Counted from the stretch's first letter, positions 1 through 64,000 are shown. The stretch: 64,000 bases of DNA from Selaginella moellendorffii (GCF_000143415.4 NW_003314289.1:752292-816291), one strand, 5' to 3'. Notes: generated from the sequence alone by a model not told the origin. Program-made: numbers and translations.

Positions 1-262
1 CGGGTTGATCCAAGCGCTGGCATTCCGCCAGGTCGACTCTAGCTGGCGCTCTGAAAATAAAGGTACACCCACATTAAAGGCTTTTAAATTTCTGTTTTGT
101 TAGAGTTTTCAAAACATTAGGGTTTAAGCACCGGCGATTGATCGCGTGCGCGATCCTCACGGCGAATGGATCTTCTCTTTGCGATGAGGTAATTCGATCC
201 AAACTCTTGGGATTTCTCTTGGCCTTTCCTAAAATTTTCAATCTCTTGCGATAGCTCGCCAA

Positions 263-1590
263 ATGTGTAGCGAGAGTTTCTTGCCAAAAGGTATGAGTCA
301 TGGCTCGCGTTTTGGAGTATGCCCTTGCTGTCACGCTTCCATCGCGCTATTTTTTATGGACTCTCACTTAGACACTTGTCTCCGAAAAAGGTTGGGTCCC
401 TTCTCTGCTTGCTTCTAAACTTCTAACTTGGCTCGCATTTGATGTTCTTATTAGTCACGAGGAGGATTCTGTGGAACCAGATGATGAAAAACCAGTTAAG
501 ATTTTTTTTTTCCTCCTTCTCGTGGCTGGGAAGTTGTAATGTGCGCATCTCATTTCTCTGAATTCAGGAGGAAGAACCTCAGACCAAGCAAGAAGTATTT
601 CCACTCTTCCGTCAAAGAAAGAAGGTGTGTTTGCTTTTGCATCCCTTTTCTTTTCTTTTCTTCTTGTTTTCTTACTCGCGTTTTAAGCTTTTGGCATCTC
701 AGATCATTCATATTATCAGGCACGGGCATACTTTGTTTCAGCAAGGAGATCAGAAGATGATCGATGTAAGGCTCTCGGCTCAAGGCATTCAACAGGTAAG
801 AGTATGATCCTTTAGTTATTTAATCTTCTTCGTCTTGCTAATATAAAACTCTTGGTATGATCATTTAGGCCTCCTGCATTGGTCAGCAGTTGCTGTCGCT
901 TAAGCCAGACGTGGTAAACGTTTCAATAAGAAGATTTCTAAAGCTTACTTGTGTGGTCTAGATTCTAGTTTCTCCTCTAACAAGAGCGTTGGACACATTG
1001 AGATGGGCTTTACACCCGTTCAAGGTGATATACAAGGTTTTGCATTCTCCCAAATTTGTATTCAGGACGAGAGAAGCAGTTTGCGTCTGGAAGTCAGCAG
1101 CTTACACACTGAGCACGTAGCTGGTGCTGGAGATATTGGCCGTGATCCACAGGTAACCACTTTCTTCTCTTTCAACTTAAAATGTATTGTTAGAGCTCAC
1201 TCTGCTTACAGGTACTTTCTCTTGATTTTCCTTGGCTATCATTCGAGAAGCTCGATCCAGTCTGGTGGTTCTCGCCGCCAGAGGCTCCAAACATCGGGGC
1301 ATTTCGGACGAGAGAAAACACTGGTCTGACTTCCTTTCCCCTTCTCTAATTTTGATGTATTCTTCATGAACTCAGCGAACCTCCGCAAACGGGTCGCTTC
1401 TTTTCGTCGCCATCTTCTTTCCAGGCCAGAACAAGTAATTGCTGTTGTTGGACATTCTACTTTCTTCATGGTGCGTATTCTTTGGATGTTGTTTCGTTTC
1501 TGTAACTCTTTCTACTGTGGTTCGCTCCAGGTGCTTACCGGTGAGGAGAAGCGAATGCGTCACTGTGAGTTTCGCAAGCTCGCAATCTAA
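263..1590 (+). CDS. Histidine phosphatase / phosphoglycerate mutase-like protein (multi-exon; start uncertain)
   Basis: Spliced pieces give IIHIIRHGHTLFQQ (RHG motif), DVRLSAQGIQQ, VSPLTRALDTL and IAVVGHSTFF, separated by short GT-AG introns; stop at 1588-1590. Confidence 0.75.
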
Positions 1591-1891
1591 GTAATGTGCA
1601 TTTGCAACATTGTGTTTTCTCTAACGTTTGCAAATTTGATAGGACGTGATGATGCCAAAGCTATTTCCCAAAGTCATCCCGGAGTTCATGCTGTAAGAAA
1701 TGTTTCCAGACAGTTGGCCTTTTATGTGTTTCAGGCAGAATTTATGATCAAGTCCATAACTGTCAATTCTTCAATATCTTGGCAGTGTTCAAATTGCTCT
1801 CAAACTCTCTTCTTTGGATTGATTCTCAAGACTGTCAGCAGCTTGAAAACTAATTAAACTCTCTTCTCCGTGTTTGCATGCTTGGAGCGGG

Positions 1892-2204
1892 ATGAGCATA
1901 CAGCCAGCTACAATCATTTCAGCACTGGTTGCCTTCCCTCCAGCGTGCCTTGCAGGGAAGGCAGCCTTGAAATCCATCAAAAGCTTCATCACAAGTGTTC
2001 TAGAACTGGAGAGCATTGCAGTTCAAGCTGCATCTGATGAAGGCCAGCTGATGTATTTGCCGCTTGTTGAAGACAGCATGGGCAGACTCATCAGCCTACA
2101 AGGCTCTGGAGAGGGGCAAAAAGCCTTGAAAATCTGAGAAGCCATGCCTTTCAGGCAGCTTCAAGCAGTGGTGGTGCTAGTACCAGTACAAATTGGCTTG
2201 AAAG
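1892..2204 (+). pseudogene. Frameshifted paralog of exon 1 of the gene at 10528 (helical N-terminal domain)
   Basis: MSIQPATIISALVAFPP...AASDEGQLMYLPLVEDSMGRL matches the 10528 gene. Small deletions near 2085 and 2120 shift the frame, and the same splice donor position is kept (ttgaaag|gt). Confidence 0.8.
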
Positions 2205-2340
2205 GTATCTCAAGTGTGGAAGTTTGCATATTTCTATTGGGAAGTATGATTGACAAGCAAAAAGTTAATAGGTTAAGTCGTGCGTTGAGAGTGACCTGGG
2301 ATCAAGAATGCGAGAAAGTTCTAGAGATTGACAGTAAATA

Positions 2341-2780
2341 TTACTATTGACAGAGTTGGAGCTCATAAAGGACTGCAAACATGTAATAAAAGTTTTCGGC
2401 ATGAAAGATGGAAATTACATAGCTTTGCGATTTCAGAGACTTTTATTTTGAGAAGGATGAGCGATTGTATTATAAGCTCTCCGAGGAGGGCGTAATCAAG
2501 GAAATCATGTCACAATTTTTGGTGGGCTTGGTGCACAACATCTCGCTTATGCAAGCTTGCCAGGACATTCAGCCCGAGTGCATAAAGGCATAAAGTTTGA
2601 GATCAATCACAGAAACATTGTGGTGAAGCTAGGAGTTCTGCCCAAGGAAGCTCACAGCACCAAACCTAGATAATTTTGGATCATTGTGATACAAGTTATC
2701 TCTGGGGATATCGAGAAAATGGAGAGAGGTGTGGATGTGGGGGTGTTGGAGTTTGCAATGATGCTCTTGCAAAAGAACTT
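2341..2780 (+). pseudogene. Possible degenerate protein-kinase-like fragment
   Basis: Broken frames read TELELIKDCKHVIKVFG, IKEIMSQFLVGLVH...QDIQPECI and IVVKLG, reminiscent of kinase subdomains III-VII; stops and frameshifts are present. Confidence 0.35.
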
Positions 2781-2784
2781 CTCT

Positions 2785-3159
2785 TGCTATTTGATGGTAG
2801 CTTCTTGGACGGCGAGAACCATGTTTTCTCCACCGAGGGCCATCTCTTCCCTGTCAACCAGTCGTGCCAGCAACAGCCCCGTCCCAAGGTACCAGAGGAT
2901 CAATCTCGCAAAACATAAGTAGCATTTGTGTGTTTTGACAGATATTGTCAAGGCCACGACTATTTTCAAGGCAAAAGCCCATAGACACCAGCACTCTTGC
3001 ATCAAAGACATGTCCTCGCTTGAGCAGAGGAAGTGTGGAATCGGCATGCCACATCCCAGACACTAACGCTGACCACTGATGTATTTCAAGGTCGGACTGT
3101 GGCGTAGCCGTGACTACTTGCACGAAGAGGTCGTGTAGTTTTGCTGGTTATTGCTCGTG
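2785..3159 (+). pseudogene. 3' fragment (last exon) of the MNS5-like mannosidase
   Basis: Near-identical to 13873-14248 (LFD..FL.GENHVFSTEGHLFPV...CSFAGYCS), with a premature stop and no upstream exons. Confidence 0.9.
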
Positions 3160-3338
3160 ACAAGATCACCAAAAGCATATGCAAATTATTTTCTTCCCAG
3201 AAAAAATAAGTATAGTTTTGCTGGCATATATATATTGATAATCCCAGAAGAAGAAAGAAAAAAAGAAAAAGAAAAAGCTATGGGTCACATGTAGGAATGT
3301 TTGGTTTCAATTGATTAAATAAATTTAAAATTATGTTT

Positions 3339-6300
3339 TGTGAGTGCATAAGGGAATAATATCAATTAACTTAAAAACCCTAGCTTATATACAGTAGCAA
3401 GTGGTGGGGATTGAAACCAATCCGACGGTTACCAAACTCCCACTATGCTAATATTAGTATACAATATTATAGCCGTACACCTAGACCTCACATCATCCCC
3501 TCCTCTCGAAATAATGAAAGACCATTAGAGTTCTCTTGTAAATGGGCTAGGATTTGAAGGAACGTCAGGAGGAGGCATTAGCGGAACTGTAGGTGGTATT
3601 AGTTATTCCTGATCCCTTTGTATTAAGCATTTTAATTGCTGCACATGCACAATTTTTGAAGGATCGGCTTGCTAGACATTATACTAAACCTCATAAACTT
3701 GTGGTCCAACTTGCCACAACACCTAATACGATCCTTTCCACTGAGCAAGAAGCTCCTTAGATAAACCACATACTGTAAAATGAGGAAAATGGATTAATAT
3801 TAAGTCATCCACTTTGTACTCTACAGGTGGACGATGATGGGAGTTGTAGCGCCATTGTTGTCTTACTTGTACGTAGCTTAAGTGTTTTGCAGACTCTGCT
3901 CAGACAAGTGGAAGAATGTTTTTTAAATACTGATCCCACGACCTAGCATCAGTAGCTCATGGCAATTGCAAAGGTAAACCTAGCTCTATTAGTAATATTG
4001 GATCATGACTATATAAGAGTTTATATGGTGAAGCACTAATAGAACTCTGCACCCCTATGATATATGCATACCAAAAAGACAACAAATAATAATTCCAATC
4101 TGAATGTTGAAAGTTTACGTACTTCGCAATCATTCCTTTAAATGTCTGAACGAGCCATTCTACCAAACTATTTGACTAGGGATAATAACCATTTATGAAA
4201 GTGTGGTGTATCCCCAACCGAGACATCAAAACATGAAATGCCTCAGCCATAAATACGGGACTATTATCCAAAAGAAGCCATTTTGAACAAGAATGTTGGA
4301 ACACCACTCCATTGAAGAGGAAGTATCCAACAATAGTTGCAAAGGCACTAGCAAGAACACCAACTTCTACTCAATGAGTCAAATAGTCAGAAGCAATAAT
4401 AACATATTCATTATCAGCAGTCAATCATGGAAAAAGTCCTATAAGGTCAAATGCCACCAACTCAAATGGATGGGAAACTACAATTGACTTTAACCGTCCT
4501 TATGTGGCACGAGGGGGAGTATTACGAACTTGGCACTAAATGTAGCTACACACATATTGAATAACATTACATCATATCTTTGGCCAATAAAAAGACTTGC
4601 ACAGCTTTTCAGTCACACGATGATGTTCCATATGCCTGCTAGAATAGAAGAATCATAGTAAGCATGGAGAAACCGTGGAATAAAGATAGAAGGCACCACC
4701 AAGCATAAAGGATTATTAGGATCCATCCCCACAAAATAAAGAAGGCCATCGTCAAAGCGATACTGAGAATGTAAATGCCAGAATGGCAAGTCATCAGCAA
4801 GTGATGCAAGATTCTCAAACCCATCTCAAAGCCTTTGAATCCATGGGTCAAGCTTTTGAGCCTCACGAATCTCATCAAAAGAAGGTAGATCTTGCTCTGC
4901 ACCTTGTAAACATTCAATGTCAAGTACAGCAACCACCGACAGCACAGAATCCTTGTCTAGAAAATCCATATATACCGAAACAACAGGCTCGACAGAAACA
5001 TGAGAAGAGGGTGGAGAAGGAAAAAGGAGTTCGAGAAAGGGTATCAGCATTAGCCATAGAACTCCTTAAGCAATGAACAACATCAAAATCATATATTTGA
5101 AATTTCAAAGCCCACTAAATAGTATGACCAACCAAGTTTTTTCACTTTAATAATGAAGTAACTGCAGCATGATCACCTTCAAGTAATGTCCGAGAATCAT
5201 CTAGATATGCATGACATTTCTCGAAACCCAGACTGCTACTAAACACTCTTTTATCATGGAGTAAATCACCTCTGCTGGTTATAATGTATGGCTTATATAC
5301 GCAATGGGATGGCACTGACCAGGCACACTCGGGCTCTCTTGCATCAACACATCTCTAAGAGCAATATCAAAAGCATCCACGCGCAAAATAAAAAGTCGAG
5401 TGTAGTCAAGATATGCCAAAACCGAAGGCAATGCTTGCAATGGTGCAATGCAATCAGAAAGATGATCCACAAAACAATCGAGATACTGCACCTTGCCTAG
5501 GAAACGCTGCACATCATTCACAAACTTTAGACTAAGGAACTTTAGAATGGCTGTAAGTTTGACAAGATCAACTTGCAAACCCTCATAAGAAATATGGTAC
5601 CCAAGATAAGTTGTGTCTTTAGACCCAAACATGCATTTCGATCGCTTCAGCTTTAAATTAACATTTTGTAGCCGATCTAACACTTTACAATCACAAATGT
5701 GCTCCTCCTATGTCCCCTTCAAGTGGATGAAAACATCATCAATAAAGTCAGAAGTCACCTTTGGCATATCGCAAAAAACCTCGTCCATCATCTGCTGAAA
5801 AGTTGCTGGAGCATTATTCAAACCAAATGGCATCACCAAGAACTCATACAAACCAAATAGTGTACAAAAAATAGTTATAGGAATATCTTCTTTGGCCATC
5901 GGTACTTGCTAGTACCCAGAAGCAAAATCTAGCTTAGTGAACCAACATCTTTACCCCAGATGATCCAAAAGATCAGCAGCGTAACGAAAAGGATATACAT
6001 CCGGGATCATCACTTTGTTTAACAGATGATAGTCAATGCAGAAATGAATACTCCCATCAGGCTTCGTCACAATATGAGGTTCATATGCCCAAGGACTCCA
6101 TGACTTCCGAATAACACCCTTGTCTAATATCTTCTTGACGTTTGCATGTAAAATCTTGATCTCCTTGGGTGACTAACGGCAAACAAGAACCTTGATTAGA
6201 CAAGCATCCTTGGTTGAAATTGGATAACATATGGCAATCTTGGCCCTAGACGATAGGTCAAATTCAAAAAAATTAGAATACTCCTTCATTAGCTAGTCAA

Positions 6301-8220
6301 CTGCTCCAATACAAAGAGTGTTAGAGGGATCAGAAAAGGGAAGAGTAGAAGAAGATAGAAATATAAGAGGAAATAGTGGGGGGACAAAATTAATGGAAAA
6401 AAAAAGTAAAAATAGAGAGATAAAGAGGTGCAAAAGTGAAAAGAATGGATGAAACATAAAGAAGTATGAGACAAAGGGGAGAAGCCTCAAAATCACACTT
6501 AGCATGATTATGCTACAACCAATCTATACCAAAAATGAGGTAAAAAACTTGACTCAACACCACCCTTAATGGCTGCAACCCAAGCTCGAGATCACCTACA
6601 TGCACAATCAAGTCTATCTCATCCCATGCACATGCATGTGTATAGCTGTTGCCATAAAGAATGAAAACTAGATCCGCCACATGACGCAAGTGTAGGCAGC
6701 AACGTGTGGCAACAGGTCAAGCAATAGAAGATAAACTCGAACCTATATCAACCAACATAATAAGAGACCTCTTGTTATAAAAATGACCTTGGAAAATAAA
6801 CACTAGATGAATCGGTGCCGAGTGAACCCTTTAATGATACTCCCGAAAGAAAGATGGAGGGGTCACTGATTTATTCGCGCAAGGTCCCTCTGTTACTTGC
6901 GTGATTCCTTGTTTCCCAGATGCATCTCGGTGTCTAAACCTTCCACTGCATCAACACCAACAAGATGTTATTGATGCCAAGGTCTTCACCTAGAAAATGG
7001 AGGTCGCCAATTCGGAAAACACCGATAACACCAATAAGTGTGACCAACTTCATCACATGCCCAACAGCGAACTTCATGGCCATGACCATGTCCTCGCCCT
7101 TATCATTGGACTCAAGTAGCAGTAGCATCAACCTCCATTAGAATAGGACCATCACTTATAGGAAGTGGAGCGGAAGGATATGCAGTGAGAAGTGGAAGAG
7201 GTGACGTCTCATAACATTGTGCCAAGCGAAAAGCATCATCAAAGGTGGCTAGAGCAAGTGCATGCACAAGTTCAATAAGATCTTGATGAAGTGTTGGCCA
7301 CAACATTCCTAACTTGATCCGCTCTAACATATTTGGCTCCGCACGAAGTAAAAGGTTTCGAAAACGAATGCCAAATTACATCATCCACTCAGATGGCCCT
7401 TGATGAAGATGATGCAATTGTTGAAAGGCATCATCACATTTGTCAGCATGTCCAAATATGCATTTGAAGACGTCCAAGAGAACATTCCAATCCTCATGAA
7501 TAGCTGCACTCAAACCATTATACCACTACAATGTTGTCCTTTAAAGACACGTGAGAAACTCACACAAACGTCAAATATCATCCCAAAACTGATAAGTGGC
7601 AATCACCGTGAAGTGATCGAACCAATGGTACATATCATCCCCAAGATTCCCACAAAAGAACTCTGGTTGAACATAAGGATTAATACCAAGAGCAAAAGGA
7701 GCTATACCATGTATTGTGGATGCCACCATCAATTGAATTTGGTTATTCAATTACAATCGCATGGCATTAAGCAATTGCACCAACTGCTACTTCAGAAGTT
7801 AGAGGAAGAGACTGTTGCTCTGCCATGAAGATGAATGAAAAGGAAAGAGCAAAAGAAGATAAATGAAAAAGGATTAGAAGGAAAGAGAGATTTAGACAAT
7901 GGAAAAGCTAAATCTAAATAAAAAATTCTGAAAGGAAAGAACAAAAGAAATAAAATGGAACTAGATTTAGACACTGCAAAAACTAAATTTAAACCAAAAT
8001 CCCAAATTTAAGAGGGACAATGAAAAATGCCTCTTATCTCCACCAATGTGAGTGTATGGAATATGAAAAGGGAATATAGAAAATGTGTATATCAATTAAT
8101 ACAAAACCTCTACCTTATATATATGAGTAAATGATTTGGATTGAAATCAATTTGACAACTACCAAAATCCCACTACAGTAATATTAATATATGGCATCGT
8201 AGCCATACACCTTAAACACA
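3339..8220 (-). mobile_element. Degenerate Ty3/gypsy LTR retrotransposon
   Basis: Short LTRs TG..CA at 3339-3492 and 8047-8220; PBS TGGTGGAGAT (tRNA-Ala-like) beside the right LTR; PPT GAGAGGAGGGGATGA beside the left LTR. Broken gag, RT (YEFLVMPFGLNNAPATFQ, FIDD), RNase H and integrase lie in gypsy order. No clean target-site duplication. Confidence 0.92.
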
Positions 8221-8332
8221 AGATTAATTTAATTTTTTATCTTAAAATATCTTAGAATATCTAAATATATTTTAAGTAACCCATACAGGTTTGCTTAACC
8301 AAACCAAAACAAAGAATAAAAGGGAAATTAAT

Positions 8333-8406
8333 TTCCATTGCCGGGATTTGAACCCGGGTCGCCTGGGTGAAAGCCAGGTATCCTGACCGGACTAGACGAC
8401 AATGGA
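8333..8406 (-). tRNA. tRNA-Glu(UUC)
   Basis: TCCATTG/CAATGGA acceptor stem, anticodon loop CT-TTC-AC, GTTCAAATC T-arm, T-run downstream. Confidence 0.95.
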
Positions 8407-8443
8407 TCAATGAATTATTGGCCGTTCAAAAAGGTTGATTACA

Positions 8444-8453
8444 GTTTATAAAC
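8444..8453. promoter_or_regulatory. Palindromic TATA-like element GTTTATAAAC between divergent tRNA-Glu and Fic gene
   Basis: Reads TATAAA on both strands, ~40 bp from both the tRNA 5' end and the Fic ATG; conserved at 14499-14508. Confidence 0.45.
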
Positions 8454-8494
8454 ACAGATCCTTTTCCTATCAATAGGGTTTACTGCCGGGAATC

Positions 8495-9763
8495 ATGTGG
8501 TCGCTAGAGCCCAGCTTCTTCGATGAGCATGGAGCGCTTGTAAGTGATCTTCCAGCGCTAGATCCAGAGGATGCAGCTGCATGGCTCTCCGCTTCCACCA
8601 CTTTCTCGACGTTGAGCATCACGGCAACGGTGAAGGGTGTTGCGTTGCAATCAGTGAATGCTGCAAACCGCTATGCGCTGGTGCACAGGTTGGAACAGAA
8701 GTATCCCGGCTGGATGCTGCTCAAAGTGGTGCTTGCGGAGGTGCACTATCTTCTGTTTGACAAAGCTGGGGCGCAGCAGCGGCTGCTCGATGTCCAAGAT
8801 GCCATAGGGCGTGGTAAGGATGAGCAGCTGGACAGGGCCGTGCTGGAGCTTTCCAAGCTTATCCAGGAGGAGGACGATGGAGATGAAGATGACGAAGAGG
8901 CGGAGGTGGAAGAAGGCATGCAAGTCACTTCCTATGTGCGACCTCAACCTTTCTCGTCTGTTCCGTGTTCGTGGAGTGCGGAGGAGATTCGGCACAAGTG
9001 GCAGACGAGAACTGAAGTTGATATTGCTGAGTTTGGTCGCTACGCAGCCATCACCACAAACGTCCTGGAAGGAGTGTTTTCGCTTGAGGGTCGCAGCTTG
9101 TCGCGGCTGGTCAAGCGTGGATTCGACGTTGACTCGATCGAGGGTGTTCCTGCCACCAGTCGCATCAAGAGGAAGGCCAAGATCGTGCAAATCCTGGAGA
9201 ACACACAGTCCTGCTTCGAATACCTCATAAAGAATTCTTCTGCTTTCAATGACTCGACGATCCAAGATGTACACAAGAGACTTATGGAGGGGAACAATCT
9301 CAACCACGAGGTTGACGATGGTCAGTTTTATGCGTGTCTCGTGCCTTGCGGCAGCTACCGCCGAGTTCCATGCTATACAACCAATGGCAACTTGGAAACT
9401 CGATTTTGTCCTTGGAGGCAGATCCCTACGGAGATGCAGTGGTTCTTTGAAGAGGCTCGGCAAGCAATGTCCGACGACTCTGCTGATCCATTCTTGGTAT
9501 CGGCCTGGCTACACATCGCGTTTCTCAGCATTCACCCCTTTGCTGATGGTAATGGTCGGGTGGGCCGAATGATTTCCTCTCTTCCACTTGTCAAGGCAGG
9601 GCTCCCCCCTGTTGTGGTATCTTTCGAGCGGGAGCGGAAGAAGAAGTACTTCGCTGCACTGATAGAAGCTCGTAAGTCGGATGATCTAGTACCGCTGGCT
9701 TCGTTTCTGAAGGAAGAGGTTGAGCTAGCGATCATTCACATCTCCAATTTGGATGATGCCTGA
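8495..9763 (+). CDS. Fic/DOC-domain protein (putative AMPylase), intronless, 422 aa
   Basis: Canonical HPFADGNGRVGR motif (9533-9568), upstream inhibitory-type TNVLEG (9056-9073) and an acidic linker. Confidence 0.92.
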   Translation: MWSLEPSFFDEHGALVSDLPALDPEDAAAWLSASTTFSTLSITATVKGVALQSVNAANRYALVHRLEQKYPGWMLLKVVLAEVHYLLFDKAGAQQRLLDVQDAIGRGKDEQLDRAVLELSKLIQEEDDGDEDDEEAEVEEGMQVTSYVRPQPFSSVPCSWSAEEIRHKWQTRTEVDIAEFGRYAAITTNVLEGVFSLEGRSLSRLVKRGFDVDSIEGVPATSRIKRKAKIVQILENTQSCFEYLIKNSSAFNDSTIQDVHKRLMEGNNLNHEVDDGQFYACLVPCGSYRRVPCYTTNGNLETRFCPWRQIPTEMQWFFEEARQAMSDDSADPFLVSAWLHIAFLSIHPFADGNGRVGRMISSLPLVKAGLPPVVVSFERERKKKYFAALIEARKSDDLVPLASFLKEEVELAIIHISNLDDA

Positions 9764-10527
9764 TCTTTGTCTTGAATTCGTAATTTCCTATTAAGCAATT
9801 TCTGGTTGTCGAGCTGAATTTCTAATGGAAATTAAAGCTTAGTCTTCTTGCGTTGTGAAAAAAGAGATCTCACTCGTTTTTCTAGAGTTGATTGGCAAGA
9901 GTTTCTTTGCAGATTGCAAGAGTCGAGTCTTGTTTCTTCTCAGGGCATCATCCCCGATCCATAGGAAGCGCCTGCTTGCTCCCACAACTCACGTTGCTAG
10001 GGTCCCTGCCAGTACAGCGCTCATGCGGGCAGCTGGAGCTGCACCACTTGCTGCAAGGCGGGAGAGGTTCTGACCAAGGTCATCAAGGTTCTGTAAACAT
10101 TTGGTAGTGACCTGGGATTGATGCCAGCGTTGTGTAGCAGCAGCACATTTGGAAGATTTCACAGTGCATGGCTCTAGAGCTGGAACTCACACTTCGCAAT
10201 AGTAATGCAAAGGCTCCAATTCAGTTGAATTTATGCATTTAGAACTTTAACACTCACTCAAGAGCTGGTGCAAATTGAACCTGTTTATTTTATGATCGGG
10301 AGAGCAGGTTGCATGGTATATGAGAGGAATTATCCCTTTCCATTGAGGTAAGAATTGCCACTTAAATGCTATTTTGTGTTAATTGGAATTTATGTAGATT
10401 TATTGTAAGACATCATACTGCAAAATTTTCAAAGTCAAAATTGAAATTGGTGCTAAGACATAGACTAAAGCCTAAAGAAACAATCATCCTTTTGGCTATG
10501 TTCTGTTCCTGTTTCGCATTCGAAGCA

Positions 10528-11753
10528 ATGAGCATCGAGCCAACCACACTCATCTCAGCACTAATTGCATTTCCACCAATAAATCTTGTAGGCAAGGCTG
10601 CCTTAAAATCCATCAAAAGCTTCATCACAAATGTCTGGGAACTGGAGAGCATTGCAATACAGGCAGCATCAGATGAAGGTCAGCTTATGTACTTGCCATT
10701 TGTGGAAGACAGCATGAGCAGATTAAACCCGAGCTCATCCGTCTACAAGACTTTGGAGAGGGGCAAAATCAGTCTTGAGAAGCTCAGGAGCTTCGCCTTT
10801 GAAGCTTCAAGCAGTGGTACCATGAACTGGCTTCAGAGGTTTGATGAGATTTTATGGTCTCTTTTTATCTTGATCTCCTTGTACAGAAACAAAGACGCCA
10901 ACAACATCTTAGAGATCAAATCAGAGGTGGAGAAGTTTGTTCACAGCATGGATGTGATAAATCTCAGCGAGACACTCAAGGCAAACGAGCTGCAAGCTCT
11001 CAAGATGAACGAATTATGCGAGTCCCAGATGCAAGGAATGAGCAGATTGTTTGACTTGTGGGAATCGCGATTCGAGCAGCTCATCCAGCTCCAAACTTCT
11101 CAGTTCCAGGCTATCCAGCAGCTGATTAGCAGTAATCAGGTAAGTCAACCAATGTTTATGCTTGTTCAGTTTATCTCGTTGAAAACCTACAGCTGAGGCC
11201 TCTACCGCAATTGCAATCCTCTGACGATCAAAATCGACATTTGCTGCATGAAAACCACCACCACCACGATCAATCACCAACATCAATCGTTCGCGCAATC
11301 AATGGTGGCTTTCAGGTGTGCATGAACTTCAAGGTATACCAACATGTAGTTCCAGTGGCAACGAGCACAAAGCTGCAAACCCAGTTTGCACTCGCGGGCA
11401 ACGTCCAAAGCTTCCCATACACCGCTGGTTACGCAGCGGTTGTCAAAGACAAGCTCACAGACGCCGAAGATTATCTCTCCAGAGAGGTGGGAAGAGCAAT
11501 TGGATTTTTCACAGTCCCAGCGAAAGGCCTGGTGTACACCACCTTTACCATGGACTTGATGGATCGAGGGACGCTGGCGGCCTCGGGTGTGGCAATGGCT
11601 CCATCGTTTACTTACATTGTGAGTGGTGGCACTGGCGAGTTCCTTGGAACCTTTGGCAAGATGGAAGTTCTCATTGTTAGCAGTGTTGACGATGGAGCCA
11701 ACTTTATTCTCCTTCACGATGTCACGCTCTATTCTTCCACTAGCATGAATTAG
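10528..11753 (+). CDS. Fusion of an RPW8/MLKL-like helical N-terminal domain and a C-terminal dirigent-like domain (3 exons, ~374 aa)
   Basis: GT-AG introns 10839-10886 and 11140-11192 join ORFs 10366 and 11211 in frame. The C-terminus has dirigent motifs (FKVYQH, VKDKLT, SREVGRAIGFF, GTL..SG, IVSGGTGEF); there is no clear signal peptide. Confidence 0.75.
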
Positions 11754-11790
11754 AATATGCTTTGATACTTCTAAAATTTAGGGATTGTGG

Positions 11791-14248
11791 ATGATGCTAC
11801 TCCTGCTAGGCTTGGCGCTCGTCGAGGCGCTGAGCGCGCCGATTCCTAGGTTTGAGGAGCGCGCAGCTCTCAAGGAGGATGTCCGAAATATGTAAGATCT
11901 GTGATCTATCCTTCGTGTATTTACTGATTGGAGAGCTCAATCGATCGCCAGGTTCCATCACGCCTACGACAACTACATGAAATACGCCTTCCCGGTACGC
12001 ATTTCTCTTTCCTGACGAAGGAAACTCACGAGATTTCGCTTTGTCTGTGGCAGCACGACGAGCTCAAGCCGCTCAGCTTGAGTTATACTGATTCGCTAGA
12101 GGAGCTTGGAAATCTTAAGGTAAAGTTCTCGCAGCTTTTCTTCCTTCTACCTTTTTTCTTTTCTTTTTCCTAGCTTGAGCGTCTCTCAGAGACTTACAGT
12201 GGATCGGCTTTGACACTCGTGGAATCCTTGTCAAGGTAATAGTGTTCTTGGATGGATTTCCATTTCTTCTTTATCTTTTCTTCTTATATACACAATGAAA
12301 CATTCTCGTCAGCTTGGCAGTCATGAAGAACAGCAGCGAGTTTGAGAAGGGAGTTTTGTGGCTCGCCGAGAATTTATCCTTCGACGTTGATGTCCGCGTG
12401 AACGTTTTCGAGGTACGTTTGATACCGTCGCAGAGCCAGATAACGTAAACTCTTTAACGGTGAAGTCTCGCTTCAGTGTAATATCAGGTTACTAGGGGGA
12501 TTAATTTCTGCACACTTCCTAGCCAAAGATTCGAGAAAACAATTGATGTCAAATGGATACAATGATCAGTTGCTTATGCTTGCAGAGGACTTGGGACTGC
12601 GGTTGCTGCCAGCTTTTGACACGCCCACTGGAATTCCATACGCTTGGATCAATCTGAAGGTTTGCTACATTTTGTCAACGCTCGCGTTTCATTTGGAAAG
12701 CTTTTTATAGACCGGAGTGCACCCAAACGAGACGACCGAGACAAGCACTTCCGGGTGTGGTAAGTAGCGAGTTTCGTTCCTTTCTTCGTTCTTTTCGTTG
12801 GTTTAAGTAAAAGTTTCATCTCTCAGGCTCGTTGGTTTTGGAGATGGGAGCGTTGTCCCGCCTAACTGGCAATCCACAGTTTGAGAATTTAGCTTTGCGA
12901 GCTCTTCGCAAACTGTGGAGTATGCGCAGTGAACTCAACTTACTGGGAACGAACCTTGACATAAATACTGGACGGTGGACTGAGTACTCTTCAGGCATTG
13001 GTGCTGGTAATATTTTTTAATGTAATTATTTGGCCACCGTCCGGCTTGTTCTTTCTGCAGGTATCGACTCCTTCTATGAATATCTGGTAAAAGCCTACAT
13101 TCTTTTCGGAGGCGAAGAATACTGGGATATGTTTCAGGACGCTTACCGAGCTGTCCAACAACACTATAGATATGGTTCCTGGTAAACTATCAGTAAACAG
13201 TTCATATGTATTAAAAGAGCTTTATATCAGGTATCATGACGCTGATATGAGAACTGGGAAAGCTACATACTGGCAGTTCACGAGTCTGCAAGCATTTTGG
13301 CCTGGACTACAGGTAGGAATTTATCGAGAGTTTTATGAAACGTTATGATCTTTTATTGCAGGTTTTGATAGGTGATATTGCCGCTGCAAACGCTACCCAT
13401 AGAGAATTTCTCCGCTTGTGGGAGATGTTTGGTATATTTCCTGAAAGGTTTCGTTTTGTAGAGTTTTGATCCTGCTTTGCTTACTATCCTTATTATCTTT
13501 TTTTTTGTCTCAGATACTTACTTGATGCCGGAAAAGTCCACCCCACAGAAAGATACTATCCACTTCGTCCAGAGTTGGCCGAGTCCACATTTTTTTTATA
13601 CCAAGCTACAAAAGGTAGAATAGTAAGTAAAGTTTGGATTTAATTGTATGTTTTGCTTTTCAGATCCTTGGTATTTGGACGTGGGAAAGAAAATCATGAA
13701 CTCTATCAATGTGTTTAGCCGCGTCCCCGGAGGCTTTGCTAGCGTCAGAGATGTCATGACTATGAAACTAGAAGACCATCAACATAGTTTTTTCTTATCA
13801 GAGACGTAAGTACTCACACCTCCTGCGTGCTGATGATCACAAATCCTTTCAACAGGTGCAAATACTTGTATTTGCTATTTGATGACAGCTTCTTGGATGG
13901 CGAGAACCATGTTTTCTCCACCGAGGGCCATCTCTTCCCTGTCAACCAGTCGTGGCAGCAACAGCCCCGTCCCAAGGTACCAGAGGATCAATCTCGCGAA
14001 ACATAAGTAGCGTTTGTGTGTTTTGACAGATATTGTCAAGGCTACGACTATTTTCAAGGCAAAAGCCCATAGACACCAGCGCTCTCGCATCAAAGACATG
14101 TCCTCGCTTGAGCAGAGGAAGTGTGGAATCGGCATGCCACATCCCAGACACTCGCGCTGACCACCGATGCGTTTCAAGGTCGGACTGTGGCGTAGACGCG
14201 ACTACTTGCGCGAAGAGGTCGTGTAGTTTTGCCGGTTATTGCTCGTGA
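11791..14248 (+). CDS. MNS5: GH47 EDEM-type alpha-mannosidase (MNS5-like), ~14 exons
   Basis: Signal peptide; MFHHAYDNYMKYAFPHDELKPLS, LTLVESLSSL, VNVFECNIRLLGGL, GIDSFYEYL, YPLRPELAES and FFLSETCKYLYLLF across GT-AG introns. Confidence 0.9.
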
Positions 14249-14387
14249 CAAGATCACCAAAAAAAAGCATATAGAAATTAATTTTTCTTCCCCAGAAAAA
14301 ATAAGAATTATTGACAATCCCAGAATTGTCGGTCATATATATATTGACAATCCCAGAAGAAAAAAAAAGAATAAAAGTTAAATGAAT

Positions 14388-14461
14388 TTCCATTGCCGGG
14401 ATTTGAACCCGGGTCGCCTGGGTGAAAGCCAGGTATCCTGACCGGACTAGACGACAATGGA
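14388..14461 (-). tRNA. tRNA-Glu(UUC), second copy
   Basis: Identical to 8333-8406. Confidence 0.95.
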
Positions 14462-14532
14462 TCAATGAAATATTGGCCGTTCAAAAAGGTTGATTACAGT
14501 TTATAAACACGAGAAAGAGACTGCTGCGAATC

Positions 14533-15901
14533 ATGTGGTTGCTAGAGCCCAGCTTCTTCAATGAGCATGGAGCGCTTGTAAGTGATCTGGCTTTTGCATT
14601 TGGCAATCATTGATAACTATTAACTATCATCTAAGATAATTGATTATTCTTGTCAAAAGCCAGTGCTAGATCCAGAGGATGCAGCTACATGGCTCTCCGC
14701 TTCCACCACTTTCTCGACGTTGAGCATCACGGCATTGGTGAGGGGCGTTGTTTTGCAATCTATGAATGCTAAACAGCGTTATAGGCAATTGCACAGGGTG
14801 GAAAAGGAAAACAAGTACCCTAGCTGGATGCTACTCAAAGTGGTGCTGGCGGAAGTGCATTATCTTTTGTTCGACAAAGCTGGGGCGCAGCAGCGGCTGC
14901 TGGATGTCCAAGATGCCATAGGGCGTGGTAAGGATGAGCAGCTGGACAGGGCCGTGCTGGAGCTTTCCAAGCTTATCCAGGAGGAGGACGATGGAGATGA
15001 AGATGACGAAGAGGCGGAGGTGGAAGAAGGCATGCAAGTCACTTCCTATGTGCGACCTCAACCTTTCTCGTCTGTTCCGTGTTCGTGGAGTGCGGAGGAG
15101 ATTCGGCACAAGTGGCAGACGAGAACTGAAGTTGATATTGCTGAGTTTGGTCGCTACGCAGCCATCACCACAAACGTCCTGGAAGGAGTGTTTTCGCTTG
15201 AGGGTCGCAGCTTGTCGCGGCTGGTCAAGCGTGGATTCGACGTTGACTCGATCGAGGGTATTCCTGTCACCAGTTGCATCAAGACGAAGGCCAAGAGGAA
15301 GGCCAAGAGGGAGGCCAAGATCGTGCAAATCCTGGAGAACACACAGTCCTGCTTCGAATACCTCATGAAGAATTCTGCTGCTTTCAATGACTCGACGATC
15401 CAAGATGTACACAAGAGACTTATGGAGGAAACCAATCTCAACCACGAGGTTGACAATGGTCGGTTTTATGCTTGTCTCGTGCCTTGCGGCAGCTACCGCC
15501 GGGTTCCATGCTATACAACCAATGGCAACTTGGAAACTCGATTTTGTCCTTGGAGGCAGATCCCTACGGAGATGCAGTGGTTCTTTGAAGAGGCTCGGCA
15601 AGCAATGTCCGACGACTCTGCTGATCCATTCTTGGTATCGGCCTGGCTACACATCGCATTTCTCAGCATTCACCCCTTTGCTGATGGTAATGGTCGGGTG
15701 GGCCGAATGATTTCCTCTCTTCCACTTGTCAAGGCAGGGCTCCCCCCTGTTGTGGTATCTTTCGAGCGGGAGCGGAAGAAGAAGTACTTCGCTGCACTGA
15801 TAGAAGCTCGTAAGTCGGGTGATCTAGTACCGCTGGCTTCGTTTCTGAAGGAAGAGGTTGAGCTAGCGATCATTCACATCTCCAATTTGGATGATGCCTG
15901 A
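14533..15901 (+). CDS. Fic/DOC-domain protein, second copy (5' end interrupted by an insertion; possibly rescued by splicing)
   Basis: ATG at 14533 is homologous to 8495; HPFADGNGRVGR and TNVLEG are intact; insertion at 14589-14661. Confidence 0.8.
14589..14661. mobile_element. 73-bp MITE-like insertion
   Basis: Absent from Fic copy 1; ends GGCTTTTG...CAAAAGCC form a perfect 8-bp inverted repeat with an imperfect internal extension. Confidence 0.6.
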
Positions 15902-16893
15902 TCTTTGTCTTGAATTCATAATTTCCTATTAAGCAATTTCTGGTTGTCGAGCTGAATTTCTAATGGAAAACTCTTCTTGCGTTGTGAAAAAAGATATCTC
16001 TCTCGTTTTTCTAGTTGGTTGGCATCAGTAAAAGAGTTTCTTTGCAGATTGCAAGAGTCGAGTCTTGTTTCTTTTCAGGCATCATCCCTGATCCATAGGA
16101 AGCGCCTGCTTGCTCCCACAACCCACGTTGCCACTGCCAATACAGTGCTCATGTGGGCAGCTGGAGCTGCACAGATCCGGAGCTTGTTGCAAGGTGGGAG
16201 AGATTTTGTCCTAAGGTCATCAAGGTAGCATGTAATAACCCAAATAATAATTAAGGTGTGGAAGCATTAGTAATGAGTTGTAGAATTTTGACAATTATGA
16301 AGCAACTAAGCAAAAAATGTAAAATAATTAATTGAATTGGTAAAAATTAATTATTTATAAACATTTGGTAGTGATTTTGGATTGATGCAAAGTTGCATCG
16401 TGTAACAACAACACACTTGTGAGATTTCACAATGCATAGGTCTAGAGTTGGGATCTCACACTTTGCAATAGCAATGCAAAGGTTTCAATTCAAGTATTTT
16501 TAAACTAACTTAATGCATTTAGAACTTTAACACTCACTCAAGAGCTGGTGCAAATTGACCCTGTCAGGTTGCATGGCATATGAGAGGAATTATCCCTTTC
16601 CATTGAGGTAAGAATTGCCACTTAAATGCTAAAAACAAATGGTAAGAAAGGAATTATCCTTGGTGGCAACAAAGTTTGCCATGCTGGAGGTTGCACACTT
16701 GGAATGCTAAACACATATGATAACTCTGTCCATCCATTGGTAGATTTTAAAATTCTTTTAATTTGGACTTTATGTATGGCTTAGTATATAAGAGGTGCCT
16801 ATTCCACGTCTTTTAGTTACAAGTGTACTTAAACACTAAAACTTAATTATCCTCACTCACACTTTTAAATTAATTAATTGAGTAGAGCTATAG

Positions 16894-17859
16894 ATGGAAA
16901 TGATTATATTACTAATTATTTCTTTTCCTTTATGCATTTTAGCACCACCACCATTTGGATATATATTTCCTGATCAGCCTATGACGCTTTACTCCAGTGA
17001 TCCTGATGCACTATCTCGAGATAATTTTAAAGGTATATTGAAGAATATAGATGAATATATTGACTCCCTGAAAGGAGAAAAAACTCTTCCAACAAAGAGT
17101 TACTCAAGAACGTTTTATATTACTGATAATGTATATTGTATTTTAACATTATGGATTCATTTGCCACTGGGTTTTAATGCAAAAGAACCTACTTATACAT
17201 TATGCAAGATAGTCCCACTACAATATGGATATAATGGATATGAAGCTTATAATATTTTTCGCAGGCTTCGGGATTATATTTCCACGAATGCAATCACTAT
17301 AGGTAAAGACCAAAATAAAAGGTATTTTGGAGAATTTGAAGCTAATTTTAGAAATTTTGCTATGCAATATAATATTTATGGTTCACATCCTCCAACATTT
17401 TATAATAATTTTATTATTGAAAACAATACTTATCATAAACTTAATAATTATGATGGTTATTGTGATATTTATAGATCATCTCTTATTGGTGGTGATATTA
17501 CCAAACATGGATCTACCATATTAAATGGAAATAGCTTAGTCTCACCATACACAAATTATAGATTGACAATGAAAAATTGTCAATTATTCTTTTATCAAAT
17601 TAAAAGTAAAAAAATTATCTGGAAAAGTGAAGAGTTTAATTTATTGACTTCAAACAAAGAAATTAATTCAGAAATCTTAAATGATTGTTTTGCACATCTA
17701 GACAGAACTGGCCATTTCACTATAGTAAATAATAACTTTGTAATATGGGAATTAATATCACAACATTCTAAATATCAAGCAGGATTAGAAGTATCAGATA
17801 ATGGCTATCTTTATATTTATGATACAGAGAAAGGTAAAATTTTATGGTCAGCTCATTAA
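16894..17859 (+). CDS. Secreted protein with unknown N-terminal domain and C-terminal bulb-type (GNA-like) lectin domain
   Basis: Hydrophobic N-terminus; three beta-prism-II-like repeats (LVSPYTNYRLTMKNCQLFFY..W, CFAHLDRTGHFTIV..W, LEVSDNGYLYIY..LWS); intronless and very AT-rich; TATA at ~16786. Confidence 0.75.
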   Translation: MEMIILLIISFPLCILAPPPFGYIFPDQPMTLYSSDPDALSRDNFKGILKNIDEYIDSLKGEKTLPTKSYSRTFYITDNVYCILTLWIHLPLGFNAKEPTYTLCKIVPLQYGYNGYEAYNIFRRLRDYISTNAITIGKDQNKRYFGEFEANFRNFAMQYNIYGSHPPTFYNNFIIENNTYHKLNNYDGYCDIYRSSLIGGDITKHGSTILNGNSLVSPYTNYRLTMKNCQLFFYQIKSKKIIWKSEEFNLLTSNKEINSEILNDCFAHLDRTGHFTIVNNNFVIWELISQHSKYQAGLEVSDNGYLYIYDTEKGKILWSAH

Positions 17860-18701
17860 TTATATTCTTAAAATCTCTAACAAATTGAAGTTAAGAGTTT
17901 ACTTCTGTAATTGGTATAACTAATATTCCTAAAATATCCATTACTCATTAACACATAATTAAGAAATAGAAATAGAAATATAATGTTTCAGAGGTTTCCA
18001 GTGCTCAATTTCTCGTGAAAACTCTCGAAGGAAATGGCTTGACAAAAGAAATCCTCGTCAAAAGTTCACCCATGGAAATAATATTGACAAGCAAGAGAAA
18101 ATGTTGCTCTCTTTTTACTGCCACTAGCATTGCTCAATTCGTCAGGTCCTTCTCATGGACCCTATTCGTAAATGTTTCTGATAGAATCTGCTAGATTCCC
18201 CGCGTATATAATATTTCTTTGTCGTGAAAATGGAAGGAGTAAACGCGCAATCCAAAAGTCTTTCCTTGCCACGATTTTCTATCTTTCCTGCGTTTGATTT
18301 TTTTGCTCTCGAGTCTTCACGGCTACGCGTCACAGAAATTGGACCAGCGACTGGTCAGTGACCACTGTTTACGCCCTTGATTTTCCTCGAAGGCGATTGT
18401 GGCGAAATATATTATCGCTATGCCGCAGTGTTCCTTTTCTAGGGCTAGATCAGCGAGCTGGATTCTCGCAGGAAAGATCGCGCGGCCGGCCAGGAATCGG
18501 GCCCGATGGAGGTGAGAATTCGAGGCGCCGGCCAGGTTTTCACAAGATCGCCATCGGATTGCTACCTAGGGAAGAAGATCTCCAAGAATTCGCAAGGATT
18601 TTGCTAGATCGGTGTCGAATTCCTGGTGGATAGGTGAAACATCGCGCGGCAAGCTGAGGTAGAGCCGATAATCCATCGAATTCCAGCCGGATCTGGGAGC
18701 T

Positions 18702-19961
18702 ATGGCGCACGATAACGACTATGAAAGATCTTCGCCGGCCGCCGTCAACACCAGGATCATGGTCGCGGCAGTGGTGGTGCTGTTCGTGGTCGTGCTCTTC
18801 ATCCTCTTCTTGCACATCTACGCGCGCTGGTTCTGGCGTAGCGCCAGGCTCAGGGCTGCCGCGAGGGGCGGATCAGGCGGCCGGGCTTGGTCGCGGCGAT
18901 TTGGCAGGCGGAGGAGAATGCGATTCACGGTCGAGCCGGGGATTGCCGCCAACGGCGTGGTGGTGCCGAGCAAGGGATTGGACAAGGAGGTGCTGGAATC
19001 GCTCCCAATCTTCTTCTACACGAAGAAAGATGGAGAGGTGGTCAAAGAAGGCGAGCGCGAAGAGGAGGAGGAGGAGGAGATTTTGGAGTGTGCCGTGTGC
19101 TTGTCCGAGTTTGAGGAGAACGAAGCTGGGCGGAGGCTACCAAAATGCGGCCATGTCTTCCACACCGAGTGCATCGATATGTGGTTCTCTTCCCACTCGA
19201 CGTGCCCGCTGTGTAGAACCAGCGTGGGATTGGAGGCTTCCAGCGATTTTGATCGAGATCTCGAGCGAGGCGAGGCCGCGGAAGCTATAGCGGTGGAGGG
19301 TGGAAGCAGCAACAGGTCTCAAGGCGAGCAGCTGCTACGAGAGGCTGTGGTGTCGGGTCTGATCACTGGCACGAATGCTTCTCCAGCGGTTTCCAGCACA
19401 GGTGGTACTACTGCTATAGCAATTCAGATCCTCCAGGACGAGGGAGCGATTCTACTCCAGGAGCAAAGCGGTCCCTCGTCGAGCTCATCGGGATTGAAAG
19501 GTCAGTCACCCCAGCAGCAGCACTTTCCAGCCAGCGTTTTGTTCTGGGGGAATCGCTCGTATACAAACTCCAACAGTGCTATAGTCGGTTCTTCGTCGGT
19601 GGCGGCATCTCAACAACAACAGGAACAGCACGAGACGGCGACGACGACTGTCGCTACTGCCGCGTCTTACACGCCATCGCCCAAGAAGCAGCGACGCGAG
19701 CTCATCATCGATGTCCCTCGTCGATCCGCCGCCAACTTCTCGTCGGCGTGCTCCTCGCAGTTGCCTTCGCCCAATTCGGCAGAAGGTGGGGGGCAAAGAT
19801 CCCCGCTGGGAGCGCACCTCCGGAGCATCAAGAGACTTCTGAGCAGGGACTCGAGGCGCGACACTTCCCCATCTCCAGTCGGACGAGATTGCTGTGAATC
19901 ATCGCAGTATCACTCGGCTTGTCACACGCCGGGATCCATCACCCCGACATCACAGTGCTGA
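18702..19961 (+). CDS. ATL-family RING-H2 E3 ubiquitin ligase
   Basis: N-terminal TM helix, basic region, GLD motif, CAVCLSEF...PKCGHVFHTECIDMWFSSHSTCPLCR; intronless. Confidence 0.95.
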   Translation: MAHDNDYERSSPAAVNTRIMVAAVVVLFVVVLFILFLHIYARWFWRSARLRAAARGGSGGRAWSRRFGRRRRMRFTVEPGIAANGVVVPSKGLDKEVLESLPIFFYTKKDGEVVKEGEREEEEEEEILECAVCLSEFEENEAGRRLPKCGHVFHTECIDMWFSSHSTCPLCRTSVGLEASSDFDRDLERGEAAEAIAVEGGSSNRSQGEQLLREAVVSGLITGTNASPAVSSTGGTTAIAIQILQDEGAILLQEQSGPSSSSSGLKGQSPQQQHFPASVLFWGNRSYTNSNSAIVGSSSVAASQQQQEQHETATTTVATAASYTPSPKKQRRELIIDVPRRSAANFSSACSSQLPSPNSAEGGGQRSPLGAHLRSIKRLLSRDSRRDTSPSPVGRDCCESSQYHSACHTPGSITPTSQC

Positions 19962-20236
19962 TTTTTAAAACTCTGGTGAGTTTTTGGTTTTTCTGTTTCA
20001 AGCAGATAGTCTTAGGTGACGCGTTCCTCTTTCTTCTCTCTGTTATGAACAGTTAGCATACGGAAGTTTGCATCGATACGTTAACTGTAAACAAAGCAGT
20101 GTCCTCGTAACCAGCGGTTCGTTGAACTACTTCATAAAAATTGAGCGAAGAAGTTTTGGCTTTGCATTACAGGAACCAAGAATATGAGCGACAGAAAAAA
20201 AAAAAAAAAAAAAAAAAACAGAGAAATCCAGTGCGA

Positions 20237-21424
20237 CTAGAGACTAAATCTCCCGCTGAGGCTCTCGATCCACGAGGAAGACTGGAAGATGATGCTGTGC
20301 ATCCGCGCCTCGTCCTCGCGGATCCGCCGCCGCTTGCTCCGCAGCTCCTCCTTCCGCCGCTGGAGCTCCTTGTTCACCTCCTGCAAGCTCACCTCGATGT
20401 ACTGGAGAGACTTCTCCTCCTCCTCGAGGCTCACTTGGCCGGCGCCGCCAACGATGGCACTGGGACAAGTCGGGGAGGCGCTCCGGAGCTGCTGGACCCG
20501 CTCGATGAGCGACGAGGAGGCGGTGGTGGCGGTGGCGGAGTTTGGAGGAGCGGCGTTCCCAGCAACGGCGCCATTGATGGAGCAGCCGAGCTGGAAGTCG
20601 GAGAGTGGGAGGTTGCAAGCGCCGACGCTGGCATACGGTTTGAAGGGGCGGGTGGTGGCGGCGGTGGTGGTAGCGGCGGCGGTAGCGGTGGCGGCGGCGG
20701 TGGGCGATACCGGGGCGCTGCTGCAGCTGTTGATGACGAGCGGCGGCGAGTTTTGCTCGTCCGAGGTGAGCGTCCCGGAGTTGGGCGGCGAGGAGGTGGG
20801 CGAGAGCGTGGACGAGTGGGAGTGGCCGGCGGGCGAGCGTGGCGGCGGCGGCGGTGGCGGCGCCACCGCGTTGACGATGGGGATGGTGAGCAGCGGCGTC
20901 GACTGCGTGCGCTTGCGCGAGATGCTGCGGATGGGCTTGGAGTAGCAGGGCGCGCAGAGCGGCGGCGAGGCGGAGGAGGAGGAGGGCGAGTCGGGGCCGA
21001 AGTGTGGCGTGAAGCAGATGCAAAAGAGGCGATTGTCGCACTTGGAGCTGAGCAGCGAGATGGCGAGCTTGAACGAGGCGCGGCCGGACACCATCCGCGT
21101 GGGGCGCTCCTGGGCGGGGAACTCCACGCCGTTGAAGGTGGTGAAGAGCGGCGGCTCCGCAAGGAAGGGCTTGTCGTCGCGCACCACGGGGGAGTGGTCG
21201 TGGGCGTAGGCCACCGACGCGACGATGGTCACGTCCTTGGTCACGTTGGCGGCCAGGTTGCCCGACTCGTCCAGGAGGTGGACGTTGAGCACGAACTTCC
21301 GGCGGCACGACGCCTTGCCCCCGAGCACGGTGAGGACGTCGGAGCTCTTGCCGATGCCCATGGCCTCGGACGCCACCGACGCGACCAGGCGGTAGGGCAG
21401 TGGAGAAGCTGCCGCCGCCACCAT
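20237..21424 (-). CDS. Protein with the CudA/STAT-like core of plant SH2 proteins (SHA/SHB) but no SH2 domain; C-terminal coiled coil
   Basis: EPPLFTTFNGVEFPAQERPTRMVSGRASFKLAISLLSSKCDNRLF...SKPIRSISRKR matches the remembered SHA/SHB central block, followed by an S/P/A-rich linker and a heptad-rich tail. Confidence 0.75.
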   Translation of the reverse strand: MVAAAASPLPYRLVASVASEAMGIGKSSDVLTVLGGKASCRRKFVLNVHLLDESGNLAANVTKDVTIVASVAYAHDHSPVVRDDKPFLAEPPLFTTFNGVEFPAQERPTRMVSGRASFKLAISLLSSKCDNRLFCICFTPHFGPDSPSSSSASPPLCAPCYSKPIRSISRKRTQSTPLLTIPIVNAVAPPPPPPPRSPAGHSHSSTLSPTSSPPNSGTLTSDEQNSPPLVINSCSSAPVSPTAAATATAAATTTAATTRPFKPYASVGACNLPLSDFQLGCSINGAVAGNAAPPNSATATTASSSLIERVQQLRSASPTCPSAIVGGAGQVSLEEEEKSLQYIEVSLQEVNKELQRRKEELRSKRRRIREDEARMHSIIFQSSSWIESLSGRFSL

Positions 21425-21669
21425 TTCTCTCTCTTTCTCTCCTCTCTCCTCTCCTGTGGCTCTCTGCTCTTTTTTCTCTCTCTTCTTCTCTCACTGTGAA
21501 ACTTTAACCCTTCTACCGTTTGCTCACAACCCACACGGTTTGCCGCAACCGCCAGTCTCCAGGCTAAACCGTAACTGTTCATGAACAGTTAGGGCTTCTA
21601 TACAACATTATCTATAATGGTTAAAAGGAAGTCTAGGACATGCTTAAAGGAATACACATACTCTATCTA

Positions 21670-21998
21670 ATTGCTAAGTTGGAGTCTTGAATGCTGAAAG
21701 AGGTCGGGCCTTGAAATGAAAGGTGGTCGCTTGGAAGGAGGGGCAGCAGCCACTTCTGCAGGCGGCAGAGAGTTCCCGAAGCAAAAGAGCAGCGTCTCCA
21801 GCGTTGAACTCGAAAGTTCTAGTGTTGAATCATCCAAGTTGGAGATGTGAATGATCGCTAGCTCAACTTCTTCCTTCAGAAGCGAAGCCAGCAGCTTCTA
21901 TCAGTGTAGCGAAGTACTTCTTCCGATCCCGCTCCAAAGATACCACGACAGGGCCTGCCTTGACAAGTGGAATAGAGGAAATCATTCGGCCCACCCGG
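21670..21998 (-). pseudogene. Third Fic paralog, C-terminal fragment only
   Basis: RVGRMISSIPLVKAG.VVVSLERDRKKYFATLIEA then LASLLKEEVELAIIHISNLDD after a frameshifting deletion. Confidence 0.88.
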
Positions 21999-21999
21999 G

Positions 22000-22345
22000 A
22001 GTGGCTGTTCAGCCTATGCAACCTGTGCAACCTGTCAAGGAGAGCGTGGAGAGGAAAGTTGTGGCGACCAAGAAACGGAGGGTCGTTGTCACGGGAATGG
22101 GGGTTGTGTCCTGCCTTGGACATGAGCCGGATGCTTTCTACGGGAATTTGCACCACGGCACGAGTGGAATAACAGAGATTGAGACATAGTGTCCAGAATG
22201 ACATACCGATAGGAATGATGGCTGCATCAGATCCACCAGCGAGCATCACGCTGTGCAGTAATGTTTTCTATGATTGTGTGAAAAATATTCTAACTAGATC
22301 AACTCTCTCGCAATAGTTGCAGGGCGTCCCCATCCATCCCTGGTC
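22000..22345. pseudogene. Scrambled beta-ketoacyl-ACP synthase (KASII-like) fragments
   Basis: The + strand gives TKKRRVVVTGMGVVSCLGHEPDAFYGNL..GTSGITEIE; the - strand gives MLAGGSDAAIIPIG and GWMG. Confidence 0.8.
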
Positions 22346-34269: not shown

Positions 34270-37200
34270 ATGGCACTAGGGAACGGTGTTTTGGGTGTTC
34301 TCAAGGAAGAGAAGAATAAGTGGGAGAGGAGAGCTCCGCTCACGCCGACGCTCTGTGGAAGGCTGCTGCGAAGTGGAGCCGTGGAGAGAATCATCGTCCA
34401 GCCATGCAGCAAGCGGATTCACAGAGACTACGAGTATGAGGACGCTGGCTGCGAGGTCTCTGAGGACTTATCTCAATGTGGTCTTATTCTCGGGGTCAAG
34501 CAACCCAAGGTCTGTGTGTTGGATTCTTTCGTTTTTCATTGTTGCTTGCTTTTCTCTGTCTTGCAGCTTGGGACTCTGCTGGAAGACAGGGCTTATGGAT
34601 TTTTTTCTCACACCCACAAAGCACAGCCTCAAAACATGCCTCTACTGGACGAGGTGAGCGAGAAAACTAGCTTGGTTATTCAATCTGGCTATCCATTTCT
34701 CGTGGTCAGGTGCTTGGAAAGCGTGTTTTACTCTACGATTATGAGCTTATTGTCGACGATCATGGTAAACGACTTGTTGCATTTGGGGAGTACGCTGGAA
34801 GAGCCGGAATGATTGATTTTTTTCGGGGTCTTGGTGAAAGTAAGCCGTTTGATTTTGTGCTGCTTACAGAAGATTGATGCTGGAATTTTGTAGGACTTTT
34901 GAGCCTCGGGTACTCAACGCCGTTTGTTTCGCTGGGGTCCTCGTATATGTACATGTCATTGAGTGCGGCTAAAGCTGCAGTGCTCATGGTCGGGGATGCC
35001 ATTTCAAGCAGTGGTCTTCCGCAGGAATTGTGTCCGCTGGTGTTTGTATTTACCGGTTCTGGAAATGGTAAGACTTTTCTTTGTGTACATGTTAACAGAT
35101 TTTTCGTTCTTTTTGCCAGTTTCACGAGGTGCTCAGGAGATTTTGAATCTTCTTCCGCATGAGTATGTGCACCCTTCTCAACTTAAGGTTTGGTGAACAG
35201 TTGTGTTAGGAAAAAAACTATTACCGCTCATCTGTGTGTCTGTGTCATAAGGATCTGTCAAACCGACGGATAAGCAACCGAAAAGTTTATGCTTCTGTAG
35301 TTACTGCGGAGCATATGGTGATACCGAACAACCCCGGGAAACAGTTTAACAAGGTCAGTTTTCAAGTGCGTATTCTGTTGCTAAATTTTAAGTTGCAGGC
35401 TGATTACTATGCACATCCCGAGGATTACCATTCAACATTCCACGAGACAATAGCCTCATTTGCGTCTGTGATTGGTAATATTTTCTAGAAAAACCTAGAA
35501 ACGTCAATTCTGGTACTTTTATCTTCATCATTTTGCAGTGAATTGTATGTACTGGGAGCATCGATATCCGCAGCTTCTTACCAACAATCAGTTGCAAGAC
35601 ATGTTTGATAAGCATGCTTCAAAATGTAGGCTATTGGGAGTCTGTGACATAACTTGCGACGTTGAAGGTTCAATCGAGTGCCTTAAATCAACGACGTGCA
35701 TCGAGCAACCATATTTCAGGTACATGTTTTTAAAAAAAAAAAAAAATTGACGTGATTTACTTTCTCCTTGGATCGCAGATACAATCCTGTTACACGTTCG
35801 CATCACACGGACCTGGATGGTGAGGGATTACTATTCTTGGCTGTCGACATTCTTCCCACTGAATTTGCAAAAGAGGTACACAGGTCTTCACGTGTTTTTA
35901 GATTGTTATTATAATCATGCAACAGGCCACCGCGCATTTTGGGAATGTGTTGCAACCTTTTATCAGCACAATGGCACGGTGTAAGAATCCCATGGAGGCC
36001 GTATCGCCGCTGAGACGAGCATGCATTGCTCACAGTGGCCACCTTAGCCAATTGTTCGACTACATTCAGCGTATTAGAAATTCTGAAGCTCGGTAAGTTT
36101 TCTTACTTTTTTCTCAATGTCGCTGTTTCACTTTTAAGTGATCATGCAGGCTGATGAACGGCACAAGCACATTCACAACGAAGGTAAAAAGCATGACTTA
36201 AGAAAATCTAAACAGATGTTTTCTAAAACCAGGTGTCACTTAGTGGTCATCTGTTTGACAAGTTTCTGATAAACGAAGCTTTGGACGTGATTGAAGCAGC
36301 TGGAGGCAAATTCCAAATTGCGACGTGCCAGATTGGTCAAACGTGTGATGCCATTTCTTATGCAGAGATTGAAGTACGTATGCTTTTTCTTCTGTGAATA
36401 TACAAGATTTTTGCATTCCAGGTTGCAGCAGAATCAGAAGAGAACTTAAGCCGCATTGTGGACGCTTTATCTACGATGGCAACGCGTTCTACAGGAGAGA
36501 ATCATTGTTCTGAAAAAGCTTCAGTTGTTTCAGAATATAGGAACATTCTTATTCTCGGAGCCGGGAGAATGTGTGAGCCTACATTGATGTACCTCACTGA
36601 AAATGCGTTCGAGGACTACGCTGATACGTCAAAGCCGCCCAAGCAAGTTTTTGTTCACGTTGGATCGTTGTATCTTGAAGACGCATCCAAGGTATGCTTG
36701 TCAAGAAGGGAATATATCTTTCCAACTTCTTATTTTCTAATGTATCAGGTGGTTGAGGGTGTCGAAAACGCTCTAGCAATACAGATTGACGTAATGGATG
36801 AGCAACAGCTAGAGAGTCAAGTACAAAAGGTTTTTCCCGGTTTTCATCTTTTTACCTTCCAATGAAATAATCATATTGCTTTTCCTCCAGGTTGAAGTTG
36901 TGATCAGTTTACTGCCTCCAAGTTTCCACGAGAGAGTCGCGGTTGCCTGCATTGAAGTAAACTGTTCTTCTCTTTTCTTTTATCCATTTTCACTAATCTT
37001 TCTATTCTAGTTAAAAAAGCACCTGGTGACAGCAAGCTATGTAAGCAAAGATATGGCTCTTCTTGATTCAAGAGCTCAAGCGGCAGGAGTGACATTACTT
37101 TGCGAGATGGGGTTGGATCCAGGAATCGGTTCGTATGACGACTTGTGTCTTGTTTTCTAAATGCTTCTTTTGTTTGTCTAGACCACATGATGGCAATGAA

Positions 37201-38553
37201 AATGATAGATGCATCTCATGAAAGAGGAGGCAAAGTTCGCGTGTTTGAATCGTACTGTGGGGGGCTTCCATCACCTGAAGCTGCCAATAATCCTTTAGCA
37301 TACAAGTTCAGGTACTTCAATGTGTCATCTTTTTTGTCTGCCTCACAAGGAGATATGTCTTGTAGCTGGAACCCGACCGGAGCTATCAAGGCAGGAAGGA
37401 ATGCTGCTATCTACAAGCACGAAAACAAAATCATCAGAGTCCCCGGTGAGTTCCCTTTCTCCCGGCGCTTTTCTTTTGACGAGTAGCTTTTCTTTCAGGC
37501 GAACGTCTTTTCGGCGCTGCTGTTTCATTTAGAATTCCGCAGTACCCAGCTTATGCTCTGGAAGTGCTACCGAACAGGGACTCCTTAATGTATGGCGACT
37601 TGTATGGCATCACCCAGGAAGCTGCGACAATTTTCAGAGGGACTTTACGCTATGAAGGTGAACAGCGTTATTTCTATTTGAACATTTGTCACTTTCGGCC
37701 TTTGTAGGATTTGGTCAGATAATGGACACTTTGGGGAAGCTAGGATATTACAATTCTGACAATCATCCGCTCTTGGCTTCTTCAACGGAAACTACATATG
37801 CTGCAGTTCTCGAAGCATTGATTCTGCAACTGTCAACCAGTTACAATGGTTTATGTGCGGAGGAGCTTGCTCGTATCATCTCCTCGGACAACTTAGATGT
37901 GGCGAAGCGCGTGCTAAGCTGCATAAGGTTGCATATGCTACTCTATCTTAACAACATAATGTAAGTACTAATGCTGATATTTACAGGTTTCTGGGGTTGG
38001 ACTCCCAAGAAATAGTTCCAAGGTCATGCAAATCAGCTTTCGAGGTTCTCTGCTCGCGAATGGAAGAAAAACTTGTCTTCCGTGCTAATGAACAGGTATT
38101 TGTATACCAGTTGTTGTTTTGGTTGAACCTTTGTTTTTAATCTTATGCAGGATCTAGTTCTTTTGCATCATGAACTGGAGGTAGTGTACGAAGACTCGAG
38201 ATCAGCTGAAAGACACTCGGCAACTTTAGTTGCTGTTGGAGAGAGTTGTAATCAGCTTAAAAACGAGTCACGTAGGCCGCATTCTGCAATGGCTCGAACA
38301 GTTGGTCTCACGGTAGCCATAGGTGCCGAGGTAAAGTTGAGGCTAGCAACGTCTCTCTCTAACAGGCTCGCTTTGCAGCTTCTGTTTACTGGCAGACTGA
38401 AGTCCAGGGGAGTCATTCGTCCACTTCAACCAGAAGTCTATGTTCCAGGTATGTCTTACGATTTTGTCCAGACAAACTAGAGCCTAACACAAGGATGAAG
38501 GTTTGGAGATTCTAGGAAAGCTTGGTCTGGGAGTTGTAGAAAACGTCGTTTGA
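34270..38553 (+). CDS. LKR/SDH: Bifunctional lysine-ketoglutarate reductase / saccharopine dehydrogenase (many exons)
   Basis: NKWERRAPLTP, FFSHTHKAQ, NCMYWEHRYP, DITCDVEGSIE, ILILGAGRMC, SYCGGLPSPEAANNPLAYKF, SAMARTVG. Confidence 0.95.
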
Positions 38554-38655
38554 AACGAGCAGGTGGTATTATTTTAACTTCTCACGCTTTCTGATACGTA
38601 TCTGATCCAGGAATCGCTGGGTGTTGGCAAAAACAATAGAGTGAGGTATGTGTGC

Positions 38656-40375
38656 CTATCTTGCTCTCTGTGTCAGGATTTTGACTCCCACATACCTGCA
38701 TAGATACAGTATCTTATCTCACCATAAATCCAAAGCATTCTCACCTTCCGAGCATCAAAATCGTAGCTTGCGGAATTGTTCCCGGCGAGTATTTGAACGT
38801 AGAGCCATCCACCACTCTGAGTCCTTTAATTCCCAGAACTCTATAGTCCGAGTCCACAACCTGGTTAACTAAGCAGCCACCGTGGTAGTGCCATATGGTC
38901 GTCAAGCGTTCTCTGCAATAGTTGGCTATGGTGGTGTTTATGGTAGCGGCAAAAGCTGGATTTCTCCTGTTAGGTGCTCCAACAGTCCCTCCCGATGGTA
39001 GAGTCTGGTTATCATAGACAAAAGGCCTGAAAGAGTTTGCGAGTATTACCTCCTCGATCGTGTTCACCCCTGCAATGCAAGTTTGCAAGTCTCGAGGGTC
39101 TTGGAAGTAGTTGAAAGTTACTAACGGATTGTCTCGTACGTTTTTGGATTGCAGAACGAGCGTCCCGGAAGACAAAGGCCCTGCGACTTTCTCAATTATG
39201 TTCCCGGCTCGAGCTCCTGGCACTCCCGTCACGGCAACACCGCAGGCAGCTTCGATAAAATTCCCGAACGGTGCAGTGATCCCCACGACTTGCGCGAGTG
39301 CCGACTCCACTGGCGAAGGTGAGACTATGTTTACGAGGGCTGCTGGATTGTCACTGACTTGCTTTCCAACTCCAGGCAAGTTGTAAACTACCTTGATCCC
39401 CATTGCCGTCACAGCTGGTTTGCTGGCCCAACTCCACTCAACAAAAGTAACTGTGGACTTCCTAGTGTACCTGCGCATAGAATCACTTCGCCCTGGAGAT
39501 TTTTCAGCAAGGTGGTCCGTGTTCTCCCGAGAGGATCGCTGTACTTGACTCCATAACTTCGATCTCCTGCCAAGAGAAAATCCCCAGATCATCTTGCCAG
39601 AGGTACGTGTTTGAAACTTTACCACTGAAGAGAATGAGCTCGACTTGTGCATGCAGCAGGATGTCGAGGTTGCGCGGATTGGCATAAACGAGTAAATTTG
39701 AAGCCGGCCTCCGGGTTCCCTGGTCATCAAAGATCGTTCCTCCGGTCTGGGTCCCGACTTGGAAGTCGTAACTGGCACCGTTGTCAGGAGTGACTCCGGC
39801 CTTGATGAGTGATCTTCGAAAGGCAGCTTGATACGGCCCGAGACGAGGAACCGACGTTACAACTTGCTCGACCCATCGGAAAGAAGCGTTGGCCAAGCTT
39901 CCATCAAGGCCGAGATCGCTGATAACTTGGGGGCTGGCTCGGTTGTAGAAGCCGATGTTGATGGAAGTTCCACCGCCCAGGACTCGTGCTCGAGCGTTTG
40001 GAACGCCTTCGGTGGAGACGAATCCCTGGACAGGCGTGTCGCTGCCTTGGTTCAAGTAATTCACGATGAAGTTGTCCCGGAGGGTCACGTTTGGGTTCCC
40101 ATAAGGCGAGCCTCCTCTCTCGAGCAAAAGGACTCTAAATTTTTGGGAGAGCGTTGCTGCTAGCGGACACCCTGCGGTGCCACCTCCGACGACAATATAA
40201 TCATAGAGCTGTGGATGGAATTTTGAATCTGTAGCTTCATGCATGGGTGGAAGATTCTGTGCTGAAAATCCGAAAAAGAAAGCAAAATAAGAGTTAGTGA
40301 AACAAAAAGTTCTTTTCCCTTACTTTTGCATGCACTAAGAAGACAAGAAGCTAGGATCAAAGCCAGGAACGCCAT
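38656..40375 (-). pseudogene. GMC oxidoreductase (HOTHEAD / mandelonitrile-lyase-like), apparently frameshifted
   Basis: Signal peptide; YDYIVVGGGTAGCPLAATLS, RARVLGGG, TIWHYHGGC, LRVVDGSTF. The frame breaks at GVGPANQL* (~39410) and resumes shifted by 2 nt as TAMGIKVV. Confidence 0.8.
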
Positions 40376-41640
40376 TTGTTTCTTTTGTCTTTGTTTTTTC
40401 AGTGTTAGCATTGTATTTGATCTATCTCCTGTGCAAGTTGGCTACAACGTCAACAAAATGTTGGTAGAAATCCGATTATTTTATTGCTTTATTTGTCTTA
40501 ACTTTTTCTTCATTTTTCCTCCTACTGGTTTAGTGTGTTCTGATCTCCATGGAAACAAATATCATTTAGCAAGACTGTGACTCAAGAATGAACTTGAAAC
40601 ACATTGTAAGAAAAACAATAAAAAACAAAAAGAAAAACTTACAAATTTATAAATAAAATCCTCAAAATCTTGTTCCTTGCCTAAGTGTGTTGAAGGTATT
40701 TCACTAGAAGCTTAGTTTATCTCTCTTACTCTTGATTGGAGCATGAAAAATATACAATGAGAGAAATAGGATCCTAGGAAACTCACTTAGAACACCTTAC
40801 ATAACACACTTATAATATTTTTGCTATAAACATCCAAGCCATCATCTCCTCTTGTTTACTCTACTCAGATTCTATAGTTTTCATAGCAAAGGTAGCAGTA
40901 AGAAGATTTGCATGCTTCCATATCTACATATCTTAGTCAATTGGTAAATGGCCTAAGCCTGAGTCTAACTTGTGATTGATTCCTAAGCCTGAAAGTATTT
41001 CTAGATTAAATATAAAATTAAATAATAATATACTAATAACTAAAGTAAATTAAAAACATTTAAACTAAAAGAAACAGTAATTTTAAATTGTTCTATGCTA
41101 AGTACATATATTATCATCCAAAGAATTAAAAAATTGAATTTATAAAGTTATCTGAATAGTGTTTGAAATCAATTTTATTGACTCCATACTAAATCAAACT
41201 AGAAAATCATCATAGCACTCAAAACCAGCTCAAATTACCACTCATCAATATATCTATGAATTATGATCAATCTCATGTCAATATCTATAATGAAATTACC
41301 CACACTACTAGTATCTTTATGTATCTTTATGGAACTATACTAGCTTCATCTAAATAGAATGCCAATCATAATTGTATAGAAAAAACCTAAATATATATAT
41401 TAATATCATTCAAATTTCTTTATAATGTCAAATTTAATATTTATATTTTAAACTTAAAATTCTTTAAGTTAAAAATTACATGAACATTAGAGTAAACTTT
41501 ATAGAGGGGCTAATATTAGCAGTGGTAGTTTTCTATCCTTTTTCTAGATAATGTGAAAGTGAATATTCTCCAAATTATTGTTTAACTCCACTTTATAATT
41601 GAAAAAATAAGCTATTTAATTAATTATAAAATATAAAGTT

Positions 41641-44600
41641 TGTGAGTAATATGTATATTCAATTAGTCAAAAAAACCTTAACTTATATATAAGAGTGAAT
41701 AGTCTTCAATCCAATTACTACCAAAACTCCATTACACAATGGCATCATAATCATACATCTAAACCTTAGATCATCCCCTCCTTTTAGGAGGATTGAAGGT
41801 AGTTAAGGTTCTTATGTTGATGAGCCAAAATCTAGGGAAACATCAAGAGACACTAGTGGATTTATAAGTGGTACAATTTCTTCTTAATCTTTTTTTATGA
41901 AGTGTTTTAGTCATTTCACATACACAATTTCTAGAGGATTAGTCTATTAAATGTCATATTAAATCTTACAAACTTGCAGTCTAACTTACTAAACACTTGA
42001 TATAATCCCTTCCATTAAGCAAATGACACTTTAAACAAACTATATATAGTAAGATTGGGAAAATGAACTAATATAAAGTTATCCCCTTTATAATCTAGAA
42101 GTGGAAGTGGATAATGATTAAAGTTTTTAACACCATTGTTGTCTTACTTATACGTGGCTCTAAGTGTTTAGTAGACTCTACTCAAACTAATGAAAGGATA
42201 CTTATCAAATGTTGATCCCAAGAGTTCATTGGTAGTTCATAACAATTGTGAAGGAAACTCAACTCTCATGACTATATAAAAGTTTATATGGTGAGATACT
42301 AAAGAAATTTTGAGTCTCGTGATATAAATATGCTAAAGAAATGGTAAATAACCATTTTAATTCAAATGCTAAAAATTTACATATTTTATGATCATCCCTT
42401 TGAAGGTCTCAATATTATTCCACCAAATCATTTATATGTGGATGATAAGCAATTGTGAAAGTGTGATGTCAAAATGTAAAATGCCTCAGCCATAAATGCA
42501 AGATATTATCCGAAAGAATCTGCTCTAAACAAGAATGCTGGAAAATCACTCAATTAAGTAGGAAGTATCAAATAGTAATGGTAAATACACTAGCAAGAGC
42601 AATAACTTCCACCCAATAAGTCAAGTATTTAGCTAAAAAGGCTCTATCAAATTAAATGCTACCAGCTCAAACAAATAGGGTGCTTATTCTACTTTGAAAA
42701 CATGGAATTTAGAGAATCAATATCATTTTCTAATTCATTTAATTATGCATTTTCAAAGTTAAACTCCAATTGTCCCTCCATAACATAAGCAAGAGTAATA
42801 TAAGCTTTGCATCAAATGCTATACATATACTAAATGATATTATATCACATCTTTGGCCATTACAAAGACATATACAACTTCTTAATTACATAGTGATGTC
42901 CTATGTGCCCACATAAAATAGAGATTAAAGGCACCAATAGTTAAAATGATCATCAGAATCAATAAAGTAAAGAAGGTTGTCCTCAAAACAATATTAAAAA
43001 TGTAAATGGAAAAATGGGATAAGTGGTATAAAATTCTCAAACCCATTACAAATTTTCATAGCATAACCTTTTGAGCATTACAAACTTCATTAAGAGAAGG
43101 TAAATCCATCTCTGCACCTTGTGAATACTAAATATCAAATACAAAAACCATCAATAACTAGATTTCTCATCTAAAAAATTCACTGATGCAAGAATAACAA
43201 CTCCTCAAGAATAAAAGAAAAAAGTAAAGAAAAGAAAGGAAATTATAAAAGAGTGTTAGCATTAGCCATAGAATTCTCTAGATAACAAACAATATTGAAA
43301 TTATATATCTAAAGCTTTAAAGCCTATTAAGTAGTATGACTAACTAAATTCTTCCACTTTAATACTGAAGTAACCACAACATGATTACCCTTTAATAATG
43401 TTTGAGAATCATATAAGTATGCATAAAGCTTCTTAAAACCCCAAATTGTTACTAAACACTCATTCTTTATCTTGCTAGTCATAATATGTGACTAATGTAT
43501 GTAATGAAGTGCTACTAATCAAGTATAATCATGCTCTATTGTATCAAAATGCCTTTGATATTAATATTAAAAGCATCTATATGCAAGATGAAGAGTTGAG
43601 TGTAGTTAAGATATGCCAAAGTTGGAACATAACACTTCTTTAAGATTTACAAATACCCACTTGTAGTTATAATACTAAATAAAAGACAATATTGATGACT
43701 TCAACAATATTTGCAATAGTGTAGTATGATAAATGAGATGATCAATAAAATAACTTAGATATTATGCATCTTTCCAAGAAAGCATTGCATATCATTTACA
43801 CACTTTGAAGTGGGCAACTTAAAAAAAACCACAACTTTATAAGAATAAACTTGCAAACCCTCACAATAAATGTAGTACCCAAGATAATTCATATTCTTGG
43901 ACCCAAACACACACTTTGATCACTTCAAATTCAAAATAACTTCCCATAACTAATCTAACACTTTGATATCTTTTTTAAATAGATCAAGATATCATTAATA
44001 AAGCTAACAGTCATTTTTAGCATATCAAAAAAAACTTTATTTATCATTTATTGAAAAATTGTCAAAGTATTATTCAAACCAAATAACATCATCAATAATT
44101 TATATAAATTAAATGGTAGACAGAAAATGTCTTTGAAATATCTTCTTCAACTATCAGCATGTGTTAGTACCTAAAACAAGATCCAACTTGGTGAACTAAT
44201 AACTTCTCTATAAATGATTTAAAAGATCAATAGTATGAGGAAGAGGGTACACATCCAAAATAATCACATCATTTAACAAATGATAGTCAATGCAAGCTTG
44301 AATACTCTCATCAAACTTTGTCACAAGATAAAATTCACATGCCCAAAAACTTTGAGAATTACATAAATTGAATAGAAACCTTGATAATACAATCATCCCT
44401 AATTAGAATAGGATGATACATTGGAATCTTGGTTCCAAGTGATAGGTCAAAATTGAAGAGATCAATATACTCAAAAACACAATAGAAAATAATCTAGAGA
44501 CATAAGTGATGAAAGTAGATATAAAAACAAAAGGACTAAATGGAATATAGGTAAGAGGAATGGAAGAAATATCAGGGAGTAATAAACAAAAGGAAGAAGC

Positions 44601-45380
44601 TTCAAAGTCATATTTAGCATGATTGGACTACAACTAATCCATATTAAAGATGAAATTACACCTCCACCCATAATAATTGAAGTTTAAGTTTAAAATCACT
44701 CACACTCAAAACTAAGCCCACCTCACCCCACATACACACATGCATATAGTTGTTGTTACCAAAAATGAAAATTAGCTCTACCATATAAGATACAAATTTA
44801 GATAACAATATGTGGCAACAGATTAAGACACATAAGATAAACTTGAACATATATCAACCAATATAGAGAGGATATTGTTGATATCAAAGCCTTTATCCAT
44901 GAAACAAATGATACCAATTGATATATATAGCCATCCTCATAATATGTTTAATAATGAATATCATGGTCATGACCACATCTTCACCTTTATCTATAGGCAA
45001 TTGTGGCATCCACCTCNNNNNNNNNNNNNNNNNNNNNNNNNNNNNNNNNNNNNNNNNNNNNNNNNNNNNNNNNNNNNNNNNNNNNNNNNNNNNNNNNNNN
45101 NNNNNNNNNNNNNNNNGTAAATTATAAGAACAAGAAAGATTTAAACAATGCTAAAGTTAAATTTAAATAAAAAGCAAAATTTAATCACTCTCAAGGACAA
45201 CAAAAAATATTCTTTATCTCCACCAATGTGATTGCATGGAATAAAGAAATATGCGTGTTTGATTAACTCAAAAACCTTATCTTATATACAGAAGTGATTG
45301 GTCTAGATGAAACCAATCTAATGGCTATCAAAATTCCACTACAATAGTAATAGTAAATAAAATTGTAATTATACACTTAA
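41641..45380 (-). mobile_element. Second, more decayed copy of the same Ty3/gypsy family (spans an assembly gap)
   Basis: LTR-like ends at ~41641-41770 and ~45227-45380; same PPT (TCATCCCCTCC) and PBS (ATCTCCACCAA); internal sequence colinear with 3339-8220. Confidence 0.88.
45017..45116. other. Assembly gap (N run)
   Basis: Run of N bases. Confidence 0.99.
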
Positions 45381-46266
45381 AATGTTTTCAATATTTAAAA
45401 ACTTCAAAAATTATATGTAAAAAATATAATTATTATGGATATAATTTAGTTATAATTTAACTATACAAAATGGGAGTGGATATCATTTATTTAAAATTGT
45501 AAGAAAATATAGATATTATAAATTTACAAAATAGTATTATGATTCATTCTGATTAATGTAGAGCCATCAGATTGAAAACCCATATTATCTTTTGATTTAT
45601 TAAAATCATAAGCATTAATAAGCATATACTTAAAAATAAATCATGGTTACCAATGCCTAGGAGTGGCTAAAACCCCTCCAAATATGAGCCAATCTTGACA
45701 TAGTTGTTTACTGTAATTTATTATAATACGATTATTCTATATATCTAATTGTTAAAACCAATTCAAAATTGCTATGTATAATTTTAGAAATGAGTTTCCA
45801 AATAATACTTAAAACCTTCAATAAGAGTCACTAATTAATTTCCTTATTTGGATTCAGTAATTTAGAATTAGAATCTATATATTCCTGAATAATGGGCTAG
45901 CAACTAATTAATAATAACAAAGATCAAGGTAGCTTAGATAGACATTAATTAGAGTCATATAGGCTAGAGAGATATTGTATGACTTTAATATTTTGAGATA
46001 AACTAATTATGGAGGGAAACATAATTTAGAATTCAAAAATATTAAGAATATTCTTTTATTTTCTAATGTTTCTCTAAAATTTAAAACATTTTATTTGTTG
46101 CAAAACTTAAGATAATATTGTCCTTTACTTTTAGCTATTGTATCTATTGCTAGATAAAAATATATCTTCTTTTTTATATTTTGTAACTTTTTTATTGTTT
46201 TCACCATCTAGCCTTTTTGTTTTGTTTTGCTATATAAGAAATCTGTAATGTGATTTTGATTTAACA

Positions 46267-46762
46267 ATGTCACTGGCTATATGTATACTTATTTTGAATC
46301 TTGTCATTTCTCCTTATCTATGTAATACAGCAAGACTATCTATTGAAAAGAATGAATCTAAATCACTTCAGGTAAGTGTTGATATTTATAAAAGAATTAA
46401 AATAAAAAATAAAAAAACTTCATTAATAAAAGGATTTGCCCGGACGGTTTGGAGAGACATGTGACCATATTCATTTGCATATAACTGTAGTTGCAGTAAT
46501 GCTTGTAGGAGAATGTAAATCAAATGGTGGAGGAATTGGTAGTGTACAACTTGATCTTAACAATGGGATTGGAAATGTAAATGGAAAATTAGTCGCAGGA
46601 GGATCAGATTTTATTAAAAGTTGTGATCTTACCACTTTTGGCATTGCTGGAAAAACAACATTACGAGGGAAATGCAAGAATATGCGAGGATATCTTCAAC
46701 CTACTGAAGTGAATTTAAACACTGCAATTATGAATCATGAGGGTGAGATGTTTTTCTCTTAA
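46267..46762 (+). CDS. Secreted cyanovirin-N homolog (CVNH) lectin 1
   Basis: Signal peptide exon, intron 46372-46432, then FGETC...LVGEC...QLDLNNGIGNVNGKL...DFIKSC...VNLNTAIMNHEGEM. Confidence 0.88.
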
Positions 46763-47087
46763 AACTATTTTATATTTTTTTCATTATATTTTTCATGGAT
46801 TTTTTATAGTAAAATAAATGTTACAGTTTTGTCTTGTCATAGCTTTGTCAATTTATATTGTCATGGTTATTTGATTAAAATTTTTAATAGGGAAAATTCT
46901 ATATCTTAATTCTTAGCAACAAAAGTTGATGATTCCAAAGCCAATATATAAGAAAATAAAAATTTTAATTAAAATAAATAGGTAAATATAAAAATTATAA
47001 GAAGAACTTTAATTAGCAATATAAGAAACTTTTTTTGTTCATTTTGATAACTCATTTCTACTATTATAAATAACAACATTAAGGTAA

Positions 47088-50000
47088 TTGGGATGCCAAG
47101 TAGTTTCACAATCCCATAAAGGCAAGGGTACTATTGAGGCCTACAATCTAGCATCTGGGATGTCAAACACCCACAAACTTGTCCATCTTCCTTAACTCTT
47201 CTATTAGCCCCACTACTCTAAATTCCTCTATTATTATCTTGTCTCTTGCACAAGAAATCATGTCCTCCAGAAGTGTTTGTGTGTAAGTTTGATGAGCTGT
47301 TCTAGATTGTGAAGATATTATATGCCAAATAGACCATATATCAGCCATGTTATCTAGTGCCAGCATCATAGCTAGACAATAAACTCTAAACCATGTAAAT
47401 ATAAAGAGAAGGCATTAGGTTGAGCAATTGCTCCACTTGGTATATCTCAGTAAAAAGCTATGCTCTAATTCACTATTCACACGTTTTTAGAATGATATGA
47501 TTTACTTAAAAGAAATAGTTATGCTTGCTAACTTAGTAGTCCTCCTAGCAATCCCTATGTTGGTGACTCAAGGATAACCATGACTACCAATCATGTTGCT
47601 AGAGGGTAAATTAAGGAAGGAAAGAGGATCAGTCATGAGTGAGGGAGAAATGAAAAGAGAGGAGAGGAAAGAAAAGTGGCCTTACCCTAAAAGAACACAA
47701 AAGGGAATATTCCTATCTAGGAATATTCTAGTATGAGTCAAGAGGGTGAGATAGGACAAGATAGAGCATGGAGTTTTAAAAGCAAATAGATAAGCATCTA
47801 GATCTTTAGAGGCACCCTAGCCCCAAGAAGTGGTGAAACCTGGTGTGGACAAGTCTTTTGTCCTTTCTTTCTAAGTTTTCTTGGCAATTTTCATGTTCTT
47901 GGTGAGAATTGAGAGAAAGAAGCAAGATTTGAGAACTTAAAGGCATCATTTATCATGCTAGAAGTCTCATGTATAGAGATAAGTGAAGAGAGTTGAAAAT
48001 TTGAGAGTTTTGAGTCGTTCTTTAAAGTATTTTAATAGTAACTTCTTTAGTGAGCAGATTCTCTCTCAATTCTGAGTAGATTAATTCTATATGTTTTCAA
48101 TAGATTTGCTTCTCCTCTTTCTAGAAAGGTACAATGCTCCTTGTATTTTTGGATTTTTTCTTTCATCATGAATGTTTAGATTTTTGTCTAGTGTTCTTTT
48201 GCCTTCTTGCTGCCTCAATCTTTTGGGTTGCTACTCTGGCCCAAACATATGCTAGGATAGGATCTTAGTAAATTTAGCATAGATTTTTGGTAAGATTGGA
48301 TTCTTTAGAAACATCTGGAGGAAATCTACCAAAGAGCAAAGATCAGACCAACATCAATATGTGATAAAGCTTGAGTGATTTTTCTTTCAACAACTTTACT
48401 ATGAATGAGGGTTTTTCCTCATTGATTTCATGACTGATTTACCTCTAATCCATCCGATCTGAGTCTAGATACATGTTTTTGAAGTTTTTGAGTGTTCTTT
48501 ACATCCAAATTCCACCATTTTCATTAAGACTATAAGTTCACAGTATCTCTAATCATTCTCATCTACTCACTACCATTTGATATCCTAATCACTTGCACAA
48601 CATTTCATCATCCAATTCATGTTCTATATGGACCATAAAGCTAAGATAGCTCCAATAAGGATCTGATCACCATGTAGCAACAAACACTATCACTAACAAT
48701 CATGAGATACTATCATGACCATATACACTATATTCCTAGAGCATTTCCCCACTTTTTGGAGGAGACTTCTTGGACCTGGGACATTGATCAAGGTGACAAG
48801 ACCAAACAACACTTAGGGTGTAGACTTGCCAACACCACTTTTTGAGCTTTGTTTATATGTGGACATCACCACTAGACACAAGTGGGAATCATTATCACAA
48901 ACAGCTTAGTCTGAGAGAAGTTGTGAACACTAATGACATATTGAGACTTCTAGACCATCACATTATCACTCAAGATCCATCCCATCACACTTCCATCATC
49001 CATCCATCCACATTCCATTTCATCCCATCCTCAAGAATCTTAGGTGAGCTTTTGAGCCAACATGAGGTGCTTTTGGGAGGTGTGGGAGCCTTAGAGTCAA
49101 AGCTTTAAGTTTGTGTTCTCACCTCTAAGCTCATATTTCCTTCTTTGTTTCAATTTTTCCAATTTCTTTTCTTTTTTCCATTTTTCTTCCTTAGAGATTC
49201 CTAGGAATCTTTACCTCCCAAGAGTTTAGTTCCTTTGTCAAGTTTCCCACCTGATTTTTCCTTGACCTTTGAACTTCATATCTCATCCCATTTCCACTCT
49301 TTCACTTCCCTGCAAAAAGGTTCTAAAGAGAGATTCTTATGTATTTTAAAAATGCTTTCCACTTTTTTTTAAATCATTTTCTAGAGTTGTATTCTTTTCT
49401 TTGTCTCTTTTTGAATCTTTGTAACTTCACTCCAGCAAGATACTAGCTCATAAATTATACCAATCAACACATCAAATAGATGTTGTAGGGTTCTTGCACT
49501 GTCAAGAGCTTTGTTCTATCCACCGTGGTTGGATTGTGGCCCCAAAATTCCTTGAAATAGAAAGAAAGTTATCACTTAGGAAGATTCCACCATTTTTTAT
49601 AAAAACACTGCAAGTCATAAATGCAAGGGCACAAGGGCAAAGCATTTGAACGTTTGAGCATTGGAGCTAGAGAGTTTCTATAGTATTAGGGGGTGCTATC
49701 ATCCCCAACACCTTAAACCTATGGTTTCCTTCACACATAAATATTAAGGATGTGGCTTTATCCAGATTGTTACCCACTAATTTTGACTAAGGCGTAGGTA
49801 ATGCTAATCCACCCATTAGTAAAGTAGGACAAGGAAGTTCCAAAGCCTACAATGATGTCTAAAGCCCATGGTAATGTCTATATCCATACATGTATTTGTG
49901 GGGCTCTAAACTTGGCTTTAAGCCAAACCTTGTAGAACTCTTACAAGGAATGAGAACACAACATATAGCAAAGTGTACAAAGTTTGTTAAAGGGAAGATT

Positions 50001-51380
50001 TGCCACTATTTTCAAGACAAACTCTTCATCTAAAAACATTTTAAAATCTTCCCAAGATAGTGTCACTTGGTACTACTTCAACCAATTCAACATTAACAAG
50101 AGGAATGTGCTTCTATTCTGGTACCTCTATGATGAAAAAGTAATAATCAAAACATCCTTGTTCCATGCAATTATCATTAAGTGGGAGGAAACTTTCCCTT
50201 ATAACCATTGATTAGGTTTAGGTCTGCACCCAAGAAAACCCCTAAAACACTCTGATAATGGAGGAAAACTTATTGCAAATCATGATAAGTGCCACAAAAA
50301 GATTGGTAATATCTACTACATGCAATTATCACTTCTGAGTACCAAGAACTTCTAGACATATGAAGAGCTAACCACCTTGAGTCATTCAGATGGAAAAGAA
50401 AATGGCAAATATAAATCCATTGATGCCAGAGAACTGATATGCCAAATTGTACTGTATCTACCAGCAAATACTATACGAGCTTAAGTGGGATAACAAAATA
50501 GTATTGGAAAGGAAATAGGTGTAAGGAATTCTTTCAGTATGAAACTAAGTTGGAGAGGGACTTCATTTATACCCTAACTTAGTCTACCTTTATTAAGAAA
50601 GCTAAAGTCCAATCAATCCACTTCTATAACTTCATTAATGCATTAATAAGATTTGGAAGAGTTGGTGGCTTACTTAACAACAGTGGCTTCCCTCATTAGT
50701 AACTATACACCTCTTGATTAGAGCTTGTAAAGTTTGCAATGCCACAAAAATGTAATATCACATTTTGTGGGAATGTTTAGTAGAATAGAAGGGCTCCATA
50801 GTGATTATGAAGTGTAATTGCCAAGGAGGAGTAGAAATCACGTGCTTTGGGGTGTCTTCGTCCAAGGGAAGATAAAACACTAAAAGACTTGGAAATAAAA
50901 ACACAGTGAGGAATCTCACTTTGATTAACTCAACCTTTCATATATACATATTATGCATATTTTATAGGAGCTTTTTGATGTTCTTTGAGGATGTATACTT
51001 GCAAAGATTTAGAAGGCTCGTTACACTAAATTATTCAATGACAAGAACCCTTAGCTTGAGCAATGAACTTGAAGGTCTAGTCCAAATTAATAGTCTCTTT
51101 AGAAACACAATTGGATGTGATTAAGAAAAGAAGAGATGAAAAGAAGATTGCATAAGAATGAACATTCTAGCCCTTTTTTAGAGAAGTGAGGCTGGAAAAG
51201 AAAATTGAACATGGAAACCATTTATTGTGGTTCTGGCAGCATGTCTAAGAAAGATGACATGTGTATTCCCTAAGTTCTTTAAATTTTTCATTAAGTAATT
51301 CAAGCATTTGGGATGTATTATCTATAAACCCCATCCCCCTCATCCCTCCCCTTGCTTTTGACCTACTCTTGGCATCTCTA
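47088..51380. mobile_element. Unclassified decayed transposon-like sequence
   Basis: CpG-poor, ORF-less block. The ends share a weak inverted match (GATGCCAAG...AAA.GCAAGGG versus CCCTTGCTTTT...CTTGGCATC); no protein motif recognised. Confidence 0.3.
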
Positions 51381-52730
51381 TGGTTTTTTAGAGGTTAATA
51401 AATAAATAAATAAATAAATAAATAAAAAACCTCATTGATAGAAAGGTTGATGATAAAATTGATAGAATGCCCCTTAAATCAGCTATATATCAAAATTGAA
51501 TAGGGACATGATGGTGAGCTCATTGTGTCTCCTAAAGTTGCAACAAATGTTAGTGACATGAATGAGAATGTGGGAGCACTCAAAGTAAAGTGCACTAGTA
51601 TTGATATAAATTGGCCCTTCAACACAATGTGACTTGTAAGTCTTGACTCACTCCACCATGGTGAAGAAGACAAATGCCATATATTTGGAGCATTTTGAAA
51701 CACTATAGATTTTTGCCCCACACCCTCTAAAACACACTTCTACTGATTGGTGTTTGAAGTTTTGACAAATAATGTGGGGGCTCTTCAACCATCCCTTCCC
51801 ACTGAGCTTCCATCTCCTATTATTTATATTGATCTAAGAGATAAACTTGTCTTAATTCTAAAGAACAAATGACTCCTTGACCCTAAGTAAGACTCATATT
51901 CATAAACTTACTAAGATGCTCCTTGAATAACATCATTGGAATTTCCACCACTTAATCGAACATGCCCTTGATAGTCATTAAAATTGGCTGCAATAGAGAA
52001 TCCACTCCCTCCTAAAAACCTTGAATAATGATCTTAGATCCTCTTGTTTGATCATGTTTATGTTTTTTTTTTCCCCCTACTCAAAAACAATCCCATTTGT
52101 GTATTTGATTCTTTATCACATGGAAGATGGATTTGGGAAAATGCATGATATAATTGTATAATTAAGTGATAAAAAATTAACTGAAATAACACTAAAACTA
52201 TCTCATAATTTTTTACATACAAATATTTTTAAAAACTTTTAACTAGTTTTGTGATGAACACAATAATATTTTAAAATAAATAAAAATTAATTAATTTTAT
52301 GGAAACATTTTATTATTTTAATCATTTTTTACCATTTTTCTGTACCACTTAATTATTTACACCCACCATCTTAGGCTCCTTATATAAAAGATGTTCTCAC
52401 TATCATTGCCATTGGTGCCTTATAAAGTATATAACCTCCCCAATGGACTCAATTTTCTTAAAAATATTTATAGTTATAATTTATCTTCAATGGTTAATTT
52501 TAGATTATGTATATTATAACTTAAATATAATAAATTAAATCTATTACTATTGTTTTTCAGACATGTATCAATTTAAAAAGAGATGTGTAGAAGGATTAAT
52601 CATTTCTTACTCATTAGAACAAATACTTAAAAGGCCAAAGAGAAAAATATTATTATTTAAAGATTCTTCATATTAGTGTTTTTTATTATTCAAGAAACAC
52701 AACATTAATGTGGATTTATAAATTAGCTTT

Positions 52731-53317
52731 CTAGAATACAAGATCTGTTCTAGGAGATGGTGGAGGACAAAAGAAGAGAGAACCATAATTGTTTCTGACT
52801 AGGAAATTAAGATTCAAGTGAGATGTATGATAATAACCATGGGCATTTAGACAATCTCCCACCAAGACAGAATTTAATAGCGTGAAAGATTCCAGGTTAC
52901 AAGAGCTTGGAAAATCAGCTCCCCAAGTCAAATATCCAAATGAATTAGATATACCATTAGCAAGATCAAGCAAAACATGAGCAAATCCTCCATCTCCGGT
53001 CTTGGTTCTTGCTCCAAGCATCGCAATTCCAGCTAGTGCATAAATCTGTAAGTGTATTTCAGAGGCACTTGCTTCAAATCTACCACATACATCCTAGTAA
53101 ACAAGAAGCTTAATACTAATAAAGCGAAAAACTACAACCGTGAAATATATACCTCTGGAATTTGGTCTACACTAATGGTATCTGTAATGTTCATCCACAA
53201 CTTAGTTTTATTTGTACTCCCAGATATATTTGTGCTGCTTGAGTTTCTAGCTTGAATTGAACTGTAACATATAAACAGGATTAGAAGGAACAATAGGAAG
53301 CACTTATCAAGAGCCAT
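52731..53317 (-). CDS. Secreted CVNH lectin 2
   Basis: Signal peptide exon, intron 53094-53152, then DVCGRFEAS...LLDLANGISNSFGYL..DFPSSC...LNLNFLVRNNYGSLFFC. Confidence 0.85.
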
Positions 53318-53579
53318 AGCTTGTTAGCTTGTTGAGTGAGATATGTATAATATAATTATATATAGATAGATAGATAGATATAACCTGGCAAATTGATTTT
53401 GTGTATTCTAAGCTTTACCAACTGTATCCTTTGTCAAGATTTACTTAAATGCATCTTGTGGATTGTTAGAGTTTCACACCAGCTTCTGGCTTGTCTTTAG
53501 CATTTTGTGTTTACAGATGTAGTTTTGGTTTAAATTAGTAAGGAAACAATTAAAAATGACATAGAGACAAAATGCCAAT

Positions 53580-55226
53580 TCACGGAACGTGACGTCCATT
53601 TTCATCAGCCAATACACGCTGTGAAAGATACACCGTCGAAGAACTTCAAACTAAATCACTTTCAAAAAGTACCTGAAAGCAAGCGAGCGTGTAGCGTACA
53701 TCATCCTCCGAAATGTGATAATGTGTCACCAGTCGGATACTGAAAAGAAACAAAACCAAACAAACCTTAAAAAGTAGGTTGAAAGAAATGAACAGGATAC
53801 CTTGTCTTGGTCAGGTCATACGAGAGAATCCCAATCTTTCCCATAGCTCTGCACAGTTCTTCCGCTGTGAAGCGTGACTTGGTCACGTCCACATTTACCT
53901 GGAAGATAAAATAGCACCAGTCAGGATAAAGAGGGAGAGCAAAATCGTGACACTTCACAATGTTTGTCTCGACTGCGCTCATGTCCACCTGCAGGCCTTT
54001 CATTCCACACAATCCTTCTGGAAACATTCCACTCAAGAATTTTGATAGTGGCCCAAGAAAAGCACGAACTACACAGTACCTGCTAATAGACGAGCATTGG
54101 AGTGATCTTCGTACAATCTGCAAACCATGTCTTTCAGCGCTACCAGACCAGGAGCAGCCAGTATTCCTACTTGTCTCATAGCTCCACCCAAAGCCTTTCG
54201 CAGTCGTTTAGCCTGTCCCAAAAGGATTTCTCTTCAGAAAATGAAAAGAACACAAAACGAAGCAAAGAGCCGTCTCTCAACCTTCTCAATGAATTCATGC
54301 GATCCAACAATCACACTTCCCGCTGGTGCAGCCAATCCTTTTGACAAGCAAACCTGACACGAAGCATTCGTCAAAATTGCCATGAAAACCTCGAGAAAAA
54401 ACAGTCATACCGATACAGTATCAGCTGCTCGAACAAGTCTTTCCGGAGACACCCCCAGAGCCTGTTGAAAGCAAACACTGTTTTTTTAATATTTCTGCTT
54501 CATCGCAGTCAGCACTACTCACTGTGGATGCGTTAAAAATTCGGGCACCGTCTACGTGTAGTCTCAATCCATATCTCTTGGCAAGCTGGCCAACCTGATC
54601 CGTGTACTCAACCGAGACGCATCTTCCACCGCATCTAAGAGGTAGTGCATAGCAAAACTATAAGCGAGCACTCGAAACATTCCAGAAACCACGAAGAAAC
54701 TCTCACCGGTTGTGAGTGTTCTCGATGCAAATCAAGCGAGTCGTCGCAAAGTGCTCGTCGTCCAAAGGCTTGATAGCGTTTTCGACCGCCCTCAAGTCCA
54801 TGGTTCCATCCGGATTGTTTGGAACAATGCTCGGGAAAACACCGCCCAGCGTTGCCATTCCACCTTGCTCGTAAACATTGATGTGGCTCTCAGACCCGAT
54901 GATGGCCTCGCTTGCACGGGCCTGGGAAGAAACAAGAAAAATCCACGACCAAAGAACGCGACAATGCCATGCATCATGCTTACCTCACAGTGAACAAGGA
55001 CGCTGATGAGATTCCCCATCGTACCGGAAGGAACAAACAAGGCGGCCTCTTTCCCAAATATTCTAGCCATTTCCTTCTGGAGCTCGTCCATGGTAGGATC
55101 GACCGTGACAATGTCGTCATCAACCTCGGCGCTGGCCATGGCGGCTCGCATCGCCGCTGTCGGCTTGGTGATGGTATCCGATCGAAAATCCACGATTCGT
55201 TTCGTTCCATTAGCTCCACAATCCAT
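53580..55226 (-). CDS. THA: Low-specificity L-threonine aldolase (multi-exon)
   Basis: [63 protein letters not shown]. Confidence 0.93.
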
Positions 55227-55584
55227 GGCTGACGAGCAAAATCTGTCCACAACGGAATATCTCGCAAAGAATCAGCTGGAACACATCGCAGCGCAGCGCC
55301 AATCCGGCGCCTTACCTCCCGCGAGAAGAATGCTAGGGATGTTCTTCCCCGCCTGCAAAAGCCCTGCGAGCGGTTCTCTCAAGCAATGGAAAGAAGCTTT
55401 TTATACCTACATGCCCGGAAGCTAAAATGCTGCCACGCGACGGCATCCAGCGCGCCACGTGTCCGGTGGGGATGACACCATGGCAAGAGACACAAACGTA
55501 GTATTATCCATAAGAACAAGCTTCTTTGTTTTTAAGCTACGCTATCTTTGATCGAGAAGAAACTATGGTTCTCTTGGATGATCT

Positions 55585-56265
55585 TCAGCCCCGGGTCTTG
55601 GATTTCTCGAAGAACGATTCCTGGCAGTGAGGATCCAGCCACTCTCCGGAGCTTTTCCTGGGTGTTGGTGTTGTCACTGGCCTGACTTGCGAGGATTTGG
55701 CACCAACGAGATCGCAAATGACTTCCACCTTGTTCTCCCGTCCAAACGTCCCATTGCTCCGGTGGTCGGCATCCCTGAGCTTCTGCTTGAAACGCTGCTT
55801 CTTCCCCCCCGCGAAGTTCTCCTGGAGCGACGATGGCTGCCTTAGACCAGGCTTTGCACCGTGAGGGCCCAGGTAGAGATTCTCCACCTGTGTGTTTATC
55901 GGCTGTGTTTCAAACCAAAGTTAGAAAAAGAGAAAGATCTTTCCAGCGTGGTAGGCACACCTTCTGCAGTGTTGGCTTTAAAGTCTCCACAGCCTTCTCC
56001 GTTCTCGCTGTGGTAGTGGTGTTCAAGCTAGGAATCTCGAATCCCTCGGCATCTATGGAGAAACACGGAGAAAAACGTGATATGAGTCCCGACCTCTCTG
56101 CGACTACAACTAAAACTCCACTCAATCGCTCTGTTTCTCGCAGGGAGTGCGATATTTCCAGAGGAAATCTCGGCAAAACCTGGAGAACGCGCTCCACTTA
56201 CCCCATTCATCGTCGTCCGGGAGCAGCACCGCTGGCGGCGCGGCGGGCGAGGCAGCCGGATCCAT
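55585..56265 (-). CDS. Conserved small plant protein of unknown function (3 exons)
   Basis: Splices to MDPAAS...DDDEWDAEGFEIPSL...YLGPHGA...KQRFKQKL...GRENKVE...WLDPHCQES with GT-AG junctions. Confidence 0.75.
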
Positions 56266-56531
56266 GGCGAGCACCCGAGGCTACGGCTCCGCAGCGCACG
56301 CCGGCGCAGCTCATGGAGAGCGGACAGACCAACACAGCTCCCTCTCGCGCGATGGCCGCTCTATCTAGCGCGCTCGTCCCACACAGTGCCGAAAACCCTA
56401 GCTCAGCCCTAGAGAGCGGCATACGGCTCATTTTTAAACTCGCGCACTAGCGGAATGTGCCTGCCGACCGCAACAGAAGATGCCGGGCAAGCGGAATATT
56501 CCCTACGCGCAAGGGTATATTCTCTCTTGTA

Positions 56532-57147
56532 TTATCGTGGACAAAAGAAGAGAGAACCATAGTCGTTCATGACGGCATAGTTAAGGTCGGTTACGCTGCT
56601 CTGTGTTTCACCCTTTCCATCGTCGCAAGGGATCCTTATCCTGGTTCCGCTGATGGCAATACTTGAAAGATCACACGATTGTGCAAAGTCGCTACCGGCG
56701 GGGCCGATATGGCCATTGTGGTTTCCAAGACCATTGTTAAGTTCGAGCTGCACAGTCCCGGTGCCGCCACCAGGTGAGCTGCAGGTGGCCACCAACATTG
56801 CGATGCCATAGTTTGGAACTACGTGCAAGTGGATTCCCGAGCACGACAGCGAGAAGCCACCGCAAACGTCCTGCATACATCTCACAAGAATCAACATGCT
56901 GAAATGTGGAAGAAGCTGACAATTTTACTTGGGGCCAAGCTGTGATCTCTTCGGTGTTGCTGTCGCCCGTGGAAAATATCTCTAAAAACTGAGGCTTTTG
57001 ACTGTAGTCGATCTCCGGCCAGGCGCTGTGGCTAGAACCAGTGCTGTTGTGCTCTGGCTGTGTGTTGTTCGTCACCAGGGGAGTTGCGACATGGAGAGAA
57101 AGGAAGACTAGAAACAATGGTTTGAAAACGAAGGAAACAGCGGCCAT
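56532..57147 (-). CDS. Secreted CVNH lectin 3
   Basis: Signal peptide plus longer linker exon, intron 56871-56928, then DVCGGFSLSC...LVATC...QLELNNGLGNHNGHI...DFAQSC...DLNYAVMNDYGSLFFC. Confidence 0.9.
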
Positions 57148-57557
57148 TATATAAAAATATAGATAGATGCTTTGCTTCCAAATAAATAGTTGCCTATGGT
57201 ACTTGGGTTTGCTGCTTTAATAATTCAGAGACGTCGTTGCGATTGAAGCCAGCTCGCTATACAGAACAAAAACATCGGGAATAGAGACGTAGATTGTGCA
57301 TTGGGCGGCTCAAGCTTTTCTATCTACATAGCTTTAAGACTTTGACCTTGCGAGAAAGCAAACCACCTTGCGAGACTTCCAATGGTTTTGGTGCTTTCGC
57401 TTTTAAGTTTTCTTTTACACAGTCCAAAGTGTCGTTATTCCCTTCCAAGGGAGATCTTAATCTATATCTCGAGCTTTACATGAGATCCAGCTCTATCTCT
57501 GTTAATTGGAGACTTTCAAGGCTTTGATGTAGAAACCTTGTAGAGATTTACAGTTCT

Positions 57558-58727
57558 TTAGTAACCAAGTACATTGTTTGCTTCCGAAACCCAGGTGACA
57601 TAATCGCTCGGATCACTGAGAACAAAGTGGATCTGTTGTGCATCAACGACAATGAGAAAATAGAGATAAATGCTTGCAGAGAAATCACCTCACCTCGTTG
57701 ATACACGAAGGAGGATCTTTGATTTCCTGCAACGCAATCCGAGCTCCTTCCCTCACGGGGTATCTGTTTTACGTAGAAAGCGCACGTCCTTTTTCGGAAA
57801 AAACAGCATTACGGTTTTGGTTACCCGTAAACGCCACAAGAAATCGGTGGAAACGCCAGACATTCCAGTTCAATCTCCTTTGCACGTTGCAGACAACGCC
57901 TACAAAGTAAAACAAACAAACAACAAAAGCGAAAAGAAAAAAAAAAGAAAAGAAAACGAACTTTGTTTCTGGAAAAGAAGCAAAGTTATGCTTTGTCTGA
58001 AACTTTACCTGTAAGTCTGAGCAAGCAATGTAGGCGTTTCCTCGGCTCCATCGTAGGCTGGTCCAACCGCATGAATGATCCTGTGCAATGGTAGTCTGTA
58101 AGCCCTGGAAGAACAAACACGCAAATCGTGTAAGAGAAACGATTAAAAACTGTGAGCTTGAAGACCTTACTTGGTGACACCGCGTTGCCAATGCGGCATT
58201 TCACTCCAAACTGATCGAGAGATTTTAGCATTGCACAGGCTTCCGCTAGAGATGGTCCAGCAGCGTTATGAATAGCTGGTGAAAGAAAGCAGGTATGATT
58301 AGTGAAGGAGCAAATGAAGAACAAGTAGTTCTTGCCTCGATTCACGCCAATTCCAGCGTTTAGCTTCTTGTTTGCGGGAGCAACCTTGCGACCAAGGAGA
58401 GAATCTATCAACGAGCGCAATCATAAAGAAAAAGCGAAGAGAGAATGCGAGAGAGTTACTTACAATCGCATCGCGCTGGCCAGGAACTCGCCACTGCGAA
58501 ATGTCGCCAGTCCAGAAGACGAGCAAGAAGCTGGGCAGTCTGTACAGGACGCCCCCTTCCAGCCCCTCTTGCGATGTCGCCCGCTCCTTGGGCGCATTGG
58601 GAGGCAGCAACAGCGACGGCGCTGGCAAATCCTCATCGTATGTAAACCAGTGCTCGTCGGAGATGCATCTGACCTGCGATCGCGCGAGCGCTGGAACCCT
58701 CGCCCTCCTCCCCAGGCATCGCAGCAT
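57558..58727 (-). CDS. Macrodomain (ADP-ribose-binding) protein with an organellar-targeting-like N-terminus
   Basis: Spliced WTGDISQW..DAIVAPANKKLNAGIGVNRAIHNAAGPSL...IIHAVGP...LAFPPISCGVYGYP; one GC-AG intron at 58276-58335. Confidence 0.88.
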
Positions 58728-58825
58728 TTCCCCCCGGGCTTAGGGTTTATCATCGCTTTTCAAATTCTAGGGCTCATATAAACCCTAAGGTTATAAAACC
58801 TTTCAAATTTTAGGGTTCATAGAAA
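58728..58825. promoter_or_regulatory. 98-bp divergent intergenic region with telo-boxes
   Basis: TTAGGGTTT at 58740-58748, AAACCCTAA at 58780-58788, and a near-match at 58810. Confidence 0.65.
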
Positions 58826-61261
58826 ATGAAGAAGCGCCGAAAATCGGGGCCAGGGAACTCTTCCGATTTCCTCGAGAAATGGATTCGTGCGGAGGCGCTA
58901 GCTCCAGGCAGCAATCCCATGGCAATCAAGCTGCCCCGCCAGGTCCTGGTGAATCCAGCCACCGGCTTCAAGCCCTACGCTGGAGCCTCGCGGTTTGATC
59001 AGCTCCCTCTCTCCGGCAAGACGCTCAAGGGATTGAAAGAGGCCAAGTATGAATCCATGACAGAGATCCAGCGCGCAGCTCTTCCCCACGCTCTCGCTGG
59101 TCGTGATGTTCTTGGAGCAGCAAAGACTGGATCGGGGAAAACGCTAGCATTTCTCATCCCGGTAAGAGTTCACGAAGGGAACTCTCTTTTTTTCTCACAT
59201 ACTTTTCTGGCTAGCTAGTCGAGAAACTATATCGTCTTCGCTGGAGGAGTGGCCACGGTCTCGCGGGTCTCGTTATATCTCCAACGAGAGAGCTGGCCGA
59301 GCAGATCTTTCGAGAGCTTGGCAAGGTTGCAAAGCATCACAGGTTCTTGACACGAGGCTTGCTGATCGGGGGATCTCACGACGTTGGGCTGGAGAGCAAT
59401 CGCGTCGGGGAGCTGTGCATCCTCGTCGCCACTCCAGGGCGTTTGCTGCATCACTTGCACCAGACTGCCACTCTCGACTGCACCTATCTCCAGGTACCGC
59501 TTCAAAGTTTGTTCTTGCTCGAGCTCGGAGTGTAAAGATCTAACTTTGCAAGGTGCTTGTGCTGGATGAAGCCGATCGGATTCTCGACTCCGGCTTTGCG
59601 AGAGAGCTGACAGACATCTTGGCTGCCCTTCCGAAACAGCGGCAAACTTTGCTCTTCTCAGCGACGCAGACGCGCTCTGTCAGCGATCTCGCGAGGCTCA
59701 GCTTGCGTGATCCGGAGTACCTCGCCGTGCACTCCGAGTCCGCCGTGGCGACGCCAGCCACCCTGCAGCAAAAGGTGGTGATCGTCAAGCTTCACCGCAA
59801 GATAGAGACCTTGTGGCGGTTCATAAAAACGCGGCTCTCGTCGAAGCTTTTGGTGTTCCTTTCCACCTGCACGCAGGTAAGTTGGCCCGTTTTCTCACAT
59901 TTTCCGTCACCTTTCTAAGCAAAGATGATGTGAATCGTCATTCTTCGCAGGTGAAGTTCGTGTACGGGGCTTTCAAGCACTTGCGAGCTGGTGTTCCGCT
60001 CTCGTGTCTCCATGGCCGCCAGAAGCAAGGCAAGAGGGACCTGGTTTTCAGCAACTTCAATCAGGCCCGACCCTCGGTTCTCTTTGCGACTGATATTGCT
60101 GCGAGAGGCTTGGATTTCCCAGCGGTAGACTGGGTTGTCCAGGTACGTTCTTCTCTCGAGTTGTGTGATCTTAGCCGTGTTCTTATTTCCTTCGTCTTTG
60201 TTTTTGGAGGTCGACTGTCCAGAAGACGTAGAAACTTACATCCATCGCGTCGGAAGGACTGCTCGTAACAAGCTCAAAGGCAAGAGCCTCCTGCTTCTGG
60301 ATCCATCGGAAGTGAAAATGATAGAGCTGCTCAGGCAGCACAAGATTCCTATCGAAGAGGCAGCGGAGGCTGCTCCGCGAGGGGAGTCTTGCGACTTGTC
60401 ACAGCAGATAGGCGCGTGGCTTTCCAAGGATCCCGGACTCAAGCACAGCGCCCAGCGCGCCTTTGTCACTTACGTTCGCTCGGTCGTCCTGCAGCGGAAC
60501 AAGGAGGTTTTCAACGTTGGCAAGCTTCCGCTACCCGAGTTTGCGTTCTCTCTCGGCCTGGCGATCGCTCCCCGGATCCGGTTCCTGGGAAAGCAGGCTG
60601 CAAGCGTGAAGAATGAATCCCAGTCCTTGAAGAACGAGCTGGCGAAGTCGTCCTCTTCGTCTTCCAAGGTGGCCGGAGAAGTTAAGTCTTGCGCGGCTGA
60701 TGAAGATGGCGACTTGTTCATGCGGCTGAAGAAACGGGGAAGGGACGTGATCAAGCCAGCAGCAGCAGCAGCACCAGGATCTGTGAAAGCGTAAGTTTTT
60801 GTTCGGAGTTTTAGAAGATGGCTCATTGTTTTCGTCTTGCAGACATAAGAAGACGAAGAGGCTAAAGATTGATGCGCGAAGTGGTACAGGGCAACGTATG
60901 GTGTTCGATGAGCATGGAAGTAGCCAGGACGAGAGAGGAGGTAAGGAACTTTGGAGCTCCAACGCTCGAGTGATCTTGTTTAGATTTTGTAGGCGGTGTG
61001 GAAGAGTTTGATCGGGAGATCGCGGAGAGGTACAAGCGGTTGCAGCAGGAGATGAAGGAGAGGGACAGGCAAGACAAGGTTTTGGAGCGGCTGAGGCTGC
61101 GAGACAAGCGTCTCAAGCGAAAGGCGAAGGAGCAGAAGCTTGATCTTATTGACGAGGATATGTCGGAGCAAGGAGATGACAAACCGGAACTCCTCGACTC
61201 CTTGTCTCTAGCCGATCAAGAGGCCCTCGCTCTCAAGCTGCTAAGTCGATCAAACCATTGA
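58826..61261 (+). CDS. DEAD-box RNA helicase, DBP4/DDX10 (RH32) type
   Basis: [50 protein letters not shown], then [12 protein letters not shown]...SLGL..AP.IRF. Confidence 0.92.
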
Positions 61262-61383
61262 CGCTGGCGTTTTGTGTCTGCCACAAGAGGATTTAGTTTC
61301 GAGAAGAGAATTCGCTTTGCAAAGAACCTGTGATAGACGATCACGTCCACTTTGGTAACATGATGGGCATCTTTGTTGTCATC

Positions 61384-64000
61384 CTAGTCGAGAATAGTGT
61401 TAACGTTTGAAGTGATGGCTCTCTTTAGCTTGAGAAGCTCATCGATATCGCTCTGGACAACATCGAAGCCAACCTACAAGAAAAACGAAACTTGAGGTCC
61501 CTGAAGAGAAAAAGAAAAAACTAACCAGTCTAAAAACGCTGATGGCGCCAGTGCTGCCCCCGGCCAAGACGACTGGAGCGTCCTCCGAGAAGAGCAAGCA
61601 CGAAAGCTTGGTATTCGCGAAAGGATATACAATGACGGGTTTCATCGCCGTGACAGCCATATCCCATATCTGTCGTAGAATCCGAGCTGAGAAAATTAGA
61701 AACAAGGATTTCAGTGCTTGCCTCTAAACGACCGTCGTCCGATACAGTCCCAAAAACGCACGAATGCTTGCAAGACCAGCGAATGTCGCCGACGCTTTCA
61801 TTTGCAGTCTGGAAAACCAGCAATGCGCTTTCCTGCACTGAACATTCCATCCATTTGTATCAACGTAGACGCATCTATACGCAACGGCTTACTTGTTCTT
61901 CGCGCCAGAGCCGAACGCTCCAGTCGCTGCTACAGCTCAAGAAAATATATGGCAAAACGGTGGACCATCTAACCTGCAAACGAGATGAATCAATCACACA
62001 TATATAGATAGCGGCATTTTGTTTACCTGAAAAACGGGTCCGGTGTGTCCTACGTAGCTTTGCAAGTATTGTTCGTTATAAGAACGACTACATTTGTGAA
62101 TCAGTCCCTCCTCGGTCCCTACCAGATACAAGCTGGAATAGCAAAGCACACATTTATGACCAATTCGAGCACAAGAAAAGTACGTCGAAGTACCTTGGGT
62201 CCCGAGGAGAGAAATCAAAGCATAACCCTGCTGCATGACGGGATATGAATGGTTGTGGTTGTGCTCCTTTGCTATGAGCCATAATCTTTTTGAGTCTCAT
62301 CAAATTGACGAACTCCAGATCCTATATTCGCGGTTAAGTTTCGCGGAGGAAACACCAAAAAAAAACTAACCTTTTTCAAAGACCACTGAGAAACTCTACC
62401 GTCGGTTGAAATAGATATAAGCGTCTCTCCATGGTCAGAAGTAGCATCGATCCATTGTAGCTTCCAAACAGGATCGTTATGCTTCCCCGTGGAAGCTCCT
62501 GTTTGCATCAACGGTTCCCGTTCCTTGTAATTCTTTGCATCATATACAGCCACATTCCCATCGTAAAAGCCAACTGCATAAAAAACGCCAATGAAGTCAG
62601 TTCAAAACAATCAGTAAGAGTACTGTTACCTGCAAGGAGGTTGGGACTATTTGTAGAGAAATCCAAGGCTGTGACATCAGAATGTGTTGGTATGGTTGCG
62701 TGAGGGTATCTCGGATTTTTTAAAGACCAAAACGCTATAAGACCGCCCTTTTGCGTCCCGAACTCAAACTCTCCGTATCCTACACTAAGGAGATCCCTGC
62801 TGGTCTGCGAAAAACGTGCAACAATGTCGGTAAAAAATGGGAAAGGCAAAACCTCTCGCACCTTGTTCCACACCATACAGCTGACATTCCTCCCTTCCGT
62901 AAGGTCGCACTGGAAATCCCAAAGTTTGTGGACTTGTTCTGCTGAGAGAACATCGCCGCTGGTACCATTACTGCTGGGAGACGAGGACGCACTTTTTGTC
63001 TGAGATACCGGCGAACTAGAGCTGCTATATTTCCGTGGCATAATCCGCTTCTGTTCTCTTGGTTTAAAATCTCGGTAGAACAAAAGCTGCAAAGACACTT
63101 GGAGGCCTTGGCAGAAGTATCGAAATAACGTCAAGATAATTACCTTGTCATGAAAAGTGTTCAAAACGACTGCTCTCTCGGCGATTTCCAAGGCTTTGAC
63201 AAGTCCGGCCAAGCGATTGATATCCACCTTTCGGCTAGCAAACATGGTGAGAGTCATAAGCTCTTCCGCCCCAAGCATGCCTTCGCCACCAGCTCTCTGC
63301 ATAGTGTTTGAGATTATGGAGCTTCTTCTCTGTGTTCCCATCAAGCTTCCACGGCCGGATAGCCTACGATTGAACATAATGCTGCCGCTTATCGATTTCT
63401 CAATACTTCCCCTTCGCGAGGTTGAAAAGCTTCCTCGCCGTGAGGGTGATATGCTCGCAGTAGTAGAGCCTCTTCTCGACGGTGCAATGCTGCCTAGTCC
63501 CGATCCTCTTCTAGTCGAAGGATCTATACTTAACAGTCCAGACTCCCTTCGGGATGGAAATCCACCAATTCCAGACCCTCTTCTTGAACCGGGTAGATTC
63601 AAATTTCCAGACATTCTTCGACCCTGTGAATGTGATTTTAGATAAAAACTGCCACAGTCTTTTACATACCTGTAATAAGGGAGGAGGCTCACTAGCTTCT
63701 TCCAAGTATCCCGCAGATACAAGATCAGCAACACTCTTTCTGTGGTCAGCGGTTTGTTCGGATTCGTCGTCGTCCTCAGTTTTCAAAGGATCAACTTTTT
63801 CTTCTTTTACATTGCCGGAGTAAGAATCTGAGATGTCCCATGAATTTGCCTGTCAACTGGCAGAAATGTGAATGAGTTGTACATCAAAAAGTAACATGCC
63901 GAAGGAACAACTTGGCACCTGACACTCTTCAGATTGTTTTGGCAGTGCAAAAAACTGCGCCTCCTTGCATTTTTGCAAGCTCAAAGCCGTTTGAGCGCTG
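61384..64000 (-). CDS. Axonemal dynein intermediate chain, WDR78/DNAI4 (IC138)-like; 5' end outside window
   Basis: GRNVSCMVWN, GYGEFEF, WSLKNP.YP, GKHNDPVWKLQW, SISTDGRV, YLVGTEEGLIHKCSRSYNEQYL WD40 blocks across GT-AG introns. Confidence 0.85.

Follow-up and report, generated by a model that had tools for sequence, protein, structure and literature searches.

Do land plants possess Fic enzymes of their own? According to a 2025 review of AMPylation, Fic proteins among eukaryotes are confined to metazoans, which have a single gene, and are missing from plants and fungi (PMC12409994). Our full-text literature searches found no characterised plant Fic, which agrees with a prediction made earlier from the DNA alone: that no land-plant Fic enzyme has been characterised. 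The same prediction described Fic genes in a stretch of 64,000 nucleotides, here called the window, which is part of scaffold GL377593.1 of the spikemoss Selaginella moellendorffii. Are these genuine plant genes? What would their products do, and how did a lycophyte come to have them?

Gene copies and their surroundings

The original prediction described two full-length Fic genes, each with a catalytic motif and an upstream TNVLEG motif. Both motifs were found in both copies, whose proteins are 91% identical. The features are given below in positions of the window.

8306-10371, plus strand: duplicated unit 1 (tRNA-Glu, Fic copy 1 and about 600 nt of 3' flank), which aligns with 14361-16631 at 80-97% identity
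8333-8406, minus strand: tRNA-Glu(UUC) gene (ARAGORN), lying 88 nt upstream of the ATG of Fic copy 1 and oriented divergently from it
8495-9763, plus strand: Fic copy 1, an intact, intronless ORF of 422 aa beginning with ATG; TPR-like N-domain (residues ~1-135), acidic linker and predicted class II Fic domain (~156-421)
9056-9073, plus strand: TNVLEG, the putative inhibitory (S/T)xxxE(G/N) motif of copy 1 (residues 188-193)
9167-9181, plus strand: Lys/Arg-rich stretch KRKAK of copy 1, whose length differs between copies in 24-nt steps
9533-9568, plus strand: HPFADGNGRVGR, the catalytic Fic motif of copy 1 (residues 347-358)
14361-16631, plus strand: duplicated unit 2, from the alignment with unit 1
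14388-14461, minus strand: second tRNA-Glu(UUC) gene (ARAGORN), 71 nt upstream of the copy 2 ATG
14533-14577, plus strand: first 15 codons (45 nt) of Fic copy 2, from the homologous ATG at 14533 (DNA alignment)
14578-14659, plus strand: 82 nt in copy 2 that start with GTAAGT and end with AG
14660-15901, plus strand: main ORF of Fic copy 2, both motifs intact
15170-15187, plus strand: TNVLEG of copy 2
15671-15706, plus strand: HPFADGNGRVGR of copy 2
21826-22001, minus strand: what remains of a third Fic copy, a decayed 3' part that runs from RVGRMISS as far as the C-terminus and has internal deletions

Each duplicated unit spans about 2.1-2.3 kb and includes a minus-strand tRNA-Glu(UUC) gene; neither terminal repeats nor a transposase was seen around them. 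The Lys/Arg-rich stretch has 13 residues in copy 2 and is even longer in the other haplotype.

The start of copy 2 can be read in two ways. A tblastn search with residues 1-19 gives 89% identity there, and the frame read from the ATG at 14533 meets a stop within the 82-nt stretch. This stretch contains a 70-nt insertion (14589-14658) with no counterpart in copy 1 or in the other haplotype. By its sequence it could be a new intron or could disrupt the N-terminus, and copy 2 may be N-terminally broken; in the ORF listing it appears as a GTG ORF of 412 aa (14663-15901). A third fragment had been placed at 21.7-22 kb. A Fic remnant does exist in that region, but it is decayed, lies on the minus strand and shows clear similarity only at 21826-22001, with weak similarity up to 22174. 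It begins downstream of the catalytic motif, which is absent, and is to judge from these features a pseudogene remnant.

Do the Fic genes belong to the spikemoss? The RING-H2 ORF and the ORF at 20237-21424 of the window match S. moellendorffii proteins exactly, and the stretch is present in DNA-type S. moellendorffii runs; in all, runs from about nine studies contain it. The description of the genes as embedded among intron-rich plant genes is borne out: the GH47 gene between the two copies has 14 GT..AG introns of 49-77 nt, seen in four RNA-type runs. Nearby, too, lie an RPW8/MLKL-like-dirigent ORF pair (with a Pfam Dirigent match), a lectin-like ORF and an ATL-type RING gene. On the allelic scaffold, GL377587.1, an intact Fic copy of 436 aa occupies the equivalent location, and the number of copies and the structure of the locus are different.

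The nearest named relatives of these genes are soil chytrids, so that one might suspect contamination by a plant-dwelling chytrid or an assembly chimera, the latter a possibility raised by the original prediction. This suspicion is effectively refuted, because spliced plant genes adjoin Fic, only a few hundred bases away, on both haplotype scaffolds, which are independent and about 2 Mb long. No chytrid comes closer than 44-46% identity, the stretch recurs across the studies mentioned, and the GC content of the Fic genes (52-53%; GC3 ~59%) lies between the values of neighbouring plant genes. The reference annotation has no gene model at either copy on either of the haplotype scaffolds, and two protein searches of a 15-billion-protein collection returned no Selaginella Fic protein. 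The Fic loci are genuine nuclear genes of S. moellendorffii that are not yet annotated.

Expression and constraint

The original prediction had treated a lack of expression as evidence against it. Both copy-1-type and copy-2-type sequence is present at low depth in contigs from RNA-type runs, a label that is a guess supported by the spliced GH47 transcripts in four of the runs. A contig of 1116 nt from run X6 has the diagnostic letters of copy 1 together with the 24-nt gap. Shorter Fic pieces occur in runs X15 and X4, and the X15 piece, at 14857-15035, has the letters of copy 2 at the sites that distinguish the copies; no RNA contig covers 14500-14699 in copy 2. The Fic contigs are few and lack 5' ends, with a depth of ~4-6.5 as compared with 78-220 for GH47. 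The Fic genes are thus expressed, at low depth.

Substitution patterns indicate that the genes are under selective constraint. The dN/dS ratio is 0.31-0.48 (Fisher p 1e-4 to 0.02); in the oldest segment, codons 41-100 with dS ~0.45, it is 0.26-0.29 (p ~0.001-0.002). The variable N-domain shows no sign of positive selection.

Might the copies nevertheless be repeat-like passengers of an unstable region or of a mobile element, decaying, lacking a host function and for that reason masked by annotators? They are multi-copy in the window and vary in number between haplotypes; a decayed remnant lies nearby, copy 2 has taken up 70 nt, RNA depth is low and gene models are missing. Against this, three intact ORFs of 412-436 aa keep all catalytic residues, dN/dS is significantly below 1 even across the segment with dS 0.45, the units have no terminal repeats or transposase nearby, and a liverwort has kept intact orthologs. 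We consider the passenger explanation quite unlikely.

Architecture and predicted activity

Assignment to the Fic family is straightforward. The Pfam Fic profile (PF02661) is matched with E values of 8.5e-17 and 2.4e-17 (62.2 and 64 bits; cut-off 24). Of the residues of HPFADGNGRVGR, seven do not vary in 27 relatives (H347, P348, D351, G352, N353, G354 and R355); the motif fits the Fic consensus HxFx(D/E)GN(G/K)RxxR and has the canonical AMPylating form HPFxDGNGRxxR. TNVLEG lies in cis, 155 residues before the catalytic His, at the end of a predicted helix (174-191); its N189 and E192 are nearly invariant in the same relatives. In a profile alignment, weak though collinear, it aligns with SNHLEG of BtFic.

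The AF2 model (pLDDT 95.4, pTM 0.93) was compared with known structures using VIA-align. It matches BtFic (3cuc) with Z 23.0 and an rmsd of 2.9 Å over 235 residues, human FICD with Z 22.4 (3.0 Å over ~228 residues) and SoFic with Z 21.3; more distant Fic toxins and effectors follow further down the list at Z 12-14. These matches and the near invariance of the cis motif uphold the earlier view of a class II layout like that of FICD. The Fic domain is predicted to be of the class II, self-inhibited type, its auto-inhibition being expected from homology.

The N-domain was modelled separately, with a pLDDT of 86. Its top matches are nearly all TPR domains, at Z 7-8.8, and it matches the TPR region of FICD (residues 107-200) at Z 7.3, although the structure-comparison tool calls the range Z 7-9 unspecific for helical repeats. 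Pfam gives no TPR match in the N-domain even at E 10. The original prediction saw no obvious transmembrane or signal segment. We likewise find no transmembrane segment, and the product is likely to be a soluble protein, because the maximum Kyte-Doolittle mean over 19 residues, inside the Fic domain, is only 1.46; the N-terminus is acidic and polar.

How does this protein compare with known Fic enzymes? By sequence, the PDB entry that matches best (E 6e-10) is metazoan FICD/HYPE (human FICD, C. elegans FIC-1). Like the spikemoss protein it has its inhibitory Glu motif in cis, on the N-terminal side of the core. The order of parts is also alike, linker and Fic domain following a region with two TPR motifs in FICD and a putatively TPR-like one in the spikemoss protein. 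FICD, however, is a type II ER membrane protein that AMPylates and de-AMPylates BiP, whereas the spikemoss protein has no N-terminal membrane anchor and is therefore probably not an ER-lumenal BiP modifier. The Fic domains are only ~20% identical; the spikemoss protein also differs in its acidic linker and variable Lys/Arg-rich stretch, and its gene is multi-copy where FICD is single-copy. The spikemoss Fic is not a FICD ortholog. BtFic (BT_2513) is the best match by profile (E 6e-23) as well as by structure, yet both it and SoFic (SO_4266; 3eqx/3zcn) lack the TPR-like N-domain and the acidic linker, SoFic having a C-terminal winged-helix domain instead.

Two other Fic-type systems were considered and rejected. 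In class I toxin-antitoxin pairs (FicT/FicA, VbhT/VbhA) the inhibitory motif comes from a separate antitoxin gene, whereas that of the spikemoss is in cis; VbhT and EcFicT match the model more weakly, at Z 12-13. The Doc toxin has the kinase-variant motif HxFx(D/N)(A/G)NKR, where the spikemoss protein has GNGR and not NKR.

We propose that each gene encodes a soluble enzyme of ~420 residues in which an acidic linker joins a TPR-like N-domain to a class II Fic domain. If it works as FICD, SoFic and BtFic do, the invariant His of HPFADGNGR would pass the AMP of ATP on to a hydroxyl group (Ser, Thr or Tyr) of a target protein presumably selected by the TPR-like domain. In class II enzymes the inhibitory Glu points into the ATP gamma-phosphate site, and its mutation de-represses AMPylation; by analogy, the Glu of TNVLEG would keep ATP from binding productively until this block is relieved and might support the reverse, de-AMPylating reaction.

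An active enzyme could have another main role: de-AMPylation, transfer from a different donor (UMP, GMP, CMP or phosphocholine), or service as a defence or cell-death effector in a fast-evolving immune-type cluster. Fic domains use several donors, and the PDB matches include CDP-bound and phosphocholine-transferring Fic proteins. Such a role would also suit the RPW8/MLKL-like-dirigent, lectin-like and ATL-type RING neighbours and a locus that is structurally different between haplotypes. But the catalytic motif is the canonical AMPylating one, the enzymes closest in structure are AMPylases that share the inhibitory Glu, and the variable N-domain is free of signs of positive selection. A main role of this kind seems to us unlikely.

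Relatives and origin

Where did the genes come from? The best full-length matches are in Spizellomycetales chytrids (44-46% identity) and in the leafy liverwort Calypogeia fissa (46%). Rhizophlyctis, Fimicolochytrium and one Chytridiales isolate also have the gene, and the family extends through chytrids, Dikarya and protists from EukProt and MMETSP. Metagenomic relatives sit on contigs with eukaryote-type neighbours (KTI12, LSM, EF-hand, Solute_trans_a). The chytrid 'fido domain-containing proteins' (Thoreauomyces, Geranomyces, Powellomyces, Fimicolochytrium, Rhizophlyctis) are uncharacterised; they share the full-length architecture, aligning over 99-100% of the protein, but end in a Ser/Pro-rich tail of 40-60 residues that the Selaginella and Calypogeia proteins lack.

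The liverwort proteins (CAM6084453.1, CAM6109073.1 and CAM6090761.1, annotated merely as 'unnamed protein product') are the sole other plant members found, 46-49% identical to the Selaginella protein. Their genes, with one mid-gene intron, occupy several loci on chromosome-scale scaffolds beside intron-rich plant genes. Among the annotated plant proteins in the collection no other plant has the gene, so that vertical orthologs across land plants, which would have spoken against the original prediction, were not seen. Even the Selaginella reference, however, has no annotation for the gene, and other plants could hide it in the same way.

In our tree Selaginella and C. fissa form one clade (support 99/94); among 107 relatives no other sequence joins it. 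Its sister is Spizellomycetales (99/98), and the two together are supported at 100/98. With bacteria as outgroup, the plant-chytrid clade is nested within the eukaryotic family, among chytrid-containing clades; the bacterial relatives sit at the far end of a long branch (2.4 changes per site). The suggestion of a horizontally acquired or patchily retained gene agrees with these placements. As to its 'fungal or bacterial' donor, the fungal half is retained and the bacterial half is dropped, the nearest relatives not being bacteria. The tree gives no firm order for the three large subclades of the family, and most relatives are unnamed metagenome proteins; the direction and timing of transfer are therefore inferred. 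An old transfer from a chytrid-like fungus to plants is the most likely reading of the tree.

Vertical descent from an ancient eukaryotic soluble TPR-Fic gene, with massive loss in most plants and fungi and no transfer, would account for the spread of the family across chytrids, Dikarya and protists and for a TPR-linker-Fic layout that recalls metazoan FICD. It would however require the gene to have been lost independently a great many times among green algae and land plants. Moreover, the plants are not placed apart, as expected for Archaeplastida, but are the specific sister of one group of soil chytrid orders, nested in clades of chytrids and other microbial eukaryotes. We judge it very unlikely.

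A different history postulates no single ancient acquisition: lycophyte and liverwort would have taken up the gene separately from closely related, unsampled chytrid-like donors, or one plant would have passed it to another. Only two plant lineages among the annotated proteomes have it, the plant stem branch is short (0.18, against terminal stems of 0.53 and 0.62), and the Selaginella copies are intronless where the Calypogeia gene has its intron. Plant monophyly at 99/94 and the absence of the chytrid tail from both plant proteins point the other way. So does the Selaginella-Calypogeia distance of 1.19 changes per site: it exceeds the distances within the sister clade of chytrids, as it should if the split is old. 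Separate uptake is somewhat unlikely in our view.

Taken together, the genes probably encode a predicted soluble, self-inhibited AMP-transferase acquired from a chytrid-like fungus, present in a few non-seed plants and locally duplicated. The family is a eukaryotic one centred on chytrid fungi and other microbial eukaryotes, from which a soil chytrid-like donor most likely passed the gene to plants, where it survives in at least one lycophyte and at least one liverwort. The local expansion originally proposed is seen as a duplication that differs between haplotypes; the Selaginella copies would have arisen by DNA-level segmental duplication with gene conversion.

Contrary to the review (PMC12409994), then, a model lycophyte has several intact, transcribed and selectively constrained Fic genes. 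Because the S. moellendorffii reference annotation misses these real multi-copy genes, proteome-based claims of absence from plants are unsafe. The Selaginella and liverwort genes belong to a sizeable, unstudied eukaryotic Fic family of chytrid fungi and protists. They add a clean candidate for fungus-to-plant transfer among non-seed plants, and the spikemoss protein offers biochemists a likely soluble, anchorless relative of FICD. Tentatively, we go one step further: a soil chytrid may have supplied early land plants with a soluble, FICD-like TPR-Fic AMPylase, which lycophyte and liverwort may still use as an AMPylation switch of their own in cytosol or nucleus, perhaps acting on chaperones or in defence. 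If so, plants would have a native Fic-based AMPylation system, the first to be known in them, and a whole unstudied Fic family would come to light in chytrids and protists, where plants and fungi were stated to have no Fic enzymes.

The Fic genes and their duplicated units

The window carries two Fic open reading frames (ORFs), each with a tRNA gene upstream, and the remnant of a third.

8333-8406, minus strand: tRNA-Glu(UUC) of unit 1, 88 nt upstream of the copy 1 ATG
8495-9763, plus strand: Fic copy 1, an ATG ORF of 422 amino acids
14388-14461, minus strand: tRNA-Glu(UUC) of unit 2, 71 nt upstream of the copy 2 ATG
14663-15901, plus strand: Fic copy 2, 412 amino acids, as an ORF listed from a GTG
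21826-22001, minus strand: Fic remnant with internal deletions, clear over this span and weakly similar up to 22174

Both ORFs match the Pfam Fic/DOC family (PF02661) at 62-64 bits, where the cut-off is 24 bits, and their proteins are 91% identical. The two motifs named in the original prediction are present in each: the catalytic motif HPFADGNGRVGR at residues 347-358 and, upstream, the inhibitory motif TNVLEG at residues 188-193 (copy 1 numbering). By DNA alignment, the duplicated unit extends beyond the gene (8306-10371 and 14361-16631) and takes in about 600 nt of 3' flank each time. A retrocopy origin of the duplicates is not supported, because the units contain upstream tRNA genes and downstream flank and have no poly(A), and because the third, remnant copy stops where the ORF stops. 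Nor did we find terminal or inverted repeats around the units, beyond the copies themselves, that would support carriage by a transposon.

The third fragment, placed at 21.7-22 kb by the prediction, is indeed related to Fic, but it lies on the minus strand and is dead. It starts 3' of the catalytic motif and ends at the ORF end. A plus-strand ORF at 21851-22189 runs into a ketoacyl-ACP-synthase-like exon (VVVTGMGVVSCLGHEPDAFYGNL); since this ORF starts inside the remnant, antisense to it, the remnant may form part of that gene's 5' region or presequence.

How copy 2 begins can be read in two ways. Its homologous ATG is at 14533, and 15 codons further on there is a 70-nt insertion (14589-14658) that is not in copy 1. 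Unspliced reading from this ATG meets a stop codon inside the insertion. A segment of 82 nt (14578-14659) starts with GTAAGT and ends with AG, and its removal preserves the frame. As introns of the locality measure 49-77 nt, this segment may be a young intron. Equally, the insertion may be a lesion, leaving only an N-terminally shortened copy 2 product.

Haplotypes, annotation and neighbouring ORFs

The window sits on GL377593.1 of GCA_000143415.2. Two neighbouring ORFs are exact S. moellendorffii proteins, one a RING-H2 ATL3-like protein and the other an allelic form of SELMODRAFT_442137. The Fic genes had been described as embedded among intron-rich plant genes. In agreement with this, four RNA-type runs, each from a different study, show 14 GT..AG introns spliced out of GH47, which lies between the two copies. 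The allelic scaffold of the other haplotype, GL377587.1 (L001), has a single intact Fic ORF of 436 amino acids, flanked by GH47 and the RING gene and free of the 70-nt insertion. Window positions 8408-11492, with copy 1 and most of two RPW8-like and dirigent ORFs, are missing from it. The sequenced plant's two haplotypes therefore differ in structure at this locus. Contamination or an assembly chimera can for practical purposes be excluded, given the context on both haplotypes and the spliced neighbours, among them GH47 with its 14 introns between the Fic copies.

The Selaginella Fic genes are unannotated. There is no gene call at any Fic copy on GL377593.1 or the L001 scaffold, and the exact ORFs are absent from a collection of 15 billion proteins. 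In a word-indexed search and in an exhaustive HMMER search, no protein exceeded 53% identity. The gene models may plausibly be missing because a multi-copy family was masked as repeats.

The stretch of the window from 1 to 18 kb is a patchwork of segmental duplications, with, for example, a second copy of the GH47 3' end at 2784-3210. Over 12427-14087, GH47 transcripts in most or all of the four runs depart from the window at the same nine or so single letters (such as 12602 G>A and 14087 G>A); these changes look like allele or accession differences and not RNA editing.

Other unannotated ORFs lie close by. Two adjacent plus-strand ORFs, one helical and RPW8-like (10366-11196) and one with a Dirigent domain (11211-11753; Pfam E 1e-8), lack a gene model, and none of the four runs examined has an RNA contig on them. 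For the most part they are deleted in the other haplotype: the 3.1-kb presence/absence difference (8408-11492 against about 3015-3027 of L001) takes their 5' part together with Fic copy 1. A piece of the helical part, 77% identical, recurs at 1892-2172. A plus-strand ORF of 321 amino acids at 16894-17859 has a GC content of 27.7% (GC3 16.8%), against 50-68% in the surrounding genes. Neither a gene model nor a Pfam match exists for it; a weak resemblance to B_lectin (language-model scores of 0.87-0.91) offers a lead, and only a lead, to the bulb-type lectins. This ORF occurs twice in the other haplotype (L001, about 959-2737 and 7876-9351). A 67-nt segment ending in GAG|GTAAGA is 97-99% identical in all four of its places (10305-10371, 16565-16631, and L001 1029-1095 and 7876-7942). 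It resembles a short first exon with a splice donor, shared by two different downstream ORFs, namely the low-GC ORF and the helical/dirigent pair.

A probable class II Fic protein

The original prediction assigned these proteins to class II, the self-regulated Fic enzymes, and the assignment holds on every feature tested. An AlphaFold2 model built on a 70-sequence alignment has a pLDDT of 95.4 and a pTM of 0.93, and its residues 156-421 superimpose on class II enzymes: BtFic (3cuc; Z 23.0, rmsd 2.9 Å over 235 residues), human FICD (Z 22.4, 3.0 Å over 227), C. elegans FIC-1 (Z 21.4) and SoFic (Z 21.3). Fic toxins and effectors come well below these, at Z 12-14, and identity as a class I toxin or Doc is rejected. 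The best solved relative is FICD by sequence (E 6e-10) and BtFic by family profile (E 6e-23); the profile aligns TNxLEG, weakly, with SNHLEG of BtFic. Across 27 relatives, H347, P348, D351, G352, N353, G354 and R355 are invariant, and N189, E192 and R358 nearly invariant.

Modelled separately, the N-terminal 135 residues (pLDDT 86) match almost exclusively TPR domains, including FICD's own TPR region (Z 7.3), at Z 7-8.8, a range that the comparison tool flags as unspecific for helical repeats. Pfam gives no match to this domain alone, even at E 10. For both reasons we call the domain TPR-like only tentatively. The protein would then share with FICD the order of TPR-like region, linker and class II Fic domain. 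It lacks the membrane anchor, however; as predicted, it has no transmembrane segment (no stretch is hydrophobic, and over 19-residue spans the Kyte-Doolittle mean reaches at most 1.46). Because it has no anchor, is only about 20% identical and falls in another clade, it does not qualify as an ortholog of FICD.

By analogy with characterised class II enzymes, ATP would bind at the Fic loop and His347 would activate a target hydroxyl to attack the alpha-phosphate. Glu192 would keep the enzyme off and may drive de-AMPylation, and the N-terminal domain would choose the target. A Lys/Arg-rich stretch changes in length by 24-nt steps: copy 1 has KRKAK, copy 2 has 13 residues, and the other haplotype has a still longer version. 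It looks like a possible nuclear-localisation signal.

Chytrid relatives, expression and constraint

How did these genes come to be in a plant? The top full-length matches are Spizellomycetales chytrids (Thoreauomyces, Geranomyces and Powellomyces), which align along 99-100% of the protein at 44-46% identity, and Calypogeia fissa, a leafy liverwort, at 46%. Other named members come from Fimicolochytrium, Rhizophlyctis rosea, a Chytridiales isolate and, on other scaffolds, Calypogeia again (two more proteins). The Calypogeia gene, with one intron and both motifs intact, lies on a 46.8-Mb scaffold and is flanked by intron-rich aldehyde-dehydrogenase genes. Metagenome relatives have eukaryote-type contig neighbours (KTI12, LSM, EF-hand, Solute_trans_a).

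In a 43-row tree (IQ-TREE, LG+C20+F+G4), Selaginella and Calypogeia form a clade (99/94) whose sister is Spizellomycetales (99/98), the two being joined at 100/98. A 107-row tree of every strong match adds no other member to the plant clade and puts Rhizophlyctis on the chytrid side. The chytrid proteins carry a C-terminal tail that both plant proteins lack. With a bacterial outgroup, the plant and chytrid clade is nested in the eukaryotic family, beyond Dikarya and a protist-containing clade. Acquisition from fungi or bacteria had been proposed; the chytrid sister group supports the fungal side, and a bacterial donor is rejected, bacterial relatives being at most about 30% identical and across a long branch. 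In our reading, the gene probably passed into plants from a donor resembling soil chytrids. One early acquisition, with later loss in most lineages, is somewhat favoured over two independent ones. The chief weak point of this reading is that absence from other plants is judged by annotated proteomes, while the Selaginella annotation itself is without this gene.

The Fic genes are transcribed. A 1116-nt contig in one RNA-type run (X6) aligns to 14823-15897 but departs from it at 20 letters and by a 24-nt gap. These are exactly the marker differences of copy 1, which means that the transcript comes from copy 1 or one of its alleles. A 179-nt piece in a second run (X15) matches copy 2, with zero differences at copy-distinguishing sites, and there are more short Fic pieces in X15 and X4. 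Depth is about 4-6.5, against 78-220 for GH47, levels that are rough because they are contig-based. The Fic contigs stop short of the 5' end and of the candidate intron (14500-14699 has no coverage). Two RNA-type runs labelled as other organisms, X12 (organism B) and X18 (organism C), contain 22% and 14% of the copy 2 31-mers, and so hold near-identical Fic sequence under other species labels, from close relatives or mislabelled samples.

Among the three Fic ORFs, dN/dS is 0.31-0.48 (Nei-Gojobori; Fisher p 1e-4 to 0.02). Divergence forms a mosaic. Over codons 41-100, copy 1 stands apart from the other ORFs with dS 0.43-0.45 and dN/dS 0.26-0.29 (p about 0.001-0.002), whereas dS outside these codons is 0.02-0.04. 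Such a pattern is consistent with gene conversion across most of the gene and with an older segment held under long-term purifying selection. We tested for positive or diversifying selection in the variable N-terminal domain and saw no sign of it; most of the excess differences there are synonymous (dS 0.45), a sign of mosaic ancestry or gene conversion.

Our literature search found no report of a plant Fic, in line with the earlier statement that no land-plant enzyme had been characterised, and none of a chytrid Fic. Kinch et al. (2009; PMC2686095) noted only metazoa and 'a few fungi', and a 2025 review describes Fic proteins as absent in plants and fungi (PMC12409994). The genes described here make up a genuine Fic family of a plant, expressed but unannotated and of probable chytrid-like origin: a known kind of enzyme in an unexpected lineage.
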